From IMG/VR virus record IMGVR_UViG_3300025534_000213, positions 65,576-129,575 of that record: 64,000 bases of DNA; one strand, written 5' to 3'. Under the pieces are notes generated by a model, which was not told the DNA's origin, made no database searches, and worked only from the letters and a program-made list of their open reading frames with translations. The DNA is from a virus. Shown here piece after piece: positions 1 through 64,000 of this stretch (positions within the stretch are counted from its first letter, which is position 1; every line of letters starts with the position of its first letter). The position numbers and the translations under genes are program-made.

Positions 1-1440
1 GCGAGCGCGGCCACGGACCACCAGATCGCCCGCCTCGAAGCGGAGGCGGCGCGGTATCTGCGGGATGCGGAGACCGGCACCGATCCGCAGATCGCCCGCC
101 TTGAGGCCGAGGCCGAACGGTGCGACGCGGAGGCCGAGAAGGGGATCGAGACGCAGGTTGCCCGGCTGGCGCAGCAGAAGGAACGCCTCGTCGGCGAGGC
201 TATGGATGCTTCCGACCGCGCGGATGCCCTGCGCGCCGAGCTTGAGGCGGTACGGGCGGAGATCGCCAATCCCGACGGCCACAAGTGCTCCACCTGCGGT
301 CAGGGTCTCAGCGGCACCGCGCATTTCGAGAAGATGAAGGCCGCCCTCGAAGCCAAGGCGGCGAGGATCGAGGCCGAGATGGACAAATTCTCGGCATTGG
401 CGGTCAAGCTGGCGGGTGACGCCGAGGCCATCGACACCGAGGTCGAGACGCTGCTGGCGGACCATGCCGCGCAGCAGCAGGCTTTGCGCGACAAGGCAGC
501 GGCGATCCGCGCCGAGGCCGAGCGGGCGCGGGAGGCGCTGGACCTTCGCCGGGAGGAATGGCGGAAACAGGCGGAGGCCATCGGCGCCGAGATCGAGGCT
601 GCCCGCACGGCGCTCGCCGAGCGGCAGGCGGAGCTTTCGGAGAAGGCCCGCGAGCTTCGGACCGAGGCCGCCCGCCTCGATGCGGCGCTGGCCGAGAAGG
701 AGGTGCTGGCGCAGGAGATCGCCGCTTCCGTCGCGCTGCTGGGTCCCCGGCCGACGACCGCCTTCCGGTCGCGGGAGGAGGTCTGGAAGCTGCGTGAGAC
801 GAAGGAAGCCCTGCTGCGGGACCTCGAACGCGAGGCCGAGCGCGAGAACCCGCACGAAGGCAACATCGCCTCGCTGCGTTCGACCTTGCAGGCGGTGGAC
901 TATGAGCCGCTGAATGCCCTGACCCTGCGGCTCAAGCATGAGGAGTTCCTGCTCAAGTTGCTTAGCGGCAAGGACAGCTTCATCCGCAAGAAAATCGTGG
1001 ACCAGAACCTCGCCTACCTGAATGGGCGCCTGCACCATTACCTTGAGAAACTGGCCCTGCCGCACGAGGTCCGCTTCCTGCCCGATCTCACCACTGAAAT
1101 CAGCCTGCTTGGCAAAGACCTCGACTTCGAGCAGCTTTCGCGCGGCGAGATGAACCGCGTGATACTGGCTACCTCATGGGCGTTCCGCGATGTCTGGGAA
1201 TCCCTGAACGACACCGTAAACCTCGTTTTCGTGGATGAGATGCTCGATCAGGGCTTCGACGGCGCGGGCGTGGAATCGGCGGCCGAGGTGCTCAAGGAGT
1301 TCAGCAAGACGCGGGGCAAGTCGGTATTCGTCATCAGCCACCGGGACGACATGATCGCCCGCGCGGACAATATCCTGCTGGTCACGAAGCAGGACAATTT
1401 CACCGGGCTCGAAATGCAGGATGCCGCCAAGGCGGCCTGA
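1..1440 (+). CDS. gp46: Rad50/SbcC-like (T4 gp46-like) recombination nuclease ATPase subunit, C-terminal part (5' end outside window)
   Basis: Frame 1 is open from base 1. Coiled coil, CSTC zinc-hook motif, ABC signature LSRGE, Walker B VFVDE, H-loop VISH. Confidence 0.9.
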   Translation, partial: ASAATDHQIARLEAEAARYLRDAETGTDPQIARLEAEAERCDAEAEKGIETQVARLAQQKERLVGEAMDASDRADALRAELEAVRAEIANPDGHKCSTCGQGLSGTAHFEKMKAALEAKAARIEAEMDKFSALAVKLAGDAEAIDTEVETLLADHAAQQQALRDKAAAIRAEAERAREALDLRREEWRKQAEAIGAEIEAARTALAERQAELSEKARELRTEAARLDAALAEKEVLAQEIAASVALLGPRPTTAFRSREEVWKLRETKEALLRDLEREAERENPHEGNIASLRSTLQAVDYEPLNALTLRLKHEEFLLKLLSGKDSFIRKKIVDQNLAYLNGRLHHYLEKLALPHEVRFLPDLTTEISLLGKDLDFEQLSRGEMNRVILATSWAFRDVWESLNDTVNLVFVDEMLDQGFDGAGVESAAEVLKEFSKTRGKSVFVISHRDDMIARADNILLVTKQDNFTGLEMQDAAKAA

Positions 1441-1501
1441 ACCCCACGGGGCCTGCCCGTGTCATCCCGGTGCGGGCAGGCCCCATGCCACAAAAATTCG
1501 G

Positions 1502-1529
1502 TGGACAGTTCTGAATTATGTGGTAGCAC
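1502..1529 (+). promoter_or_regulatory. Sigma70-type (early) promoter
   Basis: TGGACA-16 nt-TAGCAC with GG before the -10 box, ending 7 nt before the ATG at 1537 (possibly leaderless). Confidence 0.5.
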
Positions 1530-1536
1530 TGGTTCC

Positions 1537-2439
1537 ATGACGAACCTGTCCGATGACCATCCCGCGCCCAAGACCCGACGCCCCCTGAAAAAAGGCGTCG
1601 TGCAGGCGATCCTTGCCGTCCAGCAGGAGGTCGGGGTCCTCGTCAAGACCGACCGAAACCGGTTCGCGCACTATGATTTCGTCCCCATCGACACCTACTA
1701 CGAGCAGGTGGCGCCGCTCGCCGCCAAGCATGGGCTGTCGTGGAAGGTGAACCTGCTGAACGCCAAGCGGTTCGATGGTGATCTCTACTTCGACGTGGTG
1801 GTGGACCTGATCTTCCGCGACAGCCGGGGAGAGGAGTGGGAGTATCCGGGCTATGCCCAGATGGCGATCTTCCACCAGTATATCGGCCCGCAGACCACCG
1901 GATCAGCGTCGAGCTACGCCAACAAGGCGTTCATGCGGGACCTGTTCAAAATCCCGGCGACCGGCGAGCCGGACCCGGATGCCCTGCCGCAGCCGCCTCG
2001 GGTGCGCTCCCGGCCGGTGCCGATGCGCGAGGTCAAGGCCGGGGCGGACCTGCCGCCCGTGGAGCATGACGGCTATGGCGCCCATCTGGTCGATCCGCCC
2101 AAGGACCCGCCCTTCGACCCGGCGCGGTTCGAGCGGGAGATGGTCGGCTTCGCCAGCGAGTCCCGCTCGCAGACCGAGCTTGAGCGCCACTGGTTGGAAC
2201 GGCGGCCGGTCCTCATCGAGATGGAGGTCAAGGACCCGGAGCGGTATGCGCGGATCAAGGCGGCCTTCGCGGGCCGCAAGGATGTCCTGTTGAAGCAGGC
2301 GAAGGCGGCGGCACCCCAGACCGAGGCCCCGGTCAAACCCCGTCCGGTTCCGCCCGAGGTCTCGGATACGGCGCCGGGCATGGCAAGCAGGCTGCGGCGG
2401 GTGATGCGCCCGATCAGCGAAGTCCGACCGGGACGCTGA
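1537..2439 (+). CDS. ERF-family single-strand annealing protein
   Basis: KTDRNRFAHYDF and GSASSYANKAFMRDLFKIP..GEPDPD match ERF superfamily motifs; Pro-rich C-terminal tail. Confidence 0.75.
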   Translation: MTNLSDDHPAPKTRRPLKKGVVQAILAVQQEVGVLVKTDRNRFAHYDFVPIDTYYEQVAPLAAKHGLSWKVNLLNAKRFDGDLYFDVVVDLIFRDSRGEEWEYPGYAQMAIFHQYIGPQTTGSASSYANKAFMRDLFKIPATGEPDPDALPQPPRVRSRPVPMREVKAGADLPPVEHDGYGAHLVDPPKDPPFDPARFEREMVGFASESRSQTELERHWLERRPVLIEMEVKDPERYARIKAAFAGRKDVLLKQAKAAAPQTEAPVKPRPVPPEVSDTAPGMASRLRRVMRPISEVRPGR

Positions 2440-2517
2440 GTCGCGAGGCCGGGCGGGCGCTTAACGCGGCGCCCGCCCGTGGTATAGCGCGCCGGGGGAT
2501 TCGTTTCAGAGGGCGGA

Positions 2518-2910
2518 ATGCCGATCACCGACAAGGACATCGCCAACCTCGTGGCCGATCTGCATGACGCCTATGAACGCGCCGTGACCGACCTGCGCGA
2601 GATCAGGGAGCGCATGGCCCGGCTCGGCATCACCGTCCGGGACAAGAAGCCAGTCAAGCGCAAGGCCAGCAGACCGGCGCCCCGCACGGGGAAGGCAGCC
2701 CCGACCCTGAAAGGCTGGCTGCGCATGGCGCTTCGTGATGGCGTACTCCCCCAGCCGACCGACTATCTCCACATCTCGCCGAGAATCATCGAGCAGGCCA
2801 AGCAAAGCGGTTTCATCGAGGGGGATGCTCACCCCTACCGATGCACAGCGGCGGGCAGGGCGTTTGCGAAGCGCAAAAGGCGTTTTCCGCGCCCGCAGGC
2901 ATCATCCTGA
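2518..2910 (+). CDS. Hypothetical basic protein
   Basis: ORF with RBS-like GAGGG and a TTTCAGA motif upstream. Confidence 0.65.
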   Translation: MPITDKDIANLVADLHDAYERAVTDLREIRERMARLGITVRDKKPVKRKASRPAPRTGKAAPTLKGWLRMALRDGVLPQPTDYLHISPRIIEQAKQSGFIEGDAHPYRCTAAGRAFAKRKRRFPRPQASS

Positions 2911-2923
2911 CGCGGCGGACCGC

Positions 2924-3442
2924 TCACCTTGCCTTTCTGAGGATGGCCTCGCGGTTGTCCTCAAGGAACCGGGCCAGATCAGTGACGCGGAATTTGCCGT
3001 GGGCGCCCTCGTAGACGCAGTGGTTGCCGAGGAGGTAGTCGGGACAATCCACCTCGGGCACCGCGACGAACCAGCCGGTGCGGCTGATCTTGAAGCAGAC
3101 CAGCATCACATCGCCCTCGTCCACGATGTCGAGGGTCTGCTTAATCCATTCGTCAAGCTGCTTGCACGGACCGGGCTGGAGTAGCTGATGGAAGCGGAAT
3201 TCGCTGTAGTTCTTGCACTCGACGACCAGCTTCGTGAGATGGTCCGGGGGCACGATGTCGCCCTTGAGGCTTTGCGTCTGGTTCGCCGAAAGCACCGCCT
3301 TGCGGAACACGTTCTTGCCGCCCACGAAGGCACCGCTGTTGTTGCTGCGGATGAATGACCCGCCCAGTGCCTTCCCCAGCATCTTGCAGAGTTCAAGTTC
3401 GCCGGAATTGCCTTTCCGCTTGGATTTTGCGCCGCCGCTCAT
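2924..3442 (-). CDS. Holliday junction resolvase (Hjc-like PD-(D/E)XK nuclease)
   Basis: SKRKGNSGELEL...GDIV...VECKNY motif; late-promoter-like ATAAATA upstream. Confidence 0.8.
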   Translation of the reverse strand: MSGGAKSKRKGNSGELELCKMLGKALGGSFIRSNNSGAFVGGKNVFRKAVLSANQTQSLKGDIVPPDHLTKLVVECKNYSEFRFHQLLQPGPCKQLDEWIKQTLDIVDEGDVMLVCFKISRTGWFVAVPEVDCPDYLLGNHCVYEGAHGKFRVTDLARFLEDNREAILRKAR

Positions 3443-3466
3443 GATGGTTACACCAAGTTATAGCGG

Positions 3467-3473
3467 TATTTAT
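3467..3473 (-). promoter_or_regulatory. T4-like late promoter -10 element (ATAAATA)
   Basis: NTAAATA motif 25 nt upstream of the resolvase start. Confidence 0.6.
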
Positions 3474-3543
3474 CGACGGCGTTTTCTGGTTCCATTCGGC
3501 GAGAGGCCGTGCTACCTAGGGCACCTGCTGGAAGGGCATTTCA

Positions 3544-3816
3544 ATGAGACAGATTTTGAGCAGTATCTTCGAGGCGCTTTCCGACCTGATGGGGATGATA
3601 GTCATCGCCCTGTTCCTGATCTCGATCACCGTCTATGGCAGTGGACTGGCGCTGTTCGCCCTGCTGCGCGGACGCCCGCACGAGGCAGTGGCGCTGCTGC
3701 GGTGGGTCGGGCGCATGATCGGCGCGCTGTTGATCCTCGAAGCGACGATCCTGAGCCGCGATCCCGTGCGCATCCGGGAGCGCGCCAATGCCATTGGAGC
3801 CCTTCTGCGTCCCTGA
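3544..3816 (+). CDS. Small membrane protein
   Basis: Two hydrophobic segments. Confidence 0.6.
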   Translation: MRQILSSIFEALSDLMGMIVIALFLISITVYGSGLALFALLRGRPHEAVALLRWVGRMIGALLILEATILSRDPVRIRERANAIGALLRP

Positions 3817-3834
3817 GATATCGAAGGTTCGGTC

Positions 3835-4158
3835 GTGGGTAATCGGGTCGGCAGCGAGCGCGAGCTTGCCATCGAGCGCGCCGTCAAGCGGATGCGCCGG
3901 GACAACTGGCGCGAGACCCGCAACCATGACGTGGCGGCGATCCGCAAGCAGCTTCGGCGCAATGTGGCGATGGCCTGTCCGGAACTGACGAGTGCCGAGG
4001 TCGATCTGGTGGCGGAGACCCTCTGGGAACGCATCTTCCGGCCGCACCGCCCTGCCAGTTACCCGGAACCGGCTTTGAACAGCATTCCCGCCTCGGTCAT
4101 GCAGGCGCGCAAAGCGCAACGCAGGGCCACGAAAGCGGGTCTCAGGAGCAGGAGATAG
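3835..4158 (+). CDS. Hypothetical protein
   Basis: Fills the gap between neighbours; its stop abuts the next RBS/ATG. Confidence 0.5.
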   Translation: MGNRVGSERELAIERAVKRMRRDNWRETRNHDVAAIRKQLRRNVAMACPELTSAEVDLVAETLWERIFRPHRPASYPEPALNSIPASVMQARKAQRRATKAGLRSRR

Positions 4159-4159
4159 G

Positions 4160-4537
4160 ATGCAGGTCTATTTCGACGGGGGCGCGGCCCCCAGCAATCC
4201 CGGCCCGATGCATGTCGGCCTCGTGGTCGTCGGCGGCGATAAGCACTTCCAGACGCTCGGACACGGGACCAACAATCTGGCCGAGTGGGTTGCGCTGATC
4301 TGGGCCATGGAGATGGCTCGCGCCGCCGGGGCCAGCGAGGTGGAACTGATCGGCGACAGCGAATTGATCGTCAAGCAGGCGAACGGCCTCTACAGGGTCA
4401 AGGCGGCCGAGTTCCGGCCCTTCAAGGCCGAATTCGACCGGCTCAAGGACCTCTTTCGGCGGGTCGAGGTCCGCTACGTCCCGCGAAGCAGGAATCTCGC
4501 CGGGAAGCATATTGAAGCGATGCTGAAACTGCGATAA
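4160..4537 (+). CDS. Ribonuclease HI-family protein
   Basis: YFDGG..NPG, TNNLAEWVAL and IGDSELIV carry the catalytic D/E/D. Confidence 0.9.
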   Translation: MQVYFDGGAAPSNPGPMHVGLVVVGGDKHFQTLGHGTNNLAEWVALIWAMEMARAAGASEVELIGDSELIVKQANGLYRVKAAEFRPFKAEFDRLKDLFRRVEVRYVPRSRNLAGKHIEAMLKLR

Positions 4538-4576
4538 AAACGTTTCCGTAATCTATTTTCAGAAAGGCACTTTTGA

Positions 4577-5122
4577 ATGCTCACTCGCGCAATTCTCGCG
4601 GCTGCATTGCTCCTCGGGCTCGCGGTCGCTCCGGCCGATGCAGCCAGCATCGTCATCAACGGCCGCACTTACACCGTCTCCGATTCCGACGCGGCTGATC
4701 TGGCTCGTGCGGCGGAGACGAAGCAGACTGCGCAGGCGGTCGAGACCATCGGCGAGTACGCCGAACTGGGACGCACCATCGGCATCGGCGTCGCCACTGC
4801 CGCGAAGGAACTGGGGATTGCCGTCAATGAGTTCGCCAGCACGCCCATCGGCGTCCTTGCGACCGGCATCATCGTCTGGAAACTGATGGGGAAGGCGGTC
4901 GTGGGCGCCCTGTGGCTGCTGATCGCCCTGCCGATTTGGTACATCACGTTCCGCCGGATGGCGATCTTCAAGCGGCGCGTGGAACGGGTGGACGACAAGG
5001 GCCGCAAAATCGTCGAGTACGATTACTATACGCCGTCCGATAACGTCGAGGAAATACGCTTCATGTTCGCCTTTGCTCTGGCGATAATCCTCGGCCTCGG
5101 TCTGATGTTGATGTTTGGCTGA
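4577..5122 (+). CDS. Membrane protein with signal peptide
   Basis: N-terminal signal-like segment plus several TM-like segments. Confidence 0.75.
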   Translation: MLTRAILAAALLLGLAVAPADAASIVINGRTYTVSDSDAADLARAAETKQTAQAVETIGEYAELGRTIGIGVATAAKELGIAVNEFASTPIGVLATGIIVWKLMGKAVVGALWLLIALPIWYITFRRMAIFKRRVERVDDKGRKIVEYDYYTPSDNVEEIRFMFAFALAIILGLGLMLMFG

Positions 5123-5142
5123 GACCGGCAGGTCCCGTGCCC

Positions 5143-5173
5143 GGCCCGGAGGAGCGATCCTCCGGGCCTTTTT
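5143..5173 (+). terminator. Rho-independent terminator
   Basis: 11-bp stem GGCCCGGAGGA/TCCTCCGGGCC, GCGA loop, T5 tail. Confidence 0.8.
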
Positions 5174-5215
5174 CGTGCCTGCGGAGCGCGCGCAAAGGCG
5201 CTCGACGCGTTCCAG

Positions 5216-5578
5216 TCAGCCCTCGTCGGCAGCCCAGACCAGACGATAGTGGACGCTGTCCTGTTCGGTCAGGAGGGTGATGCCACCCCGGCTGTATCGC
5301 CACGGGCCGGATAGGTTCTCGACGATCCAGACAAGACGCGCGGCCACCTCCTTCGGCCTGAGGCCATGCGTCCGGAAATTGTCGCCATGGCCGAGGAACT
5401 GGAAGCGGGGGAGGTCGGAGAGGCGCCGCGTGCCGCGTAGCCATTCGGGCGGGGGATCGCCGAGTTCGGCGATGCGAATGAGGTTCTGGTCCACCCGGTT
5501 CAGGGGATGGCCGAAGAACGCCTCCAAATGGGTGGCCTGCCTGAGCACGCGCAGCGTCACGCTGGTCGAATTCCCCAT
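5216..5578 (-). CDS. Hypothetical protein, EW...DAxxFxLxW family
   Basis: C-terminus WIVENLSGPW...TEQDSVHYRLVW. Confidence 0.7.
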   Translation of the reverse strand: MGNSTSVTLRVLRQATHLEAFFGHPLNRVDQNLIRIAELGDPPPEWLRGTRRLSDLPRFQFLGHGDNFRTHGLRPKEVAARLVWIVENLSGPWRYSRGGITLLTEQDSVHYRLVWAADEG

Positions 5579-5633
5579 GGCTGTCCCGCTGACGTGGCGC
5601 ATGGCGTGACCATGCCAGCGGGCAGGACAATAC

Positions 5634-5885
5634 TCAAGTCGGAGCGTTCGGCGCCGTGAGCAGGTGCCGCTCCACCGCCGCCATGGCGGCGGTGAGCGTG
5701 GGGAAGGTGGTCTTGCCTTGGAACAGCTTGCCGCCCTCCGTGGCGGCGTTGAGCCTCGGCACGCTGACCTGCCAGACACCGTGGACGCGCCGGTCCTTGA
5801 TGGCGCCGACCGGCTTGCCGTCGAGCCGCACGGTCAGCCCCAGCGGACCCTTGCGAAAGGTGACGCGCGGTGGTGCCTTGCCCAT
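5634..5885 (-). CDS. Hypothetical protein
   Basis: Compact ORF with typical codon usage. Confidence 0.65.
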   Translation of the reverse strand: MGKAPPRVTFRKGPLGLTVRLDGKPVGAIKDRRVHGVWQVSVPRLNAATEGGKLFQGKTTFPTLTAAMAAVERHLLTAPNAPT

Positions 5886-6010
5886 GCCCTGCGCTCCGAA
5901 GGTGGATGGCGCCCACGGTCGGGTACGATCCGACACCCCCGATTTTAGAGATCGGTCCTCTGCCAGTTGAGGTACGCGGGCGTGAGATGTAGATAACAGG
6001 GGAAAGGCGG

Positions 6011-6261
6011 TTAGGTCAACCGGAATTGTCCGGTGCTGTCGGCCTCCGTCACGGTCCGGGGCGGGCTCGCCTCACAGGACGCGAAGTAGACGGCTACGCG
6101 AAGCCCCGCCACTGAGCCCAGAAGGTCCACCCCGTCGAACGTCCCGGCGAGTATCTGCGGCACGTACCCGATCACAAGGCCGCTCAGCACGAGCGACCGT
6201 CCGAGCGCGAAGCACGTCATCACTCCAGCAACAGGGCATCGATCCACGCAAACGGGTTCAT
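6011..6261 (-). pseudogene. Small membrane-protein gene with an apparent 1-nt frameshift
   Basis: MNPFAWIDALLL runs into TGA, and the next frame continues GVMTCFALGRSLVLSGLVIG. The span is 251 nt (one short of 252). Confidence 0.4.
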
Positions 6262-6286
6262 TCGGCTTCGCCCTCGGTCGGTTTCG

Positions 6287-6589
6287 TCACATGACGGCGT
6301 GCAGGAGGATGACGGCGCCAATGACGGCGCCCCAGACGAGACCCGCACCGAGGCGGGAAGAACGGGCGGGCATCCCCTCGGCGTCCGTGGCGCGCCGCCG
6401 CCTCGTCCACTGCTTTTCCGCCCCGTAGCTCAGCCCGGTGCCGGGAACGCCGACGCTGGCACGCAGGCCACGCGTGGAAATCCCCGCACTCGCACCGGGG
6501 ATGCGGGCGCTGATGCCGATGCCGCGCAGCCCGACATTGATCCCGAGATGCTTGGTCAGCCGGATGCGCTTCCTGAACCGCAGGCCCAT
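6287..6589 (-). CDS. DUF4236-like protein with C-terminal TM segment
   Basis: MGLRFRKRIRL...GLRASVGVPGTGLSY signature. Confidence 0.8.
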   Translation of the reverse strand: MGLRFRKRIRLTKHLGINVGLRGIGISARIPGASAGISTRGLRASVGVPGTGLSYGAEKQWTRRRRATDAEGMPARSSRLGAGLVWGAVIGAVILLHAVM

Positions 6590-6722
6590 GACGTGTCCTA
6601 CCTCCCTCTGTCTTGTACCGGGTCGTATCCGTGCATGGTGTTCCCGGTCGCTACGCGTACGCAACTGCTTTTGCGCCGCGCTCCATCGGGTACCATCCGG
6701 CGCCCCTCTATCCCGGCGGCGA

Positions 6723-7043
6723 TCAGCCGACCTCGATGCTGATCTCGCCCATGCACCTGCGGCCATTGGCGGCCTCGGGATGCGCCTTGATGATGGCATC
6801 ATAGGCGCGCTGGTAAGCGGCCTCCTGCCAAGCCCGGACCTTCTCGATCCGCTCGTCGCTCCCCGGCCGGAGCGCCGCCAATTCGGGAGGCAGGTTCCGC
6901 TCCGTGCCGACGCGGCCATACCACCGGCCCGGCTCGTCGGCGAAAGTGGTGACATTGGTGTGGTCGCCACTCAGGCTGCTCGGCACCCAGACGGAAAACA
7001 CGCGGGTCTTGGTGCCGATGATGTCAGTGGCGACGACGCGCAT
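6723..7043 (-). CDS. Hypothetical protein
   Basis: GGAGG RBS upstream. Confidence 0.75.
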   Translation of the reverse strand: MRVVATDIIGTKTRVFSVWVPSSLSGDHTNVTTFADEPGRWYGRVGTERNLPPELAALRPGSDERIEKVRAWQEAAYQRAYDAIIKAHPEAANGRRCMGEISIEVG

Positions 7044-7094
7044 AATGGCCTCCGATGTTGCGTTGGCCCCCTTCTACCACGAAAATGTGGTTCG

Positions 7095-7697
7095 TCAAAC
7101 TATAATTTTGGTTTCGGCCTTTTCCGGTTCAGCGGCTTCAAAACGAACCGGGACCTGCATCGCTCGCCGTGCCGGTGTGATGGTCGCCACCCCCTCCCGG
7201 TCGATGGCGAGACGACATCGCCGGAACCGGATCATCCCCTTGGTGGAGCCCCGTGGGGTCTCGCGGGTACTCCACGGCGCCTCGGCGTTCACATGGTTCA
7301 CATAGAAACTGCGGCCCTTCGCCTTCACCACCCACATGGGCAGGTCGGGCATTTCGAGGTGTCCCCGGTTGAAATGGAAATCGATGGTCGCGCAGTCCTC
7401 GAACACCAGCGGGAAGCTGTCCATCTGCTCGGCGATCTGCCTGCGGATACCCCTGATGCGGTCCCAGCGGGCGCGGGCCTCGCCGAGGAGGCCCATCATC
7501 TTGCGCCCCATGGCCCGCTGGAAATGGAGTTCGCGCTGGCGGGAGGAGCCATTGCCCTCCCGCTGCGTGGCCTTGGCGGCGTGCTTGGCCCGACGGATGG
7601 CCTGCGACAGGTCCTTGTAGACAATCCGCCACTGGTCGAGCCATCGGCGGTAGCCGTCGCGGTCCGCGAAAGTCGGCTTCATCGCATATGCGCTCAT
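7095..7697 (-). CDS. Hypothetical phage protein; N-terminal helical domain paralogous to 7713-8015
   Basis: FADRDGYRRWLDQWRIVYKDLSQAIR versus FTDRETYLAWRAEWRQTYRDLSKRIR. Confidence 0.75.
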   Translation of the reverse strand: MSAYAMKPTFADRDGYRRWLDQWRIVYKDLSQAIRRAKHAAKATQREGNGSSRQRELHFQRAMGRKMMGLLGEARARWDRIRGIRRQIAEQMDSFPLVFEDCATIDFHFNRGHLEMPDLPMWVVKAKGRSFYVNHVNAEAPWSTRETPRGSTKGMIRFRRCRLAIDREGVATITPARRAMQVPVRFEAAEPEKAETKIIV

Positions 7698-7712
7698 TCC
7701 GCCACCTCCGGG

Positions 7713-8015
7713 TCAGGCGGCAAAGGCGATCCGGGCGGCCTCGCGCTGGGCCTTGGCCGCCAGCTTGGAGGCGCGGCGCTCATCCAGCATGAAGAAGGCC
7801 GTGAGCCGGTCGCGGGCAAGGTTGTAGTGGTCCATATGCGTGACCGAACCGGTGCCCCGCGCGGCGTTCTTGATCGCGTTCTTGGTGTCGCGGATGCGCT
7901 TCGAGAGGTCGCGATAGGTCTGGCGCCACTCCGCGCGCCACGCGAGGTAGGTCTCGCGGTCGGTGAAGGTGAAGGTGAAGGTGTTGTTGGCCTCGGTGGT
8001 AATGGTGATGGTCAT
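7713..8015 (-). CDS. Hypothetical helical phage protein
   Basis: AAGGAG RBS; paralogous to the N-terminus of 7095-7697. Confidence 0.75.
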   Translation of the reverse strand: MTITITTEANNTFTFTFTDRETYLAWRAEWRQTYRDLSKRIRDTKNAIKNAARGTGSVTHMDHYNLARDRLTAFFMLDERRASKLAAKAQREAARIAFAA

Positions 8016-8061
8016 GAAAAGTCTCCTTTGAAAGGTCTTTGTGATCGGAAAGTATCTGGTT

Positions 8062-8394
8062 TCAGAACGTCGAGGTCGTCCAGCGCAGGCGGAAGTAGAC
8101 GGCATCGATCTGGTCCTCGAATTTCACGCCCACCGTGAAGGCGCAGCCCGAGGACCAGCCGACGCGTTCGTAGGCGCCCCGGCAATTGGCCGCGAGCCAC
8201 TCGTCCATCTCTTTCAGGGACGCGGCCGTATAGTTCTCGACCTTGATCAGGGACCATCCGTCCGGAAGTTTCCTGATGATCTCCTTATAGGCGCTCTCGT
8301 CCTCCCATTCGTCCTCGCCGAGGAAGTCATCGAGCGCGAGGTCATCATCCTCGTCCTCGGCCGCGTCGGCGGCCAAGCTGTCAATGGCATTCAT
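8062..8394 (-). CDS. Hypothetical protein, EW...DAxxFxLxW family, acidic N-terminus
   Basis: EMDEWLAANC...VKFEDQIDAVYFRLRW; GGAG RBS before ATG 8394. Confidence 0.8.
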   Translation of the reverse strand: MNAIDSLAADAAEDEDDDLALDDFLGEDEWEDESAYKEIIRKLPDGWSLIKVENYTAASLKEMDEWLAANCRGAYERVGWSSGCAFTVGVKFEDQIDAVYFRLRWTTSTF

Positions 8395-8415
8395 GATGTC
8401 GATTGCTCCAAAACG

Positions 8416-8450
8416 AAAAAAGCCGCACGCGACCATGCGCGTGCGGCTTT
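8416..8450 (-). terminator. Rho-independent terminator
   Basis: 11-bp stem AGCCGCACGCG/CGCGTGCGGCT with a T6 tail on the minus strand. Confidence 0.75.
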
Positions 8451-8602
8451 ACAGTCAGGGATACCCATGTCGCCATAGCTCAGCATCGGACGCAAGTCGG
8501 GCGTCCGGATGCCAGTGGAATCGATGGAGAGGTGAAGCTACAGCATGGGAGTTTGATACAGGAAGGAACCCATCCGTGTCAACGGAAAATCGGTGGGGAA
8601 CG

Positions 8603-8609
8603 TATTTAG
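8603..8609 (-). promoter_or_regulatory. Late promoter -10 element (CTAAATA)
   Basis: Same motif precedes the virion genes. Confidence 0.5.
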
Positions 8610-8672
8610 GTCGGTGCAAAAATCGCTTGACGGAACGAAAAGCCGGTATACCGTCGAGGCGTCCAGTGGGAG

Positions 8673-8993
8673 ATGCATATGGGCGTCCGACGCTTTGTCT
8701 CCGATGTGGCCTATTACATGCGGCCGAAGGAAATGATCATCAATCAGGTCCCCTATGATCCGGAGCGAGCGGCGCGCCAACACGCTGCCTTCGACGCCAT
8801 TTTGGACCAGTACGACTTCTCAATCATCAAGGACGACAACGACCGGGTGCTGGCGAGGCTGCAATGCTGCCTTACCGGGCAAAGCCCGGAGGAGTTCCTG
8901 CGCAAGCAGAAGAAGGAGAAGTTCAACGGCTTCCTGTTCACCCTGTTCCTGATCGGCGCGCCGATCCTCGCCATCCTCTACTTCCTGTTCTGA
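8673..8993 (+). CDS. Hypothetical protein with C-terminal TM helix
   Basis: Ends FLFTLFLIGAPILAILYFLF; start codon uncertain. Confidence 0.7.
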   Translation: MHMGVRRFVSDVAYYMRPKEMIINQVPYDPERAARQHAAFDAILDQYDFSIIKDDNDRVLARLQCCLTGQSPEEFLRKQKKEKFNGFLFTLFLIGAPILAILYFLF

Positions 8994-8995
8994 CC

Positions 8996-9211
8996 TCAGA
9001 GGAGTGGCAGGCCGGTTTCCTTGACCGCCTTCACCCGCTCCTCGATCAGCTTGAGGTAGTCCTGACGCTCCTCGTGGCTGAGCGTCCATGCCTCCTCGCG
9101 GGAGACGCTCCCGCGCATGTACCACATGATGTCGGCAATGGCGGCCCGGATGGTCTGGGCCTCCCGCCGGTACTCGGCCAGCAGTTGGTCAAGCTCCTCG
9201 CGGGTTTTCAC
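8996..9211 (-). CDS. Putative baseplate hub assembly protein (gp51-like)
   Basis: WYMRGSVSREEAWTLSHEER motif; GTGA overlap with the upstream hub gene. Confidence 0.65.
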   Translation of the reverse strand: MKTREELDQLLAEYRREAQTIRAAIADIMWYMRGSVSREEAWTLSHEERQDYLKLIEERVKAVKETGLPLL

Positions 9212-10245
9212 CCGGAGGAGCCTGCGTCGAAAAAACTTGCCGGATTGAACTCCACCTCGGTCTGCCATTCATGCGAGCAGGAGCGGCATCGCACGGTGAG
9301 CTTCTTGTCGATGCCGCCGTCGTCGAGTTCGCGGACCTTGGTCTCGATCTTCTCCACCCACGGCTTCGGGGTATTCGCGAGGAACTCGGCGATGTAGCCG
9401 CGCGCGGCGACCTCGGCGGCGGGCGTGACGATCTTCACCACGCAACTCGCCAGCATGTCCAGATTCAGCCGCGTCACCCGCTCCATGGCCTGACTCATGT
9501 GCTGGGTGCGCTGCTCGACGGTCACCTTGTCGCCCTCCGCCTCCAACGCCTGCAACTTGCGGGCCTCGTCATAGGATGCGAGCGCCAGACGCGTCGCCGC
9601 GTCCACGGTGTGGGGCCGGACATAGACCACAACCTCATCGGACAGGCGCACCGGGTTCTCTGCCGGGATGGTTCGCATGGAGGAGAGGATCGACGGAATG
9701 TGGCAGTCGAACTCGTTCTCGGCGCCGCAGGACGGACAGTCGGCAGAGAGCGACATCATCTCGCCATAGGTGGCGGCACGGATCGCCAGCAGGATCACGT
9801 CGAGGTCCGGGGTGCTGACATGGCGCGGGGCCTTGATCGCAGGCACGCAGGATTCGATCAGCTTCTCGATGGCATAGCCGCTCATCAGCGCGTCCGGATT
9901 TTTCAGCAGCAATTCGTCCGCCGCCCGCATCGGCAGCACCGGTACATCGCCAGCGGCGGTCAGTTCGATGGCTCCCGGCGGTAGGAAGGCACCATTCGTC
10001 GGCAGCGTGACGTGCAGGCCGGGCAGGCGGAAGTAGCCCGCGAGGGGATTGCCGTTCGCGACCGGCGCGGGGGCCGGGGCCTGCTGGAACTGCTGCGGTG
10101 CGGCGGCGACGTGATGCATCGGGAACTGCTGCGGGGGCAGGTTGCGCATGGCAGCCTGCGGGCTCATCGCGGCGGCCGGATGCTGCGGCAGGCCGGGGAA
10201 CATCCGGGACTCGTCGAAATCGTCGTCGATGGGGCGATGCGTCAT
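9208..10245 (-). CDS. Baseplate hub subunit (T4 gp26-like)
   Basis: LPTNG, PMRAADELLL, DLDVILLAIRAATYG, two CxxC motifs; late promoter upstream. Confidence 0.8.
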   Translation of the reverse strand: MTHRPIDDDFDESRMFPGLPQHPAAAMSPQAAMRNLPPQQFPMHHVAAAPQQFQQAPAPAPVANGNPLAGYFRLPGLHVTLPTNGAFLPPGAIELTAAGDVPVLPMRAADELLLKNPDALMSGYAIEKLIESCVPAIKAPRHVSTPDLDVILLAIRAATYGEMMSLSADCPSCGAENEFDCHIPSILSSMRTIPAENPVRLSDEVVVYVRPHTVDAATRLALASYDEARKLQALEAEGDKVTVEQRTQHMSQAMERVTRLNLDMLASCVVKIVTPAAEVAARGYIAEFLANTPKPWVEKIETKVRELDDGGIDKKLTVRCRSCSHEWQTEVEFNPASFFDAGSSG

Positions 10246-10275
10246 CAAGGACACTCTCAAATGGCGTTATGTCCG

Positions 10276-10282
10276 TATTTAT
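10276..10282 (-). promoter_or_regulatory. Late promoter -10 element (ATAAATA)
   Basis: Upstream of the baseplate hub gene. Confidence 0.65.
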
Positions 10283-10334
10283 CCGCCCGAAAAGTACGGA
10301 CATAACCCCGATAAAATGCGGGGTTATCCGGCCG

Positions 10335-10341
10335 CTAAATA
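10335..10341 (+). promoter_or_regulatory. Late promoter -10 element (CTAAATA)
   Basis: Upstream of the tape-measure-like gene. Confidence 0.7.
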
Positions 10342-10368
10342 GTTTGAAGTCCTTTTGTCCCGAGAGCC

Positions 10369-13167
10369 ATGGCCGACACCGAAATTCACATGCAGGCGCT
10401 TTTGAAGGCCGTCAACGACATGAGCGCGTCGTTCAGCCGCTATGCCAAACTGGCGGAGCGCGGCCCGCGCCTGAAAAGCGGTGGGCAGAGCGGGCGCGAT
10501 CTTGCAGCGGCGCGGCTATCCGCCGACCTGTCCCGGATCAGCAAGGGCGCCAAGCTTGTCGAGGACTCGACGGCGCGGCTCACCAGCAAATTCTCCGTGC
10601 TCGCGGGATCGGCCGAAACCCTGAGCCGTAGCTTCGGCGGTATCATCACGAAGGTGCCGCTGCTGGGTGTAGCACTCGCGTCCCTGTACGACGGAGCTAA
10701 CGGGCTAAGCCGCACCTATTCCGAGATGATGGGCCGGGGCCAGTCCTTCGGCGGCTCCATGATCGAAATGGGCCGTCAGGCCGCTGCCTCGGGCCTGTCC
10801 TTGTCTGATTTCGCCGATATGGTGAAAACCCACGGTGCGGTCGTTGCCGCCTTGGGTGGCGCAGCGGGCGACGGCGCCATGCGGCTGGGCCAACTCCAGA
10901 AGGGCGTCCGCGACAACATCCGTGAGTTCGGCTTCCTCGGCTTGTCGCTCCGCGACATCAGTGAACTCTCCGGCGACTACGCCGAGACATTGCGGCGTCA
11001 GGGCGCCGCTGCCGACATGAACGCGGCCAAGGAAGCACGCAATATTGCGCAGTTCTCCGAGGAGATCACGCAATTCGCGGCGATGACCGGCACCAACCGC
11101 AGGCAGATCGCCAAGATGACCATGGACCTCCTGAAAGAGGGGACCATCGCCACGCGTCTCGCCATCAACGGCTCCGAGGATCAGCGTCGCGCCCTCGAAC
11201 GCTCCGTCGCCTTCTTTAGCTCCATGCCCGGTATCGCGGGCGAGATGCTCGGCAAGATGATCGGCCAGAGCTTCGCCAATGGCGGCGCCATCTTTACCGA
11301 GCAGGCGGAGACCTTCATTCAGGCGGGTGCCGGTGGCCTGCTCGGCGTCTTTGACGACATCCGCCGTCAGATCGAGACGGGGGCCGGGGCCAGCATCGAG
11401 GACCTGCAAGCCGCGCTCGACCGCATCCATCAGTTCGACGAGCAGAACCGGGTGTACCTGATGGTGCAGGCGCGCGCGGGCAACAGCAATGCCCAGCAGG
11501 TGCTCGCCATGCTGTCGCAGATGCGCAACATCACGGCCGAGGGTCTCGCCGAACAGATGGAGCGCGCCAAGCAGCAGGGCAAGATCACCTCCATCTTCTC
11601 CAAGCTTGAGGACGCCTTCACCAAGGTGTCGAGCAGCTTCCGCGAGGGTTTCCTTGGTGCATTCGAGGACCTCGTGGAGGGCGATTCCGGCAATGCCCTC
11701 AAGGAGGCCGTCGATAGGATCAGCGAGATCGTGAAAGCCTTGGGCTCGTCGCTCGGCGCATTCTTCGCGGGCATGTTCAAGGGCGATGGTCTGGGGAACA
11801 CCATCAAGACCATCAACGCCGTGGGCAGCGGGATGATTGGCGTGTTCTCGACCCTGAGCACCGTGATCAGTGCCTTGTCCCCGGTGTTTCGTGGCATCAT
11901 CGGGGTGGTCGGCACCGTGGCGACCATCTTCAACCGCCTGACGCAGCATCTCGGGCCTTTCGAGACCGGCCTCGTCGCGCTGGCTTCCTTCTTCGGCGGC
12001 AAAGTCCTGATCACCAAGGTCACGGAAGCCATCAGCAATATGTTCCGCCGCGTCCCGGCAATGAATGTCCACGCGGAGGTCATCAATGTGAACGGCTCCC
12101 GTCTCGGTGGCGGTCCCGACCTGCCTGCGCCCGGCGGCTCCGGTCGGCGGTCGATCCTCCGCCAGCGGGGAGCGGTCGGAAGAGCCGCCCGAAGTCTGGC
12201 GCGGGTGATGCCCCGGACCACGCGGGCGCTGGGCGCGGCAGGCAGCGCGGTATCGCATCTCGGGAGAGGGGCCATCGGGGGCCTTGGCGGCTTGGCCGCC
12301 ATGGGCGGTGGAATGCTTCTCAACCTGCTGCCCGACTTCGCGGGCAAGGGCGCGGCCCAGAGCATGTTGGACTATGGCGGCTTGGGAGCGATGATCGGGT
12401 CCGTCATCCCGGTCATCGGCACGGGCATCGGCGGCGCCATCGGTGCCGCCATTGGCCTCCTCAAGGCAAACTGGGACGAAATCGCGCCGCCCATTGGCGC
12501 CGCTTGGACTGCGCTCGGGACCTTCATCAGCGGCGCGGTGGACACGGTGAAGGGCTGGGCCGCGACGGTCGGCCAGTTCGTCTCCGACTGGAACCCGGTC
12601 AGCCTCGTCACCAACAACTGGTCCTCGATCACGGGTGCCGTTAGCAGCGGGCTCGGGACACTCGGAGGCTGGATCAGCGACGCGATGGACACCGTGACCG
12701 GCTGGGCCACATCCGTCCGTACATGGGCGTTCGACTCCACCCCGATGCAGGCCGTCATCGGCGTCTGGAATACAATCACGGGCGCGCTCGGCAGCTTCTT
12801 CTCCACCTTCAAGGGTTGGATCGACACCGTTGCCGGATGGGTCGGCGGCCTCGTGGAGACGGTCGGCAGCCTCACCGATGGCGTGCGCAACAGCCGCGTC
12901 GGACGCTGGCTCGGGATCGACAGCGGCCCCAGCCCGGCAGTCCCCGCACCGACCGCCCCACCAGCCGCCCCCGTGGCGCCCACCACGGCGCCCGCTGCCG
13001 CAGCCCCGCTGGCAGCGCAGGCGATCCCGAACAACATGCTCGCCAGCTTCCTCGAACAGCAACGCGAGCAGCTTGATCTCATCGCCCGGCTCATGGCGGA
13101 AAACAACCGTCTCGTGCGAGAGGGGAATCGCGTGGCAGTCCGGGCGGCCGACCCCGACCGTTCCTGA
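10369..13167 (+). CDS. Tape-measure-like tail/baseplate protein
   Basis: 932 aa, Ala/Gly-rich helical protein with Trp-spaced repeats and hydrophobic segments, between hub and portal genes. Confidence 0.7.
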   Translation: MADTEIHMQALLKAVNDMSASFSRYAKLAERGPRLKSGGQSGRDLAAARLSADLSRISKGAKLVEDSTARLTSKFSVLAGSAETLSRSFGGIITKVPLLGVALASLYDGANGLSRTYSEMMGRGQSFGGSMIEMGRQAAASGLSLSDFADMVKTHGAVVAALGGAAGDGAMRLGQLQKGVRDNIREFGFLGLSLRDISELSGDYAETLRRQGAAADMNAAKEARNIAQFSEEITQFAAMTGTNRRQIAKMTMDLLKEGTIATRLAINGSEDQRRALERSVAFFSSMPGIAGEMLGKMIGQSFANGGAIFTEQAETFIQAGAGGLLGVFDDIRRQIETGAGASIEDLQAALDRIHQFDEQNRVYLMVQARAGNSNAQQVLAMLSQMRNITAEGLAEQMERAKQQGKITSIFSKLEDAFTKVSSSFREGFLGAFEDLVEGDSGNALKEAVDRISEIVKALGSSLGAFFAGMFKGDGLGNTIKTINAVGSGMIGVFSTLSTVISALSPVFRGIIGVVGTVATIFNRLTQHLGPFETGLVALASFFGGKVLITKVTEAISNMFRRVPAMNVHAEVINVNGSRLGGGPDLPAPGGSGRRSILRQRGAVGRAARSLARVMPRTTRALGAAGSAVSHLGRGAIGGLGGLAAMGGGMLLNLLPDFAGKGAAQSMLDYGGLGAMIGSVIPVIGTGIGGAIGAAIGLLKANWDEIAPPIGAAWTALGTFISGAVDTVKGWAATVGQFVSDWNPVSLVTNNWSSITGAVSSGLGTLGGWISDAMDTVTGWATSVRTWAFDSTPMQAVIGVWNTITGALGSFFSTFKGWIDTVAGWVGGLVETVGSLTDGVRNSRVGRWLGIDSGPSPAVPAPTAPPAAPVAPTTAPAAAAPLAAQAIPNNMLASFLEQQREQLDLIARLMAENNRLVREGNRVAVRAADPDRS

Positions 13168-13207
13168 GGCTTTTCCGGGCCTCTCCGAGGCGTCTGCGCG
13201 GTCGTCG

Positions 13208-13214
13208 CTAAATA
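13208..13214 (+). promoter_or_regulatory. Late promoter -10 element (CTAAATA)
   Basis: Upstream of the portal gene. Confidence 0.7.
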
Positions 13215-13248
13215 ACGACGTATTTTACCGCGCAGGCATTTCGCATCT

Positions 13249-15057
13249 ATGTCTTGGAAGAAGCACTTTCGGGTGGTCAACAGCCCGGCGACCACCGTCG
13301 CCGCGACCCCGACAATCCCGACGGCCGATGAGCGGGCAAGCACCGGGACCTCGTCGAAGTACTCATCCTACCTCCCCGAGGTCTACTCGGGCCACCCGAA
13401 CCGCATCCAGCGGTATTACCAGTATATGGAGATGGACCGGGACAGCGACATCAACGCCGCGCTCGACACCATCGCTGATTTTTGCACCCAGTCCGAGGAG
13501 CAGAGCGAGGAGCCGTTCCTCGTCCACTTCAACGACGAGGCCAACGAGACCGAGGTGCGCCTGCTCAAGACCGCCTTGGCGAAATGGGTCAAGGTCAACG
13601 ACTTCAAGTCGCGCCTCTGGCACATGTTCCGCAACACGATCCAGAACGGCGACGCCTTCTTCCTCCGCGACCCGGAAACCTTCGAATGGCTGTGGATCGA
13701 CCACTTCAACGTGGAGATGGTCAAGGTGGACGATTCGGCCGGTAAGAGGCCGGACGAGTACATCATTCGTGGCCTCGATTACGGCAAGCAAGCCAAGTTC
13801 GCGACCGCCGTCGCCGATCCGTCGCAGTACCGCACCCCCTATGGCGTCTCGCCCGTTGGTACCGCGCGCCCGATGGTTGTGGCGTCCCCCTCCCAGAGCG
13901 TGTTCAGCCTCGCAGGCAGCGTCAATGATCATCGCCAGCGCCAGATGATGGGGCAGGCCGCCGACCAGCTTTTCGTCGTGGACGCGAAGCACGTCGTCCA
14001 TCTGTCGCTGTCGAGCGGCATGGATATCAACTGGCCCTTCGGCCAATCGGTGCTGGAACCGGTTTTCAAGACGTACAAGCAAAAGGAGTTGCTTGAGGAC
14101 GCCATCATCATCTACCGGGTGCAGCGCGCGCCGGAGCGACGCATCTTCTACATCGACGTGGGCAACATGCCGCCCATGCGCGCCAAGGCCCATATCGAGC
14201 AGATCAAGAACGAAATCCACCAGCGGCGCATCCCCAACCGCACGGGTGGCGGCGCTTCGATCCTCGACGCTGGCTACAACCCGCTGAGCGTGCTTGAGGA
14301 CTACTTCTTCGCACAGTCCGCCGACGGGCGCGGATCGAAGGTGGAGACCCTGCCGGGCGGCGAGCAGGTCGGCGAGATCACCGACCTCCTGTTCTTCTCG
14401 CGCAAGCTGGCGCGCGGCCTGCGCATTCCGGCCTCCTACCTCTCGCTCGGCGACGACGAGGGCAACGGCGTGGCCTACAACGACGGCAAGCTCGGTCAGG
14501 CGTTGATTCAGGAGTTCCGCTTCAACAAGTACTGCATGAGGATTCAGAATCTCTTGGCCCCGGTTTTCGACCGGGAGTTCAAGCTGTTCCTGCAACGGAG
14601 CGGCATCGAGATCGACAACAACCTGTTCGAAATCCGGTTCGTGCCACCGCAGAGCTTCACCAAGTACCGCCAGATGGAAATCGACGCGCAGCAGGTGCAG
14701 GTCTATCAGGGCTTGGCCGATAACAAGAAACTCTCCGAGCGGTTCAAGCTCAAGCGGTTCCTCGGCCTCACCGAGGACGAGATCATCGAGAACGAACGCC
14801 TCTGGGCCGAGGAGAACGCCAGCAAGGTCAAGAAGCGGCTCGGCAGCAGTCCCGCCGAAAACACGCCCGAGGGCGACCTCGGCTCGGTCGGTATCCGCCC
14901 CACCACGGACGCCTTCGACCTCAACGCGCCACCCGAGGCGCCGCCGCCGGGCGAGGGTGGCCCGATACCGGATATGGGCGGCGACATGGGCGCGCCGCCG
15001 TCACCGGGCGGGGGCGCCACACCCCCACCGCCTCTACTGCCCGCACCGCCGGGGTGA
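13249..15057 (+). CDS. gp20: Portal protein (T4 gp20-like)
   Basis: EDAIIIYRVQRAPERRIFYIDVGNMP and EDYFF...GRGSKVETLPGG motifs; Pro-rich tail. Confidence 0.95.
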   Translation: MSWKKHFRVVNSPATTVAATPTIPTADERASTGTSSKYSSYLPEVYSGHPNRIQRYYQYMEMDRDSDINAALDTIADFCTQSEEQSEEPFLVHFNDEANETEVRLLKTALAKWVKVNDFKSRLWHMFRNTIQNGDAFFLRDPETFEWLWIDHFNVEMVKVDDSAGKRPDEYIIRGLDYGKQAKFATAVADPSQYRTPYGVSPVGTARPMVVASPSQSVFSLAGSVNDHRQRQMMGQAADQLFVVDAKHVVHLSLSSGMDINWPFGQSVLEPVFKTYKQKELLEDAIIIYRVQRAPERRIFYIDVGNMPPMRAKAHIEQIKNEIHQRRIPNRTGGGASILDAGYNPLSVLEDYFFAQSADGRGSKVETLPGGEQVGEITDLLFFSRKLARGLRIPASYLSLGDDEGNGVAYNDGKLGQALIQEFRFNKYCMRIQNLLAPVFDREFKLFLQRSGIEIDNNLFEIRFVPPQSFTKYRQMEIDAQQVQVYQGLADNKKLSERFKLKRFLGLTEDEIIENERLWAEENASKVKKRLGSSPAENTPEGDLGSVGIRPTTDAFDLNAPPEAPPPGEGGPIPDMGGDMGAPPSPGGGATPPPPLLPAPPG

Positions 15058-15121
15058 GGGGTGACATGGCTTCATGGGCCTGATATAATCCGGAAAACTG
15101 AACCGGATTATCGTCAAGCCC

Positions 15122-15535
15122 ATGAGCCACAAGCATTTGAGCAGGAACCAGATTTGGGAACTGCCGCCCGGCTTCTCGCTGCATGACTGGTCGCAGCCGC
15201 ATTTGCCGTGGCGGATCATTTTCCACAACATCGACATGTCCGGAGCGCGGGCCAAGGCCAAGTCGCATACCCTGACCCGGCCGGACGGCTCTGTCGTCAA
15301 CTTCACTTCCATTTTCCTGATCGCTCACGAAGCGTGGCGGGAGTTTTCAGAGCACCAGATTGCGCCATTGTGCCGGGAGGAGATAAGCATCCGAGGCACG
15401 CCCACGGTCTACTTCGCATCCAAGGAGGATGTGAGCCGCGTCATGCTGCTGCTGGCGACGCAGGTACAGGGGGTCCAGCACATCGACGATTTCCGGGCCT
15501 ATGGCGGCCGGGTCGTGCCCGTGCGGCACGGGTAG
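15122..15535 (+). CDS. Hypothetical protein with weak family motif
   Basis: VYFASKEDVSRVMLLL near the C-terminus. Confidence 0.7.
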   Translation: MSHKHLSRNQIWELPPGFSLHDWSQPHLPWRIIFHNIDMSGARAKAKSHTLTRPDGSVVNFTSIFLIAHEAWREFSEHQIAPLCREEISIRGTPTVYFASKEDVSRVMLLLATQVQGVQHIDDFRAYGGRVVPVRHG

Positions 15536-15558
15536 CCCCGCACAAGGTCCAGCCCCGC

Positions 15559-15565
15559 CTAAATA
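15559..15565 (+). promoter_or_regulatory. Late promoter -10 element (CTAAATA)
   Basis: Upstream of the small head-assembly gene. Confidence 0.65.
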
Positions 15566-15590
15566 CGGAACAACGAACAGGGTTCCGGCC

Positions 15591-15839
15591 GTGAAACTCT
15601 ACGAACTGAACGCCAAAGAGATCGAAACGGGTTACTATGACCCGAACGAGGACAAGATCGGTCAGCACCACCCCGGCAAGTCCCGGAGCAACCGCCTGTT
15701 CCTGCGCGACCTGAACCGCCTCAAGAAGATGCGTGCGCTCAAGAAGCTTGAGCGTCTCAAGCGCGAGGACCTCCTTGGCGTGATGTATTCCGACGAGGGC
15801 TCCGAGGCAGGCGGCTTCGGCGGCCCGCCGGGCTTCTGA
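15591..15839 (+). CDS. Small head-assembly / prohead-core-like protein
   Basis: GTG start, MKLYEL-type N-terminus, LRDLNRLKKMR motif, located in the head operon. Confidence 0.65.
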   Translation: MKLYELNAKEIETGYYDPNEDKIGQHHPGKSRSNRLFLRDLNRLKKMRALKKLERLKREDLLGVMYSDEGSEAGGFGGPPGF

Positions 15840-15842
15840 TCC

Positions 15843-16244
15843 TCAGTCGAGGAACTCCACCGACGCGAGGTCGGTCCAGCACCAGTAGCCGCCCGATCCA
15901 GCCCAGTGGACCGTGGGCTGGGAAATGTCGCCGTCCCTCACAGACCCGAGAAAGGCGTCATGCACGGTGACCTTATAGGCGCGGGTGAGGATGCGCCGCG
16001 AGCGATCCGAGGTGCTGCTGATCTTGGCGCCCGCCTTGATGCGGACCTTATCGCCGCGCCGGGGCAGGCGGTCCGTGAAGGGGCCGACACAAGGCAGTTC
16101 GGGGATGCCGTTCTTCTCCATCCACACGGCACATGCAATGGCCTCCTGCGCGGTGCGCCGCGCCTCAAAGGCCGATGCCGGGTTGGACTTCGCCTGCCGC
16201 TCGGCTTCCACCGCGATGTTCAACAGGCGCTCGGGAGTGAACAT
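15843..16244 (-). CDS. Hypothetical protein (SH3-like C-terminal part possible)
   Basis: AAGGAGG RBS and sigma70-like promoter upstream. Confidence 0.75.
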   Translation of the reverse strand: MFTPERLLNIAVEAERQAKSNPASAFEARRTAQEAIACAVWMEKNGIPELPCVGPFTDRLPRRGDKVRIKAGAKISSTSDRSRRILTRAYKVTVHDAFLGSVRDGDISQPTVHWAGSGGYWCWTDLASVEFLD

Positions 16245-16271
16245 CAAATGGCCTCCTTGCCTCTGAGCGCG

Positions 16272-16299
16272 ACCATACCATTCAATATGGTGCTGTCAA
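16272..16299 (-). promoter_or_regulatory. Sigma70-type (early) promoter
   Basis: TTGACA-16 nt-TATGGT. Confidence 0.7.
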
Positions 16300-16315
16300 C
16301 TAGTTTTCGTGGTTT

Positions 16316-16552
16316 CTAATCAAGGCGCCGCACGGCCACGCATCCCGGCAGCATGGCGAGCATCGCGGCCTCCGCTTCATGTCCGCGCGGGAGCGAGAGT
16401 ATCAGAATGTCGGGTTTGCCAAAGCGGGCATACCAATCGCGGCGATAGCGCGTCACGCCGCGCGCCGCCAGCATCTCCTCGATTTCGTCCATCACGGCCC
16501 CGTCCTCCGCGTCGTGCAGGACGACGATGGACCCCCATTGCTGCCCGTCCAT
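16316..16552 (-). CDS. Hypothetical protein with weak family motif
   Basis: HEAEAAMLAML near the C-terminus; GTAAATA at 16558-16564 upstream. Confidence 0.65.
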   Translation of the reverse strand: MDGQQWGSIVVLHDAEDGAVMDEIEEMLAARGVTRYRRDWYARFGKPDILILSLPRGHEAEAAMLAMLPGCVAVRRLD

Positions 16553-16646
16553 GACCGTATTTACGGCCCGTCCGCATCGGATTGCGGGCACGGAAATCGA
16601 AATTCGGGGTTTTTGGACCTTTTCGGCGGCCTCCCAAACGCACTCG

Positions 16647-16653
16647 CTAAATA
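16647..16653 (+). promoter_or_regulatory. Late promoter -10 element (CTAAATA)
   Basis: Heads the core-protease-scaffold-capsid operon. Confidence 0.75.
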
Positions 16654-16702
16654 CGCACGACGCTTAACCCGTCTGTAGCACCGATTTTGGGAGAATTTGA
16701 TT

Positions 16703-17656
16703 ATGCGGTCCATTCTTGAGAAGGCGATTGTCCACCTTCTGAACGAGGAGCAGGACAAGGCCGAGGCGCTGTTCCACAAGTTCATGGTCGAGCGCGCTCG
16801 CCAGATTCACGAATCCCTGCGTCAGGGCGAGGAAGTCGTTCTGAACGAAGGCTGGGACGACGAGATTACCACCGAGGAGTACTTCACCGAGGCCGATCTC
16901 GACGACGCGGAAGATGCCGATGTCGATGGTGAGGGTGATGCGGCGGTCAAGGACGATGCCGCGACCATTGCCGACGATCTGGCCGGTGATGCGGAGGCCC
17001 CGGAGGCCGAGAGCGATCTGGGCGACGAAGCCGAGGGCGAGGTTGAGGAGCGCCTGAGCGATATCGAGGACGAGATCGCGAAGTTGACCGCCGAGTTCGA
17101 GGCGCTGATGTCCGAGATCGACGGCGATCATCCGGATGCCGAGGGCGACGACGCCGTTGATGGCGGCGCCGAGGACGATCTGGGCGATGCCGAGGACACC
17201 GATGTGTCCGCCGAGGGTGGCGACGAGGTCGCGGCTGACACCGCCGAGGCTCCGGCTGGCGACGAGTTCGCGGCCGATAAGGACGGTGAGGAAGTTCAGG
17301 AGGACGACGAGTTCGACGACCTCGACGAGATCACCGAGAGCGTGATCGCCGAGCTTGAGAAGGTTGCCGTGTCGCTTGAGAACGACGGCAAGGAAGTCGG
17401 CGACGGCAAGACCGTGACGCAGAACAGCAAGTCCGTGCTGCCGACCAGCAAGGCGAACGTCAACGACGCGAAGCCCGTCACCGTGAAGTCCGACAAGCAC
17501 GAGGGCTTCGAGCGCGAACCGGCGCCTGCCGTGAAGCCGATGCCGAAGCGCAAGAACAACAAGGCCAAGGCCGAGGATGGTCGTTCGACCGTTCCCGCCG
17601 AAGGCGACAAGTCGGCCGTCCTCAACAAGGACTTCGCGGACAAGACCCAGAAGTAA
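16703..17656 (+). CDS. Acidic prohead core protein (gp67/gp68-like position)
   Basis: Highly Asp/Glu-rich; directly upstream of the protease. Confidence 0.75.
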   Translation: MRSILEKAIVHLLNEEQDKAEALFHKFMVERARQIHESLRQGEEVVLNEGWDDEITTEEYFTEADLDDAEDADVDGEGDAAVKDDAATIADDLAGDAEAPEAESDLGDEAEGEVEERLSDIEDEIAKLTAEFEALMSEIDGDHPDAEGDDAVDGGAEDDLGDAEDTDVSAEGGDEVAADTAEAPAGDEFAADKDGEEVQEDDEFDDLDEITESVIAELEKVAVSLENDGKEVGDGKTVTQNSKSVLPTSKANVNDAKPVTVKSDKHEGFEREPAPAVKPMPKRKNNKAKAEDGRSTVPAEGDKSAVLNKDFADKTQK

Positions 17657-17683
17657 GCCGCGCGGTTCGGGGACAACGCCATC

Positions 17684-18316
17684 ATGACCATGCTCACCGA
17701 ATGGCAGTCTTTCGATCAGGCTCGGGTGGTTGTTGAAGCCTCCGAGCCTGCGAAGGACGGCAGCAAGTCGCTCTACATGAAGGGCATCTTCATTCAGGGC
17801 GGCGTGCGCAATCACAATGAGCGCATCTACCCGGTCTCGGAGATCGAGAACGCCGTGTCTCGCATCAACGAGATTCTCAAGCGCGGTGAGAGTGTCCTTG
17901 GCGAGTGCGACCACCCCGAGGAGCTTACCATCAATCTCGACCGTGTTTCGCACATGATTACCCAGATGTGGATGGATGGCTCGGCCGGTATGGGGAAGCT
18001 CAAGATTCTCCCCACGCCGATGGGCAACATCATCCGGACGCTGATCGAGAGCGATGTAAAGCTCGGCGTGTCGAGCCGTGGTGTGGGCAATGTCGATGAA
18101 CGCGGTATCGTCTCGCAGTTCGAGATCATCACCGTTGATATCGTGGCACGGCCCTCCGCGCCCGACGCATACCCGAAACCCGTGTACGAGGCGCTGAACA
18201 CGCGGCGTGGCCGCGTGATCGCCGATCTCGCAGAAGCCGTGTCGCACGACCCGAAGGCACAGAAGTACCTCCACAAGGAACTTCTTGAGGCCATTCGGAA
18301 ACTGAATTCGATTTGA
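17684..18316 (+). CDS. gp21: Prohead protease (T4 gp21-like)
   Basis: GIFIQG..RNHNERIYP, LGECDHP, LGVSSRGVG, DIVARPSAPDA. Confidence 0.95.
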   Translation: MTMLTEWQSFDQARVVVEASEPAKDGSKSLYMKGIFIQGGVRNHNERIYPVSEIENAVSRINEILKRGESVLGECDHPEELTINLDRVSHMITQMWMDGSAGMGKLKILPTPMGNIIRTLIESDVKLGVSSRGVGNVDERGIVSQFEIITVDIVARPSAPDAYPKPVYEALNTRRGRVIADLAEAVSHDPKAQKYLHKELLEAIRKLNSI

Positions 18317-18330
18317 GAGGATTGGTTTCG

Positions 18331-19578
18331 ATGGATACCATTGCCAAGCTTCTGCCTGAGGGTCTGCTCCCTGCCGAGCTTACCACCCAGTTGCAGGAAG
18401 CTTTCGACAAGAAGGTTGCCGAGGCCCGTGAGCAGGCGGAAGTCGCCGTCCGTGAGGAACTGGCGGCCCGCTACGAGCACGACAAGGCCATCATGGTGGA
18501 AGCCATGGACCGCATGATCACCGATGTGGTCCAGAAGCACGAGGCTGAAAAGGTGGCTGCCGTCGAGCAGTTTGTGGAGGCGCGCGACGCCTTCCGCAAG
18601 GCGCTCAAGGAGTGCCGCCGTGAGCTTCGCACCAAGCTGTCCGAGAACATGAAGGCCACCCGCGCCTTCGTGACCGAGCAGCTTACCAAGGAAATCGTCA
18701 AGCTGCGCGAGCAGAAGAAGGCGCTGGTCGCCGAGAAGCTGGCTACCGCCGAGAAGCTCGCTCAGATGAAGGAGTCGCTGGCCGCCGAACAGGCTGCCCG
18801 GCTCGCCAAGATCGACGAGTTCGTGGTTCGTCAAGTCAGCAAGGAACTCAAGGAGTTCGCTGAGGACCACCGCGCTCTCGTTGAAACTCGCGTCAAGCTC
18901 GTGGCCGAGAGCCGCAAGCGTCTGCGCGAGACCCAGAGCCGCTTCGTGAAGGAAGCCGCCCGGACCGTGGAGAAGGTCGTCACCGAGAGCCTCAAGCGCG
19001 AGATGACCCAGCTTCACGAGGACATCGAACGCAACCGCCAGAACATGTTCGGGCGGCGCATCTTCGAGGCCGTGGCTGCCGAGTTCATGACTTCGTATCT
19101 CGCCGAGGGCACCGAAATCCGCAAGCTCCAAAAGGTCCTTGAGGCCAAGGAGAAGGAAATCGCCGAAGCGAAGGCGAAGCTCGACGAAGCGGTGAAGGAA
19201 GGTCAGATCGCGCAGCGCCGCGCGAAGCTGGCCGAGGACCGCGCCGCCCGCAGCAAGGTGATGGGCGAACTGCTCAGCAACCTGCGCGGCGAAAAGCGGG
19301 CCGTCATGGAGGGAATGCTGGAGACCGTCAAGACTGAGGCGCTCCGCGAGACCTTCAACAAGCTGCTGCCGGTGGTGCTCGATGAGACCACGCGCAGGGC
19401 TCCCGCGCAGAACAAGACGGTCCTGAACGAACAGAACAAGCGTCCCGCCGCGAAGCCGACCACCGTGGTGACCGGTGACCAGCGTGCGAACCGCCTGTTC
19501 GAAGCGGCTCAGGCCGAGTCTGAAATCGACAACGAGATCGCGGAGGTCGTCCGGCTTGCAGGCATCGTGACGAAGTAA
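18331..19578 (+). CDS. Prohead scaffolding protein (gp22-like)
   Basis: Coiled coil ending VRLAGI; lies between protease and capsid. Confidence 0.85.
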   Translation: MDTIAKLLPEGLLPAELTTQLQEAFDKKVAEAREQAEVAVREELAARYEHDKAIMVEAMDRMITDVVQKHEAEKVAAVEQFVEARDAFRKALKECRRELRTKLSENMKATRAFVTEQLTKEIVKLREQKKALVAEKLATAEKLAQMKESLAAEQAARLAKIDEFVVRQVSKELKEFAEDHRALVETRVKLVAESRKRLRETQSRFVKEAARTVEKVVTESLKREMTQLHEDIERNRQNMFGRRIFEAVAAEFMTSYLAEGTEIRKLQKVLEAKEKEIAEAKAKLDEAVKEGQIAQRRAKLAEDRAARSKVMGELLSNLRGEKRAVMEGMLETVKTEALRETFNKLLPVVLDETTRRAPAQNKTVLNEQNKRPAAKPTTVVTGDQRANRLFEAAQAESEIDNEIAEVVRLAGIVTK

Positions 19579-19626
19579 GCGATTTAACCAAACCACTTTC
19601 AGAAGTCCTTTCAGGAGTTGACTTTA

Positions 19627-20826
19627 ATGACGAAGCTTTTCGAGTCCCAGTGGCAGGCCACCAAGAAGGCCCTCTGCGAGGGTCGTGACCTGACCCACAA
19701 CTTCGACGGTTCTCCGAACCCCAACAAGAAGAAGATGATGGAGACCGTCCTTGAGAACACCCGCCGCGAGATGAAGCTGATGGAGGCTGCCACCGCTGGT
19801 GCGACCAACGCTGCCAACGTCGCGACGCTGAACAAGGTGATTCTCCCGGTCATCCGCCGCGTGATGCCGACCGTGATCGCCAACGAGATCATCGGCGTGC
19901 AGCCGATGACCGGCCCCGTCGCCCAGATTCACACTCTGCGCGTCCGCTACGCCGACACCTACGCTGGCGTGACCGCCGGTTCCGAGGCCCTGAGCCCGTT
20001 CGACATCGCCCGCGCCTACTCCGGCAACGGCAATGCCAACACCCCGAAGGCCGCCGCGACCTCCGCACTGGAAGGCGTCGCCGGTAACCGGATCAGCATC
20101 CAAATCCTCAAGGAAGTGGTCGAGGCCAAGACCCGCAAGCTGTCCGCTCGCTGGACCTTCGAGGCCGCTCAGGACGCGCAGGCGCAGCAGGGTATCGACA
20201 TCGAGGCCGAGATCATGGCTGCTCTGGCACAGGAGATCACCGCCGAGATCGATCAGGAGATTCTCGTCTCCCTGCGTGCTCTACCGGGCGCTCCGACCCT
20301 GACCTTCGACATGAACAACGTGACCGGCACCCCGACCTTCGTCGGCGATGTCCACGCTGCTCTGGCGATCCTGATCAACCGTCAGGCCAACCTGATCGCC
20401 GCCCGTACCCGCCGGGGCGCTGGTAACTGGTGCGTTGTTTCCCCGACCGCTCTGACCATTCTCCAGAGCGCGACGACTTCCGCGTTCGCCCGCACCACCG
20501 AGGGTGTGTTCGAGGCGCCCACGAACACCAAGTACGTCGGCACCCTGAACAACTCCATGCGCGTGTACGTTGACCAGTACGCGTCTGACCAGACCCCGGT
20601 GCTGGTGGGGTACAAGGGCAATGAGATGGACGCCGCTGCGTTCTACTGCCCGTACGTGCCGCTGACCTCCTCCGGCGTGCTGATCGACCCGAACACCATG
20701 GAGCCGGTCGTGTCCTTCATGACCCGCTATGGCTACGTCGAACTCACCAACAGCGCGTCCTCGCTGGGCAATGCGGCGGATTACTTGGGGCTCGTTGGTG
20801 TGGCTTCCAACGTGTCTTTCATGTAA
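19627..20826 (+). CDS. gp23: Major capsid protein (T4 gp23-like)
   Basis: VIRRVMPTVIANEIIGVQPMTGP, KTRKLSARWT, EITAEIDQEI, FYCPYVPL, FMTRYG. Confidence 0.97.
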   Translation: MTKLFESQWQATKKALCEGRDLTHNFDGSPNPNKKKMMETVLENTRREMKLMEAATAGATNAANVATLNKVILPVIRRVMPTVIANEIIGVQPMTGPVAQIHTLRVRYADTYAGVTAGSEALSPFDIARAYSGNGNANTPKAAATSALEGVAGNRISIQILKEVVEAKTRKLSARWTFEAAQDAQAQQGIDIEAEIMAALAQEITAEIDQEILVSLRALPGAPTLTFDMNNVTGTPTFVGDVHAALAILINRQANLIAARTRRGAGNWCVVSPTALTILQSATTSAFARTTEGVFEAPTNTKYVGTLNNSMRVYVDQYASDQTPVLVGYKGNEMDAAAFYCPYVPLTSSGVLIDPNTMEPVVSFMTRYGYVELTNSASSLGNAADYLGLVGVASNVSFM

Positions 20827-20840
20827 TCCACGAATACTGG

Positions 20841-20874
20841 AAAAGGGCGGATGCTTCGGCATCCGCCCTTTTTT
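20841..20874 (+). terminator. Rho-independent terminator after the capsid gene
   Basis: GGGCGGATGC-TTCG-GCATCCGCCC followed by T6. Confidence 0.9.
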
Positions 20875-20927
20875 GTTGCAATATCCGCACACGGTGTTAT
20901 ACAGCGTATCCGCGAAAGGATACCGCC

Positions 20928-21160
20928 ATGATGTTTCTCACCGAAGAAACACCTTTGGATTTTGTTAAACAGCGGTTTCCGAACAGCGACGTTGTATCGA
21001 ACAAATCTCTTTCGATTAGCGGGCGCCAGATGCGCCCAGACATTCTGGTCAAGGACCGAAATTTGGTCGTGGAGTTCGACGGGTATCGGCATTACCAAAA
21101 CACTTCAGTCATTCTGGCCGACATGGCAAAAGACACAGTACTCAGGAAAGCGGGATATAA
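20928..21160 (+). pseudogene. Truncated DUF559/Vsr-like (homing-type) endonuclease, low GC
   Basis: RPDILVKDRNLVVEFDGYRHY motif. The sequence after KAGYN is unrelated and runs in-frame into the next gene (the track ORF 20928-21272 is a fusion). Confidence 0.6.
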
Positions 21161-21176
21161 CCCGCCGCATTATCTG

Positions 21177-21428
21177 ATGACCGCCATTCCTCAAGGTACG
21201 ACGAAGCTCCGCCCCGACATTGAGGAATGGTGCCGGGACAGTTTGACGGAAGGGTTCGAGTACCGCATTTAGGAGCGCACGATCTCAACGATGCGCAAAT
21301 TCTGTGCGGCGCTCGGCCGCATTATCGAAGTGCCAGTCAGCACCGTCACGGTGCATCTCCTGCTCATCGCCTCCGATGCGGATGCAGTTCGCTTCCGCAT
21401 CGCTTGGCCGGACGCTCAGCCAGAATAG
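21177..21428 (+). pseudogene. EW...DAxxFxLxW family gene interrupted by an in-frame TAG (21270-21272)
   Basis: PDIEEWCRDSL...FEYRI*ERTIST...LIASDADAVRFRIAW, all in one frame. Confidence 0.65.
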
Positions 21429-21440
21429 CGGCCTCCCTCA

Positions 21441-21447
21441 ATAAATA
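21441..21447 (+). promoter_or_regulatory. Late promoter -10 element (ATAAATA)
   Basis: Upstream of 21499. Confidence 0.65.
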
Positions 21448-21498
21448 CGCGGAATCAGAATCGGGCGCGGCGCGCCCGCGCGTTTGGAGGCTATTCCG

Positions 21499-23253
21499 GT
21501 GTCGTTCAAGAAGTATCTCGCTGAAACCGAGCAGATGATGGCCGAAGCCGTTCCGCTCAGGAAGGCGCTGCCGTACCGTCGTGCGTGGGACCCGAACACC
21601 TATGCGAAGCTGTTCAAGTCGGTGCCGCCGGAGATGCGGGATCGCGGTGGCTTCCGAATTTACCTTCCCTATGAGGACGATGAGGACAATACGGTCTATG
21701 CGCCTTATGATATCTCCCAAGCCCTCGCGGACAAGGGGTATGAGGTGCAGGACTACGTGCAGGGCCTTGCCAAGGAGAAGGGCGGCAAGCGCGTGATGAA
21801 GATCGGCCGCCTGCTTGCCGACAAGCCGGACCTGCAAAAGCGTTTCATGAACGATTCGCGTCGGGCGGGGAAGAAAACCGGCGGCAAACTGGTGGTCATT
21901 TCCCGGCATCCCTACGACATCGCGGGCATGAGCTATGACCGTGGCTGGACCTCCTGCATGAATATCGGCGACGGCATCAACCGCCACTATGTAATGCATG
22001 ACGTAAAGGAAGGCACTCTGGTCGCCTACCTGATCCGCGACGATGACAAGAACATCCGGCACCCGATTTCCCGGCTTCTGATCAAGCCTTTCGTCAACAG
22101 GCTCGACCCCGATGACATCCTGTTGGCGACCGATGCTAAGCAGTACGGCACTCATGACAGCAGGTTTGCGGAGATCGTGGAGGAATGGCTCGCCAAGGTG
22201 AACGGGCCGGACAAGCGCGGGCTCTACTGTCTCAAGTCGAATCTTTACGACGATGGCAAGTCCATCGCCGTCGCAGGCAAGCTATGGGGTGGCTCGCCGG
22301 ACGAGGAAAACGAGATCATAGAGGAGTACCTCCGGAACTTGGATATCGAGCCGCCCTATCTCAAGTTCGTGGGCGATGAGATCATCCTCGATAAGTGGCG
22401 CGATCTTTCCCACTTCTGCAACGACGTGGGCGACTATACGCTGGATTACCTCATTGCGCTGGTGGATGACATCGACAGCGTCGGCAAGGATGGGCTTAGC
22501 GAGGAGGTGATCCGTCACGCTCTTGGCCTGCTTCCTGATGAATTGCTGCGCAAGCTTTGTGAGCGGTTTGACGTGCCCTTCGCGCCTGCCAAAAGCATTG
22601 GTTTCAACCGGATGCTGGCTGCCCTCTCGGCCAATCCGGAGGTCGCCAAGGAGATGATCGACGCGGTGGCGGGCGGTAGCGACCTCCGGGAAATGCTGCT
22701 GAACCGCATTGACCAGTATGTCGAGACCGGCTGGCGCTTCGAGATGAGTTCCTGCTACTTGGATGTTCCAAAGCACGGTGAGCATTATGCTATCGATGAG
22801 GAGGTAACCCTCCGCATTCGTCGTCGCGACATGATGGAGTATATCGAGAACCACATTGAGGACCCGAACGACGAGGGAGGCGGTGGCTACAATGATCTCT
22901 GGCGCCTGACTAGCCGCGATGCCTCATGGTCCAGTCTTGAGGATGGGTACAGCGACAGCGAATGGCGCGGGATATACTCCGACAATCCGCTGACCGACGA
23001 GAACGGGGACGATCTGGTGTTCGGTTCCAAGCGGAAGCCGAAGATCAACATTAGCGGTGGCGATGATGCCGTGCTTGTGGCGCGTGCCTATGAGGAGTTC
23101 CTGCGCAACGGCGGGCAGGGGCGCATCGAGCATCCGGACCAGACCGAGATGCCGTTCATGCGGAGCGGCGAGATGGATCGGGACGACGATGCTCGCTTCG
23201 AATCCTTCAATCCAATGCGGCGTTTCATCAACGCGGTGACTGGGCGGCTCTGA
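21499..23253 (+). CDS. Large putative virion (internal head) protein
   Basis: GGAGG RBS, late promoter, KKYLAE-type N-terminus, ISRHPYDIAGMS..RGWTSCMN motif. Confidence 0.75.
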   Translation: MSFKKYLAETEQMMAEAVPLRKALPYRRAWDPNTYAKLFKSVPPEMRDRGGFRIYLPYEDDEDNTVYAPYDISQALADKGYEVQDYVQGLAKEKGGKRVMKIGRLLADKPDLQKRFMNDSRRAGKKTGGKLVVISRHPYDIAGMSYDRGWTSCMNIGDGINRHYVMHDVKEGTLVAYLIRDDDKNIRHPISRLLIKPFVNRLDPDDILLATDAKQYGTHDSRFAEIVEEWLAKVNGPDKRGLYCLKSNLYDDGKSIAVAGKLWGGSPDEENEIIEEYLRNLDIEPPYLKFVGDEIILDKWRDLSHFCNDVGDYTLDYLIALVDDIDSVGKDGLSEEVIRHALGLLPDELLRKLCERFDVPFAPAKSIGFNRMLAALSANPEVAKEMIDAVAGGSDLREMLLNRIDQYVETGWRFEMSSCYLDVPKHGEHYAIDEEVTLRIRRRDMMEYIENHIEDPNDEGGGGYNDLWRLTSRDASWSSLEDGYSDSEWRGIYSDNPLTDENGDDLVFGSKRKPKINISGGDDAVLVARAYEEFLRNGGQGRIEHPDQTEMPFMRSGEMDRDDDARFESFNPMRRFINAVTGRL

Positions 23254-24125
23254 TGCGTCTGGACGAGCTTGTCGGCATCAAGAAGTACCGCAGTCGCTCC
23301 GTCCACGATGTGTTGGCGGATTTCCAGCGTGTGGGCGGGCAGGTCCTTGGTGTCGGCAAGTACGGACAGGTCATCTGGCATCCGCGCTGGAACTATGTGT
23401 TCAAGACCTTTCCGAAGGACGATCAATACCTGCGCTTCATCCGCTTTGCCAAGCGGCATCAGGAGGTGGTGGCGTTCCCACGCGTGCTGGGTGGTCCGTG
23501 GAAGATCGTGCCGTTCTATCGCCGTCCGCTGGACGACCCCTATCTCTACGTTGTGAAGCTGGAACGCCTGTATCCGATCCGCGATCCTGACCTGCGCAGG
23601 AACGTCGCCGCGCTGGTCGGCGACACCTACCGCTATATCGACCAAGATCAGTCGCCGAGGGCGGATGCGGAAGTTGCTGCCTATCGGGCTGCAAAAAGGG
23701 AGTATGAAACCGCCACGGACCGTGCCGCGAAGCGGGCGGCATCCGAGAAGATGGACAAGTCCGGTGGCGAGTACCTATCTAAGGCTCGGGTGATCTGGGA
23801 GCGGTATCCCGGTATCAAGGAACTGGCTGCCGCCTACAACATGGTGATGAAGGCGGGGCTGGATGGGGCGGAGGACCTGCACAACGAGAATTTCATGCAG
23901 CGCGAGGACGGCACCCTCGTGCTGATCGACCCGCTCTGGGAGGGCGAGAGCTTCTGGCAGATGCATAACCGGGTGATGCAGGCCGAGCTTCCGCCAGTGG
24001 ATGACGAGCCCGAGGAACCGAACGAGTACAATTCGCTGATGGGCGGCAGGCTCCGTCCCCGGAAGCGCCCCAAGCCCCGGCGGGCACCCCTCCCGCCGTT
24101 GGACGACGCGGATATCCCATTCTGA
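23253..24125 (+). CDS. Protein-kinase-like (APH/RIO-type) protein, probably virion-associated
   Basis: Gly-rich loop LGVGKYGQV, VFK lysine, catalytic loop DLHNEN, LIDP; MRLDEL N-terminus. Confidence 0.75.
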   Translation: MRLDELVGIKKYRSRSVHDVLADFQRVGGQVLGVGKYGQVIWHPRWNYVFKTFPKDDQYLRFIRFAKRHQEVVAFPRVLGGPWKIVPFYRRPLDDPYLYVVKLERLYPIRDPDLRRNVAALVGDTYRYIDQDQSPRADAEVAAYRAAKREYETATDRAAKRAASEKMDKSGGEYLSKARVIWERYPGIKELAAAYNMVMKAGLDGAEDLHNENFMQREDGTLVLIDPLWEGESFWQMHNRVMQAELPPVDDEPEEPNEYNSLMGGRLRPRKRPKPRRAPLPPLDDADIPF

Positions 24126-24185
24126 CTTGACAAATTCGGTTCTATGACCGAAAAAGCGCCGTTCCTTTCAGAAGGCGCTTGCTTG

Positions 24186-25337
24186 ATGCTGGACTGCGTG
24201 CTCACTCCCGACCTGCTCGCCCTCCGGGTGGCCTTCCAGCGGCATGGGTTCGATATCCGGCTGGTGGGTGGGGTGGTGCGCGACCTGCTGGATGGGCGGA
24301 CGCCCAAGGACATTGACCTCTGCACCGATGCCACGCCGGAGGAGCAGCGGGCGGTCTACGAGGCGGAGGGGATCAACCACTACGACACCGGTCTCAGCCA
24401 CGGGACGTGGACGGTGACCCTCAACCATATGCCCTACGAGATCACCAGCCTCCGGGTGGAGCGGGATCACGACGGGCGCTGGGCCACGGTTTCCTTCACC
24501 CGCGACTGGGAGGCGGACCTCGGGCGGCGGGATTTGACCATCAACGCCATGGCACTGACCTTTGACGGGGTGTTTGTGGACCCGTTCAACGGGGCCGAGG
24601 ACCTGCGCAACCGGGTGGTGCGGTTTGTCGGGGAGCCGGATGCGCGGATGCAGGAGGACTATCTCCGTATTCTCCGCTGGGTACGGTTCCATGCCCGGAT
24701 CGCCGGGGATCGGGAACCGGATGCCGAGACGGTTGCGGCGGCGAGGCGCAATGCCTCGGGGCTCCGCCGCATTTCCCGTGAGCGGGTATGGAGCGAGGTC
24801 CGCCGGATCATCGCTGGGCCGCATGGTCCCGAGATGATGGCGCTGATGGAGCGGGTCGGGATTGCCGAGCATATCGACCTGCCGATCCGCCGCGACATGG
24901 CGCCCGTGGCTCTTGCGTACCGGGGGACCCGCGATCCGGTCAGCCTCATGGCCGCCCATCTCGGCTCCGTGGGGGCGGTGGCGGAGATGGCGATGCTCTG
25001 GAAGTGGAGCAACGTCGAGCGGGACCTTGGCCTTGCGGTGGCGCGCCATGCGGGGCAGGGGCTCACGCTGGCTGATGCCAAGGCCATGGTAGCGGTGAAC
25101 GGGATGCCGAAGAAGTGGCTGGTGGAGGTGTTCCGCGTCGAGGGGAGGGTGGACCTCGCCGAGGCACTGGACCTTTGGGCGGTGCCGAACTTCCCGGTGA
25201 CGGGGGATGACCTCATCGCCGCCGGGATGCGGCCGGGGCCGGTGATGGGGAAGGTGCTGGCCGGGCTCCGGAAGGTCTGGGCGGCCAGCGACTTCACGGC
25301 GGGCAGGGAGGTGCTTCTGGCGCAGGTGACGGTATGA
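24186..25337 (+). CDS. cca: CCA-adding enzyme / tRNA nucleotidyltransferase (class II)
   Basis: VGGVVRDLL..PKDIDL, DLGRRDLTINAMA, EDYLRILR, ISRERVWSE. Confidence 0.93.
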   Translation: MLDCVLTPDLLALRVAFQRHGFDIRLVGGVVRDLLDGRTPKDIDLCTDATPEEQRAVYEAEGINHYDTGLSHGTWTVTLNHMPYEITSLRVERDHDGRWATVSFTRDWEADLGRRDLTINAMALTFDGVFVDPFNGAEDLRNRVVRFVGEPDARMQEDYLRILRWVRFHARIAGDREPDAETVAAARRNASGLRRISRERVWSEVRRIIAGPHGPEMMALMERVGIAEHIDLPIRRDMAPVALAYRGTRDPVSLMAAHLGSVGAVAEMAMLWKWSNVERDLGLAVARHAGQGLTLADAKAMVAVNGMPKKWLVEVFRVEGRVDLAEALDLWAVPNFPVTGDDLIAAGMRPGPVMGKVLAGLRKVWAASDFTAGREVLLAQVTV

Positions 25338-25747
25338 GCAAATGGCGCTTCTATATCGGAAACCAGCGGCGAGAAAGTCGGATCATGAGCGATCAAGACC
25401 CCCAAAACTTCTCGCTCTTGCGCGTCGAGGGCATCAACACGGAGGTCTTGGCCTCCCTGATGGCTGCCTTCGACAGCACGAACGAGGAAGTCAAGGCCGC
25501 GCTCGACCAGATCGTGGTGCTGATGAGGATGACGGACCCGGCCGCCTGCCACGTCAAGCGGGCGCTCTTGGAGGCGGGCCGGGAGACCTTCGCGGAGCAG
25601 GCACGCGCCTTGCAGGAGCTTTATCGCTATGCCCGCCACCGCATCGCGGAGGACGGTGGCGACCTGCGGGGCATCACCGAGCACATGACGATGCAGGACC
25701 TCCGCAATCTCCTCGACCTGATCCGGCAGCCCCAGCAGGCCGGTTAA
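25334..25747 (+). CDS. Hypothetical helical protein
   Basis: ATGA overlap with cca. Confidence 0.7.
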   Translation: MSKWRFYIGNQRRESRIMSDQDPQNFSLLRVEGINTEVLASLMAAFDSTNEEVKAALDQIVVLMRMTDPAACHVKRALLEAGRETFAEQARALQELYRYARHRIAEDGGDLRGITEHMTMQDLRNLLDLIRQPQQAG

Positions 25748-25757
25748 AACACCGCAG

Positions 25758-25764
25758 ATAAATA
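25758..25764 (+). promoter_or_regulatory. Late promoter -10 element (ATAAATA)
   Basis: Upstream of the HNH nuclease gene. Confidence 0.55.
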
Positions 25765-25794
25765 GCCTCAGGAAGTCATTCTTGAGGCTATTTT

Positions 25795-26604
25795 GTGCCA
25801 AGCGTACCGCTGACGCGGGAGGGCGATCTCGACCCGGCCTTCGTCGCACTTTGCAAATCCGTTACCGCCAAGCGTGCCCGTACCGTCATCGACCACATTC
25901 TCGAACACGGCATCGTCACCAACGAGGAACTCCGCGAGCTTTACGGCTATGAGCAGCCACCTCGCGCTGCCCGCGATGTCCGGGAACAGGGCATCCCTCT
26001 CAACACCCACAAGGTGCCTTCCAAGGCCACAGGGCGCCTGATCGGGGCCTATACGCTGGGTGATCCCAGCAAGGTCAAGCACGGTCGCATTGGTGGGCGC
26101 CGTGCCCTGCCGAAGCATTTCAAGGAGGAGCTTGTCGCTCGCTATGGCGCGCGGGACTGCGTCACGGGCGAGGCGCTCGATCCGTTCTACCTGCAAGTCG
26201 ATCACCGCATTCCCTACGAGATCGCGGGGGATAGCGTGGGGGCGCCGGACCCGGCTGATTTCATGCTTCTCGACGCTTCATCGCAGAGGACCAAGAGCAC
26301 GGCGTGCGAGCAATGTCCGAACTGGTCGGGGGCCGGTGACCCGGAGACCTGTCGGGGCTGCTATTGGGCGTTTCCTGAGGACTATACCCATGTTGCGACC
26401 GAGCCGGTGCGCCGGGTCGTGCTGGTATGGCGCGGCGACGATGTGGCTGAGTATGACCGCTTGGCCCGCGAGGCGGCGGCCAAGGGCGTTACCGTGGCCG
26501 AGCGGATCAAGGCAGCCCTGACCCCCAAGCCGGAGGCGGTGGTGCGGCGCGCAGGTGGACTTGGTGCGATGATCATGGCGCTCATTGGCAGGTTCACGGG
26601 CTGA
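25795..26604 (+). CDS. HNH nuclease resembling type II restriction endonucleases
   Basis: LQVDHRIPYE, C..C..W and C..CYW zinc motifs, PRAARDVRE helix. Confidence 0.75.
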   Translation: MPSVPLTREGDLDPAFVALCKSVTAKRARTVIDHILEHGIVTNEELRELYGYEQPPRAARDVREQGIPLNTHKVPSKATGRLIGAYTLGDPSKVKHGRIGGRRALPKHFKEELVARYGARDCVTGEALDPFYLQVDHRIPYEIAGDSVGAPDPADFMLLDASSQRTKSTACEQCPNWSGAGDPETCRGCYWAFPEDYTHVATEPVRRVVLVWRGDDVAEYDRLAREAAAKGVTVAERIKAALTPKPEAVVRRAGGLGAMIMALIGRFTG

Positions 26605-26642
26605 CCGGTTTTGAACCACCGCAAGTAGGTGCAACGGAGTTA

Positions 26643-26672
26643 TTGACGTTCGGCGCCGGTTTCATCTATGGT
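26643..26672 (+). promoter_or_regulatory. Sigma70-type promoter of tRNA-Asp
   Basis: TTGACG-18 nt-TATGGT. Confidence 0.55.
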
Positions 26673-26683
26673 GGCGTTATCGC

Positions 26684-26760
26684 GGGGGTGTAGCTTAGCA
26701 GGTGAAAGCGCCTGCCTGTCACGCAGGAGATCGCGGGTTCGAGCCCCGTCACTCCCGCCA
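26684..26760 (+). tRNA. tRNA-Asp(GTC)
   Basis: Full cloverleaf, G73, encoded CCA. Confidence 0.95.
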
Positions 26761-26765
26761 TTCCA

Positions 26766-26984
26766 GTGCATCCAATGTCACCGGATCGGCATTCCAAGAG
26801 CTTCCTCCGGGAGCAAGGCTATGATTTCAGCCCGATATTCGATGTGGTCCTGATCACCGGGGACGATGGTCCTTTCAGGATCGTCTACCTGCTGCACCCC
26901 ACCAAGACCGAGGCCGCCTTCCTGAGCCTGATGCTGGAACGGTGGTGCCCCAAAGGTTCCGTTGTCACCATCAGACCCATTTGA
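26766..26984 (+). CDS. Small hypothetical protein with weak family motif
   Basis: TEAAFLSLMLERW. Confidence 0.55.
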   Translation: MHPMSPDRHSKSFLREQGYDFSPIFDVVLITGDDGPFRIVYLLHPTKTEAAFLSLMLERWCPKGSVVTIRPI

Positions 26985-27144
26985 GAAAGGGATTTGCAAA
27001 GCCTAATATGCCAATACGTTGGCTGTCTGCGCTCCCGACCAAAAAAACCGGTTGACCGAAATTAAAAACAAGATTATTTGTCCTGACACCGAGCCGGAAT
27101 GACCCGGACCGGCAAAAAGTGATACTCGGAAGGGACAAAAAGAC

Positions 27145-27813
27145 ATGGTGATTTTCGGCCTCCGGCCCACCCAGCGCGCGGTCATCCTGATCGATGGTCC
27201 GAGCTTCTATGCCACCGCGAAGGCGCTGGGTTTCGAGGCGGACTTCCGGACGCTTCGAAACGAGGTCGAGGAGGCATGTGACCTGCGTAGCATCCAGTAT
27301 TTCACGGCACTCTCAAACGATCCGGACGCCCATTCTCCTGTGCGCCCGCTAGTGGACTGGCTGGGCTTCAACGGCTACCGGGTGATCACCAAGACCCTGC
27401 GCGAGTTCACGGACAGCACCGGGCGACGCCGGGTGAAGGGCAACATAGCCGTCGAGATCGCGACGGAGATGGTCGAGGCTGCCGGGAATGTGGACCATAT
27501 CGTCCTGATCAGCGGCGACGGCGATCTCGCCTATGCGGTCGAGGCAGCGCAACGCAAGGGCGCCAAGGTCACCGTGGTATCCTCGCTGGTAGCGGGTTCC
27601 GTCTCCGATGATCTGCGCCGGGTGGCCGACCGCTTCATCGAGCTTGACGATGTGAAGCATGAGATCATGCGCCGCGAGATCGCTCCGGCGCCGCAGGGCG
27701 AGGCGGCGGTGGGCGAGCGCCGTCCGGCGATGGCGGTGGTCGTGGAGCATCGCCCGCTGGGGCGCAGTGGCGCCGTCCCGGCCGAGCGCCGAACGTTGAA
27801 CCTCTCCCGATGA
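27145..27813 (+). CDS. NYN (LabA/DUF88) domain protein with altered active-site residues
   Basis: ILIDG, PLVDWLGFNGY, EFTDSTGRRRVKGN, SGDGD, LRRVADRFI. Confidence 0.88.
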   Translation: MVIFGLRPTQRAVILIDGPSFYATAKALGFEADFRTLRNEVEEACDLRSIQYFTALSNDPDAHSPVRPLVDWLGFNGYRVITKTLREFTDSTGRRRVKGNIAVEIATEMVEAAGNVDHIVLISGDGDLAYAVEAAQRKGAKVTVVSSLVAGSVSDDLRRVADRFIELDDVKHEIMRREIAPAPQGEAAVGERRPAMAVVVEHRPLGRSGAVPAERRTLNLSR

Positions 27814-27836
27814 TGCAGATACCTGTGACGGAGTAC

Positions 27837-27872
27837 GAGGCCCGGATGGAAAATCCGGGCCTCTTTCTTTTT
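27837..27872 (+). terminator. Rho-independent terminator
   Basis: 11-bp stem GAGGCCCGGAT/ATCCGGGCCTC plus T-rich tail. Confidence 0.85.
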
Positions 27873-27879
27873 GCACTTC

Positions 27880-27886
27880 CTAAATA
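27880..27886 (+). promoter_or_regulatory. Late promoter -10 element upstream of tRNA-Ile
   Basis: CTAAATA. Confidence 0.6.
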
Positions 27887-27922
27887 GGTCAGAACCGATT
27901 ATAGTCGGTGTTCTCCGGCGGC

Positions 27923-27998
27923 GGGCGCGTAGCTCAGATGGGAGAGCAACCGCTTGATAAGCGGTAGGTCGTTGGTTCGATCCCAGCCGCGCCCACCA
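27923..27998 (+). tRNA. tRNA-Ile(GAT)
   Basis: Full cloverleaf, A73, encoded CCA. Confidence 0.95.
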
Positions 27999-28052
27999 TT
28001 ACTCGCACGACACGAGCATAAAAGCCCCGGTGCAAACCTCCGGTTGTGCCAT

Positions 28053-28059
28053 CTAAATA
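28053..28059 (+). promoter_or_regulatory. Late promoter -10 element (CTAAATA)
   Basis: Upstream of 28086. Confidence 0.65.
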
Positions 28060-28085
28060 CGGCCTCTCGAACAATGGAGGCCACA

Positions 28086-28421
28086 ATGGCTGATCTGTAT
28101 TGGGTGCAGCCCGCCACGAACACGGCGCGCCTTGCCACTCCGACGCACAATGTCGATGTTGTCGTGAACCACGACGTGTTCGGTCTGGACGCGTTCATGG
28201 TGCAGAAATACCTCGACGCATTGAACGCGGCATCCACCGAGGAGGAGACCGCTGCCGCTTGCGCCGAGATCAATGGCGATCCTGACATTCAGCCGACCGT
28301 CGTACCGATGGGCTGGGTCCGCGCCATCATCGAGAACCAGACGGCGAAGCTGTACGGCCAGAACCTCAAGCTGGTCCGCGCCGCCGCCCTGACGCTGCGC
28401 GGGGCTGGCCTCATCGTCTGA
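28086..28421 (+). CDS. Putative late/virion protein
   Basis: Own late promoter, GGAGG RBS and terminator; highly expressed codon style. Confidence 0.75.
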   Translation: MADLYWVQPATNTARLATPTHNVDVVVNHDVFGLDAFMVQKYLDALNAASTEEETAAACAEINGDPDIQPTVVPMGWVRAIIENQTAKLYGQNLKLVRAAALTLRGAGLIV

Positions 28422-28449
28422 TTCGATGGTGATGGGCCGGAGGTTCGAG

Positions 28450-28476
28450 GAAAGGGGCCGCAAGGCCCCTTTCTTC
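28450..28476 (+). terminator. Rho-independent terminator
   Basis: GAAAGGGGCC-GCAA-GGCCCCTTTC. Confidence 0.75.
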
Positions 28477-28564
28477 ATGCCCGGACCGGACGCTTGAAAT
28501 ATGGTTGACCGAACCGGTTTTCGATCAGCATAATGGGCACATTTGAAAGAGAGAGCCCATTTCG

Positions 28565-28780
28565 ATGAGCACCAACACCGATACGACTTGCCCCCGAGTG
28601 GGGCGGCTGTTCCGTGGCTGCCACTGGGAGCCACGCTATGACGTAGCGGAACCGGCCCTCTGTGGTGAAAAGCTGCCGCCCCTGATGTCAGGGGACGTGA
28701 GCCATCTGGTGCGTCGCACGACCTATGTCCGCGACGTTTGCCGGACCTGTGGCGTGACCAAGGAGCGCGCCAACGGCTGA
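28565..28780 (+). CDS. Small Cys-containing (zinc-ribbon-like) protein
   Basis: GCHW...CRTCG; sigma70-like TTGACC...CATAAT upstream. Confidence 0.65.
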   Translation: MSTNTDTTCPRVGRLFRGCHWEPRYDVAEPALCGEKLPPLMSGDVSHLVRRTTYVRDVCRTCGVTKERANG

Positions 28781-28818
28781 GAAGCGGTCCACCCTGCCGA
28801 ATGGCAGGGTGGCGTGTG

Positions 28819-29625
28819 TCATTGACCGGAGTACCAGAGCCGGAACTGCACTAACTGGCTATCGGACCAGTGACCGTATAGCGGGAACTCATGTTCCGCG
28901 AGCCACGCCTCGACCTGCTCGGTGAGATCACGGCCGTGACGATGCCATTCCATCCTGCCATCAGGGAGGATGACAGACGGACCGTCCTCGCGGTGTAATT
29001 GGCCGTTCAGATACCATCCCTGTGAGCCATCAGGCTTGATGACGGCGGGGCCGTCCTCGCGGTGTGGTTCGCCGCCCAGATACCATCTCCGTGTACCATC
29101 AGCACAGATGACCGCAGGTCCCCCATCGCGGTGCAGCTTGCCACTCAGGTACCATGCCTGCGTGCCATCAGCATCGATGGCGGCAGGTCCGTCCTCACGG
29201 TGCAGTTTGCCGTGAACCCGCCATTCTTGCGAGCCATCTGCCAAGATGGCCGCAGGACCGTCATTGCGGTGCAATTGACCGTTCAAATACCACGCCTTTT
29301 CTCCGTTCGAGAGGATGAGCGCAGGACCCTCCACGCGGTGTACCAAGCCATTCAAGTACCATCTCTGTGAGCCATCGGGCTCGATGATGGCGGGTCCGTC
29401 CTCGCGGTGTAATTGGCCGTTCAGATACCATTTCAGTGTGCCGTCCGCACAGATGACCGCAGGGCCACCCACACGGTGCCGTAAGCCATTCAGATACCAT
29501 ATCCGCGTGCCATCTGCGCGAATGACAGTAGGAGCGTCCTCGCTTTGCAACTGACCGCTCACGCGCCACTTCCTTGCGCCATCCGGGAGGCAGATGGAAT
29601 GGTGTTCGATGAGAGCGTGCGTCAT
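28819..29625 (-). CDS. HREDGPA (MORN-variant-like) 22-aa repeat protein, paralogue A (about 9 repeats)
   Basis: Repeated LHREDGPA.I..DG...WYLNG; conserved C-terminal module. Confidence 0.85.
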   Translation of the reverse strand: MTHALIEHHSICLPDGARKWRVSGQLQSEDAPTVIRADGTRIWYLNGLRHRVGGPAVICADGTLKWYLNGQLHREDGPAIIEPDGSQRWYLNGLVHRVEGPALILSNGEKAWYLNGQLHRNDGPAAILADGSQEWRVHGKLHREDGPAAIDADGTQAWYLSGKLHRDGGPAVICADGTRRWYLGGEPHREDGPAVIKPDGSQGWYLNGQLHREDGPSVILPDGRMEWHRHGRDLTEQVEAWLAEHEFPLYGHWSDSQLVQFRLWYSGQ

Positions 29626-30152
29626 TGGCCGGAATACCAGATCAGAAATTCTACAAGCTGGGCGTCAGACCAGCGACCAAATGGCGGAAACTCGTGTTCC
29701 TTAAGCCACGCCTCGACCTGCTCAGTGAGACGCCGACCACGGCGGTGCCATTCCATCGTACCATCCGGGTGGACGACCGCAGGTCCATCCTCGCGGTGTA
29801 GCTTTCCGTGGACCCACCAAGCCTGTGCGCCGTTAGCGAAAATGACGGCAGGACCGTCCTCTCGGTGCCGAACGCCCTTTGACCACCATTCCTGCGTCCC
29901 ATCCTTACGGATGACCGCAGGCCCATCCTCTCGATGCTGAAAGCCGTTCATCCACCATTCCAACTTGCCGTTAGGGTGGATGACAGCAGGGCCGCCTACG
30001 CGGTGTCGCTTCCCTTTGACATGCCAAATCCGAGCGCCGTCCGCGCGAATGATGGCAGACTCATCTTCGCGGTGCTGAATGCCGTTTGTCGGCCAATCTT
30101 GTCTACCATCTGGGGGACAGGTAGGACCGTGATCAATGAGAGCGCGCGTCAT
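29622..30152 (-). CDS. HREDGPA repeat protein, paralogue B (about 5 repeats)
   Basis: Same repeat and C-terminal module; ATGA-coupled. Confidence 0.85.
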   Translation of the reverse strand: MTRALIDHGPTCPPDGRQDWPTNGIQHREDESAIIRADGARIWHVKGKRHRVGGPAVIHPNGKLEWWMNGFQHREDGPAVIRKDGTQEWWSKGVRHREDGPAVIFANGAQAWWVHGKLHREDGPAVVHPDGTMEWHRRGRRLTEQVEAWLKEHEFPPFGRWSDAQLVEFLIWYSGQ

Positions 30153-30826
30153 TGACTCGAATACCAGATCAGAAATTCCACAAGCTGGGCGTCAGACCAG
30201 TGGCCGCACGGCGGGAATTCATGTTCCCTGATCCACGCCTCGACCCGCTTGGTAAGCGGCCGATCATGGCGGTACCATTCCATCATGCCGTTCGGGAAAA
30301 TGATCGAAGGCCCATCGTCACGGTGTTGCAGGTTATGTTGTATCCATATCCGCAATCCGTCGGCTTGAATGATCGCAGGTCCATCCTCGCGGTGGAACTC
30401 ACCGTTCACGTGCCATTCTTGTGTGCCATCGGCATCAATGACGGCAGGCCCATCCACGCGGTGCAATTGGCCGTTCATCCACCATTGTTGCGTGCCATCA
30501 GGCTCAATGACGGAGGGTCCGTCCTCTCGATGTAACTGACCGCCCTGATACCATTTCTGTGGGCCGTCTGGCCTGATCGAGGCAGAGCCATCCTCGTCGT
30601 GCAGATTGCCATCTGCCCGCCAGTCCCGCCGACCATCCGGGCATGTGCTCATCCCATCCTTTGCGAGGTCGCTGGCGGCTTCGTGGGGCGGCTTTCGCAT
30701 TTCGTCGTTCGCAACGGAGTGGCGATGCACAATCGGCATGGACTTTCCCTCACTCGGCCGAGGGCAACCGTCCGGGGTTGCCGTATCCGGCAGGCGGTTG
30801 TTCGCTTCGACAATGCGGGACTTCAT
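30149..30826 (-). CDS. HREDGPA repeat protein, paralogue C (about 5 repeats, longer N-terminus)
   Basis: Same repeat and C-terminal module; GAGGGG RBS before ATG 30826. Confidence 0.8.
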   Translation of the reverse strand: MKSRIVEANNRLPDTATPDGCPRPSEGKSMPIVHRHSVANDEMRKPPHEAASDLAKDGMSTCPDGRRDWRADGNLHDEDGSASIRPDGPQKWYQGGQLHREDGPSVIEPDGTQQWWMNGQLHRVDGPAVIDADGTQEWHVNGEFHREDGPAIIQADGLRIWIQHNLQHRDDGPSIIFPNGMMEWYRHDRPLTKRVEAWIREHEFPPCGHWSDAQLVEFLIWYSSQ

Positions 30827-30892
30827 CGCGGCACCCCTCGCTTCGGAGAGTGATACCAGAAAAAATGGTTCAAGCAAGGCATTTCGGTGGTT

Positions 30893-30969
30893 TGGAGGGT
30901 GCGAGCGGGATCGAACCGCCAACCTCAGGCTTATGAGACCTGCGCTCTGACCGGTTGAGCTACGCACCC
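30893..30969 (-). tRNA. tRNA-Met or Ile2 (CAT), not initiator type
   Basis: Cloverleaf, G1-C72 pair, U73, encoded CCA. Confidence 0.9.
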
Positions 30970-30976
30970 CGAGAAA

Positions 30977-31055
30977 GGCGGCCCCGGAGGGACTCGAACC
31001 CCCATTCGCATCCGATTACGGGTTGCCGGGTAGAAACCGGCGCCGATACGGGGCC
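30977..31055 (-). tRNA. Non-canonical tRNA-like gene, nominal anticodon TCT (Arg), no standard D-arm
   Basis: Acceptor GGCCCCG/CGGGGCC, T-arm GGGGG-TTCGAGT-CCCTC, arm GCCGG-TTTCTAC-CCGGC, only 7 nt between acceptor and anticodon arm. Confidence 0.75.
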
Positions 31056-31060
31056 AAGCA

Positions 31061-31137
31061 TGGCGGTCCCATGAGGATTCGAACCTCAAACCTCCGGCTC
31101 CGCAAGCCGACGCTCTATCCAGTTGAGCTATGGGACC
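31061..31137 (-). tRNA. tRNA-Arg(GCG)
   Basis: Cloverleaf, loop TTGCGGA, A20, encoded CCA. Confidence 0.93.
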
Positions 31138-31147
31138 AGAAAGGATG

Positions 31148-31221
31148 TGGATGCCCGAGTAGGATTCGAACCTACGTCTCAGGGGCCAAGACCCTGCGTT
31201 CTGCCGCTAAACTATCGGGCA
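31148..31221 (-). tRNA. tRNA-Gln(TTG) with C33
   Basis: U1-A72 pair, loop TCTTGGC, encoded CCA. Confidence 0.88.
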
Positions 31222-31236
31222 GCAGATGAGGGGTTT

Positions 31237-31314
31237 TGGGGTGAGCGACGAGACTCGAACTCGCGACCTTCGGTGTCACAAACCGACGCTCTGACCAACT
31301 GAGCTACGCTCACC
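31237..31314 (-). tRNA. tRNA-His(GTG) with G-1 and C73
   Basis: Cloverleaf, encoded CCA. Confidence 0.95.
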
Positions 31315-31334
31315 GTGGAGCGGTGGTGCTGGTA

Positions 31335-31408
31335 TGGACACAGGTGGACTCGAACCACCGACATGCGGTGTGTAAGACCGCTGTTCTACCGGGCTGAACT
31401 ATGTGTCC
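31335..31408 (-). tRNA. tRNA-Val(TAC), CCA not encoded directly
   Basis: Cloverleaf; after A73 the gene reads TACCA. Confidence 0.9.
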
Positions 31409-31422
31409 GCCAACCAGCGGGG

Positions 31423-31545
31423 TCAGATGCGGCGATGTCGCATTCGAGCGGCGACGACCACCCCGGTGGGTTGTCGTCGCATACGGAGGACGCGCTTCGA
31501 CGCGTCGTCAAGCGCAGCAGCGCAAGCCCTTCTCGCGTCGAACAT
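31423..31545 (-). CDS. Possible 40-aa Arg-rich peptide
   Basis: Strong GGAGG RBS; below the ORF-track cutoff. Confidence 0.4.
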   Translation of the reverse strand: MFDARRACAAALDDASKRVLRMRRQPTGVVVAARMRHRRI

Positions 31546-31585
31546 GGGTTGATCCTCCAAAATGGTGAATTCAGTGTACCACTAC

Positions 31586-32272
31586 CTATTTAACGTCGTC
31601 AAGTGATTTCCCGCCCGAAAGGTGCGAAAAATCCCGGAATACCCGGTGTGCGACCTGATCCTTGCCGCCGTGCTTGGCGCTGTACAGGAGGTCATCGACC
31701 ATGGCGAGCGCGGCGGAGGCATCATCGGGTGGCATCAGGAAGGTGACCACGCCAACCGATGCCGTCACCGGCCATCCGGCCGAGGTCATGCGCTTGGCGA
31801 TCTCGGCCCTGATCCGTTCGCCGACCACGGCCGCGTCAACACTGCCGCTGAGCAGCACGACGAATTCGTCGCCACCGATCCGGGCAGCCATGTCCTCCCG
31901 CCGCAGACTGGTGCTCAGCACCTCCGCCGCCTGCCGCAGCGCCCGGTCCCCGGCGGCATGGCCGTGGCGGTCATTGACCTGCTTGAACCCATCGAGGTCG
32001 ATGGCAATAAGCGAGAATGGTTCGGCGTGCCGCTTGCGGCGCGCGATGGCCCGCTCGATGGCGTCGATGATGGCAGGACGGTTGGCGATGCCGGTCAGGG
32101 CATCTGTCAGGGCCACACGGCGGATACGATCCAAGGCTCGGCGCATCTCCTCAATGGCTTCCGCCACCTGCTTGAGGGCGGGAGCGCACTCCGCACGTCT
32201 CGCAGCAAGTTCACGCAGGACATCAAGACTTTCGGCGCACCGCTTTTCGAGTGCATCGGGGGTGAAGGGCAT
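31586..32272 (-). CDS. Diguanylate cyclase (GGDEF domain with N-terminal coiled coil)
   Basis: TDALTGIANR, IDLDGFKQVNDRHGHAAGD, RRED I-site, GGDEF. Confidence 0.92.
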   Translation of the reverse strand: MPFTPDALEKRCAESLDVLRELAARRAECAPALKQVAEAIEEMRRALDRIRRVALTDALTGIANRPAIIDAIERAIARRKRHAEPFSLIAIDLDGFKQVNDRHGHAAGDRALRQAAEVLSTSLRREDMAARIGGDEFVVLLSGSVDAAVVGERIRAEIAKRMTSAGWPVTASVGVVTFLMPPDDASAALAMVDDLLYSAKHGGKDQVAHRVFRDFSHLSGGKSLDDVK

Positions 32273-32305
32273 GGTTGACGCACCAATCGCTTCGAGTATG
32301 CGCGC

Positions 32306-32333
32306 AACCTACCGAGGCACCATTATATGTCAA
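32306..32333 (-). promoter_or_regulatory. Sigma70-type (early) promoter of the DGC-tRNA unit
   Basis: TTGACA-16 nt-TAGGTT with GG before the -10 box. Confidence 0.65.
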
Positions 32334-32390
32334 TCGAATTAATTCGCTCGTCAGATCAGTCCGGCTCGAAAAGAAATTAGTCGTGGTCGT

Positions 32391-32999
32391 CTATATGGAC
32401 ACGCCGCAGCGCCGGAGATAGTCGTGGATGTGCTCCGATCCGGCGTCAAACGGCTTTTCGACCTCACGGAAATGCATGGAGAGGAGCGCCAGAGGCGGTC
32501 CAATTCGTACCGGGGCGCCGGGCATACGGAGGTCATAGGTCCCGGAACCCCCACTCCAGACCATGCCGAGCGAGACCTGCGTCTGCGGGCCATTCGCGCA
32601 TCCGATTTCGATACCGAGCTTGCTCGCCACCACCCGGCTGAGCGGGCAGTCGAACGCACGAGGCATCCCATCGCGGCGGGGAGGCCAGCATACATTCTCG
32701 AATACGATCAGGTCGGAGTACGAGATCGAGGCGAACCGGGCGCCACCGGCCGCGCAGGCACGCATGACGATATCGGCTACCCGGCGGCCAAGGGCCGCCC
32801 ATTCCTCCTGATGCTCGGCCCTGTAGCGGGCGTCCAATTCCCGGATGAAGATGTCGCTCATGTCCTGCGTGCGGCGCCACGCCACATAGCCCTCGGTCGT
32901 GAGCTTCTCGTACTCTGCGCGGGCCTCCGCCATCTCGGCGGCGATGGCATCCAAGGCCCGCGTGGCGGCAGCCAGCTTCTCAGTATCGACTTCGTTCAT
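32391..32999 (-). CDS. Hypothetical protein
   Basis: ATGA-coupled ORF. Confidence 0.75.
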   Translation of the reverse strand: MNEVDTEKLAAATRALDAIAAEMAEARAEYEKLTTEGYVAWRRTQDMSDIFIRELDARYRAEHQEEWAALGRRVADIVMRACAAGGARFASISYSDLIVFENVCWPPRRDGMPRAFDCPLSRVVASKLGIEIGCANGPQTQVSLGMVWSGGSGTYDLRMPGAPVRIGPPLALLSMHFREVEKPFDAGSEHIHDYLRRCGVSI

Positions 33000-33415
33000 G
33001 TATCAAGCCCCATTGCGCCCTCGATGGCGGGCACGATCATGAGGAGTTTGACGGCGGCCGTCTCGTCACTCGCCCGGACGACGAGATCAGCCCCCCAGTC
33101 CCCATCCCTGTAGTATGGCAGATGCGCCATCACCCCGGTGCCGCCATTCCCCACGTCGAAGATCACGGCAATCATGTCGAATCGCGGGTATACGGGTGAG
33201 TCGAAAACGGCGTTTTCCGTCGCCCACCGCATCCCGCAGCACTCGTTCGTGCCGGGTTCATGCTCGCGCTTATTGGCGAGCATCCAGAACACCCAGTGGA
33301 ACGGTGCGGTATGCTCGACACTGACCGGGAAATCCTCCTTAAAGCCTCGGATGAAACGATGACACTCCGTGATGCTGTGGAGGTCCCGCAGCACGCTTAT
33401 GTCCAGTTCCATCAC
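32996..33415 (-). CDS. Hypothetical protein, paralogue of 33412-33828
   Basis: DLVVRASDETAAVKLLMI C-terminal motif. Confidence 0.75.
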   Translation of the reverse strand: MMELDISVLRDLHSITECHRFIRGFKEDFPVSVEHTAPFHWVFWMLANKREHEPGTNECCGMRWATENAVFDSPVYPRFDMIAVIFDVGNGGTGVMAHLPYYRDGDWGADLVVRASDETAAVKLLMIVPAIEGAMGLDT

Positions 33416-33828
33416 TCATCCCCGGCCATGGCGGCAATGAGAGCATCCAGCAACAGGAGGAACTTGGCCGCCGCCGGTTCATCGGTGGCCCGAACCGTCA
33501 GGTCGAACTCCGAACCGAAATACTTCCAGACTGGCGCACACAGCATGATCACCTCGGAACCATCCCCCATATGGAAGGCGATGGACCGAATGGTTTGCGT
33601 GTGGGCGTCCGCTGCGGCGTGAAGCTTGGGCCATTTCTTGAACCAGTGAAACCCGAACGGTGTCGTGACCGAGTTTGCACGGGCCAAGACGGCGCGCTCA
33701 AAGAGATCATACATGCCGGGCGTCCTCTCAAGCCCGACCGGATGACTCCACGGGAAGTTGGCGCATGGGAAGGCGCTGCTGGGCGCGCCCGGCTCCTCGT
33801 CAGAGGAAAGGGTATCCAAGGATCGCAT
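33412..33828 (-). CDS. Hypothetical protein, paralogue of 32996-33415
   Basis: DLTVRATDEPAAAKFLLLL C-terminal motif. Confidence 0.7.
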   Translation of the reverse strand: MRSLDTLSSDEEPGAPSSAFPCANFPWSHPVGLERTPGMYDLFERAVLARANSVTTPFGFHWFKKWPKLHAAADAHTQTIRSIAFHMGDGSEVIMLCAPVWKYFGSEFDLTVRATDEPAAAKFLLLLDALIAAMAGDE

Positions 33829-34112
33829 CAGGACCCGCCCGGCTTCACCAACACCGGCAGGTCCGCAATGGCGAACTCCTCCGGCTCGATGGGTTTCTCG
33901 TAGAGGTGGTCCTCCGGGGTGACGAATTTGGCCTCCTCCTCGGAGAAAACCCACGACACTCCGGTCCGGAGCCAGAACCATGCCCGGAAATCAGCCGCCC
34001 TAAGCTTCTCCCACGCGGTCTCGGCGCTCTCGGCGGCGACCACGACGATGCCGGAGGAATAGTCCCTGAGGACCTCGTCCCCGCGCCAGACATAGACTTT
34101 CAAGTCGGCCAC
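33828..34112 (-). CDS. Hypothetical phage protein
   Basis: GGAGG RBS, GTG start; DYSSGIVVVAAES motif. Confidence 0.75.
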   Translation of the reverse strand: MADLKVYVWRGDEVLRDYSSGIVVVAAESAETAWEKLRAADFRAWFWLRTGVSWVFSEEEAKFVTPEDHLYEKPIEPEEFAIADLPVLVKPGGS

Positions 34113-34177
34113 CGCAGCCTCCTGAAATGACGTTCGGTTCACCATATTAACCCGGTTTGGCCGGATGGCAAGCTTGT

Positions 34178-34744
34178 TCAGGGCAGGAGGGCACCCGCTT
34201 CGAAATCGTAGATAAAATGAATGTATAATCCGTCCAGCATCCGGAAGGCGATCAGGTCGGCGTCGTCGTACAGGAGGAAGCAGTCGCCCCGGATGACCGT
34301 GCGGACGAAGGAGCTGATCTCGTTTGCGGCGAGGTTCGGGGGCTGTTTCGCCACCAGCAGATAGCGCATGGCGCGGGCCTTGGGGTTCTCGCGCAGGACT
34401 GCCTCGATCTCCGAGGCAAACCCCCACCCGTCCTTGACGGCGCGGCAAAGCCCGAGCAAGCGGCTGGTCACCGCATCATCCTCCTCGATCTGCCCATCGA
34501 CACGCACGGTGATCACCAGCCGCTCGATATCGACAATGCCGAGGTTGGGGTCGAGCGACATGGCGCGCAGCCTGTGGCTGCGGGCGGTCGCCAGCCTCCG
34601 AACCGGGAAGGGGAGGTCCTGCTTCTTGAAGGTCGAGTAGTCCTGCGCGTTGATGTATTTGCCGGTCTCGCGGCAGCGCAGCGCGTAGCAAACGCGCTCC
34701 TCCACGATCTCCGGTGGCGTCTTGCTGCTCATCGAAATGCTCAT
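34178..34744 (-). CDS. Hypothetical protein, family C-terminal motif
   Basis: FLLYDDADLIAFRML. Confidence 0.75.
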   Translation of the reverse strand: MSISMSSKTPPEIVEERVCYALRCRETGKYINAQDYSTFKKQDLPFPVRRLATARSHRLRAMSLDPNLGIVDIERLVITVRVDGQIEEDDAVTSRLLGLCRAVKDGWGFASEIEAVLRENPKARAMRYLLVAKQPPNLAANEISSFVRTVIRGDCFLLYDDADLIAFRMLDGLYIHFIYDFEAGALLP

Positions 34745-34981
34745 TCTCCAAAGGCCCGGCGATGGTAACAGACCCGGCCGAAAAAGTCATGTCCCGTGCG
34801 ACCGGCCATGGTTGACAGGTCCTCCCTTTGAGCGGATGTTTCGGACGTGGTCCATCCCGCACGACAGCCGGATGATGACCCCAAACCGCGTTCGTGCGCG
34901 TCCCGGCAAGGTCTCGGTCGGTGTCCACGACCGCGCTTTCGGATACTGCATTCGATACACAGGGAGCAGGGGAGTAGGACG

Positions 34982-35260
34982 ATGCGAACTGCCATCATCG
35001 CCGGACTGCTGGCGTTTGCCGCAGGCACGGCCTCAGCCGCGCCGGTCGGCCGGGTGCAGCTTGGCGTTCCCGACGCTGTGCAGGAGGTCCGCTCCTCATA
35101 CACGCGCGGCTACGTAACGCGGAGAGGGACCTATGTCGCGCCACATTACCGGACGGCCCCCGACCGCAGCCGGTTCAACAACTGGTCCACACGAGGGAAC
35201 ATCAACCCATACACTGGCCGGGTGGGGACGCAGACACCCTATGGGTACCGGAGGCGTTGA
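34982..35260 (+). CDS. Small secreted protein
   Basis: Signal peptide, then GTYVAPHYRT.PD....NNWST.GN.NPYTG..GT motif. Confidence 0.8.
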   Translation: MRTAIIAGLLAFAAGTASAAPVGRVQLGVPDAVQEVRSSYTRGYVTRRGTYVAPHYRTAPDRSRFNNWSTRGNINPYTGRVGTQTPYGYRRR

Positions 35261-35296
35261 AAAGAAAAGCCCCGCGCAAGGCGCGGGGTTTTTCTT
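35261..35296. terminator. Bidirectional terminator
   Basis: A-tract / GCCCCGCGC stem / T-tract between convergent genes. Confidence 0.8.
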
Positions 35297-35319
35297 GAGG
35301 CGGCTAGGCGGGACGGTTC

Positions 35320-36114
35320 TCACTCGTCTCCGTAGATTCGAAGCACGTCCTCGATGACCACGTGTCGCTCGACATCCTCGGCAGCAAATTCGCATACGGC
35401 GATGTGGCGGCTGCCGGTCATCTTGAGGCGCGAGACGAAGTCCTTGAGACCGTTGGCTTCAAAGCCACGGTCATGCTGGCGCAGGTCACCCGTCACGATC
35501 ATGCGGCTGTTCTCACCGATGCGGGTGAGCAGCATCTTCATCTGAGACGGGGTGGCATTCTGCATCTCGTCGGCGATGATGATCGCATTCTTGAGCGTAC
35601 GGCCACGCATATAAGCCAATGGCGCAATCTCGATCAGTTCTTCCTCGATCATCCGCTCAAGCACCCTGACACTGTAGTGCTCCTTGAACACGTCCATGAT
35701 CGGAATGACCCATGGCGCCATCTTGTCGATCAGGGTGCCCGGAAGGAAGCCGTGGGCTTCATCGACCGACACGGCGGGGCGAGTGATGATGATCTTCTTG
35801 CAGTTGCCCTTCTGGAACTCGCTGATGGCGAACTCGGTGGCGAGCATGGTCTTGCCAGTACCGGCCGGACCCATCGCGAACACGATGGACTTCGTCTCAT
35901 CGTTCAGCGTGTCGAGGTAGAGTTCCTGCGAAAGGTTGCGGGGGAGAAGTTCGGGGCGCTTGCCCTTTGAGGAGAAGGAGCCGTCGCGGCCTTCGGTGCG
36001 GCTGAATTCGACGACGTTGTCGGCATCAAATCGACTGTGGCGAGTTGGGCGGTTACGTTCTTCGCGGGGGTTCGGACGGTTAGCCCGCTTCGCGGGCTTG
36101 AGTTTACGAGCCAC
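35320..36114 (-). CDS. phoH: PhoH-family ATPase
   Basis: GPAGTGKT, ITRPAV, GFLPG, PLAYMRGRT, DEMQNAT, TGDLRQHD. Confidence 0.95.
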   Translation of the reverse strand: MARKLKPAKRANRPNPREERNRPTRHSRFDADNVVEFSRTEGRDGSFSSKGKRPELLPRNLSQELYLDTLNDETKSIVFAMGPAGTGKTMLATEFAISEFQKGNCKKIIITRPAVSVDEAHGFLPGTLIDKMAPWVIPIMDVFKEHYSVRVLERMIEEELIEIAPLAYMRGRTLKNAIIIADEMQNATPSQMKMLLTRIGENSRMIVTGDLRQHDRGFEANGLKDFVSRLKMTGSRHIAVCEFAAEDVERHVVIEDVLRIYGDE

Positions 36115-36160
36115 TGTTGGCCTCCGGTGAGGGTGGAGAGTTGTTTGAGCCGCTCACCGG

Positions 36161-36167
36161 TATTTAG
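36161..36167 (-). promoter_or_regulatory. Late promoter -10 element (CTAAATA)
   Basis: Upstream of phoH. Confidence 0.6.
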
Positions 36168-36230
36168 CGGGTGACCCGATATAGCATTTGGTCCGACTTT
36201 AGTCGGGCCGCTCGCATGATAAATGGGAGT

Positions 36231-36428
36231 TTAGGTGAGAATGCGGTTCCTGATGGCCTCGATGACTTTCGCCGGATTCGCCTTGCCCTTCGTCACCTTC
36301 ATGACCTGCCCGACGAGGTAGCCTTCAATCCGGCTCTCATGCATGTTGCGGAGTATCTCAGCATTTTCCAGCATCACGGCGTCAAGCACGCGCTCCACGT
36401 TCACCGGACGAAACGCCTGTTGCATCAT
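36231..36428 (-). CDS. Stand-alone GatB/YqeY tail-like mini protein
   Basis: GYLVGQVMKVTKGKANP matches the GatB C-terminal motif. Confidence 0.75.
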   Translation of the reverse strand: MMQQAFRPVNVERVLDAVMLENAEILRNMHESRIEGYLVGQVMKVTKGKANPAKVIEAIRNRILT

Positions 36429-36994
36429 CCCAGCATCTCCACGATGTCATGCCAGTCGCGCACGCGGGTCACAGCGGGATGCTCATGCCCTTCGTTATAG
36501 CCACGCGAGATGAGGAAGCTGCGGTGGCCGTAGGAGGCACCGACAACCGCATTGCTGAAGTTGTCCTCCACCCAGATCGCCGGGCTGTAGCGCGCGAGGA
36601 AGGCGCTTTTGTCACCATGTTCGCCCGTGCAATGCACCGCCTCGAAGCGGAAGCCGAATGCGCGGGCGAGGTTGTCGGCGCGGACCTGCTCGATCTCGGG
36701 ATCATCGCCGCAGGCGGTGATCGCAACGAAACGGTAACCCTTGGCGTAGAGGATGGGCAGGTGGATCGCCGCGCATTCCTCGGGTGCAAGGTTGCGGAAA
36801 GCCGGAGACTTCCAGAAGTCCCGCACCAGCGCATTCCCCTCCTCGCGCGTGGTGTCGAAGGCGGTGCAGACGTAGAAATGATTGCGCAAAGGGTGCTTAG
36901 GCGGGCGGCCGAGGCGCTCCGCGCAATACGCTTCCAAAGCATCGCCGCAGCGCAGGACGGTTTCGTCGATATCGGTCAGGATAAGGCGTGTCAT
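36425..36994 (-). CDS. HAD-family 5'(3')-nucleotidase-like hydrolase
   Basis: ILTDIDET motif I, AITA motif II, WVEDN motif IV. Confidence 0.8.
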   Translation of the reverse strand: MTRLILTDIDETVLRCGDALEAYCAERLGRPPKHPLRNHFYVCTAFDTTREEGNALVRDFWKSPAFRNLAPEECAAIHLPILYAKGYRFVAITACGDDPEIEQVRADNLARAFGFRFEAVHCTGEHGDKSAFLARYSPAIWVEDNFSNAVVGASYGHRSFLISRGYNEGHEHPAVTRVRDWHDIVEMLG

Positions 36995-37014
36995 AATCGG
37001 GCTTTCTGAAATCG

Positions 37015-37203
37015 CCTTGGAATCGCGTGGACCACGGCGCTGACCGGTTCTCTCCGATGTGGGACTCGAACCCACAAGGCCATCACGCCACCAACCGACA
37101 GTCGGCTTCCGTTCGCTCGGAAACCATTGGGTCAACGCCTTCCGGCGTCGCCGAAGCGTATGCCAGTTCCGCCACTCCTGCCGTGGCCCACGCGATTGCA
37201 AGG
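37015..37203 (-). ncRNA. Candidate 189-nt tRNA-mimicking structured RNA
   Basis: 23-bp terminal helix, tRNA-Leu-like D-arm and canonical T-arm, no anticodon loop or acceptor end. Confidence 0.65.
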
Positions 37204-37204
37204 A

Positions 37205-37230
37205 AGTCCCCCGGATCGATCCGGGGGACT
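37205..37230. repeat. Perfect 26-bp palindrome
   Basis: AGTCCCCCGGATCGATCCGGGGGACT. Confidence 0.85.
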
Positions 37231-37236
37231 GAGGTG

Positions 37237-37593
37237 TCAGGCTGCGATGCTGGCCTTGCGGTTCACCTCGCGCGCGATCCAGATGTTGATCGCCTCGGCG
37301 CACTGCTCGGCGTACTTGTTCAGGTAGTGGTCACGCACCTCGTTCACATCCGTACCGATGAAACGGTTCTTCACGACCGTACGCTGGTGCAGATCGATGA
37401 TGACCTGCGCGCGGGTCAGCATGTTCGGGGTGACGCAGTCCACGACATAGGGCCGCTCGAACACGGACCAATTCTTCGGCTCCATGGCCCAGCCCTTGCG
37501 CTCGGTGCGCACACCTTGTGCCGGACGATGGATGGCCTCGACGATGAGGAAGGGGCGCTTGCGCAGATAGCGCGGATTGTAGCTCTGGTTCAA
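37237..37593 (-). CDS. Conserved hypothetical phage protein
   Basis: TTG start with CAGGAG RBS. Confidence 0.75.
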   Translation of the reverse strand: MNQSYNPRYLRKRPFLIVEAIHRPAQGVRTERKGWAMEPKNWSVFERPYVVDCVTPNMLTRAQVIIDLHQRTVVKNRFIGTDVNEVRDHYLNKYAEQCAEAINIWIAREVNRKASIAA

Positions 37594-37694
37594 ATGAGGT
37601 CTCCTGAAATGCCGTTCAGTGGAACGGATTTAGCATGACGGTGAGCGCCGCGCCAGTCCAGATCGGCCTCCGTTTGACCGGCGCGGCGGGTGTT

Positions 37695-38639
37695 TCAGAG
37701 CGGCTTGCCCAGCGCGATGCGCGTAAGCTCCACCAATGCGCCCGCCAGATTGATCTCGGCATCCGCTGCAATGGTGTGCTGGTAAACCGCCTTGCGGATG
37801 ACCAGCAGCGCATCGTCCTGCTGCTCCTGCGTCTCTCCGAACAGTTCGAGGTTCCGGTAGAAGAACCGGTAGATTTCGGGGTACTCCTCCGGCTGCGCCT
37901 TCTCGATGATCAGCTTGCGCGCCTCGTTGTAGCGGCCTTCTCGGAACAGCACGAGCACCTCGACAAGGAAGTCCGTCGCGGCACCATCGTCGGCACGCGG
38001 CGGATGCAGCTTCCCGGCTCGGGTGTTATCCTGCATCAGGCCGATGCATTTCCGCATATCGGGGTAGCTCACATTCACATAGGTGAGCAGATCATCGACA
38101 TCGAATTCCACGCCTTCCTCGGTCAGGATCGTACCGGCGCGGAGCGAGAACTGTTCCTTGTCGAGCGTGGCGAACCGCAGTTCGGTGAAGCGCGACTTGA
38201 GCGCCGGGGTGATCCGGTGCTCGTTGTTGCAGGTCGCGATGATCCGGCAGATATCGGAGTAGGTCTCCATATCGGCGCGGAGCATGTCCTGTGCGGTCGG
38301 GGAAACCCGGTCGAACTCGTCGAGGATCACGTATTTGATGCCGCTCAGACCCAGCGCCCATGTGCTGACGAAGCCGTTCAGACGGTCCTGAATGTCCTCG
38401 ACCTTCCGCTCCTTGGATGCGTTGATGTAGAGGATATCACCCGCCGGGATGTTCAGCACGTTCAGCAACATCTTGGCGAGGCTGGTCTTGCCGCAACCCG
38501 GACGGCCGGAGAGGAGTAGGTGGGGGAGGGCACCTGCGGCAACCCATTCCTCTGCCTTCTCGCGCATCGCGGGATCGCGCCAGACATACTCGTCCATGGT
38601 TTTCGGGCGGTATTTCTCGACCCACAATTCGACAGCCAA
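37695..38639 (-). CDS. gp44: Sliding-clamp loader small subunit (RFC / T4 gp44-like)
   Basis: WVEKYRP, GRPGCGKT, INAS, ILDEFD, LKSR, PDMRKCI. Confidence 0.93.
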   Translation of the reverse strand: MAVELWVEKYRPKTMDEYVWRDPAMREKAEEWVAAGALPHLLLSGRPGCGKTSLAKMLLNVLNIPAGDILYINASKERKVEDIQDRLNGFVSTWALGLSGIKYVILDEFDRVSPTAQDMLRADMETYSDICRIIATCNNEHRITPALKSRFTELRFATLDKEQFSLRAGTILTEEGVEFDVDDLLTYVNVSYPDMRKCIGLMQDNTRAGKLHPPRADDGAATDFLVEVLVLFREGRYNEARKLIIEKAQPEEYPEIYRFFYRNLELFGETQEQQDDALLVIRKAVYQHTIAADAEINLAGALVELTRIALGKPL

Positions 38640-38658
38640 TGTCTTTCTCCAATTGGGG

Positions 38659-38757
38659 TTAGCGAACGGCGTTGATGATGGCTGCGACGGCAATCCGGGC
38701 CGCAGCGCCCGCCATATAGGGCGGGATGGCCTCGATGACGGCAAGCAGGCTGAGCAT
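38659..38757 (-). CDS. Possible 32-aa hydrophobic peptide
   Basis: Fills the intergenic gap; below the track cutoff. Confidence 0.4.
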   Translation of the reverse strand: MLSLLAVIEAIPPYMAGAAARIAVAAIINAVR

Positions 38758-38769
38758 GGCTGCCCAGCC

Positions 38770-39000
38770 TCAGGAATTCGGGGTCACGGTGATCGTCGCG
38801 CCGCGCTGGATGGCACGAACGACGTGCGCGATTTCTCTGCGCCCCTGACGGAGCCCTTCGTCATAGCCGCGCATCAGGGCGTTGGCGAACCAAAGGATCA
38901 CCGAGTCCTCATCAATTTCACAACCGATGCCCCTGACAGCCCGGCAGAAAGCGGCGGCCCACTCACGTGCATCGATGGTTTCGAAGAACGGGTCGCTCAA
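38770..39000 (-). CDS. Small hypothetical protein
   Basis: DAREWAAAF...LWFANALMRGYD; TTGA-coupled start. Confidence 0.6.
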   Translation of the reverse strand: MSDPFFETIDAREWAAAFCRAVRGIGCEIDEDSVILWFANALMRGYDEGLRQGRREIAHVVRAIQRGATITVTPNS

Positions 39001-39176
39001 AACGGGTTCCCTTTGTCCAATGGAAGCACGAGGGCAAGACGATATGACAGATAGTTCCGTCCTTCGGAGCGATACACGAAGCCCTTCTTGATGAGGGCTT
39101 CGTTGATCTCCTTGCTGAGGAGTTCGCTGTCCCTGAGACCACCGGGCGAGTACCAAAGATGTCGGAGCATCAACAT
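38997..39176 (-). CDS. Small winged-helix-like protein
   Basis: 59-aa ORF below the track cutoff; stop overlaps the next start. Confidence 0.5.
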   Translation of the reverse strand: MLMLRHLWYSPGGLRDSELLSKEINEALIKKGFVYRSEGRNYLSYRLALVLPLDKGNPF

Positions 39177-39218
39177 CTCCGTAGGTCAATGCCCCGACAT
39201 CAGTGGATTGTGGGTTGA

Positions 39219-39518
39219 TCAACCCTTTACCTTGGCAGCCTTGACGACCTTCACGGCCTTCGCCGGACGGGTATAGCGCCACACGCGGGCCAGACGGCCC
39301 TCGGAGGTCCGCCGGGTACGGCCGGTGTCCTGCACCTTACCGGCATCGGCCAGCGCGCGGCGGGAGTGGCGCACGGTGCTGTTCGACAGGCCCAGCGCAA
39401 TGCTGATCTGGTCGTCAGTCGCGCCAACGGCGCCCGTGCGCCGGATGTACTCAAGGATCATCTCGCCAGCCGTGGCGGCATTGGCGTAGGCGGGGGTCTG
39501 CATCAGGTTCGTTGCCAT
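39219..39518 (-). CDS. Winged helix-turn-helix DNA-binding protein
   Basis: ATDDQISIALGLSNSTVRHSRRALADAGKVQDTG. Confidence 0.75.
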   Translation of the reverse strand: MATNLMQTPAYANAATAGEMILEYIRRTGAVGATDDQISIALGLSNSTVRHSRRALADAGKVQDTGRTRRTSEGRLARVWRYTRPAKAVKVVKAAKVKG

Positions 39519-39575
39519 GTTCAATGTCTTTCTCAAAAATGCCTTTTGGATTTGCTGTAGTGGTGTTGCTTGTTG

Positions 39576-39929
39576 TCAGAGCGTCGTGGGCTGGGCCGAA
39601 CGGGGGTCCGTATCGGAGGCCAGCAGGACGCTCTCAGGGTAGTCAATGCGCCAGAGGCGCACCGTGCCCTCCGGTAGGGCGAGGTCGAAGCCGGGCGTCC
39701 AACGGCCATGCTTCACCAGCACCCAGTCGCCGGGCTTGAGATCGGTGACATCCGGGCCGACGGCGTAGACCTTGCCCCATCGGTCACGGATGCCCTGATC
39801 CTTGCCATCATCGTCGGGGATGATGATGCCGCCCTTGGTCAGGCGAGGACCACGGTCTAGGTCGGAGACGAACACATTGTCCTTGATCGGACGGAAGTTG
39901 CCAGCGTTCACGCGATTCGAAACGGTCAT
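39576..39929 (-). CDS. groES: GroES-like co-chaperonin
   Basis: RPIKDNVFV, TKGGIIIPD, GKVYAVGP, LKPGDWVL. Confidence 0.85.
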   Translation of the reverse strand: MTVSNRVNAGNFRPIKDNVFVSDLDRGPRLTKGGIIIPDDDGKDQGIRDRWGKVYAVGPDVTDLKPGDWVLVKHGRWTPGFDLALPEGTVRLWRIDYPESVLLASDTDPRSAQPTTL

Positions 39930-39992
39930 GCCTAATCCAAATGCTTTTCTCAAATCGAGAGGGAACCACAATAATGCGGTGCTCGATGGAAA

Positions 39993-40256
39993 TCAAGCGG
40001 TTTCGGAGGCGTCCGAGGTGCCGCAGAAGAACATGGCGAACAGGGCCGCCTTGACCGGGTCGTGAATGGTCATCGGCACCGGCAGGCGCACGCGGGTCTC
40101 TCCGGCATCGTCGTCGGGGAAGGGCAGCCAGTTGGGGGTAACGGCATTCGCCTCAAACCATTCTCTCAGGATGTCCCAGTCCTCGTCGGTCGTCCAACTG
40201 AGGCGGAACCGGACACCGTGTTCGGTCCAGCGCGGTGGTCCGACATGGAGCGTCAT
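39993..40256 (-). CDS. Hypothetical protein, EW...AxxFxxFF family variant
   Basis: ILREWFEAN...DPVKAALFAMFF. Confidence 0.7.
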   Translation of the reverse strand: MTLHVGPPRWTEHGVRFRLSWTTDEDWDILREWFEANAVTPNWLPFPDDDAGETRVRLPVPMTIHDPVKAALFAMFFCGTSDASETA

Positions 40257-40303
40257 GCTTGATCTCGTCGAGGGAGGCGGCCATACGCCGCCTCCCTCAT
40301 CGT

Positions 40304-40921
40304 TCAGGCCATCAGGGGCAGATCGCCGACGAAGGGGCGCAGGTCATCCTTGCGCCCGAAGATGTAGGCGCAGGTGTCGAGCGGAATGGTGGCGGGCTTG
40401 GGGTTACGCTGCCGCTCGATGTCCCCCTGCGCCACGACGGCGAGGATGATGGCGTGAAACAGCCAGCCGAGAACCCCGGAGACAAGGGCGAAATCCAGAT
40501 AACCGAACACCGCATAGCCGAAGGCGAGGAGGAAGAAGTACCCCACCAGCGATAGGCCATGGTCCTTCCGGGGCGGCGTCGCCAGCGGATAGGAAGGGTC
40601 ATGGGTGATGCCCGCGTGGTGTCCGGCAGCACGGGCCTCGGCCACGCGGGTGCGCATCTGGGCCTCGGTGACGCTCAGCACGACACAGGTGCCGAAGCCA
40701 CGACCGGTCTCGCTCTCCCACTCGTTGATCATCGCTTCGAGCGCCAGCGCCCGGTCACGAACCGCCTTGTCCTCGTGCAGCGCATTCTCGGCCACCCAAG
40801 CCCGGCCCTCGGCGATGCACTGGTTGGCGGCATGGCTTCCCTGCGCAACCGCCTTTCCCGGATTCATGTCCGGGCGGTCGGCGCGCATCAGGATGTAAAG
40901 GTATACGGGAGAATCGGGCAT
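40304..40921 (-). CDS. Pth2-like peptidyl-tRNA hydrolase with inserted TM hairpin
   Basis: YILMRAD..MNPGKAVAQGSHAA, HDPSYP, DTCAYIFG. Confidence 0.75.
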   Translation of the reverse strand: MPDSPVYLYILMRADRPDMNPGKAVAQGSHAANQCIAEGRAWVAENALHEDKAVRDRALALEAMINEWESETGRGFGTCVVLSVTEAQMRTRVAEARAAGHHAGITHDPSYPLATPPRKDHGLSLVGYFFLLAFGYAVFGYLDFALVSGVLGWLFHAIILAVVAQGDIERQRNPKPATIPLDTCAYIFGRKDDLRPFVGDLPLMA

Positions 40922-41022
40922 CGGCCACCTGTCGCTTTCTGAAAACGGCGACGGGGGTAGGCGATGCCGGGGCGGAAGTCAAGGGAAGGTGGTTGCGGAA
41001 AACCGGGTTGTTCGGTTCAGGG

Positions 41023-41670
41023 TCAGGGGATGACCTCGACGTTCTGCTTGGAAATGAAATAGGTCTTGCCTTTGATGCGGACGTTGGGGTGCCCCAAAGT
41101 CATGCTGGTCACCTTGCCGACCTGCCCGACGAGAGGCCCGTATTTTTCCCGTTCGTAGTCATTGACGAAATTGTCGATGATCCGAACCTTGGCGCCCGCT
41201 TGCAAGGTGGAGATGGAGGGCGGAGCGATGCCGACCTCGACCCGCGCCGTCGGATGCTCGGGCCAGATGCACGCCTGACGGATGTCCTCATTGCCCGCGC
41301 CGCGCCCGCTCAGGATGACGAATGCGTCGTGCTCGCGCCGGATGGCGTCGAGGTCGAGGCCGATGAGATCACTGCCGTTCGCGTGCGGCATGACATAGGG
41401 GTTCCACACCACGACCCGGCACTGCTTCGGTTCGCCGAAACGGGCGGCCATGTGGCGGGTAGGGGCCACATAGATGCCGTCGCCGAGGAGGTAGTCGCGC
41501 CCGAGCTTCGCCTTCCAGCGGTCGGAGAGGGGCGTGCTGCTGCCACCGACGCCCCGCCATGCGTAGAACATGGCAGGCTGGCCGGTGGTCAACTCATCCC
41601 ACGGGGTCTCGGGCGGTGTCGTCCCGGCCTCCACGAGGGTCATCAGGCGGCGCATCTCACTCATCGGCAA
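41023..41670 (-). CDS. ADP-ribosyltransferase-like protein, possibly virion-packaged
   Basis: WRG, GDGIYVAP...A.RFG, VWNPY, HDAFVI strands; MSEMRRLMTLVE N-terminus. Confidence 0.55.
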   Translation of the reverse strand: MPMSEMRRLMTLVEAGTTPPETPWDELTTGQPAMFYAWRGVGGSSTPLSDRWKAKLGRDYLLGDGIYVAPTRHMAARFGEPKQCRVVVWNPYVMPHANGSDLIGLDLDAIRREHDAFVILSGRGAGNEDIRQACIWPEHPTARVEVGIAPPSISTLQAGAKVRIIDNFVNDYEREKYGPLVGQVGKVTSMTLGHPNVRIKGKTYFISKQNVEVIP

Positions 41671-41685
41671 TGCCTATATCCGGCT

Positions 41686-42000
41686 TCACTCTTTGTCGGC
41701 AATCTTCCGGGTGCGCTTCACTGGTGCCAGTTCACCCTTCTTCTCGGCAGCCTTCACGGCCTCGGCGGGGGTGAGCACCTCGGAGGCGAGATTCTTGAGG
41801 GAGACCTGCTTCACCGCCTTCGGATTGGCGCGGTGGTACTCGGCGCTGATCTGCTCGGCCCGCTTGATGACCTTGCCGCCGGGGCCGACGAGATCACCGC
41901 GCGCATTCATCCCGGCATTGCCGAGGGCGACCGTCTCCGCGTGCTTGGCGATGTAGCGGCTCATGTCGAGCACCTCACCGCGCATCGAAACAACCTTCAT
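41686..42000 (-). CDS. Conserved late phage protein
   Basis: SMRGE...LGNAGMNARGD..GPGG; late promoter at 42032. Confidence 0.75.
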   Translation of the reverse strand: MKVVSMRGEVLDMSRYIAKHAETVALGNAGMNARGDLVGPGGKVIKRAEQISAEYHRANPKAVKQVSLKNLASEVLTPAEAVKAAEKKGELAPVKRTRKIADKE

Positions 42001-42031
42001 GGGGAACTCCTGAAATCCGGTTCGTTCCCCG

Positions 42032-42038
42032 TATTTAG
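42032..42038 (-). promoter_or_regulatory. Late promoter -10 element (CTAAATA)
   Basis: Heads the 42000-41023 genes. Confidence 0.65.
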
Positions 42039-42186
42039 CGTTCTCACCGGTTAAAACCGTTGGCCGGAACGGCAAATGCCCGGTCGGCGCCAGATGGCGA
42101 AACGCATGGTTGGTCTGTCACCGGAAGATCGTATACCGGCGGTCCTGCCGAGCCGCCGAGGTCGGTGTATTTTTCGAGAGACTTGC

Positions 42187-42441
42187 ATGATCCGCAATGC
42201 ATTCTTCAAGACCGGTGCATGTGCCGCGCTGGTCCTGTCCCTGACCACCTGTGATCCTTACAATCCCGCATCGCGCGCCGTGGGCGGCGGGCTCCTCGGC
42301 GGTGCTGCCGGTGCCGGGATTTCCGGTATCGCGGGTGGGGACCCGGCGACGGGGGCGCTGCTGGGGGCTGGTGTCGGTGTCCTCGGCGGCGCCCTCTCGA
42401 CGCCGGAGCGTCCCCGGCCACATGGCCGCCACTGGCGCTAA
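42187..42441 (+). CDS. Glycine-zipper lipoprotein
   Basis: Lipobox LTTC followed by GxxxG repeats. Confidence 0.75.
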   Translation: MIRNAFFKTGACAALVLSLTTCDPYNPASRAVGGGLLGGAAGAGISGIAGGDPATGALLGAGVGVLGGALSTPERPRPHGRHWR

Positions 42442-42456
42442 CAGGTCCACGCGCGC

Positions 42457-42490
42457 AAGGCCCGGTGGAGGCTCCCCACCGGGCCTTTTC
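42457..42490 (+). terminator. Rho-independent terminator
   Basis: AAGGCCCGGTGG/CCACCGGGCCTT stem plus T tail. Confidence 0.75.
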
Positions 42491-42511
42491 ATGCCGGGTT
42501 TTCCGAGCGGA

Positions 42512-42712
42512 TCAGGCCAGTCGGTTCCGACGGATGGCAATGGCCGTGCCAGCCAGTCCGATGAGGCCGATGGCGGCAAGAAGCGCCGTTGCGACGATGA
42601 CCTGCCAGTCACCCACATGAAGGGCATACCCGAAGGCAGGCAGCGTCAGGAAATTGACGGCGGAGTATTTCCGGACCGGCGAAAGGGCTCGTCGTATCCG
42701 GGATGGTGTCAC
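42512..42712 (-). CDS. Small membrane protein
   Basis: Two hydrophobic segments; GTGA-coupled. Confidence 0.55.
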   Translation of the reverse strand: MTPSRIRRALSPVRKYSAVNFLTLPAFGYALHVGDWQVIVATALLAAIGLIGLAGTAIAIRRNRLA

Positions 42713-42930
42713 CAACGCATCTCCTGCCCACGGGTCCAGACCATGACGTTGAAGCCCAGCACCGGCAGGCCGAGCAGGAGACCGGGCGCAAGAGCGATGG
42801 CGACCGCATCGGGCACCGGCTGGGTTGCCATGACGAAGATCAGATACCCGAGGAACAGGAGGAGTGCGCCTCCGATGACCCGGACCAAGTACAGTTCGAT
42901 GGGCATCAGGCGTCGGCCGCGTCGTGGCAT
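42709..42930 (-). CDS. Small membrane protein
   Basis: Two hydrophobic segments; GAGAGG RBS. Confidence 0.65.
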   Translation of the reverse strand: MPRRGRRLMPIELYLVRVIGGALLLFLGYLIFVMATQPVPDAVAIALAPGLLLGLPVLGFNVMVWTRGQEMRW

Positions 42931-43019
42931 GTTGGAATCCTCTCGTGTCTCTCAGGACCATACTGCGTAAACACGGTGATTCAACCAAATTAATTCGGTC
43001 AAGATGGACTGGTGGTGAC

Positions 43020-43722
43020 GGGCTCCGTGAGGCTCGCTTCGCTCACCTCACGGGCGTGCCTGCGGCTCGCTTCGCTACGCCTTGGCACGGCTTTGCCAAG
43101 GACCGTTCAGTCGATCAGGCAGGATGATGATCTTTCTCTCCCTCGGTCACGCACAGTTTCTCCCCCTGCTCCACCGGGGAGCCACCCAGAGGGCGGCCGG
43201 ACGATGGAGCAAGGAGGAGAAATCAACGCGTCACGCGATGACCGCATCGCCGCGAGCCGGGTTTACCCCGGCAGCAGGTGGTATCCGAACCCTGCATATA
43301 ACAGCGTCTCCCGAACCCGATCCCGCCTACGGCCGCCCTTGGGGCCGGATGGCGCGTGTGGGTTCGTGCCCGGCCTAGGCCGGGGGAATCGTTGCCCTTT
43401 TTCACGCGCCGGGCTTGCTGGGCCAGCGGATCGTCGATGGTTCATACGGTTATCGCCCCTTGCGAGGGGCGAAGCACACCCGACCGGCAAGCGATAGACC
43501 GGCCGGATGCAGCGGGTTGACAAACAGTCAGTCAGAGCCCGCATCTTGCGGTGCCTTTCGCGGCCTGAGAGCCGCCGGGAGCCGACCACGAAGGGCCGCC
43601 CTGCCTGTCCAGCTACAGCTTGCTGTCCGGTCTGCGGCCGACTGGATACGGCCTCACTCCCGGCATCGCTTCTGGGGCGGCGGTGACCCCGATGATGACC
43701 GCCTGCTGGTATGTGATAATCG
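43020..43722 (-). ncRNA. Candidate large structured non-coding element (about 700 nt); strand inferred
   Basis: No credible CDS; many perfect hairpins; same orientation as flanking genes. Confidence 0.5.
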
Positions 43723-43724
43723 AT

Positions 43725-44789
43725 TTATACCGTAGCCGTCTCCTTCTCGGCGCCAGCCAGCCGGTTGGGCACCAGCACCTTCTTCCATCCATGCTGCACG
43801 GTCCGCACGTGATCCTTGCGGACATACTTGCCGACGCAGTGCCGGAACTGCCCATAGGGGAACTCGTCCGCGATGCGCAGCACATAGCCTTCACATCGCT
43901 CCCAGTCCCGCTTCGGGTCGTAGAGCTTGCGAATGGCCGCCTCGTCGTAGATGCCATCATAGATCACCTTGACGGGCGTGATGCCCAGCAGGGCGAACCA
44001 CGTCAGCGTCTCGTCCCATGACAGGCAGACGTTGCGGTCGTTCCAGACCGAGAAGCCGAGGAAATAGCTAGGCAGGTCGTCATAGGCGATGGAGTGCTTG
44101 GCGTAGAGGTTCTCGCCGCACACCCGCCAGCCCTCGGGGATGTCATGTCCGATCTCGGAGCGGAACTGCTTGACCCAATCGCGCTCCGGGCCGCCGCGCG
44201 AATCAAGGCTGCGCGCGTGCATCCCATCCCGGTAGAAGGTGGTGTTCTCGCCATCCATCTTGATCGTGGCGATGACCCGCCTGCCCTCGAACGCCGCCAT
44301 GGAGGCGAGCATCCGGTCGTCATCGTTCATGCCGTCGGACCACGGCAGATGGTAGGTGCGGGGGTACTTCACCCGGTCGGTGAACAGGTGCAGCACGCCG
44401 CCCTGACCGAGCACCTTCTGCACGCTCTCGTCCCAGAACAACTCGCCGCGCAGGCGGTTGCCATTGGGGAGGATCGGGTTGCCCCACTTGTCGTAGGTCT
44501 GGTCCTCATAGAGGTGTTCCGGCAGGATCGGCTTGGTGATGCCGCAGGCAAGCCGGACCTCCTCGACCGACAACACGGTCTGTTCGCAGAGCATGTGATG
44601 CTCCTCGCAGACCGACGCCCCGTTGTCGAGGTAGTAGCCGCCATCCGACCACAGCCTCCGCTCAAGGATATGATGGGCGTCCTTGGCGGGCGCGCCGCAG
44701 AACACGCAGCGGTGCTTGTCGCGTGCGAAAACCCCGTCGCGGAACGCATCCCGCGTGAGGAGCGTGCGACCGTCTGGCGTCGTGACCAT
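43725..44789 (-). CDS. HNH-domain / RNA ligase fusion protein
   Basis: N-terminal RD.HRCVFC...DAHHI...NGASVC..HH; ligase motif I KMDGEN, GENL, FSVW, EGYVLR, KYVR. Confidence 0.85.
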   Translation of the reverse strand: MVTTPDGRTLLTRDAFRDGVFARDKHRCVFCGAPAKDAHHILERRLWSDGGYYLDNGASVCEEHHMLCEQTVLSVEEVRLACGITKPILPEHLYEDQTYDKWGNPILPNGNRLRGELFWDESVQKVLGQGGVLHLFTDRVKYPRTYHLPWSDGMNDDDRMLASMAAFEGRRVIATIKMDGENTTFYRDGMHARSLDSRGGPERDWVKQFRSEIGHDIPEGWRVCGENLYAKHSIAYDDLPSYFLGFSVWNDRNVCLSWDETLTWFALLGITPVKVIYDGIYDEAAIRKLYDPKRDWERCEGYVLRIADEFPYGQFRHCVGKYVRKDHVRTVQHGWKKVLVPNRLAGAEKETATV

Positions 44790-44881
44790 GGCAGACCTCC
44801 TCCTAAGGGGTTGAATACGGTTCCGGTAAACCAGATAATGTCGTTCTTTATGGGAAGGGCCGCCTGAAGTCAAGCGTTGCG

Positions 44882-45232
44882 TCAGGTATCCGGGGTGGCG
44901 CAGGCCACGGTGAGAATCGTCCGGAGATATTCGGCGTCCTCCACGGAGGATGCGGTGACCTTGATCTGGATCGTCCCGTCGTGGATGGGGGTTTGCGTGT
45001 ACAGCAGCGTTCGTCCGCCGGAGCGGATGAGTTGCTCGTAGCCTTTGGGGTCCGTCTTGATGAGGATGTCGATGCCGTGGATGTTGTCCCGCAGGACCGG
45101 GAAAAAATAGAACCGCGCGCGGTTGCGCACGAAGTGATCGACCTTGAGGAAGAAAGGCAGCCAGACGGCTTCGGTGTCCGGCGGATCGGGGACCGGAAAA
45201 CGCGTTTCAAGGGTGCCGATGACGACGGTCAT
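44882..45232 (-). CDS. Hypothetical protein with weak family motif
   Basis: VTASSVEDAEYLRTIL. Confidence 0.7.
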   Translation of the reverse strand: MTVVIGTLETRFPVPDPPDTEAVWLPFFLKVDHFVRNRARFYFFPVLRDNIHGIDILIKTDPKGYEQLIRSGGRTLLYTQTPIHDGTIQIKVTASSVEDAEYLRTILTVACATPDT

Positions 45233-45522
45233 AGCCGGACTTCGTCCCAGCCGGTCAGGAATGCGGCCACCACCAGATTGGTGGCAAGCCGGGTCGGGGT
45301 CAGGAGGATGACCGGAGTCCCGTCGCGGATTTCGTTCGTGGCGTGAGCAAGGCCGTTCTCGACAGGAAATTCCACATCCGACAAAGAAAAATCGCTCTCA
45401 ATGCAACAAGCTCCATCGGACACCATCTCGTCCAACATGAGCATTTGCAGCAGATCGAGGGAAAGATGCGTCTCCTGACCGTCTCGTGTGATGATGACTT
45501 TCATGGCGCCGATATCTTCCAT
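45229..45522 (-). CDS. Hypothetical protein
   Basis: ATGA-coupled ORF. Confidence 0.6.
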   Translation of the reverse strand: MEDIGAMKVIITRDGQETHLSLDLLQMLMLDEMVSDGACCIESDFSLSDVEFPVENGLAHATNEIRDGTPVILLTPTRLATNLVVAAFLTGWDEVRL

Positions 45523-45561
45523 GGTGTCAGAGCCAAGCCTCGAAAATGTCGGTGAGACGCC

Positions 45562-46119
45562 TCATTTCAGGAACTCGCGGATGTCGAGCCCGAATTTCAG
45601 GGCGTCGATCTTGTGGACCCCGATCAGATACAGGCAGTAGGAAGCCACCGAGCTTCCGCGTCCGACGCCCCAGACGATGCCGTTCTCGCGGAAATGCACG
45701 ACGAGGGCGAACATCAGCCGGAGCACGGGGAGGAGGCCGCGCGCCTCGAACATGTCCATCTCCATCTCGACGCGGGCGCGCTGCTCGTCCGTGGTGCAAC
45801 GGCCAAGGAGTTCGGCGCGCACGTCGAGCGAGGCGTAGGGTTCGGGGATGCGCCAGCTATTGGCGCGCCGCTGGTGCTCCTCCTCGGGCGTCCAATTGGG
45901 CTCGACCTCGGGAAGAACCTGATGCTCGGCCTTGTCGAAGCGACGGCATAGCGCGTTGTAGGCGCGCAGCGCGTCGTCCTCGGGCATGATCAGGTTCGGG
46001 ATGTCGATCCCCCGGTAGAGAAGCTCGAAGGCATCCTCGGGGCGGAAATGGACACGCCCGTAGGCATCAACCTCGCGCGCGATGGCGGCGCCGGAGGGAG
46101 TGTTCGCTTGCGATGTCAA
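45562..46119 (-). CDS. DNA polymerase III alpha (DnaE)-like fragment
   Basis: VWGVGRGSSVASYCLYLIGVHKIDALKFGL; ends before the PDIDxD catalytic motif; GGAGA RBS, TTG start. Confidence 0.8.
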   Translation of the reverse strand: MTSQANTPSGAAIAREVDAYGRVHFRPEDAFELLYRGIDIPNLIMPEDDALRAYNALCRRFDKAEHQVLPEVEPNWTPEEEHQRRANSWRIPEPYASLDVRAELLGRCTTDEQRARVEMEMDMFEARGLLPVLRLMFALVVHFRENGIVWGVGRGSSVASYCLYLIGVHKIDALKFGLDIREFLK

Positions 46120-46402
46120 TGAAGTTCTCCAATGCGACCAGACATGCAGGGTCCTGATGGCCGAGGACCTCGTCCACCCGGTCGTAAATCGCCTCCTTGT
46201 CCGGCAGGACATGATCCCGCATTTGCAACCGCTTGATGGCCGCTTCAAGCTCGACCTGTAATGCGAACCGCTCGGGCTCGGCGAGGCGCACGGCCACCAA
46301 GAGCGCGTCCAAGGCCGCCTGCAAGGTCGGGTTCTTGCTGAAAATCGCGGCAGCGCAGGCGGCGTGCAGGACCTCAGCCCGGTCGAGTTCGATGTCAGCC
46401 AT
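46067..46402 (-). CDS. Hypothetical protein
   Basis: GGAGG RBS before ATG 46402. Confidence 0.6.
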   Translation of the reverse strand: MADIELDRAEVLHAACAAAIFSKNPTLQAALDALLVAVRLAEPERFALQVELEAAIKRLQMRDHVLPDKEAIYDRVDEVLGHQDPACLVALENFIDIASEHSLRRRHRARG

Positions 46403-46607
46403 TGACGGCGACCGGGACCTCCATAGCCTGAGCCGGTGCGGCGGGGGAGGGTGGCTGGGGTTCGGGCGCGGGTCGGGTGGCCCATTCGACAAGCTCATCG
46501 GCCCAACGGAGCCGATCCTCGGTGCGGGCCGGTTTCCCATCGTAGCGCACCCAAGATTGGGTGATGTTGAAGGCCCACATGCGGACGGCGACAATATCCG
46601 TGGTCAT
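46395..46607 (-). CDS. Hypothetical protein, Pro-rich tail
   Basis: ATGA-coupled ORF. Confidence 0.6.
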   Translation of the reverse strand: MTTDIVAVRMWAFNITQSWVRYDGKPARTEDRLRWADELVEWATRPAPEPQPPSPAAPAQAMEVPVAVNG

Positions 46608-46858
46608 TGACCAAGTGCTTCCCTGATAATGAAAATCATCTTCTCAAGCGCGGCCAAGGCCGCGAAATCACCTGATTCGAATGCCACGCCCACCGGTCGG
46701 AACGCTGCCTCGCGGCCGAACGGAAAAACGCGGTGTTGACGAAGATACTCCCGTTGATCGCGCAGTGCAACCGGTGTGTTGAGACCCCACCGGTCTTGGC
46801 CCCATGCGGGGGAACAGGGGAAAGCCCGCTCCCGGACCAGCCGGGAGAGCTTGCTCAA
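46604..46858 (-). CDS. Hypothetical protein
   Basis: TTGA-coupled start inferred. Confidence 0.5.
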   Translation of the reverse strand: MSKLSRLVRERAFPCSPAWGQDRWGLNTPVALRDQREYLRQHRVFPFGREAAFRPVGVAFESGDFAALAALEKMIFIIREALGQ

Positions 46859-47550
46859 TCGTCCCGCTTGCCGCCGTCGATGACGGTCGGCCTGAACTCC
46901 GGACGGATCACCACATTCTGGTCCGGCTTCACCATCTTGCCGATGAAATCCAGCGAATAGGCCCATGCCGGGGGCTTGCTGAGGTCCGCGTCGGGACCCG
47001 GTATCACGTCCATCGTCGAGGCGTCGTCGCGTCCCCACCACGGGGCATCGAAATAGGAGCGGTCGCCAACCCAATTCGGCATCTCGGGCAGCAGGTCCTC
47101 GGCGATGCCGACGAAGGTGAACACGAGGCCGGTCACATTGTCGGAGCGCACGGTGACCGACCCGAAATGCAGAGAACCCGCCGCCAAGGCGTTCATCTTC
47201 GCCTGAAACAGCGCGCCGAGATGCTCGTCGGAGGGTTCGTCCGGGCAGAGCATCAGCAGGTTGCCGCTCTGGTTGCGGCCGTCCTTGTCGATCAGCATGG
47301 CAACCGCGTTCGGGTTGCTGCGCGAGAAGGCGACACAGCGGGAGACGATGTTCTCGAACCAGAAGCGAATCTTGGAGATCGCCACGTCGAAGTCATCAGT
47401 TGAGTGCTCGCCGCTGGGGACGACCTCGGCCTTGAGCTTGATATGCGAGGGCAGGAGGGTGTTTTCGACAACCCTGATGAAGGCGAACTCCGTCTCGAAG
47501 TCGATCAGGGTCACGGCATCTTCGTCGTCGTGATGGATATCGTCGCTCAT
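46855..47550 (-). CDS. Conserved hypothetical phage protein
   Basis: AAGGAAG RBS; acidic protein with PWWGRDDAST motif. Confidence 0.75.
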   Translation of the reverse strand: MSDDIHHDDEDAVTLIDFETEFAFIRVVENTLLPSHIKLKAEVVPSGEHSTDDFDVAISKIRFWFENIVSRCVAFSRSNPNAVAMLIDKDGRNQSGNLLMLCPDEPSDEHLGALFQAKMNALAAGSLHFGSVTVRSDNVTGLVFTFVGIAEDLLPEMPNWVGDRSYFDAPWWGRDDASTMDVIPGPDADLSKPPAWAYSLDFIGKMVKPDQNVVIRPEFRPTVIDGGKRDD

Positions 47551-47560
47551 GATGGCTTCC

Positions 47561-47986
47561 TTAGCTGGCGCTGCCGTCCGGCTTGCTGCCGGGCGCCAAG
47601 GGCTGGACATTCACGGGGGTCGGGCTCGGGGCGGTCAGCAGGCGTCGGCTGCCGAGGCGGGGGCGGGCTCTCGTGCTCGCCTCCTTGGCCTCCTGCTGCT
47701 TCTTGTCGGCGGTCTGCGCCTGCTCCCGCAGGTCGGGATCGGTCTCGATGACGGCGGGGACGACCTGCTGCATCATCTCCCATTGCTCGACAAAGGTGCG
47801 CTCCCGGCGCTCGGCATCAATGGCGGCGATCATGCGCTGCATCTGGGCCACGGCGTCCATGGAGCCGAAGCGGTAGGCCCAGTTGAGCTTGCGGGAGAGT
47901 TCGTTTGAGCGGTTGAGGAGTTCCTCGTCGCTCATCGTCTTGGGGTCAAAGCCGGGAATATCAAACACTGGGAGCCTCGTTATCAC
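47561..47986 (-). CDS. Hypothetical late protein
   Basis: CTAAATA at 47991-47997 upstream. Confidence 0.7.
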   Translation of the reverse strand: MITRLPVFDIPGFDPKTMSDEELLNRSNELSRKLNWAYRFGSMDAVAQMQRMIAAIDAERRERTFVEQWEMMQQVVPAVIETDPDLREQAQTADKKQQEAKEASTRARPRLGSRRLLTAPSPTPVNVQPLAPGSKPDGSAS

Positions 47987-48025
47987 CGGCTATTTAGACG
48001 CCCCTGCAATCGGGGCGCCTGATTC

Positions 48026-48607
48026 TCACTCGCCGAACAGGACCTTGCGAATGTCGGGCGGAGAGTAGGTCTCCGGCTTCATCACCTTGCCGTCGGCCCG
48101 GCGCAGGACGGTACCGTCGGGCAGGAGCTTGCTCATGTTGCTCCGATGCACCTCCTCGAACACCGCCGTCAGCGGAATGCCAAAGCAGAGCGCCGTGGTG
48201 AACACCTCGTCGCGCAGGTCGTTGAGCGCCGCACTGACGGCGTCGAGGTCATCGGCGGCCTCGGCGTCGAGATACCGCCGGAAGGCGCTGCGAACACCAT
48301 TGACGTGGCGGTTACGGAGCACGGCAGACGGGAATCCCGGCTTCTGCGTCGGGGAGCAGGGAGGCGTGGAACCGTCGCCGGGGACGATCCCGTAGCTCAC
48401 GGCGGTGCCGCACAGGATGTAGGCGATGTCGGCGAGGGCATCCGCGACCTCGACGATGTCGTCGGCGGCCTCGGCTCCGAGGAACTCGTTCAGTTCTTCT
48501 TCGAGAAGCTTGATGCGAAGATCGCGCGTGGCGCGGTCGGGGAAAGAGGGCCGTTCGGCGATGAGCAGGCCGAATGCGGCCTGAAACTGGGTGACTTTGC
48601 GATACAT
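48026..48607 (-). CDS. MazG-like NTP pyrophosphohydrolase with internal helical duplication
   Basis: LLEEELNEF, EVADALAD, VFEEVHRSNMSK, DGKVMKP. Confidence 0.85.
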   Translation of the reverse strand: MYRKVTQFQAAFGLLIAERPSFPDRATRDLRIKLLEEELNEFLGAEAADDIVEVADALADIAYILCGTAVSYGIVPGDGSTPPCSPTQKPGFPSAVLRNRHVNGVRSAFRRYLDAEAADDLDAVSAALNDLRDEVFTTALCFGIPLTAVFEEVHRSNMSKLLPDGTVLRRADGKVMKPETYSPPDIRKVLFGE

Positions 48608-48675
48608 TTCTGAAATGGCATCCTCAAATGAGAGGCTGCCCTATATCGCAGATCGGCGCACCGCCGCAAGTCGGT

Positions 48676-48954
48676 TCAGCGTTTCGGTTTGGATTGGTTC
48701 GAGGTGGAGCCGGGCGGCTTGGGCTGCGGCGGTATCGGGGCGAAGGCCGGGTTCGTCACCCGGTAGAAGGCGCCGCAGCAGAGGCAGTAGCAGTCGAGGG
48801 TCCGGAAAACCATGCCCCGGAACTCGGCGGTCACGGTCTCGGAGCAGTTGGTGCAGGTCAGGGAGACCGGGCCGACATGCAGCCGGGATATCGGGTCCGG
48901 GCTGGGCTTGCTGCTTATCGGCTGGGCAGCACCGGGGAACTTGATGATCTTCAT
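48676..48954 (-). CDS. Zinc-ribbon protein
   Basis: CTNC and CLCC motifs; CTAAATA at 48987-48993 upstream. Confidence 0.7.
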   Translation of the reverse strand: MKIIKFPGAAQPISSKPSPDPISRLHVGPVSLTCTNCSETVTAEFRGMVFRTLDCYCLCCGAFYRVTNPAFAPIPPQPKPPGSTSNQSKPKR

Positions 48955-49092
48955 GACGGCCGCCACGCGGTCTCTGGTTGCGGCAGTATTTAGAGGGGGC
49001 GCACTTGGCACTTCAGATCGGAGTTTTGTGCGCGGGCCTCCGGGCTATGGCGGTCCGAACCAAAAAAAAGCGGTGCAGCGAACAAAAAAACG

Positions 49093-49120
49093 TGGACAAG
49101 GGCGCCGAATTCGCTATCTT
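49093..49120 (+). promoter_or_regulatory. Sigma70-type (early) promoter
   Basis: TGGACA-16 nt-TATCTT. Confidence 0.55.
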
Positions 49121-49173
49121 CGGCGGGGAAAGGCGTGCTGCCCCGGATTTTCGCAGCGGGCGAGGAGTAACGA

Positions 49174-49446
49174 ATGATTCATGCCAGATATCTGCCTTCG
49201 GGGCCGTTCGGCATCCCTCGGGTGGTTGTGGCGCCGCACCCGAACCGCAGGTACATCTTCGCTTCCCTGCTGTTTCGCGGCACCGTGGCCAAGGATGGTA
49301 CCTTCTGGCACGAGGACAGGCAGTATCGCATCACCGGGTGGGTCGGGCCGCGCCAAAGCCTGTACCAATCCGTGCCGGAGGAACTGCGCAGGAGAGGGGC
49401 AATCGTCGAGGCCGAGCCCGTCAGCCAGTCGTCGGCGCCGCGATGA
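49174..49446 (+). CDS. Hypothetical protein
   Basis: GAGGAG RBS. Confidence 0.7.
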   Translation: MIHARYLPSGPFGIPRVVVAPHPNRRYIFASLLFRGTVAKDGTFWHEDRQYRITGWVGPRQSLYQSVPEELRRRGAIVEAEPVSQSSAPR

Positions 49447-49457
49447 CTTGAGGCGCC

Positions 49458-49871
49458 ATGGAGCAGATGGCAGTCGAGGTCGGCCGTCCTTTCTGGGGCA
49501 CGGTGCGGAAATTGGTCAACACCGCCCGGCTCCGGGATCATGCCGTGAGTCTCCGGGGAGGGTGTGGCATCCTGTCCCGCAAATTCATCATCCGGGCGGA
49601 GCCGCTTGTCCTCTTGGCGTTCCAGCGGACCTTTGCGGAAATCCGCGAGCGGATGCGGTGCCGGAGCCTTACCCTCATGTCGCCCCGGAGGTCGTGGCCG
49701 AGGATCAGGGAGGCGGCCCGGAAGAACGAGGTCGCCCTCTCGGCCGGGTTCGGCCTGCTCCGGCGCCGGTTCCACGCCACGGCGCATCCCGACGAGATCA
49801 AGGCCATGCTCGAACTCCTCCGCCTGTGGGAGGTGGAGTTCACCATCCTTGCGGACCGGGAGGAGGACTGA
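49458..49871 (+). CDS. Hypothetical protein, family C-terminal motif
   Basis: PDEIKAMLELLRLW; GAGG RBS. Confidence 0.7.
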   Translation: MEQMAVEVGRPFWGTVRKLVNTARLRDHAVSLRGGCGILSRKFIIRAEPLVLLAFQRTFAEIRERMRCRSLTLMSPRRSWPRIREAARKNEVALSAGFGLLRRRFHATAHPDEIKAMLELLRLWEVEFTILADREED

Positions 49872-49950
49872 CGGAGAGGAGCGGCACCGAACCGGGCGGC
49901 ACGGCCCGACCGGCTGAACGAAAAAAATCGGTATTTGCACCACATTCCGC

Positions 49951-49978
49951 TGGACATTCCGGCAGGTGGTGGTAAAAC
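49951..49978 (+). promoter_or_regulatory. Sigma70-type (early) promoter
   Basis: TGGACA-16 nt-TAAAAC with GG before the -10 box. Confidence 0.55.
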
Positions 49979-50014
49979 TCGGCCTCAGAAAGCGATTTTG
50001 ATGAGGACGTACCG

Positions 50015-51556
50015 ATGGCCCGCCTCTCCGACGAGCAGCTTGCGATCACCAACGAAGTGGTCTCCGGCCGGGGCAACATCCTTGTGATCGCCCGTGCGGG
50101 CACCGGCAAGACTTTCGTCATCCGCAAGAGCCTGCCGCTGATGCGCGGCCGGATCGCCATCGCCGCCTACAACAAGAAGATCGCCCGCGAGATCGAGATG
50201 AAGATCGCGGAGGACGGCCTCCGCGCCGATATCGGCACCTTCCATAGCCATGGGTACCGCGTCCTCCGCAACATCCTGCCCGCCGCCAAGCTCGAAGGCA
50301 CTGGCTCCCAGAAGGCTGGCTACTACAAGTTCGACCGGATCGCCGAGGAACTGGAAATCCCGCAATTCCTGCACGGCTTCGCCAAGAAGGCCATGGGCCT
50401 CGCCATGCAGCGTGGCTTCGGCATCCTGACCAAGCTCAACGACCCGAAGGAGTGGCTCGATCTCGTCGCCCACTACGATCTCGACGACGACATCGCCGAC
50501 GACAATGTGCTGGTGCAGCTTCGCGGCCGGGACGAGGTGATCAAGGAGGGCCTGCGCTATGCCTGCAAGGCCGTGAAGCGCGGCATCGAGATCGCCCACG
50601 AGGTCGTCTCGTTCGACGACATGCTCTATATGCCGCTGGTCCTGAACGCCAAATTCCCGCAGTACGATTGGGTCGGCATCGACGAGGCGCAGGACAGCAA
50701 CGCGCTGCGCCGCGAGATGGCGAAGCGGATGACCAAGCCGACCGGCCGCCGCTTCTGGGTGGGCGACGACATGCAGTCGATCAACGGTTTCTGCGGGGCG
50801 GACAACGACGCGTTGGAGATCATCCGGCGCGAGGATCGCTGCACGGTCCTCAAGATGACCCAGACCTTCCGCTGCGCCAAGGCGGTGGTGGCGCTGGCCC
50901 AGAGCATCGTGCCGGACTACAAGGCGGCCGAGACGAATGCCGAGGGCAAGGTCGAGACCATCAGCGAGGCGGCCTTCTACGACCTCGCCCATACCCTCAC
51001 GGCCGACGACATGATCCTCTGCCGCAACACCAAGCCGCTGGTCGAGACTGCTTATGGCCTGATCCGCAAGGGCGTCGCCTGCCACGTCGAAGGCAAGGAA
51101 ATCGGCAAGGGGCTGCTGGCGATCATCGACCGCTGGAAGTCCATCAAGACCCTCCCGGCGATGCTCGACAAGCTCAAGGACTATAAGGAGCGCAAGATCG
51201 CGAAGCTGATGGCCGAGAAGAAGGAGCGGCAGGCCGAGGACCTTGCTGACAAGGTCGAAACCATCATGGTCATGATCGAGGGCCTGCCGGATGGCTCGAC
51301 CGTCGCCGACCTGCGTAAGCAGATCGACGACATGTTCGCGGATACGCCGGAGGGGCAGAAGCCGAACCGGGTGGTGCTGATGACCATCCACAAGTCCAAG
51401 GGGCTGGAAGCGAAGCGCGTGTTCGGGCTGGGTGTCGCCAAGTACCTGCCGAGCAGGTTTGCCAAGCAGGAGTGGCAGATGCGGCAGGAGGAGCACCTGC
51501 GATATGTCAACTACACGCGCGCCATTGAGACCTATGTGGACGTGGTGATGCACTGA
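50015..51556 (+). CDS. UvrD/Rep-like superfamily 1 helicase
   Basis: ARAGTGKT, TFHS, IDEAQD, VGDDMQSINGF, TFRC, MTIHKSKGLE, YVNYTRA. Confidence 0.93.
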   Translation: MARLSDEQLAITNEVVSGRGNILVIARAGTGKTFVIRKSLPLMRGRIAIAAYNKKIAREIEMKIAEDGLRADIGTFHSHGYRVLRNILPAAKLEGTGSQKAGYYKFDRIAEELEIPQFLHGFAKKAMGLAMQRGFGILTKLNDPKEWLDLVAHYDLDDDIADDNVLVQLRGRDEVIKEGLRYACKAVKRGIEIAHEVVSFDDMLYMPLVLNAKFPQYDWVGIDEAQDSNALRREMAKRMTKPTGRRFWVGDDMQSINGFCGADNDALEIIRREDRCTVLKMTQTFRCAKAVVALAQSIVPDYKAAETNAEGKVETISEAAFYDLAHTLTADDMILCRNTKPLVETAYGLIRKGVACHVEGKEIGKGLLAIIDRWKSIKTLPAMLDKLKDYKERKIAKLMAEKKERQAEDLADKVETIMVMIEGLPDGSTVADLRKQIDDMFADTPEGQKPNRVVLMTIHKSKGLEAKRVFGLGVAKYLPSRFAKQEWQMRQEEHLRYVNYTRAIETYVDVVMH

Positions 51557-51592
51557 GGGGGAGGGGAGGCGAAAGCCTCCCCTTTGGGGTGA

Positions 51593-51964
51593 ATGATCCT
51601 TGAGAAAGGCCATTGGCGGCTTGCCAAGGCCCCGCTCGCCGAGGCTGCCGACTTTGGCGTGAGGATCGTCGCCCTGCCTTGGGGGCCACCCGATCATACC
51701 TTCCGGCGCTATGGCTGGCGCGTGGTGGTCGCCTCGCGCACGGAGCGCAGGCGATTGGCCCTCTGGGTCTCTGGCGATGTGGGGGTGGCGCCCTGCGTGG
51801 AATGGCTCCGGGAGACTGTCGGGATCAGTGCCGCGCAATGGACGGCGCGAGCCGAGTACCGGCCGGGCGATGTACTGATCTATTTCTATTTCTCCCGCCA
51901 TATCGACGCGATGGCCTTCCTGCTGCGCTGGTACAAGCCGGAGGCTTGCGCGGAGAGCGAGTAA
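51593..51964 (+). CDS. Hypothetical protein, EW...DAxxFxLxW family
   Basis: CVEWLRETVG...YFSRHIDAMAFLLRWY. Confidence 0.8.
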   Translation: MILEKGHWRLAKAPLAEAADFGVRIVALPWGPPDHTFRRYGWRVVVASRTERRRLALWVSGDVGVAPCVEWLRETVGISAAQWTARAEYRPGDVLIYFYFSRHIDAMAFLLRWYKPEACAESE

Positions 51965-52061
51965 ATAGGGGGCATGTCAGTCCCCGCCCGTCGCAGGAGC
52001 CACCAGACATCCTCCGGCATGGCACGGACTGCCTGAACAGGCTGATTTGAGGTCCCGAAAC

Positions 52062-52354
52062 ATGCCCGGCATCATCGAGCCGTGGTCCCAGACGCGCATC
52101 CGCATGGAGGGCTGGACGCGGATCGCGCTGCACCCGGAAAGCCGTGCCGAAGGCCGCTCGCTGCTCAACCGGTTCCGGCGCTGGTATCCGGCCGAGGGGC
52201 GGGGCGATGCATGATCCGCGTCGCCGACCACCTTGGCACCGCGACGCTCGCCTTCGCGGACGAACGGGACGTGGTGCTGTTCCGCCTGTTCTTTCCCGAG
52301 GTGCCCGCCAACCGCGTCCCGCAGCCGCACGCCGATGACTGGCGGGCCGACTGA
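52062..52354 (+). pseudogene. Family gene split into two ATGA-coupled halves (52062-52214 and 52211-52354)
   Basis: The second half ends AFADERDVVLFRLFF; G-runs at the junction. Confidence 0.45.
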
Positions 52355-52464
52355 CCCGACGGCCCGGTCCGCGCGCACGAAAAAAATGTCGTTTTCGTTG
52401 TTGTCATTGAAGCGGTCAGCGGTTATTCTCGGCGCTATACTGAAAGCCGTTAGAGGATGCGATA

Positions 52465-53043
52465 ATGCCCGAGACGTTCATTAAGGTCTCACTGTCCGAT
52501 GCCGTGAACCGTGCCGCCGAGCGCAAGGCCATCGAGAAGGGCGTTCTCAACCGGTTCACGTGGGGCGGAGTGGCGACCAACAAGGTCGGTATTCTTGGTG
52601 AGCATCTGGTCCGCGCATGGCTCGCCAAATTCGGCGCCACCATCGCGGATACCCGCGACTACGATATCCTCGTCGATGGGCTGCGCCTTGAGGTCAAGAG
52701 CAAGGGCCGCAACGTCCATCCCCGCCGCGACTTCGATGCATCTCTGGCAGCCTACAACACCCGGCAGCAAACTGATTTCTACGTCTGCACCTCCTTCGTG
52801 GCCGACGGCGAATCCGAGATGGACGGCCACGTGTTCCAGAATTTCAGCCATGGCTACATCTGCGGCATCGTCACCCCGGAGGAATTCAAGTCTCGGGGCC
52901 GGTTCTATGCCAAGCTGTCCGAACCGTGGGTGCAGTACGACTGCTACACCATGTCCTTCAAGGACATGATGACCCCCGCCGAATTCGTCGCCTTCCTGCG
53001 CGAGCGCCGGTCCGACGAGGTTATCGCCAAGCTGGCGTCCTGA
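52465..53043 (+). CDS. PD-(D/E)XK restriction-endonuclease-like protein
   Basis: GILGE...DYDILVDGLRLEVKSK. Confidence 0.7.
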   Translation: MPETFIKVSLSDAVNRAAERKAIEKGVLNRFTWGGVATNKVGILGEHLVRAWLAKFGATIADTRDYDILVDGLRLEVKSKGRNVHPRRDFDASLAAYNTRQQTDFYVCTSFVADGESEMDGHVFQNFSHGYICGIVTPEEFKSRGRFYAKLSEPWVQYDCYTMSFKDMMTPAEFVAFLRERRSDEVIAKLAS

Positions 53044-53209
53044 GCCGCGTGGGAGGAGTGGGAGAACGAGATCGAGGAGGAGGGCGGCGAGGAATAGGCC
53101 ACCCGCCAAGAGGCCAGACGCGAACTGGCCTCTTGGCGCTTGAACCGGAAAAAGAGTTGTGTGACCACAAATATCTGGTATGGTGCTGCCCATACCTCCG
53201 GACCACATC

Positions 53210-54169
53210 ATGAGCGATCTGTTCACCTCCGACGCTGCCTGCAACGCCGTCGCCAAGCGGACCGTCCGTGAGGTGGCGAAGCACAATCTCGCGCCGGTCG
53301 ATGCCGTGGGCGAGTTGGCTGCGCCGATTGCCACCGAACTCCGCCAGCGTGGCAAGCTGCCGCGCAATGCCCTGCCGGAGCTGTTCCGCAACTTCCTCCG
53401 GCGGCTGGCGGATACGCCCAATATCATCGACATTGAGGTAGGCGCCTTCCGCACCGCCGACCTGAGCGTCAACGAGAGCCGCATGGTCCGCTTCGTGATG
53501 GTGATCAGCGAGTTCGCCGGATGGCTGCACTGCGTCACCTGCGAGGCCAAGCTGTCGCGCCGGGACCTCCGCCTGCGTTTCGCCGGGACCGAATTCCGGG
53601 TCAGCGAGCACGTCCTGACCCGCTACATGCGCCGCGAGCAGAAGGATTTGCGGCATTTCTTCTCGGGGGTGACCGAGACCCTGCGGGCGGCCTGCCTGAT
53701 CGGTCCCGCCACCCTGCTGTCGGACTCCTCCGCCACCGCCGTGCCCTTCCGTGACGGGCTGCTGCTCGGGGATACGCATTTCATCGCAGAGGAGAATTTC
53801 CCCAAGCGGTACCCGGTCGAGATTTGCTACGACCGCAATGATGGCAGGCGGGTGGTCGGGGAGCTTGACCTGCTGGTGCGGGGCCGGGTGCCGCTGATCG
53901 AGATGCGGACCTTCGTTGATGGTCAAAGCCTGTCGCCCCGGAAGGAGCGGCTGCGCGACATCCTGCTGGACTGGCGACGGAAGCACCGGGAGGGCATTGA
54001 CACCTTCTCCTCGGCCATGCTGTTCGGCTCCGCGCCGGTCCGCCCGAACGCGGACCAGAAGGCGATGCGGCAGCAGTCCGTGGAGGCGATCTACGCCGCC
54101 CGCGATGTAGTCCTGTCCGAGGCATGGCAGGACTATACGGCGCACCGGCAGGCCGAAGAACGCGGTTGA
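53210..54169 (+). CDS. Hypothetical protein
   Basis: Long ORF with normal codon usage; sigma70-like promoter upstream. Confidence 0.75.
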   Translation: MSDLFTSDAACNAVAKRTVREVAKHNLAPVDAVGELAAPIATELRQRGKLPRNALPELFRNFLRRLADTPNIIDIEVGAFRTADLSVNESRMVRFVMVISEFAGWLHCVTCEAKLSRRDLRLRFAGTEFRVSEHVLTRYMRREQKDLRHFFSGVTETLRAACLIGPATLLSDSSATAVPFRDGLLLGDTHFIAEENFPKRYPVEICYDRNDGRRVVGELDLLVRGRVPLIEMRTFVDGQSLSPRKERLRDILLDWRRKHREGIDTFSSAMLFGSAPVRPNADQKAMRQQSVEAIYAARDVVLSEAWQDYTAHRQAEERG

Positions 54170-54337
54170 CGGGAACCGAGTTTCTGTCATCATCGCGGGA
54201 CCGCAACACGATGGACAGGAGGTGCGGAATGATCAACCGTTTCAACGCGCACCTCGGTGCGTGTCCGAGAAGGTGTTTGGGCCGGGAGACCCTGATCTCT
54301 CATCCCCTCTCCCTTCTCGCACGCAGGAACCATCGTC

Positions 54338-54496
54338 ATGTTGAAGGCGCGCATCCGCCGCAACCGTAAGCACCGCCGCCAGACGCGCGCCGTGTTCAAG
54401 CACGGGCCGTCCGCCAAGCCCAAGCACCGCCTCCGGTCCGGCCGGACCGGCAAGGCTCACTCGGTCAAGCTCGCGTCGCGGCAGCCGGGGGCCTAG
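54338..54496 (+). CDS. 52-aa highly basic peptide
   Basis: CAGGAA RBS; MLKARIRRNRKHRRQTR...; hairpin after the stop. Confidence 0.55.
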   Translation: MLKARIRRNRKHRRQTRAVFKHGPSAKPKHRLRSGRTGKAHSVKLASRQPGA

Positions 54497-54538
54497 AGCG
54501 ACACCGCCGGGTGGGCATGGCCCGCCCGGCGGCCCTCG

Positions 54539-55033
54539 TCAGGACGGGATGCGTCCGTCGAGGGTGTAGACCACCGGCTCGAAGAACGTCGCCTCGGCCT
54601 CGATGATCGCCGCGATGGTCGGCCAGTGCCCGCCGCCGAGGCCCGCGCCGATCAGAGGCAGACCGACACTGGTGATCCGGCCATACCGGCTGATGTCGAT
54701 CTCGCCCGTCTGGGTGCGGCGGCAGAACTCGTTGACCTCGCGGAAGGCGTCGCCGACCGCCTCATAGTCCACGTACCGCCCGCCATTGTAGCCGTAGAAA
54801 CGCTGGGTGATGGCATTGCCGATGATCCGGTCCTCGCACATGGCCCAGACCACCTCGCCAAGGGCGAGGCCGGTTGTCTCGTACCGGTCACGGTAGACTT
54901 GGTAGGCCAAGGGGTAACGCTCGCGCACGATCTTGGCGACCCCGCTCCCCATCTTACCCTGTGCATTGCAACCATGGATCAATATGGCGTGGTCCGAGGC
55001 GAACATGTCGCCGGTCACGTATCTGATTTGCAT
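54539..55033 (-). CDS. Macrodomain protein (Poa1p / T4 Tk.4-like)
   Basis: GDMF, HGCNAQGKMGSGVAK, PLIGAGLGGG.W. Confidence 0.92.
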   Translation of the reverse strand: MQIRYVTGDMFASDHAILIHGCNAQGKMGSGVAKIVRERYPLAYQVYRDRYETTGLALGEVVWAMCEDRIIGNAITQRFYGYNGGRYVDYEAVGDAFREVNEFCRRTQTGEIDISRYGRITSVGLPLIGAGLGGGHWPTIAAIIEAEATFFEPVVYTLDGRIPS

Positions 55034-55096
55034 CCTGAAACCCATTCTGAAATCGGTTCCAGACTACCAGAAGCCATGGCAGTCTGGAAAGCTGTT

Positions 55097-57139
55097 TCAG
55101 CCGAGTTTGGCGAGGATGGCGTCGAGCTTCGCTTCGAGAGCGGCCACGCGCTTGCGCAGAGCGTCGTTCTCGGCCGAAAGCTCCTGCACGGCGCGAGTCA
55201 GGTAGGGGACGAGTTCCTCTTTCCGGAGCAGCTTGGTATCCTTGATGGTCTTGACCGCCGCCGGGACGACCTGCTCCACCTCCTGTGCGATGAAGCCGAC
55301 ATTGCCCGTTCGGCTGCCGCCCGAGGCATCCTCCTCGGATTTCCAGTCAAAGGAGGCGACGCGCAGCTTCCGGACCACATCGAGGCCGCTGCCCGACCAG
55401 TCGGCGATGTTCTCCTTGTGCCGCTCGTCGGAAAGGTAGCTCCATACATTCCACTTCGGAACACCACCTTGCGTATAGACGACATTGCCGTCATGCTGCA
55501 ATGCGAACGTGCAATAGTTGGTATACGTGAAGAAGAATACGACTTCTTCGTAGTTGATGCGGCCACGGATTTTATCATTCGCGGTCATGATCCATGAGCC
55601 GTCTCTTTCCTGAAAAATGCCGGTATCGGGTATGCCGGGCTCATCCATGAAACAGAAGCCATGGCTGTACACCCAGCCGGGTGCTGTCAAGTCGCCAAGG
55701 CTGTTCACCGAGATGGGCTGCCCGCCATCGCCACGCGCGCTCAGGCGGAGCGTGGCGTTGCTGTTATTCCAGTAGATGACCGCGTTGTTGACCAAGCCAT
55801 CCCCCCTCTGGAACCAGAGGTTCGAATTGCCGTAGGAGCGGAGGGAGTGATTGCCATTCAGGGTGTAGGTGTTGCCTGTGACGACGAAGTTGCCGTTGCG
55901 GTCGAGATGGGCATATGCATTCCCGGTGGCGTTGGGATACAGGATGATCGCACCGTTGGCATCTTGGTTGATGGACCCCTCCATGGTGCCGTCTGCATTT
56001 TCAAACACAAGTCTCCGGGGGCCGGAGGAGCGCGCCACGAACGTACCATTGTGTGAATAGACGTTCATGGTGGCGCTGAGATGCGATGCGGCCGTCAGAG
56101 ACCCTGACGTATCCACCGTGATGGGCTTAGACCAGTCGGACTGGGTGGAGATCAGGATCAGGTTGTTGTTTGCCAACTGGGTTACGCCCCCGGTATTGGC
56201 GCCCGCGCTGTTTTGGAAGATCAGGCTACGGTTCGAGCCAGACTTGGAGCGCACATAGGCCGCGCCACCAAGGGAGAGGAGCGAGTTCTGCGCGATGACA
56301 TCGACGGTGGAGGTGATATTGCGCCCAGTGATATCGGCCGGAACGGTGAGTGACCCGCTGTTAAGATCATAACGAAGGACATTCGCGCCGTCGGACGCGC
56401 GGAAGATTCGGAAAACACTGTTGGTCGTGTCGAGAGCGGCCGATGATTGGCCCGTGAAACCGAGCAGGGTCAGGCGGCCTCCTGCGCTGGCGCTCTGCGC
56501 GGCAATCGTCGGCGTGCCCGTGAAGGCCGGGGAGTTCAGTGGCGCCGCACCGGGAATATCCGAGACGGTAAGCATCACGTCGCCACCCATGTTGTTTACC
56601 GACCGAACGGAGGCGGCCTGTGCTTCGCCCGGTTCGGCGGGTCGGTAGCCGAGGATTTCCTTGATGTCCGTTGCGGTGAGCGACTGGCCCATCGTGACCC
56701 GGCCTTTCGCATCGACCACGGTCTTGGTGTAGGTACCCGGCGTCACGCCGGACGCGGAAAGCGTGGCGGTAATCGTGCTGTTGGTAGTGCCGGAACCCAG
56801 CACATCGCCCGCCAGAGTGATCGGTTGCTGAGACGCGATGGCGTTCTGGAACGCCTGATTCACGTAGTCGGTCGAAGCAAGCTCCTTCCATACGGAGCCT
56901 CTGCGCAGATGGAGGGTCTGGCTGCTGCTGTTGTACCAAAGCTGGCCGCTCATCGGGTTCGACGGCGGCTCCCCGTTGGCGAAATTCTCAAGCAGACGGA
57001 CGAAGTTCTCCGAGACCTGCGTGCCATAGTTGACGACACCCCGGCCGATAAGGGTGAGCGGAACGACTGCCGAGTTCATTGTGCGGTCGGCGAGCGTCAC
57101 CAAGGGCGTGCCGTCAGTCCGCTTGAGGTAGTAGGTCAT
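55097..57139 (-). CDS. Tail fibre protein with S74 intramolecular chaperone
   Basis: LIGRGVVNYG..ENFVRLLENFA, GQLWY, GTYTKTVVDAKGRVT, C-terminal SDERHKENI plus coiled coil. Confidence 0.88.
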   Translation of the reverse strand: MTYYLKRTDGTPLVTLADRTMNSAVVPLTLIGRGVVNYGTQVSENFVRLLENFANGEPPSNPMSGQLWYNSSSQTLHLRRGSVWKELASTDYVNQAFQNAIASQQPITLAGDVLGSGTTNSTITATLSASGVTPGTYTKTVVDAKGRVTMGQSLTATDIKEILGYRPAEPGEAQAASVRSVNNMGGDVMLTVSDIPGAAPLNSPAFTGTPTIAAQSASAGGRLTLLGFTGQSSAALDTTNSVFRIFRASDGANVLRYDLNSGSLTVPADITGRNITSTVDVIAQNSLLSLGGAAYVRSKSGSNRSLIFQNSAGANTGGVTQLANNNLILISTQSDWSKPITVDTSGSLTAASHLSATMNVYSHNGTFVARSSGPRRLVFENADGTMEGSINQDANGAIILYPNATGNAYAHLDRNGNFVVTGNTYTLNGNHSLRSYGNSNLWFQRGDGLVNNAVIYWNNSNATLRLSARGDGGQPISVNSLGDLTAPGWVYSHGFCFMDEPGIPDTGIFQERDGSWIMTANDKIRGRINYEEVVFFFTYTNYCTFALQHDGNVVYTQGGVPKWNVWSYLSDERHKENIADWSGSGLDVVRKLRVASFDWKSEEDASGGSRTGNVGFIAQEVEQVVPAAVKTIKDTKLLRKEELVPYLTRAVQELSAENDALRKRVAALEAKLDAILAKLG

Positions 57140-57177
57140 CCTGAAAATGCTCCGCGTCTAAAATGGGTTTCTGGTGG

Positions 57178-59325
57178 TTATTCGTTCGAGGCGCCAAGCC
57201 GGGCGAGGATGTCGGCCACCTGCTGTTCGAGGTCGGTAAGACGGGTCTTGAGTGCATCGTTCTCGGCGGCGAGCGCGGCGTTCTCGGCATCGAGTTGCTG
57301 CACGGCGCGCACGAGGAAGGGCACGAGTTCCTGCTTGTGCAGCAGCTTGGTGCCCCGGACCTCGGCGACGGCATCCGGCACCAGCGCCTCGACCTCCTGC
57401 GCGATCATGCCGACATGCGACCTGCCGTCATCGAGCGGATGCCCCTCGGCCCAGCGGAAGGTGATGGCGCGCAGGTTGCGGACCGTGGCGAGACCATCGT
57501 CGAGGGGCGCGATGTTTGTCTTGAGGTTCGCGTCGGACACCGCGAGCGGCGCATCCCAAAGTATGGTCTCGGATACGTCGTTCGGATCGCTTGGATCGCG
57601 GGTGAAGCTGGACAAAGTCAGACTACCGGAGGTTCCCTCAAGCAGGAGCCGGTATCGGCTGTAGCCATCGATGATGCTGTCGGTGCGGGCCAGAGGCGCG
57701 CCGAACCACAACATGGTGTCCATGCTGCCATCGGTATCCGTCGTGAAGCGGGGCCACCCTCTGACCAAGAGGGAGAGGATGCCGCTGGATGGCGCGGTCA
57801 GGCCGGAGTTGGGCGCGGAGGTCTGCGAAGTCAGGAACGCGGTAGCGTGGACCGTGCCGGACGGTGTCAGTTGCATCGCGCTGATTTGGGACGCGCGAAG
57901 GACCAAGTTCTGGCTGGCTGCGTCGTATGAGAGCGATGCGACTTCGGTGCCACTCACATCTGTCAGGACCAGCTTGCTTCCGTTCGCGGCGCCATTCGGA
58001 GGTTGGATGTAGAGGAGACCGCTCGTGGTCTTGAGATAGCCGGGCGCGACCAGATTGCCGTCCTTGTCGATCTCCACTCCAGTGTCGTTCTCATTTCCGC
58101 TCGCTACGATGCGAATAGCACCGTCGGCCATGCTCGGGTTCGGGTTGGGGATTTGCAGGATGTGCCCTGTAGCTGTGCCATCCGCCCGCTGGAAGGTGAA
58201 GTAGCGCCGCTGCGTGTTGCGGCTGGCCACCCGGCCGGACGCCGCCACGAGGCTGTTGCTGGCGACGATGGCCGACGCGGTGAGGGTGACGGCCGTGACA
58301 TTGCCGTCCTCGTCGAGGGTGAGGGAGTTGATCCAGCCGGAACCGCTGGACTTGGCCGACAGGGTGATCTTGTGGTCAGCGTCCTGCGTAAGGATACCGG
58401 TCGGCGTGCCGTCGCTGGTCTGGAACTGGAAGCTGGGGGTCGGGTTCGCGACGGATGAATGGCACACCATGGTGCCGCCCTCGGCATAGACGGCATCCGT
58501 TGCATGGAGGTTGCGTACCGTCAGCCCATTGGGGATGGTGAGCGATCCGTTGGTCACGTCGTATTCGAGGCGGTTGCCGCCATCGGATGCGCGGGATACC
58601 CGGAACTTGTCGTCGGTCCCGCTGAGTTCGACCGAGGCGAAATTGCTCGTGCCGTTGAGGACGATGCGGGAGCCAGCAGTCACATCGGCGGCAACCCGCA
58701 CGATACCGGTGAAAGTCGGATTGTCCTTCGGTGCGGCGCCATTGATGTCGGCGACGGTCAGGACGACATCGCCCATCTTGGAATTCACCGAAGTGACCGG
58801 GAAGGTGATCACCCTCTCCTCCTCCGGCCGGTAGCCGAGAGCCGCGATGATATCGGCGTCCGTGAGCGACTGGCCTTTGGTGATGCGGCCCTTGGCGTCC
58901 ACCGTGACCTTCGTGTAGGTCCCGGCGACGACCCCGGTCTCGACCAGATTGAGCACCAGCGTGTTCGCGGTCCCGATCCCCGTCACGTCACCAGAGACGG
59001 TGATCGGGCCGCCCGTGCCGCCCCCGCCAGACCCGGCGTTGGCGTCCACATAGCTTTGCGTCGCCAGCGGCTCCCACTGCGAGCCGTTATACACATTGAG
59101 CAGCTTTTGCCCTTTGTCGTACCAAAGCTGACCGGACAGCAGGATGCCCGGCGGCGGCAGAGTATCGGCAAAATTTTCGAGGAGCTTGATCAGGTTCTCG
59201 AACACCGGTTCGCTGTATCCGGTCGAACCACGACCGACCAAAGCAAGCGCCGTCTCGGTGTTGAGACCCCGGTCGGGGACCTCGAAAGACCGGCTGCCAT
59301 CGGTGTTGTGGACGATGTAACTCAT
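57178..59325 (-). CDS. Tail fibre protein with S74 intramolecular chaperone (paralogue)
   Basis: Same N-terminal modules; C-terminal SDANLKTNI plus coiled coil. Confidence 0.88.
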   Translation of the reverse strand: MSYIVHNTDGSRSFEVPDRGLNTETALALVGRGSTGYSEPVFENLIKLLENFADTLPPPGILLSGQLWYDKGQKLLNVYNGSQWEPLATQSYVDANAGSGGGGTGGPITVSGDVTGIGTANTLVLNLVETGVVAGTYTKVTVDAKGRITKGQSLTDADIIAALGYRPEEERVITFPVTSVNSKMGDVVLTVADINGAAPKDNPTFTGIVRVAADVTAGSRIVLNGTSNFASVELSGTDDKFRVSRASDGGNRLEYDVTNGSLTIPNGLTVRNLHATDAVYAEGGTMVCHSSVANPTPSFQFQTSDGTPTGILTQDADHKITLSAKSSGSGWINSLTLDEDGNVTAVTLTASAIVASNSLVAASGRVASRNTQRRYFTFQRADGTATGHILQIPNPNPSMADGAIRIVASGNENDTGVEIDKDGNLVAPGYLKTTSGLLYIQPPNGAANGSKLVLTDVSGTEVASLSYDAASQNLVLRASQISAMQLTPSGTVHATAFLTSQTSAPNSGLTAPSSGILSLLVRGWPRFTTDTDGSMDTMLWFGAPLARTDSIIDGYSRYRLLLEGTSGSLTLSSFTRDPSDPNDVSETILWDAPLAVSDANLKTNIAPLDDGLATVRNLRAITFRWAEGHPLDDGRSHVGMIAQEVEALVPDAVAEVRGTKLLHKQELVPFLVRAVQQLDAENAALAAENDALKTRLTDLEQQVADILARLGASNE

Positions 59326-59364
59326 TTTCTGAAATGCTCCGCGCGGGCTCAAATTGCGTCTGCT

Positions 59365-59371
59365 TATTTAT
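59365..59371 (-). promoter_or_regulatory. Late promoter -10 element (ATAAATA)
   Basis: Upstream of the tail fibre genes. Confidence 0.7.
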
Positions 59372-59468
59372 GGTCCGGCGGAGGCCACGGTCGGCTTGAC
59401 GATTTTGCTTGCCACAGCGAGCCGAACGGTAGTAAGTCGGTTCCGTGAACGGAGATTAGGCCGTCTGA

Positions 59469-59475
59469 TTAAATA
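59469..59475 (+). promoter_or_regulatory. Possible late promoter -10 element (TTAAATA)
   Basis: Upstream of the NAD salvage operon. Confidence 0.45.
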
Positions 59476-59522
59476 CGACCGAACGGGGGTAGACCCCGCT
59501 CATTTGAGAATGGTGGATTGCC

Positions 59523-60704
59523 ATGAATGCGATTTCGACGCCCGCAACCGGGCGCAAGACACTGCACCTGCCCCCGCAGTACGATGTTGCGGTGTTCATC
59601 GGGCGGTTTCAGCCCTTCCATCACGGCCACCTCGCCGTCGTCCGCGAGGCCCTCAAGCGGGCACTCAATCTCTGCATCCTGATCGGTTCGGCCAACGCGC
59701 CGCGCAGCCACCGCAACCCGTTCACCTACAACGAGCGTGTGCGCATGATCCTCGATAGCGTGGAACCGGAGGAGCGCGCCCGCATCATCATCAAGCCGCT
59801 TGAGGACTGTGCCTACAACGACGCGCAGTGGGTGCGCAACGCACAGATGGCGGTGAGCCTCGCGACAGCCAAGCCGCCTCTCGCATGGCCTGTGGACCGG
59901 CTATTCGAGGGGCCTCGCATCGCGCTGATCGGGCACAGCAAGGATGCGTCGTCCTATTATCTCAAACTTTTCCCGCAATGGGACAGCATCGAGGTGCCGA
60001 ATGTCGCAGGCATCGCGGCGACGCCGATCCGCGAGGCGTATTTCTCGAACATCGCCGAGATGTGGCTCGCCGATTGCGACGGCCACCGGGTGGGGGACCT
60101 GCCGCAGGACCGGCTCGTGCCGGGCGCCGTCAGGGAGTTCCTGACGGAGTTCCTCGACACCCCGGAATACCGGTACATCAAGGACGAGTACGAGTTCATC
60201 CTCCGCTACAAGGCGCAGTGGGCCTCCACCCCCTATCCGGTCACCTTCGTGACCGTCGATGCCTGCGTCGTGCAGAGCGGCCACGTCCTGCTGGTCCGCC
60301 GCAGGGATCGTCCCGGCAAGGGCCTCTGGGCGCTGCCCGGTGGCTTCATCGGGCAGGGCGAGCGGATCGAGGATGCGATGCTGCGCGAACTCCGCGAGGA
60401 GACGAAGATCGCGGTCCCCGCGCCGGTCCTGCGCGGCAGCATCGTCGCCTCGCGCGTGTTCGATGATCCGAACCGCAGCGCGCGCGGCCGGACGATCACC
60501 CATGGATACCTGATCCATCTGCGGCCGGACACCAGCCTGCCGGAGATCAGGCGCAAGAAGGGGGCCAAGAATAGCGCCCTCCCCGCCGTCGAGGGCGCTG
60601 ATGACGCCGAAAAGGCGCAGTGGGTGCCGCTCGCCAAGGTCACGCAGGACATGATGTTCGAGGACCACTACTCGATCATCAAGTGCCTGACCGCGCTTCT
60701 CTGA
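59523..60704 (+). CDS. nadM: Bifunctional NMN adenylyltransferase / ADP-ribose pyrophosphatase (NadM-Nudix)
   Basis: FIGRFQPFHHGH, GHSKD.SSYYL..FPQW, Nudix box GGFIGQGE.......RELREET. Confidence 0.95.
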   Translation: MNAISTPATGRKTLHLPPQYDVAVFIGRFQPFHHGHLAVVREALKRALNLCILIGSANAPRSHRNPFTYNERVRMILDSVEPEERARIIIKPLEDCAYNDAQWVRNAQMAVSLATAKPPLAWPVDRLFEGPRIALIGHSKDASSYYLKLFPQWDSIEVPNVAGIAATPIREAYFSNIAEMWLADCDGHRVGDLPQDRLVPGAVREFLTEFLDTPEYRYIKDEYEFILRYKAQWASTPYPVTFVTVDACVVQSGHVLLVRRRDRPGKGLWALPGGFIGQGERIEDAMLRELREETKIAVPAPVLRGSIVASRVFDDPNRSARGRTITHGYLIHLRPDTSLPEIRRKKGAKNSALPAVEGADDAEKAQWVPLAKVTQDMMFEDHYSIIKCLTALL

Positions 60705-60781
60705 AAGGAATCGGAAAAGCGACTTCAAGAACTCGGGCCGGATAGACCAGTCCGATCTATACTCAAAGGAGATTTGAGATC

Positions 60782-62179
60782 ATGTTCGACAACCTCATCC
60801 TCGCAACCGACAGCTACAAGGCTTCCCACTGGGTGCAGTACCCGCCGGGGACGCAGCACGTCTACAGCTACATCGAGAGCCGTGGCGGCAAGTGGGATCG
60901 CGGCGTGTTCTTCGGCTTGCAGATGTTCCTCAAGAAGTACCTGACCAAGCCGGTCACGCAGGCGGATATCGAGGAGGCGGCCGAGTTCTTCGCGGCGCAT
61001 GGCGAGCCGTTCAACCGCGAGGGTTGGGAGTACATCGTCCGTGTCCACGGTGGACGCCTGCCGCTGCTCATCAAGGCGGTGCCGGAGGGCATGGTGATCG
61101 ACAACAAGAATGTGCTGGTCACCGTCATCAATACCGATCCGCACTGCTTCTGGCTGACGAGCTACATGGAGACCGCGCTGCTGCGGGCGATCTGGTATCC
61201 GACCACGGTGGCGACCAACAGCTTCCATGCCAAGCTGGCGATCCTGCGGGCGCTGAGCCTCTCCTCCGACGATCCCGCCGGGCAGGTCGGGTTCAAGCTG
61301 CATGACTTCGGGGCTCGCGGGGCGTCCTCGCAGGAGACTGCGGCCATCGGCGGCGCGGCCCATCTGGTGAACTTCATGGGCACCGACACGGTCGAGGGCA
61401 TCATGGCGGTCCGGCGCTACTATGGCGAGCCGATGGCGGGTTTCTCGATCCCGGCCGCCGAGCATTCGACGATCTGCTCTTGGGGGCAGGAGCGGGAGGT
61501 CGATGCCTACCGCAACATGCTTCGGCAGTTCGCCAAGCCGGGCAGCATCGTGGCCTGCGTGAGCGACAGCTACGACATCCACAATGCGGTCAAGAACATC
61601 TGGGGCGGTGCGCTGCGGGAGGAGGTCCTGAACAGCGGCGCCACTCTGGTGGTGCGCCCGGACAGCGGCGACCCGCTGACGGTTCCCGTCGAGGTGGTCA
61701 AGGCGCTGGCCGAGAAATTCGGCTGTACCATGAACAGCAAGGGCTACAAGGTCCTGCCGTCGGCGGTCCGGGTCATTCAGGGCGACGGCATCAACGAGAC
61801 CACCTTGCCGGTGATCCTGAACAACCTGCTGGCCGCCGGGTTCAGCGCCGACAACCTGACCTTCGGCATGGGTGGCGGCCTGTTGCAGCAGCTTGACCGC
61901 GACACCCTGAAATTCGCCATGAAGTGCAGCGCGATCAGCATCAACGGCATCGTGCATGACGTGTTCAAGGCGCCCAAGACCGATCCGGGCAAGCGCAGCA
62001 AGCGCGGCATGTTCGCGCTGGTCCGGAACGGCGACCGGTATGAGACCGTGCGAGCGGCGGGCAACGAGGACCGCGATATCCTGCGGGAGGTCTACCGCGA
62101 CGGCGTGGTGCTGGTGGACGAGACCTTTGCGGACATCCGGGCGCGGGCGCATGAGGCGGCCCTGAGACTGGCCGCCTGA
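60782..62179 (+). CDS. nadV: Nicotinamide phosphoribosyltransferase (Nampt)
   Basis: TDSYKASH, HDFGARG, PAAEHST, VSDSYD, RPDSGD, IQGDG, FGMGGGLLQ, RDT.KFAMKCS. Confidence 0.97.
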   Translation: MFDNLILATDSYKASHWVQYPPGTQHVYSYIESRGGKWDRGVFFGLQMFLKKYLTKPVTQADIEEAAEFFAAHGEPFNREGWEYIVRVHGGRLPLLIKAVPEGMVIDNKNVLVTVINTDPHCFWLTSYMETALLRAIWYPTTVATNSFHAKLAILRALSLSSDDPAGQVGFKLHDFGARGASSQETAAIGGAAHLVNFMGTDTVEGIMAVRRYYGEPMAGFSIPAAEHSTICSWGQEREVDAYRNMLRQFAKPGSIVACVSDSYDIHNAVKNIWGGALREEVLNSGATLVVRPDSGDPLTVPVEVVKALAEKFGCTMNSKGYKVLPSAVRVIQGDGINETTLPVILNNLLAAGFSADNLTFGMGGGLLQQLDRDTLKFAMKCSAISINGIVHDVFKAPKTDPGKRSKRGMFALVRNGDRYETVRAAGNEDRDILREVYRDGVVLVDETFADIRARAHEAALRLAA

Positions 62180-62209
62180 TGGCCCGGCCCTCCCGCCGGG
62201 TCGGTTATG

Positions 62210-62242
62210 AAGAAGGCGCTGGTGCGAGCCAGCGCCTTCTTT
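62210..62242. terminator. Terminator hairpin between convergent genes
   Basis: 13-bp stem AAGAAGGCGCTGG/CCAGCGCCTTCTT. Confidence 0.7.
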
Positions 62243-62295
62243 CGTGGGGCAATGCGGCAGTGGGAGCGCCTCGGGACGCGGGAAAGGCGGGCGCC

Positions 62296-62781
62296 TCAGG
62301 CGGCCTCCGCCGCGCCTTCGAACAGTTTCAGCAGCGCGTAGTCCCGCTTGAAGTCGTCGAGCCCCGTCAGGGCCGCCTCCTGAACGATGCCGTGGCCTCC
62401 GCCGTCGATCTCGATGTGACGGGGGCCGAGCCCACCACCGCGCCGGAAGGTGCAGGTCAAGGTCCAGTCCTGCCCGGCCAAGGCGTAGTGGTCGAGATTG
62501 AGGGCGGTCCGGCTGTCCTCCCGCTTGGTCAGCGCCATCCGGATGCCGATAAGCTCGGCGGTCCACCTGTAGATGTAGTGCCAGCGCGGCACCCCGAAGG
62601 CGTCCGGATTCCATGCCGGGTTGCGGACCTTCTCCGTGGCGAATGCCGCACCCGGATAGCAACGCACCCGGAATATCAGCCACATCACTTCGAGGGGCGT
62701 CAGCGGCAAGTCCTCGGAGATGGGCGGGTCACCGACCCCCTCATGCAGGTAGGGAAGGGACCACCGCACGGTGGTGTTCAT
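62296..62781 (-). CDS. Hypothetical protein with weak family motif
   Basis: DFKRDYALLKLF. Confidence 0.7.
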   Translation of the reverse strand: MNTTVRWSLPYLHEGVGDPPISEDLPLTPLEVMWLIFRVRCYPGAAFATEKVRNPAWNPDAFGVPRWHYIYRWTAELIGIRMALTKREDSRTALNLDHYALAGQDWTLTCTFRRGGGLGPRHIEIDGGGHGIVQEAALTGLDDFKRDYALLKLFEGAAEAA

Positions 62782-62783
62782 GG

Positions 62784-63008
62784 TCAGCGCCGGACGACAG
62801 GCAGGGACCGGCGGACGAAATCGCGGAATTCTGCGTCCGTCAGCTTCGCGTTGTCCACATTGGCCGCCAGAGTGGCGACGAAGTTCTCCGCCGGGACGGG
62901 CCGCTCCGGCGCGGGGTCCGGCCGTCCGACGAAACCGCCGAGGTCATCATAACCGTAGGCGCGCAGAGTGTGATTGTCGCCGAGTACTCCGGGTCCGGCC
63001 ATGATCAT
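62784..63008 (-). CDS. Small hypothetical protein
   Basis: GAGGAG RBS; NVDNAKLTDAEFRDFVRRSLP motif. Confidence 0.7.
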   Translation of the reverse strand: MIMAGPGVLGDNHTLRAYGYDDLGGFVGRPDPAPERPVPAENFVATLAANVDNAKLTDAEFRDFVRRSLPVVRR

Positions 63009-63029
63009 TCTCCTCGGACTACGGAAGGC

Positions 63030-63057
63030 ATCCTACCCTATAATGTGGTACAGTCAA
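63030..63057 (-). promoter_or_regulatory. Sigma70-type (early) promoter
   Basis: TTGACT-16 nt-TAGGAT with GG before the -10 box. Confidence 0.65.
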
Positions 63058-63082
63058 CGGAGAAACATGGTGCGAGCCGGGA

Positions 63083-63442
63083 TTAGGGGCTGACCACCTT
63101 CTTGCCGTCGATGTAGATCACAGGCGGGCAATTCCAGACCTGTTCCGAATGGGGCTTGGCATCGTCGTAGATCACGCCACCCTCGTCCTCGAATTTCGCG
63201 TTCGTCCACATCACGCAGACAGTCTTGGCCCGCTCCACCGCGACGGCTTCCCAATCCTCGCGGTTCGGCAGGTCCTCGGGAATGGCGCGCGCGATCAGGT
63301 CGGTGCCGTCCTCGGTGGGCCTGATCTCGAAAGCCGCATCCCAGAGCAGCTTTCCGGCGACCGTGGGGCCGTCGATGACCACGCTTTCGGCCGACCTGAA
63401 ATGGTCCGGTTCGTCCATGCAGTGCAGGCAGCGAAATGCCAT
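63083..63442 (-). CDS. Hypothetical protein (start uncertain)
   Basis: CLHC near the N-terminus; the track ORF extends to 63529. Confidence 0.6.
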   Translation of the reverse strand: MAFRCLHCMDEPDHFRSAESVVIDGPTVAGKLLWDAAFEIRPTEDGTDLIARAIPEDLPNREDWEAVAVERAKTVCVMWTNAKFEDEGGVIYDDAKPHSEQVWNCPPVIYIDGKKVVSP

Positions 63443-63577
63443 GATGAAACTAACAGGGCGCCCCTCAGGCGGCGATGGCGTGCGGAACCCCGGCGAGAAG
63501 TGCGGCCTGACGCGCCGCGTGTCATGCATCCGCGTCCTTGACCGGCCGCGCGTGGGGCGGGACCGCCACCTCGCCGA

Positions 63578-63844
63578 TCAGGATTGTGTCTCGAAGCGGG
63601 TCTCGATCCAGACCCGCTGCTCGATGCGACCGATCCCGTCGTTGTAGGTGAAGATGACATGGTTGTCATCGCCTTTGGGCGTGTACTTCGGCGGGATGGT
63701 GACGCCGTGCTATTCCAGCTTCCAGTACACCCACGCCTCGACGCGCTCCATGCCCCGTTCGGCATAGCCCAGCTTCTCCTTCCACGCCCGCCGAGTCCAG
63801 TCGGCGTGGGTCTGGCGCGTGAGTGGGCTCATCCTGAGTTGCAT
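63578..63844 (-). pseudogene. Small gene interrupted by an in-frame TAG (63710-63712)
   Basis: MQLRMS...WVYWKLE*HGVTIPPKYTPKGDDNHVIFTYNDG...; RBS GAGGA upstream. Confidence 0.6.
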
Positions 63845-63853
63845 GAGGTCCTC

Positions 63854-64000
63854 TCAGACCTTTTCCTGCGTGCGAAGCTGTTCCAAGCGTTTCGACAATG
63901 CCGACATTCGCGCCGCGTCACGCTCAAGCGCCCGGATGTAGCCGGTGCCTGCGGAGTGGGGACGGCGCGAAATGCGCCGCCCGATCCGGGCGATCTCGCG
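63854..64000 (-). CDS. Partial hypothetical protein (5' end outside window)
   Basis: Open frame ending RTQEKV* just upstream of the next gene. Confidence 0.5.
   Translation of the reverse strand, partial: REIARIGRRISRRPHSAGTGYIRALERDAARMSALSKRLEQLRTQEKV

What the first reader, a model, noticed from the sequence alone, without database searches (positions are those of the whole stretch)
30977..31055. tRNA-like gene with the anticodon arm apparently nested inside the D-arm
Seen: perfect acceptor and T-arm, but only TATCGGC before the anticodon arm and a 21-nt segment AACCCGTAATCGGATGCGAAT after it. (G)TATC can pair with GATG(C) in that segment, so the D-stem would close around the anticodon arm. 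It sits within an otherwise canonical tRNA operon and ends GCC without the final A. Inference: a rewired tRNA-Arg(UCU) that may evade nucleases, or a decoy.
Basis: partly seen in the sequence, partly recalled or inferred. Interest (0 to 1): 0.7.

Follow-up and report, generated by a model that had tools for sequence, protein, structure and literature searches.

The report
Phage arginine tRNA with rewired D-arm
This 79-base gene in a giant phage is very likely a working arginine tRNA (anticodon UCU) built on a non-cloverleaf plan, in which the anticodon arm sits inside a long-range helix that replaces the D-stem; over a hundred phage copies share the plan, gene finders miss it, and I found no paper on it.

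Summary
On the minus strand, 31055-30977 has a perfect 7-bp acceptor stem, a normal UCU anticodon arm and a normal T-arm. Only 7 nt precede the anticodon arm and 21 nt follow it. ARAGORN and Rfam's tRNA model miss it.

It is not a one-off. I collected 98 distinct relatives from phage contigs and cultured phages, nearly all unannotated. A covariance model built without this copy scores it at 70.5 bits (E 4e-16).

Covariation supports two long-range helices between the 5' linker and the segment after the anticodon arm. The D-loop motif UAAUNGG(A) bulges out between them.

- The base after GG is A in 81/81 Arg-anticodon members, the main ArgRS determinant. It is U in 15/16 Ile-type members.
- The A15:U48 versus G15:C48 tertiary pair also covaries.

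This argues for a chargeable, L-shaped tRNA that reads AGA/AGG, not a decoy. It is the only AGA reader encoded in the 191-kb record.

Nuclease evasion is untested.

This scan has found the same architecture before on other DNA. My literature searches found no description of it. Expression and charging have not been shown.

The parts
30977..31055 (-). Whole rewired tRNA-Arg(UCU) gene, from acceptor position 1 to the encoded CC (the next base, 30976, is U rather than A)
   Evidence: Sequence. Family model R1 gives 70.5 bits, E 4.3e-16, full-length match 1-83. It is the only member in the 191-kb record.
31049..31055 (-). Acceptor stem 5' strand GGCCCCG, pairing with 30980-30986
   Evidence: 7/7 Watson-Crick pairs here. 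All 7 pairs covary across the family, which is 97% paired.
31043..31048 (-). Linker UAUCGG. UAU (31048-31046) pairs with AUG (31011-31009) to form helix Ha. CGG (31045-31043) pairs with CCG (31021-31019) to form helix Hb. C31042 is the position-26 equivalent.
   Evidence: CM alignment. Family covariation: Ha central pair GC32/AU27/UA4; Hb middle pair GC76/CG11/AU6/UA1 with none unpaired.
31025..31041 (-). Anticodon arm GCCGG-UUUCUAC-CCGGC: U33, anticodon UCU (31034-31032), A37, C38
   Evidence: Sequence. All 5 stem pairs covary in the family.
31019..31021 (-). CCG, the 3' partner of linker CGG (helix Hb), preceded by the 3-nt junction AAC (31024-31022)
   Evidence: Compensatory variants elsewhere in the family: CGA:UCG, CAA:UUG, CAG:CUG, CCG:CGG, CCC:GGG, CUG:CAG, ACC:GGU.
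31012..31018 (-). D-loop equivalent UAAUCGG (A14, A15, G18, G19 equivalents). The following A31011 is the A20 equivalent; in this 7-nt-linker copy it is also modelled as paired with U31046.
   Evidence: The motif matches the D-loop of this phage's own canonical tRNA-Arg(GCG), AACUGGAU. The base after GG is A in 81/81 Arg members and U in 15/16 Ile/CAU members. The '15':'48' covariation is shown.
31004..31011 (-). AUG (3' strand of helix Ha) followed by CGAAU, a 5-nt variable-loop equivalent ending in the U48 equivalent (31004)
   Evidence: CM alignment. The last base before the T stem is U when '15' is A (about 86 cases) and C when '15' is G (9/9).
30987..31003 (-). T arm GGGGG-UUCGAGU-CCCUC with G53-C61, U54, U55, C56 and A58
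   Evidence: Sequence. The family T stem is 97% paired and 4 of its 5 pairs covary.
30977..30986 (-). Acceptor 3' strand CGGGGCC, discriminator G73 (30979) and encoded C74 C75. A76 is not encoded.
   Evidence: Sequence. All five neighbouring tRNAs in the array encode CCA. 36 of 64 parsed family members also lack an encoded CCA.
30893..31408 (-). tRNA array: Val(UAC), His(GUG), Gln(UUG), Arg(GCG), the rewired Arg(UCU), Met(CAU)
   Evidence: ARAGORN and Rfam. Spacers on either side of the rewired gene are 5 and 7 nt.
31573..31602 (-). Promoter-like site (TTGACG-18-TACACT with TG) upstream of the array
   Evidence: Consensus scan only, and not above the shuffled expectation. This is a weak lead.
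24144..25337 (+). Phage gene of the CCA-adding enzyme / poly(A) polymerase family, which could supply the missing A76
   Evidence: PF01743 match, 106 bits, at window 24255-24623 inside this open frame.

Best explanation
This is a functional elongator tRNA-Arg(UCU) of a giant phage, built on a non-cloverleaf plan shared by a large, apparently undescribed family of phage tRNAs.

Shown here:
- The acceptor, anticodon and T arms are canonical.
- There is no room for a D hairpin.
- The 5' linker UAUCGG instead pairs with two segments that lie 3' of the anticodon arm (CGG:CCG and UAU:AUG). The anticodon arm is therefore nested inside one long helix, and the D-loop motif UAAUCGG bulges from that helix.

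Inferred:
- The bulged loop makes the usual elbow contacts (G18G19 with the T loop, A15:U48).
- The helix has about the same number of stacked layers as D stem plus core, so the RNA still folds into an L.
- It is cut out of the polycistronic precursor by RNase P and 3' nucleases.
- It receives its terminal A from a CCA-adding enzyme, and the phage encodes one.
- It is charged by the host ArgRS through the A20 equivalent, C35, U36 and G73.
- It reads the rare codons AGA and probably AGG.

Why phages use this wiring is unknown.
For: 1. Family membership. Model R1, built from 35 other sequences, scores the element 70.5 bits (E 4e-16) against at most 31.4 bits for the record's canonical tRNAs.

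2. Spread. There are 116 matches (98 distinct) in the fetched phage loci. Cultured phages with a copy include Stenotrophomonas SOVA965, Sinorhizobium Phosso, Rhizobium RHph_I1_18, Agrobacterium Atu_ph04 and Ochrobactrum vB_OspM_OC. In all five the copy is not annotated as a tRNA; four lie wholly or mostly outside CDSs. The nearest relative is only 74% identical, yet every stem is intact.

3. Covariation.
- The whole structure is 95% paired against 65% in shuffles, with 745 double-sided changes against 224 (0/500 shuffles).
- The two long-range helices alone are 91.8% paired against 79.3%, with 91 double-sided changes against 25 +/- 8 (0/500).
- A local hairpin and an alternative register do not exceed shuffles.

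4. Identity elements follow the anticodon.
- An anticodon-blind scan returned almost only Arg anticodons: UCU, CCU, ACG, GCG, UCG.
- The base after GG is A in 81/81 Arg members. It is U in 15/16 Ile/CAU members, all 16 of which have A73.
- This matches the bacterial rules: Arg uses A20, C35, U/G36 and A/G73; Ile uses U20 and A73 (PMC9976931).

5. The tertiary Levitt pair covaries: A:U about 86 times, G:C 9/9.

6. Role in this phage.
- It sits inside a tight tRNA array.
- It is the only UCU tRNA in the 191-kb record.
- The phage does use AGA: 66 codons in 118 long ORFs.
- The phage encodes a CCA-adding-type enzyme.
Against: - No expression, processing, charging or decoding data exist, and no RNA run holds the sequence.
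- This copy encodes CCU instead of CCA, although all five neighbours do encode CCA. That could mark incipient decay.
- It has C38, whereas t6A37 synthesis is reported to need U36-A37-A38 plus D-stem contacts (PMC13276492, abstract). Its modification state and fidelity may therefore differ from a normal AGA reader.
- AGA is only 1.9% of the phage's Arg codons, so demand is small.
- RNAalifold on the ungapped alignment closes the anticodon arm with a different register, so the exact pairing is not settled by energy alone.
- In this 7-nt-linker subgroup one pair of the helix is missing, and some relatives (SOVA965, L013) have mismatches in Ha.
- The family alignment A2 was fitted to the model, which biases pair counts. 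The ungapped alignment A1 does not have this problem, but there it supports only Ha by covariation.
- The record is estimated to be only 38% complete.
Confidence: 0.75

Rival explanations
1. Anti-defence design. The RNA is a working tRNA-Arg, but the rewired core was selected because it escapes tRNA-targeting nucleases or modifying enzymes that read the canonical D-arm, core or variable region. These enzymes could belong to the host, to competing elements, or to the phage itself. The phage would thus keep an arginine decoder when canonical tRNA-Arg is destroyed. This refines the best explanation rather than excluding it.
For: 13 of 68 fetched loci carry a canonical tRNA-Arg with the same anticodon beside the rewired one. 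This suggests the two forms are not simply redundant. Phage tRNAs that rescue infection from tRNA-cleaving defences are established (PMC10264068, PMC11464382; titles and abstracts seen). The design is spread across unrelated phages of many hosts, as expected for a horizontally exchanged countermeasure.
Against: No defence system that targets tRNA-Arg through its D-arm was identified here. Many tRNA-rich phages also duplicate canonical tRNAs (for example four tRNA-Gln copies in L129). This phage has no canonical UCU copy to back up. Known evasion works through anticodon-loop changes, whereas here the anticodon loop is ordinary.
Confidence: 0.2
2. This particular copy is a decaying member of the family: transcribed, but poorly matured or poorly charged.
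For: It ends CCU where all five neighbouring tRNAs in the array encode CCA. It has C38 rather than A38. It scores 70.5 bits, in the lower half of the family range of 35-101 bits. AGA is rare in the phage.
Against: All 17 pairs of the three standard stems and the 6 modelled long-range pairs are intact. All residues that are invariant in the family's main subfamily outside the variable junction (U8, A9, the CG of the linker, CGUAAU, GG-A, U48, the T-loop bases) are present. 36 of 64 parsed members lack an encoded CCA, and about 20 members share the UUUCUAC loop. A CCA-adding-type enzyme is encoded 6 kb away. The lower score mostly reflects that the model was built from the 8-nt-linker subfamily.
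Confidence: 0.12
3. A non-decoding tRNA mimic: a decoy or sponge for a nuclease, a synthetase or another tRNA-binding factor, or a regulatory RNA.
Against: A decoy has no need to keep a 7/5 acceptor-T branch, U33, purine 37, a full set of Arg anticodons in different phages, identity elements that switch together with the anticodon class, and an encoded CCA in 28 of 64 members.
Confidence: 0.06
4. A conventional tRNA read wrongly: either a class II-like tRNA whose 21-nt segment forms its own variable-arm hairpin (CCG-UAAU-CGG), or the 85-nt cloverleaf that ARAGORN finds at relaxed settings.
For: In this copy CCG and CGG can form a 3-bp hairpin. ARAGORN at -ps80 draws an 85-nt tRNA-Arg(UCU).
Against: Across the family the local hairpin is no better than shuffled controls and has a single compensatory cell. 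The relaxed ARAGORN fold has acceptor mismatches, a 3-bp D stem, and overlaps the neighbouring tRNA-Arg(GCG). Seven nucleotides cannot hold a D arm.
Confidence: 0.02

Closest known systems
Canonical bacterial and phage tRNA-Arg (Rfam RF00005), e.g. this phage's own tRNA-Arg(GCG) at 31061-31137 and Ochrobactrum tRNA-Arg(UCU) (L140:1501-1577)
   Same: It shares the 7-bp acceptor stem, 5-bp T stem with a UUCGA loop, 5-bp anticodon stem with U33 and A37, Arg identity set (A20-like A after GG, C35, U36, G73), the D-loop sequence A-A-Y-Y-G-G-A, the R15:Y48 pair, and a place inside a tRNA array.
   Different: There is no D hairpin. The two strands that would form the D stem lie 3' of the anticodon arm, and each pairs with the 5' linker instead of with the other. 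The chain order is therefore acceptor, linker, anticodon arm, D-loop, T arm. It scores below the Rfam tRNA threshold and ARAGORN misses it.
D-arm-lacking mitochondrial tRNAs (e.g. metazoan mt-tRNA-Ser(AGY), nematode 'armless' tRNAs); from general knowledge and ARAGORN's -mt mode
   Same: Only a few nucleotides separate the acceptor and anticodon stems, and standard finders need special models.
   Different: Those tRNAs are shortened (about 54-65 nt), replace the D arm by a simple loop, and usually lose the G18G19/T-loop elbow contacts. This RNA is full-size or longer (77-94 nt in the family). It keeps the D-loop motif, a canonical T loop and the Levitt pair, and it re-pairs the D-stem strands. 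ARAGORN -mt finds only a 45-nt fragment here.
Class II tRNAs and allo-tRNAs/tRNA-Sec with long variable arms (Mukai et al. 2017, PMC5389517)
   Same: There is a long segment between the anticodon and T arms. They are non-standard tRNAs found in phages and bacteria, and the best Rfam hit here is tRNA-Sec (25.1 bits).
   Different: In those tRNAs the extra segment folds on itself as a variable arm, the D arm is present, and allo-tRNAs have 8/4 or 9/3 acceptor/T branches. Here the branch is 7/5, the local hairpin is not supported, and the segment pairs with the 5' linker. The paper does not describe this architecture.
The same rewired phage tRNA-Arg architecture noted earlier by this scan on other genomes (e1-121124, e1-321270, e1-228906, e1-223389, e1-5362881)
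   Same: The layout and anticodon family are the same, and so is the conclusion, which I reached independently here before I looked those notes up.
   Different: This is a different phage and a different subgroup (7-nt linker, UAUCGG). The copy is at most 74% identical to any member I fetched, and it ends in CCU.

Membership tests
Canonical cloverleaf tRNA (Rfam RF00005 / ARAGORN bacterial model) | Score at or above the curated threshold of the tRNA model, or detection by a standard finder | tested here: not met
   No RF00005 row even at E<=10. The best match in the clan is tRNA-Sec at 25.1 bits, below both cut-offs (29 and 47). ARAGORN at default settings is silent.
Canonical cloverleaf tRNA (Rfam RF00005 / ARAGORN bacterial model) | D arm: a local hairpin (3-4 bp stem, 7-11 nt loop) between acceptor and anticodon stems | tested here: not met
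   Only 7 nt (UAUCGGC) separate the two stems.
Canonical cloverleaf tRNA (Rfam RF00005 / ARAGORN bacterial model) | 7-bp acceptor stem, 5-bp anticodon stem with a 7-nt loop (U33, purine 37), 5-bp T stem with a UUCRA loop | tested here: met
   All are present and fully paired, and all covary in the family.
Rewired-D-arm phage tRNA family (no published name; defined here by model R1) | Full-length match to the family covariance model, well above canonical tRNAs | tested here: met
   70.5 bits, E 4.3e-16, model positions 1-83. Canonical tRNAs of the record score at most 31.4 bits. The model was built without this sequence or its subgroup.
Rewired-D-arm phage tRNA family (no published name; defined here by model R1) | 5' linker UA(N)(Y)CGR pairing with YCG and with (G)NUG on the 3' side of the anticodon arm | tested here: met
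   In this copy UAU:AUG and CGG:CCG. Family covariation exceeds all 500 shuffles (0/500).
Rewired-D-arm phage tRNA family (no published name; defined here by model R1) | D-loop motif (C/G)GUAAU-N-GG-A between the two 3' partners, and a 4-5 nt tail ending in U before the T stem | tested here: met
   CCGUAAUCGGA ... CGAAU, with the invariant columns listed.
Functional tRNA-Arg (bacterial identity set) | A20, C35, U/G36, A/G73 (PMC9976931) | tested here: met
   Sequence level only: the A after GG, C35 and U36 of UCU, and G73. The position-20 assignment rests on the Arg/Ile contrast.
Functional tRNA-Arg (bacterial identity set) | Aminoacylation by ArgRS, EF-Tu delivery, and decoding of AGA/AGG | not testable with these tools
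   No RNA run holds the sequence, and no biochemical data are available.
Class II tRNA (long variable arm) | The extra segment forms its own stem-loop, and the D arm is present | tested here: not met
   The local hairpin does not exceed shuffles (409/500 shuffles reach the observed value) and has 1 compensatory cell. There is no D arm.
tRNA-Sec / allo-tRNA | 8/5, 9/4, 8/4 or 9/3 acceptor/T branch and a long D stem | tested here: not met
   The branch is 7/5, and the Rfam tRNA-Sec score is 25.1 against a cut-off of 47.
Mitochondrial-type D-armless tRNA | A short tRNA with a D-replacement loop and a relaxed T loop or elbow | tested here: not met
   It is 76 nt plus CC, with a canonical T loop, a conserved GG motif and a covarying Levitt pair. 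ARAGORN -mt reports only a 45-nt fragment.

The most novel reading that the evidence does not exclude
Nature uses a second, topologically different way to build an L-shaped tRNA. The design is maintained across hundreds of unrelated phages because it is invisible to tRNA-targeting immune nucleases, or to the phage's own host-tRNA-destroying enzymes, which read the canonical D-arm and core. It nevertheless stays fully competent for ArgRS (and IleRS), EF-Tu and the ribosome.
Probability: 0.2. Interest if true: 0.92.

Novelty: new variant of a known kind. Interest (0 to 1): 0.78.

Why it matters
The cloverleaf with its local D hairpin is treated as near-universal outside organelles. This finding bears on that in four ways.

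- **Core wiring.** A widespread family of bacterial-type tRNAs re-partners the D-stem strands and nests the anticodon arm inside them. It still keeps the D-loop, the Levitt pair and the synthetase identity elements. This would show that the tRNA core tolerates, and evolution exploits, a different chain topology.
- **Annotation.** Phage tRNA complements, and codon-supply or anti-defence analyses built on them, are systematically incomplete for arginine and sometimes isoleucine. ARAGORN overlapped only 15 of 115 members.
- **Structure and engineering.** The family offers a natural scaffold for orthogonal tRNAs. It also tests which enzymes read the shape of the D stem: RNase P, modification enzymes such as the t6A synthase, and defence nucleases.
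- **This phage.** The gene is the only AGA reader encoded in the available 191 kb.

Tried and rejected
- **First pattern scan.** A strict pattern (anticodon loop plus this copy's anticodon stem plus T loop) found nothing in IMG/VR. Looser motif patterns were needed.
- **Single-sequence folding.** RNAfold gives a non-tRNA fold that breaks the T arm, with z = -1.28, so it is uninformative.
- **Relaxed ARAGORN.** The 85-nt fold at -ps80 was rejected because of mismatches and overlap with the neighbouring tRNA. The -mt mode gives only a 45-nt fragment, and intron mode finds nothing.
- **Local variable-arm hairpin** (YCG:NGG). Rejected; it does not exceed shuffles.
- **Alternative register** (linker YCGR with U-N-G-G). 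RNAalifold prefers this on the ungapped alignment. It shows no compensatory changes, does not exceed shuffles on the wide alignment, and fails in members whose linker differs (CCC, CAG, ACC), where the YCG partner compensates instead.
- **Sequencing runs.** Only the probable source metagenome (DNA, bioreactor) holds the stretch, and no RNA holder is listed.
- **Phage-encoded ArgRS.** No PF00750 match in the 191-kb record, which is estimated to be 38% complete.
- **Literature.** Eight full-text searches and a read of Mukai et al. gave no description of this layout. Subscription-only papers are not covered.
- **Prophage context of the Ochrobactrum copy.** PHROGs and Pfam scans of its neighbours showed housekeeping genes and no clear phage genes. 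The origin of that copy is unresolved.
- **T5-like element.** It matches only the 3' half and is not hit by R1 at E<=1e-5, so I did not count it as a member.

Full report
**1. What is in the sequence**

The window is part of a 191-kb IMG/VR virus record, estimated 38% complete and 63% G+C. It is therefore a giant phage.

On the minus strand, 31408-30893 holds a tight tRNA array: Val, His, Gln, Arg(GCG), a gap, then Met. The gap, 31055-30977, is the flagged element.

Read 5'->3', the element has these parts:
- a 7-bp all-Watson-Crick acceptor stem (GGCCCCG / CGGGGCC);
- seven bases, UAUCGGC;
- a textbook anticodon arm (GCCGG UUUCUAC CCGGC; U33, UCU, A37);
- 21 bases, AACCCGUAAUCGGAUGCGAAU;
- a textbook T arm (GGGGG UUCGAGU CCCUC);
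- discriminator G, then CC, then U.

Standard tools fail on it:
- ARAGORN is silent.
- Rfam gives only a sub-threshold tRNA-Sec match of 25.1 bits.
- Single-sequence folding is uninformative.
- Relaxed ARAGORN draws an implausible 85-nt fold that overlaps the neighbouring gene.

**2. It belongs to a large family**

blastn against cultured-phage genomes found homologues not annotated as tRNAs. They occur in Stenotrophomonas phage SOVA965, Sinorhizobium phage Phosso (469 kb), Rhizobium phage RHph_I1_18, Agrobacterium phage Atu_ph04 and Ochrobactrum phage vB_OspM_OC. A partial match with the same layout lies in a 642-kb uncultured megaphage. A later search found partial matches (43-64% of the query) in three Pseudomonas phages, which I did not parse.

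Motif scans of IMG/VR gave dozens more.

I built a covariance model (R1) from 35 equal-length, ungapped members (A1) and the proposed structure. Neither this copy nor its subgroup was in the training set.
- R1 scores the window element 70.5 bits (E 4e-16).
- The record's canonical tRNAs reach at most 31.4 bits.
- Over the fetched loci R1 finds 116 members, 98 of them distinct.
- The nearest one is only 74% identical to this copy, so its intact stems reflect selection and not recent copying.
- ARAGORN overlaps only 15 of 115 members.

**3. Architecture**

In the main subfamily the layout is as follows (columns of A1).

| Columns | Segment |
|---|---|
| 1-7 | acceptor 5' strand |
| 8-15 | linker U A R Y C G R N |
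| 16-32 | anticodon arm |
| 33-35 | U A A/U |
| 36-38 | Y C G |
| 39-46 | U A A U N G G A |
| 47-50 | G Y U G |
| 51-55 | N A A A U |
| 56-72 | T arm |
| 73-79 | acceptor 3' strand |

The linker is complementary to two separate segments: 12-14 pairs with 38-36 (helix Hb) and 8-11 pairs with 50-47 (helix Ha). Together they form one continuous helix that encloses the anticodon arm. The 8-nt motif UAAUNGGA bulges out of its 3' strand.

Evidence for Ha:
- On the ungapped alignment the central pair 10:48 reads G-C 18, A-U 14, plus C-G, G-U and U-A once each, with none unpaired.
- Pair 11:47 reads C-G 31, U-G 3, A-U 1.

Evidence for Hb:
- Hb is invariant in the main subfamily, so the wider set is needed.
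- There, pair 13:37 reads G-C 76, C-G 11, A-U 6, U-A 1, with none unpaired.
- Pair 14:36 reads A-U 36, G-C 28, C-G 4, with 26 unpaired. By eye these are mostly A.C.
- By eye the linker/partner combinations are CGA:UCG, CGG:CCG, CAA:UUG, CAG:CUG, CCG:CGG, CCC:GGG, CUG:CAG and ACC:GGU.

The seven long-range pairs together are 91.8% paired against 79.3% in shuffles. They carry 91 double-sided changes against 25 +/- 8, and 0 of 500 shuffles reach either value.

Two rival pairings have no such support:
- a local hairpin YCG:NGG;
- a register in which the linker pairs with U-N-G-G, which RNAalifold prefers on energy.

Caveat: A2 was aligned to the model, which favours the model's pairs. The sequences that carry the Hb compensations are of standard length, and the changes are plain in the raw rows.

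This copy has a 7-nt linker, one pair shorter. The model aligns it as:
- U31048.G31009, A31047-U31010 and U31046-A31011 (Ha);
- C31045-G31019, G31044-C31020 and G31043-C31021 (Hb);
- UAAUCGG (31018-31012) bulged between them.

**4. The bulged loop is the D-loop, and these RNAs look chargeable**

The motif A-A-U-C-G-G-A-U matches the D-loop of the phage's own canonical tRNA-Arg(GCG), A-A-C-U-G-G-A-U.

Two tests tie the motif to function.
- *Position 20.* The base after GG is A in 81 of 81 members with an Arg anticodon. It is U in 15 of 16 members with Ile-type anticodons (GAU, UAU, CAU), and all 16 of those have A73. This is the bacterial identity code. A20 is the main ArgRS determinant, together with C35, U/G36 and A/G73. 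U20 and A73 belong to the Ile set (PMC9976931). This copy has the A, C35, U36 and G73.
- *Levitt pair.* The purine at the '15' position and the last base before the T stem ('48') covary like the Levitt pair. They are A with U about 86 times, G with C 9 of 9 times, and there is one A:C.

The anticodon-blind scan returned almost only arginine anticodons (UCU, CCU, ACG, GCG, UCG). Several contigs hold two to four members with different Arg anticodons.

Counting layers, Ha (4) + Hb (3) + the junction + the anticodon stem (5) comes to about 13. This is close to the canonical core layers + D stem + position 26 + anticodon stem. An L shape of normal dimensions is therefore plausible, but that step is inference.

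**5. This phage**
- No second member and no canonical tRNA-Arg(UCU) lies in the 191 kb. The canonical Arg tRNAs present read CGN only (GCG and CCG anticodons).
- AGA is the rarest Arg codon (1.9% of Arg codons, 66 occurrences in 118 long ORFs) and AGG is 6.5%. The gene fits the usual phage habit of supplying rare-codon readers.
- No ArgRS gene was found, so the host enzyme would charge it.
- The missing A76 (CCU, against CCA in all five neighbouring tRNAs) could be added by the CCA-adding-type enzyme encoded at 24144-25337. 36 of 64 parsed members lack an encoded CCA anyway.
- C38 departs from the U36-A37-A38 motif reported as required for t6A37, and that enzyme also reads D-stem shape (PMC13276492). 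The modification state is an open point.
- A promoter-like site lies upstream of the array, but it is not above chance.

**6. Distribution outside phages**

A strict motif scan of one genome for each of 185,579 prokaryote species gave only 8 hits. Most lie in tRNA-dense MAG contigs that look viral.

One hit is in an Ochrobactrum chromosome scaffold, next to housekeeping genes. That genome also has a canonical tRNA-Arg(UCU). Only 3 of 81 genomes of that bacterial family have a match.

The design is therefore overwhelmingly viral and sporadic in cells.

**7. Function and rivals**
- *Best reading, about 0.75.* A working tRNA-Arg for AGA/AGG with a rewired core.
- *Decoy.* Unlikely, given point 4.
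- *Decaying copy.* Possible (CCU, C38), but everything else is intact.
- *Why the wiring exists.* Unknown. In 13 of 68 loci the rewired gene sits beside a canonical tRNA-Arg with the same anticodon. Phage tRNAs are known to counter tRNA-cleaving defences (PMC10264068, PMC11464382). An anti-defence role is therefore a fair hypothesis, but nothing here tests it.

**8. Novelty**

No Rfam family covers the element, and eight full-text searches found nothing. Mukai et al. 2017 on novel cloverleaves describes other layouts.

This scan has reported the same architecture earlier on other phage genomes. I reached the reading before seeing those notes, and my tests agree with them. The finding is thus a further, divergent member of an apparently undescribed tRNA architecture.

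No expression or charging data exist for it.

Noticed in passing
L020:201-282, L028:7512-7594, L057:4498-4577 and 4806-4888, L105:1123-1207 and 1691-1774, among others (alignment A2): The same rewired layout is used by tRNAs with isoleucine-type anticodons (GAU 9, UAU 6, CAU 1), often in the same clusters as the Arg members. Their position-20 equivalent is U and their discriminator is A, which fits IleRS identity rules.
   Followed up: partly
L019:~655-750 (Escherichia phage EscoHU1, NC_133119) and about 90 other T5-like Salmonella/Escherichia phages: An unannotated element is 86% identical to the 3' half of a family member (CCGUAAC-UGG-UGGAAGAU plus T arm). It has no recognisable anticodon arm (ACGG, a 10-nt loop, CCGU instead), its acceptor has a U.U mismatch, and R1 does not match it. 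It may be a derived tRNA-like RNA or a relic.
   Followed up: partly
G001:C23:263152-263234 (Ochrobactrum sp. CM-21-5, JACLZJ010000004; loci L132, L136, L142): A rewired tRNA-Arg(UCU) (87.8 bits) sits in a bacterial chromosome scaffold beside LysR, xseA, an L,D-transpeptidase and rsmE-like genes, with no clear phage genes within 7 kb upstream or 16 kb downstream. The genome also has a canonical tRNA-Arg(UCU). Only 3 of 81 genomes of that bacterial family have a match.
   Followed up: partly
window 31030 (C38 of the element); family loops UUUCUAC versus YUUCUAA: About 20 members, including this one, have C38 instead of A38. A 2026 paper (PMC13276492) reports that bacterial t6A37 synthesis needs U36-A37-A38 and also contacts the D stem, so these AGA readers may lack t6A.
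   Followed up: no
window 5907-5981 (-): A tRNA with a CUA anticodon (ARAGORN labels it 'Pyl') and an encoded CCA may be an amber suppressor. TAG ends only 8 of 118 long ORFs in the record.
   Followed up: no
window 28819-30800 (-), three adjacent ORFs: Three tandem paralogous proteins made of repeats of the type W(Y/W)xNG(Q/K)xHRxDGPA (MORN-like by eye) lie directly downstream of the tRNA array. The annotated start of the third overlaps tRNA-Met, so its real start must lie further in.
   Followed up: no
L129 (MAG contig JAJFLM010000305), L134/L137 (412-kb contig of an 'Alphaproteobacteria' MAG): Contigs filed under bacterial MAGs carry 14-19 tRNA genes within a few kb, plus a rewired tRNA-Arg. 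They look like giant-phage DNA binned with bacteria. L129 also has a tRNA with a UUA anticodon (ochre-suppressor type).
   Followed up: no
TACCGG-linker subgroup: L004, L021, L030, L035, L037, L038, L045, L056, L059, L143: In this subgroup the Ha pairing is poor. Instead, UAC of the linker is complementary to a GUA just after the anticodon stem. The Phosso-like members carry an extra mini-hairpin (GAU-NNN-AUC) before the T arm. The wiring may differ in detail between subgroups.
   Followed up: no

Follow-up and report, generated by a model that had tools for sequence, protein, structure and literature searches.

A stand-alone GGDEF diguanylate cyclase in a megaphage, apparently derived from a GAF-GGDEF sensor enzyme by in-frame loss of the sensor core

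The stretch of DNA analyzed here (the window, 64,000 nucleotides) belongs to the record of an uncultivated virus in IMG/VR (191,473 bp, from a bioreactor metagenome), for which CheckV estimates a completeness of 38%. On the minus strand of the window, positions 31586-32272 (stop codon included) encode a stand-alone diguanylate cyclase of 228 amino acids (P0001), and the same product was called by gene callers in two independent assemblies. The GGDEF catalytic domain comprises residues 54-205 (31658-32113, minus strand), as delimited by Pfam and supported by sequence matches to the PDB and by Foldseek. The match to the Pfam GGDEF family (PF00990) has an E-value of 2.8e-37 and a score of 128.4 bits against a cut-off of 23.8, and extends over profile positions 1-160 of 161; no further domain was detected by Pfam in the 228-residue protein, and GAF in particular was not matched. 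Solved diguanylate cyclases that match the phage protein at E<=1e-10 amount to 47 PDB entries, the best with an E-value of 6e-31, and among phage protein families the cyclase matches seven PHROG families, e.g., phrog_5594.

The active-site motif G133-G-D-E-F137 (31862-31876, minus strand) is preceded, with a spacer of five residues (MAARI), by an inhibitory site of the RxxD type, R124-R-E-D127 (31892-31903, minus strand). Arg124 and Asp127 are conserved in both homologue alignments (A1 and A2), and the position of RxxD five residues ahead of GGDEF assigns the protein to the I-site class of product-inhibited cyclases. The remaining motif residues, i.e., Asp92, Asp94, Lys97, Asn100, His105, Asp109, Lys200 and Lys204, are present on direct reading of the translation, and the motif residues sit in invariant or nearly invariant columns of the 65-sequence alignment A2. 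We take Asp92, Lys97, Asn100, Asp109, Lys200 and Lys204 to be the counterparts of PleD Asp327, Lys332, Asn335, Asp344, Lys442 and Arg446, respectively; by PleD numbering, the motif residues represent the metal, guanine, phosphate, I-site and A-site positions. By every sequence criterion, the phage cyclase is catalytically intact. This is in agreement with the first-pass annotation of the locus, which had described an intact GGDEF motif, intact metal- and GTP-binding residues and an RxxD I-site, and all of these are upheld by the Pfam score and by direct reading of the residues.

The AlphaFold2 model of the protein (mean pLDDT 89.6) consists of one helix, residues 5-54, followed by a canonical GGDEF fold with pLDDT values above 95 across the domain. 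The single helix, and the lack of any other Pfam domain, fit the earlier description of a sensor-less enzyme with only a coiled coil ahead of GGDEF. In Foldseek, cyclases with a stalk or coiled coil rank highest, i.e., DgcB (PDB code 6ttr), SiaD, WspR and a GCN4-WspR fusion, and PleD is also matched; the Foldseek probability is 1.00 for DgcB, WspR and PleD. Read from the sequence, the a and d heptad positions of the helix are occupied by Leu33, Val36, Ile40, Met43, Leu47, Ile50 and Ala54. Pro31 is located mid-helix, which makes a helical hairpin as possible as a coiled coil, and a homodimer complex prediction for the phage cyclase gave a score of 0.28 relative to a mark of 0.42, which speaks neither for nor against pairing.

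The relatives of the protein assign a history to this helix. Among 5.8 billion proteins searched, no other sequence clustered with that of the phage (a singleton cluster), and nearly all of its best 40 relatives, with 45-60% identity, combine GAF and GGDEF in about 335 residues; the named ones among these 40 are from Roseicella, Plastoroseomonas and one Acetobacteraceae MAG. The closest in sequence are the Acetobacteraceae GAF-GGDEF cyclases of Roseicella aquatilis and Plastoroseomonas hellenica (P0012 and P0034), which belong to the same tree clade as the phage protein, are 45-60% identical to it over the part that begins with the last GAF helix and runs to the C-terminus, and share with it GGDEF, RxxD and the linker LELRRA...ALTDALTG. 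These cellular enzymes possess a full GAF domain (total length about 335 residues), whereas the phage protein lacks about 90 residues of the GAF core. In a tree of the shared region, the phage protein is placed in a clade of 38 rows with 95% support, 34 of which have a GAF-sized N-terminus, and within this clade it is sister to all others (89% support; the tree is unrooted).

Profiles of the cellular homologues were used to locate the boundaries of the retained parts. In a full-length profile built from 38 homologues, phage residues 20-214 correspond to model positions 138-334, which span the last GAF helix, the linker and then GGDEF to its end. On the basis of this profile, the AlphaFold2 model and the heptad, residues 20-54 (32111-32215, minus strand) are assigned to the last GAF helix and the linker, or stalk, helix. 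The N-terminal segment, residues 6-33 (32174-32257, minus strand), is assigned as a remnant of the first GAF helix, a1: an HMM built from the N-terminal parts of 37 GAF-GGDEF homologues places these residues on the a1 helix at 11.0 bits, a score reached by 4 of 5000 shuffles of residues 1-33 and by 1 of 5000 shuffles of residues 1-40 (p about 0.0002-0.0008). A tblastn search with GAF N-termini against the phage gave an independent in-frame match at cyclase residues 8-29; the a1-helix profile test was designed after this match had been seen. A shorter N-terminal profile that did not include the a1 helix gave no signal, with 757 of 2000 shuffles scoring equally well, and no GAF remnant was found elsewhere in the 191-kb record. 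Judged by these alignments, the phage protein is a GAF a1 helix joined to the last GAF helix, linker and GGDEF domain, with the ligand-binding core of about 90 amino acids missing. As an LxxLA pattern is present in both helices, the deletion junction can be narrowed down only to residues 20-33.

As to the source of the gene, species-representative genomes from the family of an Elioraea MAG were compared with a control sample from the Bosea order. At E<=1e-35, 10 of 151 genomes match in the former, with 52-53% identity at best, compared with 3 of 151 in the control (best identity 43%). Since the Elioraea-family sample outscores the control, the comparison points to, rather than proves, an Acetobacteraceae-like source of the gene and probably also an Acetobacteraceae-like host. 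The GC content at third codon positions is 75.5%, inside the range of the phage genes measured, relative to 91.5% in a cellular homologue, and this phage-like value indicates that the gene is not a fresh capture. A full-length GAF+GGDEF gene, the product of which is 58% identical to the phage cyclase, was also observed on a viral-classed contig (IMG/VR 3300048014_000152; L002, positions 5551-6498); it lies at the end of this 16-kb, 70%-GC contig, which may include the host flank of a prophage or may be misclassified.

The architecture that results from the deletion can be compared with that of cyclases of known structure. The best Foldseek match to the phage model, Caulobacter crescentus DgcB (6ttr; E-value 1.3e-17, TM-score 0.83 on the target, identity only about 31%), likewise has an N-terminal helix or coiled coil and one complete GGDEF domain with RxxD, and Caulobacter DgcA (CC3285), which we take to be a small sensor-less cyclase of about 230 residues, is close in length to the 228 residues of the phage protein. 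DgcB and DgcA are, however, chromosomal bacterial genes, and the phage helix appears to be a GAF remnant rather than a dedicated coiled coil. In sensor-coupled cyclases, the sensor governs the pairing of the linker helices and hence whether two GGDEF domains can meet, and when the sensor is swapped for a constitutive zipper, an active cyclase is obtained. The fusion of the GCN4 leucine zipper with WspR (3i5c), in which a constitutive dimerizing helix takes the place of the sensor, is a laboratory counterpart of the possible product of the deletion, although GCN4-WspR is an artificial construct and the phage helix a predicted dimerizer. With the sensor core lost and a clean a/d heptad leading into GGDEF, a ligand-independent dimeric cyclase is expected, the output of which would be capped at RxxD.

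The phage origin of the DNA, which the first-pass annotation had also proposed, is confirmed by structural genes in the window, i.e., those for a portal (phrog_213, E-value 1e-102), a tape measure protein and two tail-fibre proteins, and by the IMG/VR record itself. A cyclase product with 100% identity is encoded on a 484,642-bp ENA contig, and the agreement of this length with the CheckV estimate indicates that the 191-kb record is a piece of a megaphage genome of about 485 kb. IMG/VR contains two relatives at roughly the family level, one of 608 kb (100% complete) and one of 561 kb (97% complete), with 67-69% identity in the portal and about 64-72% in PhoH. GGDEF is absent from both of these near-complete genomes, and the cyclase gene is therefore a lineage-specific accessory that is dispensable for such phages. 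The cyclase neighborhood is not syntenic with these related megaphages, only PhoH being shared in that comparison; a megablast search of the cyclase locus against GenBank phages returned no match, and for a neighboring 202-residue protein no relatives were found among viral contigs. Elsewhere, reads and contigs contain identical pieces of the same phage only, namely several low-depth ones in a second bioreactor study and one short piece each in two further runs, and the phage cyclase is known from one phage lineage and in a single sequence variant, with no divergent copy among the reads and contigs searched.

Upstream of the coding sequence lies a promoter of recognizable type. The -35 box TTGACA (32328-32333, minus strand), read directly, takes the same position relative to an adjacent palindrome in five of five members of a family of similar sites, and it is followed after 16 nt by a probable -10 box, TAGGTT (32306-32311, minus strand), in the layout common to the family. 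Directly upstream of the -35 box is the perfect 12-nt palindrome CGAATTAATTCG (32335-32346), of which the record holds five copies, and which may be an UP element or, being perfect, an operator for a dimeric regulator. The family layout consists of the palindrome CGAATTAATTYG, one purine, a TTGACA-like box, 16 nt and a TAGGTT-like box. When at most one mismatch is allowed, CGAATTAATTYGRTTG occurs in 5 copies in the 191-kb record and in none of 40 Markov-1 simulated genomes, and the window contains 2 palindrome-promoter copies compared with 0 in 100 shuffles. The sites are located at window positions 32306-32346 and 42982-42997 and at genome positions 139860, 171367 and 176429 (loci L175-L177). 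At the other four, the -10 boxes TATGGT, TAGGCT, TATCAG and TAGAAA have the same spacing, and looser variants composed of an AT-rich element and TTGAC are also present.

Alphaproteobacterial promoters of the sigma-70 type have the form TTGAC-N17-TATNNT, and the family layout appears to fit the sigma-70 type of the host. The gene had earlier been assigned a strong TTGACA promoter. The box at 32333-32328 is indeed present, and its membership in a five-member family with the palindrome-TTGACA layout argues for a sigma-70-type promoter of the cyclase's own; the adjoining TATAAT, however, directly abuts TTGACA with no spacer and is thus wrongly spaced, and a consensus scanner called no promoter at the TTGACA/TAGGTT site. 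TAGGTT is the likelier working -10 box because four other sites have the same layout, and it is the existence of the family that makes the cyclase promoter credible. The genes behind the other four sites encode a 73-residue protein with two TM helices, a 122-residue ORFan, a 468-residue membrane and coiled-coil protein, and a lipoprotein-like protein of 157 residues, the last followed by a gene for an 83-residue membrane protein. The promoter family, like the apparent derivation of the cyclase from a GAF-GGDEF sensor with its core removed, goes beyond what the first-pass annotation had described.

A different motif, TTTCAGR, occurs 33 times in the window relative to about 7.4 expected occurrences, mostly 7-25 nt before start codons (e.g., 19597-19615, 57140-57146 and 59328-59334), and precedes tail-fibre genes as well as a probable capsid gene (19618-20826); it possibly marks late promoters or sites of translation initiation. 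TTTCAGR was not found before the cyclase gene, and its absence there fits a non-late class of expression, possibly the early one that the first-pass annotation had proposed.

Downstream, the interval from the cyclase to tRNA-Val contains a 40-residue ORF (31423-31545, minus strand) whose ATG is preceded at a distance of 7 nt by the Shine-Dalgarno sequence GGAGGA; its product matched no family. The ORF is followed by five tRNA genes identified by a tRNA search (Val, His, Gln, Arg and Met; 30893-31408, minus strand). A second promoter-like site, TTGACG-18-TACACT with a TG element, is located over the stop codon of the cyclase (31573-31602, minus strand); with 9 of 12 matches it is weak, since chance alone would give about 0.8 sites of this quality in the region. 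No convincing terminator was found after the cyclase, the sole candidate being a weak 5-bp hairpin inside the coding sequence with a fold z-score of -1.07, and read-through from the cyclase into the 40-residue ORF and the five tRNA genes is therefore possible, such that the cyclase promoter could possibly drive the tRNA cluster. Directly downstream of this cluster, positions 28819-30800 (minus strand) hold three tandem paralogues with MORN-like repeats, DGxxxWYLNGxLHREDGPAVI, which share the end tail EAWLxEHEFPxxGxWSDxQLVxFxxWYSGQ and to which Pfam gives only weak DUF6745 matches.

In total, there are 8 tRNA genes in the 64-kb window and 20 tRNA-clan matches over the whole 191-kb record. A tRNA with the anticodon CUA (5907-5981, minus strand), called tRNA-Pyl by ARAGORN, is a potential amber suppressor; in long ORFs with high GC3, TGA, TAG and TAA serve as stop codons 112, 22 and 22 times, respectively, counts that in GC-rich DNA do not discriminate TAG recoding. 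A second dense tRNA cluster was observed in L184 (1417-2127 and 5415-6393; genome positions about 170.4-175.4 kb), where one gene scores as tRNA-Sec with 51 bits (gathering score 47) and where one tRNA match is 157 nt long and may contain an intron or insertion.

We assign a probability of about 60% to the interpretation that the gene encodes a working, sensor-deleted, product-inhibited cyclase that was captured from an alphaproteobacterial GAF-GGDEF enzyme, is expressed from its own promoter and raises c-di-GMP in the host. In the mechanism proposed, the ~485-kb megaphage would have captured the gene of an alphaproteobacterial, probably Acetobacteraceae, GAF-GGDEF sensor enzyme, and the GAF ligand-binding core would have been lost in frame, leaving the a1 helix, the last GAF helix with the linker, and the whole catalytic domain. 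The helical stalk would probably pair two catalytic domains in the absence of the sensor, and c-di-GMP would be made from GTP whenever the protein is expressed, with product feedback at RxxD as the sole brake; retention of this site means that the c-di-GMP level reached should be capped. Transcription would proceed from the gene's own promoter of the host-RNA-polymerase type, whose family would also drive genes for envelope proteins and ORFans.

Bacteria change between motile and sessile life mainly through c-di-GMP, which also drives the cell cycle of alphaproteobacteria; in these bacteria, a rise is expected to repress flagella and pili, to induce exopolysaccharide or cellulose and to shift the CckA-CtrA system. 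Infection would be expected to raise c-di-GMP in the host, with motility and pili down, exopolysaccharide up and CtrA-type cell-cycle control altered. Altered receptors, attachment or cell-cycle control, put forward in the first-pass annotation, may be among the benefits to the phage. A search of the 191-kb record of the ~485-kb genome found no PilZ, EAL or HD-GYP-type (HD_5) domain, no c-di-GMP riboswitch, and no integrase, sigma-70 region 2 or RNAP beta; with neither a c-di-GMP receptor nor a degrading enzyme in these 191 kb, no phage-side circuit is visible there. A more far-reaching version, which we offer tentatively and with odds well short of even, holds that excision of the GAF core in frame created an always-on signal generator within a co-regulated surface-remodeling set behind the palindrome-flanked sigma-70 promoter, this set being composed of the cyclase, the lipoprotein-like protein, the small membrane proteins, the membrane coiled-coil protein and the ORFan. 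If such a program exists, superinfecting phages might be excluded, for example, or infected cells glued into flocs.

The absence of the gene from the two closest near-complete megaphages, the non-syntenic neighborhood and the single known sequence variant would also be expected of a neutral or near-neutral passenger, i.e., a host GAF-GGDEF fragment acquired through illegitimate recombination that is still intact by chance and has no role in infection. Such an origin is unlikely, however, given that the frame is intact with all functional residues kept, the composition is phage-like and differs from that of the cellular homologue, the promoter belongs to the phage's own family, and the in-frame deletion takes out just the sensor core. 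It is rather improbable, too, that the protein acts as a dominant modulator that pairs with a host GAF-GGDEF homologue and locks it in the active or inactive state, either in addition to forming a homodimer or in place of it. The terminal GAF helices, a1 and the last, are the usual dimer-interface helices of GAF domains; the phage protein retains both while the ligand pocket is gone, and its identity to the cellular family is 45-60%, all of which is compatible with such pairing, but a pure mimic has no need of an intact active site and I-site.

We consider it very unlikely that the enzyme is a tool of counter-defence or conflict, the cyclic dinucleotide of which interferes with nucleotide-based immunity, by receptor competition or replacement of a decoy, or with rival elements. 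Iyer et al. (2017, PMC5512222) proposed a role of this kind for GGDEF domains in the polyvalent proteins of phages, and defences based on decoy nucleotides exist (PMC12657218). Against it, no sponge, nuclease or CBASS-related gene adjoins the cyclase, and known STING-type effectors are activated, not inhibited, by c-di-GMP. Activation of some such defences, which the first-pass annotation itself had brought up, would be a cost to the phage and speaks against, not for, the model of the first-pass annotation, in which a high c-di-GMP state is forced upon the host. Finally, it is scarcely credible that another product is made, e.g., 3'3'-cGAMP or c-di-AMP, as in hybrid promiscuous (Hypr) GGDEF enzymes: GGDEF enzymes of altered specificity do exist, as Hallberg et al. 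reportedly described in 2016, and Hypr enzymes have Ser in place of Asp at the position of PleD Asp344, but the cGAMP-associated Ser is not found there in the phage protein, which has Asp109 (in HAAGD) as in PleD, a canonical Asn100, and ordinary cyclases as nearest relatives. Asp109 at the guanine-specificity position favors c-di-GMP over cGAMP as the product.

The preferred interpretation, a sensor-deleted cyclase that raises host c-di-GMP, has a precedent with respect to its physiological outcome. The YIP peptides of PB1-like lytic Pseudomonas phages are produced early, activate YfiN and increase c-di-GMP in the host, with motility and twitching down and biofilm up (De Smet et al. 2021, PMC8085984). 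Whereas these small peptides act by stimulating a cyclase of the host, the megaphage brings the cyclase itself; the proposed physiological end is the same. GGDEF genes as such are already known from the annotation of many phage genomes: a 'probable DgcQ' is annotated in phage G (PMC12484599), a Mu-like virus of the Cariaco Basin carries a GGDEF gene (PMC7785012), and Iyer et al. (2017, PMC5512222) predicted GGDEF modules in polyvalent virion proteins. In the latter, GGDEF is embedded in a large multidomain virion or ejection protein, whereas the phage cyclase is a stand-alone ORF of 228 residues with its own promoter. Compared with other phage GGDEF genes, it is distinguished by being stand-alone, by the retained I-site, by a GAF-GGDEF parent that can be traced and by its setting in a ~485-kb megaphage; specific to it are also the in-frame removal of the GAF core and the promoter family. 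Among the papers found, in which phage GGDEF genes are annotated or predicted only, none describes a phage cyclase that was assayed biochemically.

Small, stand-alone, equipped with all catalytic residues and placed behind a defined promoter, the megaphage enzyme provides a convenient test case, and its identifiable cellular parents allow the sensor-deleted and sensor-bearing forms to be compared directly. If the enzyme is active, a megaphage of lytic type could directly set a second messenger of its host, in a setting of bioreactor flocs and biofilms where aggregation is under c-di-GMP control. A second phage-borne GGDEF gene was observed in a low-GC jumbo phage of 221 kb (IMG/VR 3300020147_000065; L169, positions 1192-1974). 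It encodes an unrelated GGDEF protein of 260 residues that is 33% identical to the megaphage cyclase and has an N-terminal part of about 100 residues to which no Pfam family is assigned, and by its sequence it appears to be an independent acquisition.

Follow-up and report, generated by a model that had tools for sequence, protein, structure and literature searches.

Layout of the locus

The stretch of DNA analysed here, called the window in what follows, is 64,000 nt long and corresponds to bases 65576-129575 of a 191-kb IMG/VR record with a GC content of 63% and an estimated completeness of 38%. The record belongs to a T4-like phage, its portal protein matching phrog_213 with an E value of 1e-102. 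Within the window an RNA ligase gene and a gene for a 73-aa protein are separated by a gene-free gap of 794 nt (42931-43724), counted from the stop codon of the ligase to the ATG of the smaller gene, and all genes around this gap lie on the minus strand (Table 1). An AGGAGG ribosome site precedes the ligase gene, and an identical ligase protein is also encoded on a 484-kb contig. Outside this phage the best match to the ligase among 5.8 billion proteins is 73% identical, and the ligase is widespread and mobile. The 73-aa protein found only itself among the same 5.8 billion proteins; its 116-aa neighbour was without relatives in the protein search and is likewise an orphan. Beside the 73-aa gene, the public annotation of 42076-42708 has a 66-aa gene and, on the opposite strand, an 84-aa Gly-zipper protein rather than a 169-aa ORF; the GC content reaches up to 78% at 42270-42450, and a strain variant carries a 1-nt deletion at 42499.

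Both ends of the gap carry candidate signals. Judged by their sequence, the last ~60 nt supply the 73-aa gene with a ribosome site and an early promoter of the ordinary kind, and the 19-nt stretch spanning its UP-like element and -35 box has at least two identical copies elsewhere in the genome. Early promoters of this phage share ACCGAATTA..GGTTGAC, a 17-nt spacer and TAnnnT. Many gene starts have no Shine-Dalgarno sequence; instead, a CATTTCAGAA-like motif immediately precedes the start codon (for example at window positions 4577, 40921, 48607, 55045 and 57139), which may be an unusual translation start signal. At the opposite end of the gap, the TATAAAT box over the ligase stop codon is a possible start signal for a gap transcript, to go by its sequence. 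About 50 nt around this box align to the head of the second tRNA operon of the phage with a local score of 29, which 2 of 400 shuffles reach. The box reads TAAATC, whereas the late motif of the phage is TAAATA, and gene starts show no enrichment of TAAATC variants ahead of them. The late-promoter-like core TAAATA itself occurs 48 times in 191 kb, 27 times within 80 nt upstream of a gene start on the same strand (for example upstream of window positions 10369, 13249, 16697, 21484 and 25795).

The second tRNA operon (Trp, four Ser, Tyr, Arg) lies on the minus strand at G000:C1:170413-171300, outside the window (window coordinates ~104838-105725). It begins ~165 nt behind a TACGGTATAAATA box, and between this box and the first tRNA there is a terminator-like hairpin with a T-run, so that a small RNA of ~150 nt may be encoded there. 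A further tRNA, with the anticodon CUA that reads the amber stop codon, is found at window positions 5907-5981 on the minus strand. One more partial likeness to the head of the gap, a match of 21 out of 22 nt between 43688-43709 and a site at 187.5 kb of the genome, was taken as coincidence because the surroundings of that site look coding and the TATAAAT box is missing there.

A terminator scan of 42931-43724 detected no canonical intrinsic terminator, that is no hairpin with a U-run, on either strand. Since the gap has no terminator-like site, read-through from the ligase gene is to be expected. Other intergenic hairpins of this phage are also without U-runs.

Table 1. Genes, signals, hairpins and repeats in and around the gap (window coordinates)
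Feature	Position	Strand	Remarks
RNA ligase gene, 354 aa	43725-44789	minus	PF09414, E 7.6e-30; product P0002
Ligase promoter, sigma-70-type	TTGACT 44868-44873; TAAAGA 44845-44850	minus	read from the upstream sequence
TATAAAT box	43722-43729	minus	over the ligase stop codon; only TATAAAT in the window
12-bp hairpin, three G.U pairs	43476-43510	minus	pair probabilities of 0.8 or higher in two sequence contexts
8-bp hairpin, 4-nt loop	43453-43472		perfect inverted repeat; robust in both contexts
16-nt palindrome CCCGGCCTAGGCCGGG	43369-43384		
Compound hairpin, ~16 bp in three helices	43312-43366		robust in both contexts
Two 6-bp hairpins	43235-43250 and 43256-43272		
Long hairpin, 36 bp, small internal loops	43146-43234	minus	five G.U pairs, no A.C mismatch; 5' arm pyrimidine-rich (contains CCUCC), 3' arm purine-rich (GGGGGAG)
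8-bp hairpin CCTTGGCA/TGCCAAGG	43080-43101		
13-nt direct repeat GGCTCGCTTCGCT, two copies	43031-43043 and 43064-43076	minus	33 nt apart; sequence given as on the plus strand
Early promoter and ribosome site of 73-aa gene	42938-43000	minus	built like the genome's other early promoters
Parts of this promoter	-35 TTGAAT 42979-42984; -10 TATGGT 42957-42962	minus	UP-like ACCGAATTAATTTGG; 16-nt spacer
SD GAGAGGA of 73-aa gene	42938-42944	minus	ahead of the ATG
73-aa orphan gene	42709-42930	minus	coding by GC3 and codon usage

Coding status and strain variation

The gap shows no GC3 periodicity; both flanking genes are strongly periodic. All gap ORFs of at least 25 aa score between -0.17 and -0.72 per codon in codon usage, where small real genes score 0.31 +/- 0.22. 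Windows of 40 codons in all six frames of the gap reach at most 0.16, against 0.46-0.86 for the flanking genes. In two further assemblies of this phage (L031 and L032) the public annotation has no gene in the gap, and a Pfam search of the gap ORFs gave no match. By GC3, codon usage and public gene calls, 42931-43724 is non-coding. A reading of the window made earlier from the letters and ORFs only (the sequence-only reading) had named a coding signal in one frame as an observation that would speak against a non-coding tract downstream of the ligase; no frame shows such a signal, and the tract is real, at 794 nt slightly longer than the ~700 nt it had been given. Its description as the largest gene-free tract holds in part: the gap is the longest stretch without any recognised gene, but longer stretches that score as non-coding do exist in the 191-kb record. 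These are tRNA clusters or the CRISPR array, and one gene for a repeat protein is likewise scored as non-coding.

The gap is present in other assemblies as well, all of which match the window at 99.9% identity or more. Among near-identical strains in public sequencing runs we counted 2 differences in 317 nt of the gap versus 4-5 in 317-343 nt of the flanks; strain variation in the gap is no higher than in the flanks. The two variant sites within the gap are 43331 and 43418. On the minus strand, the variant at 43331 would turn a G-C pair of the predicted compound hairpin at 43312-43366 into G.U, and the variant at 43418, within a weak 4-bp predicted hairpin, would give C.A.

Predicted folding of the gap

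Folded as a whole, the gap reaches a z score of -4.4 on the minus and -3.3 on the plus strand (20 shuffles per strand). The excess of structure is confined to 43000-43340 of the minus strand, just ahead of the promoter of the 73-aa gene: this part has a z score of -4.6 and none of 100 shuffles folds as well, whereas 43330-43724 of the same strand has a z score of -1.8 and is equalled by 9 of 100 shuffles. The earlier description of the tract as hairpin-dense is thus correct for 43000-43340 on the minus strand, which is structured beyond chance, but not for the other 390 nt, which fold no better than shuffles. The gap has five perfect stems of at least 6 bp, where the genome averages 2.2 per 794 nt, and so lies in the top 7% of windows; short perfect hairpins are mildly enriched, not extremely so.

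The structured part is dominated by the 36-bp hairpin. Its segment (43146-43234) has a folding energy of -63.2 kcal/mol and a z score of -6.83 against shuffles on the minus strand, compared with -48.2 kcal/mol and -4.07 on the plus strand, and its predicted pair probabilities are mostly at least 0.8. For the 12-bp hairpin (43476-43510) the values are -24.8 kcal/mol and z -3.65 on the minus versus -15.6 kcal/mol and z -1.99 on the plus strand, and for the compound hairpin the z scores are -2.7 and -2.5, respectively. Of the four hairpin elements, 43146-43234, 43470-43515 and 43020-43105 are much more stably folded on the minus than on the plus strand, and 43308-43370 is symmetric. About eight local hairpins are robust, whereas the long-range helices shift with the sequence context that is supplied to the folding program.

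We also placed the gap against the rest of the genome, regressing the energy of every 200-nt window on GC. Within the gap only 43026-43325 of the minus strand stands out: its 200-nt windows have z scores from -3.0 to -3.8 and are the second-best placed in the record, while the plus strand of the same region reaches only -0.8 to -1.5. At a window size of 100 nt, 43139-43238 of the minus strand has the lowest GC-corrected energy in the 191-kb record (z -5.17), level with 20776-20875 on the plus strand. Other top-ranked windows lie between genes or at gene ends as well, for example 40259-40358 and again 20776-20875. Over 200 nt the strand difference of folding belongs to the top 2.6% of windows, a bias towards the minus strand that is suggestive and not extreme.

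All six helices and repeats that the sequence-only reading had named were found where it had placed them, and the two copies of the 13-nt repeat do sit in hairpin loops on the minus strand, the first in a 9-bp hairpin (43025-43053) and the second in a weaker one. The 13-mer is found nowhere else in the genome. Each copy contains GCGAAGC, which forms a very stable DNA mini-hairpin and is present at some primase sites (PMC13037366).

Search for related sequences

At gathering thresholds, Rfam assigned no family to the gap in a search of the whole window, and with E values up to 10 the segment 42850-43850 gave only chance-level matches such as microRNA hairpin models. ARAGORN at default settings reported neither tRNA nor tmRNA in the gap, and its output at lowered thresholds was noise-like. 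Neither BLAST nor a covariance model revealed a second copy of the gap in its own genome. No match to the gap was found in public phage DNA or, by BLAST, in nine related phage records; a covariance model built on the main hairpin domain (R1) had no hit in these nine plus 46 further related records (55 in all). The purine/pyrimidine pattern of the hairpin arms had no match in viral or metagenome contigs.

The ligase locus itself was compared across 29 IMG/VR loci, six loci of portal relatives and five contexts from a large protein collection. Blastn and nhmmer at these ligase loci showed no similar tract, and tblastx over the loci fetched by then gave nothing. Nearly all relatives' loci examined have genes directly after the ligase, so the suggestion in the sequence-only reading that similar tracts occur in other T4-like jumbo phages found no counterpart at this locus in the relatives checked. 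The portal relatives, with records of 150-608 kb, share 58-71% portal identity, the closest ~70%. The neighbour genes of the ligase are not common to the relatives, with the exception of the closest one (G008, the nearest relative by portal identity), which has the same block in a different gene order. In a high-GC giant phage whose ligase is 70% identical, an HNH homing endonuclease gene directly follows the ligase, which shows that the position flanking the ligase takes up mobile DNA. A related 608-kb phage carries a ligase homologue with one in-frame TGA (G009:C1:99778-100794). By these comparisons the tract and its neighbours appear to be lineage-specific.

Matches to the pair of 13-mers in more than 120 metagenome contigs and 10 viral contigs were rejected as homologues: they are unrelated tandem arrays without the hairpin context. 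The arrays share a 16-nt core GCGAGCGAAGCGAGCC, and the three bases before the 13-mer are 74-81% conserved. The complementarity of their flanks is no higher than in shuffled pairings, and nothing else in them aligns to the gap. The arrays with this core (metagenome L108-L227, viral L228-L237) come from many different metagenome records, including giant-virus bins, and have otherwise unrelated unit sequences; GCGA units may have multiplied in them in the manner of a microsatellite, or the site may be truly shared.

The DNA sequencing runs X2-X4 contained only fragments of near-identical strains. A first search of sequencing runs turned up no RNA run with the gap; in a second, two soil metatranscriptome runs shared 4-5 of 74 sampled words with 42990-43724, which counts as no evidence for transcription. 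Five candidate host genomes, reached via the CRISPR repeat of the phage, had no significant BLAST match to the gap. The CRISPR array lies at G000:C1:12048-12640, ~53 kb upstream of the first base of the window, and consists of 10 copies of the 29-nt repeat GTGTTCCCCGCGCGTGCGGGGATGAACCG with a period of 61 nt; we take this repeat to be type I-E-like. It is identical in arrays of metagenome-assembled genomes of Rhodospirillaceae, Azospirillaceae, Gemmatimonadales, Desulfovibrionaceae and others, and the repeat alone does not pin down the host, which is presumably a Rhodospirillales-like bacterium of activated sludge.

Discussion

In this study we describe a long non-coding tract behind the RNA ligase gene of an uncultivated giant phage, and the question is what such a tract might be for. 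The explanation that we prefer, at a probability of roughly 40%, is that the gap is a lineage-specific, transcribed non-coding spacer with hairpins that affect the ligase transcript in cis and with a promoter behind them that restarts transcription, the whole being set in a variable block of a T4-like giant phage that is rich in orphan genes. In such a spacer, the early ligase transcript would begin at its own sigma-70-type promoter and, lacking a canonical terminator, run into the gap on the minus strand. It would first pass ~390 nt of unremarkable sequence and then a 340-nt cluster of stable stem-loops dominated by the 36-bp hairpin. Acting in cis, the stem-loops might pause or end transcription without a U-tract; alternatively they might provide a double-stranded cutting site and a protected 3' end. 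Directly behind them, transcription of the 73-aa gene would start anew from the ordinary early promoter. We only infer that the ligase transcript is ended or processed at the hairpins, and likewise which enzyme might take part.

Several observations support this explanation. The ligase and the 73-aa gene each have their own sigma-70-type promoter and ribosome site, and the 36-bp hairpin between them shares first place in stability among the 100-nt windows of the genome. With the variant at 43331, the pair is retained as G.U on the minus strand. Furthermore, the tract and its neighbours are lineage-specific: in the relatives checked the ligase is directly followed by genes, and the 73-aa and 116-aa genes are orphans. 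Other observations weaken it: ~700 nt far exceeds what a terminator and a promoter need and leaves the first 390 nt without an assigned role, the other long non-coding stretches of the genome are mostly RNA genes, which favours an RNA gene here as well, and the strand bias of folding lies only within the top 2.6% of windows.

Known systems offer partial models for hairpins that act in this way. The RNase III sites of the T7 early mRNA are intercistronic double-stranded processing hairpins with a characteristic internal loop. Like them, the gap has a long near-perfect duplex on the transcribed strand between two early genes, and its predicted 36 bp on the minus strand exceed the ~20 bp or more of an RNase III-type site; the T7 sites are, however, shorter. 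Intrinsic terminators without a U-tract (‘I-shaped’ terminators) have been described for high-GC bacteria. The gap resembles these in having GC-rich stem-loops without a U-run at the end of a transcription unit in a genome of 63% GC, but it differs in having eight or more predicted hairpins in series and not one.

A third comparison is with the PeSL cassettes of T4-like phages, in which a terminator stem-loop and an early promoter stand at the borders of variable genes (PMC2839356, PMC4122927). As in these, a stem-loop (43025-43053) lies in the gap ~30 nt ahead of an early promoter (42957-43000), in an orphan-rich variable block of a T4-like phage, and the UP/-35 stretch of that promoter is repeated in the genome. 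In contrast to PeSL, only the 19-nt promoter stretch is repeated and not the stem-loop or the cassette as a whole, and PeSL measure tens of nucleotides while the tract has 700. At 11 early-promoter-like sites of the genome the upstream structure is no stronger than at random places (p 0.29). Since strong hairpins do not as a rule stand ahead of the early promoters of this phage, and since the stem-loop of the gap is not repeated, a recurrent cassette of the PeSL type is not supported.

A serious rival, somewhat less probable than the spacer, is that the minus strand of the tract carries an orphan gene for a structured non-coding RNA of ~330 nt (43006-43338) to ~700 nt, whose fold would let it work in trans and which would arise from the TATAAAT box or be cut from ligase read-through. 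Such a gene would so far be found only in this one giant phage; speculatively, binding of ribosomes or mRNAs by its exposed CCUCC and GGGGGAG arms would be one role. The gap is the longest non-coding stretch of the genome that has no recognised gene, most others being tRNA genes or the CRISPR array, and it is much longer than signals in cis would need. The strength of folding at 43000-43340 and the genome-wide rank of 43026-43325 would suit an RNA gene, as would the preference of folding for the minus strand, the likeness of the head of the gap to the head of the tRNA operon, with its TATAAAT box, and the preservation of the pair at 43331. The variant at 43418, on the other hand, would break a predicted, if weak, pair on the minus strand, the 5' half of the tract is not structured beyond chance, and only local hairpins are robust, the long-range helices depending on context. 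In addition, there is no terminator in the gap, and the box at its head is of the TAAATC variant and not the late TAAATA. Nor does the tract match an Rfam family, recur as a paralogue in its own genome or have a homologue in the 55 related phage records. Because nothing like it was seen in any other sequence searched, the tract cannot be called a new RNA gene yet.

The sequence-only reading had compared the tract in concept to the large ornate RNAs GOLLD (RF01998) and ROOL (RF03087). There is a general likeness, in that several hundred nucleotides of phage DNA are free of genes, show many predicted stem-loops and lack a coding signal. However, the gap matches neither Rfam model even at E values up to 10, it does not adjoin tRNA genes, as those RNAs frequently do in phages or prophages (the nearest in the window ends at 31408, ~11.5 kb away), it has no homologue in relatives, while those families are conserved across many genomes and show covariation in a fold of several domains, and only ~340 nt of it are structured beyond chance. 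A large ornate RNA of the GOLLD/ROOL kind has therefore little support from the evidence that can be tested.

Could the tract simply be leftover DNA without function, the remnant of a lost or foreign gene or a recombination joint, in which, the promoter at its end excepted, the hairpins are incidental? We regard this as unlikely. A hairpin with a z score of -6.8, tied for the top of a 191-kb genome, is hardly incidental, strain variation in the gap is not raised over that in the flanks, and there is no decayed frame to be seen: no window has gene-like codon usage and tblastx against all fetched loci was empty. Such an origin would nevertheless agree with a lineage-specific block flanked by orphans, with the homing endonuclease that follows the 70% identical ligase of the high-GC giant phage, and with a 5' half that folds like its shuffles and a density of short hairpins that is only in the top 7%.

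Very improbable is an element acting at the level of DNA, a replication origin or single-strand initiation site with GCGAAGC repeats on hairpin tips whose copies a primase or initiator would recognise: cumulative GC skew, a check that had been suggested for this idea, does not turn at the gap, the repeats are short and number only two, GCGAAGC is common in the genome (86 copies, 78 of them inside genes), the AT-richer segment at 42940-43010 that adjoins the repeats is explained by the ordinary early promoter, and the matches to the 13-mer pair in more than 120 metagenome contigs are unrelated tandem arrays that lack the hairpin context. What had made the idea attractive are the two 13-nt direct repeats 33 nt apart, unique in the genome, and the mini-hairpins of the GCGNAGC type known at the primase start sites of phage G4 and near the ssiA site of RSF1010 (PMC13037366). 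The gap does share with T4 oriF/oriG and the complementary-strand origin of G4 a non-coding region with a promoter and hairpins, and with G4-type primase sites the mini-hairpin motif; unlike these origins it shows no skew signal and no repeated initiator sites other than the two copies, and the motif is spread over the genome. A replication origin is unlikely.

Large non-coding RNAs whose function is unknown are being found in more and more giant phages, and the places to search for them are gene-free tracts. The tract behind the ligase gene illustrates the limits of this approach: although its non-coding nature is real and no hairpin of the genome is stronger than the one it holds, it belongs to a single lineage. 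Because it is confined to one phage lineage, comparison of sequences cannot decide whether it is an RNA gene; as far as its sequence goes, no known RNA family appears to fit it and no new family is shown either. If RNA data were to show a discrete product, the tract would be an orphan large phage RNA worth study, and if not, it would be one more regulatory spacer in the variable regions of T4-like phages. As it stands, we would tentatively read it as a regulatory spacer that belongs to a variable region and contains a single unusually strong hairpin.
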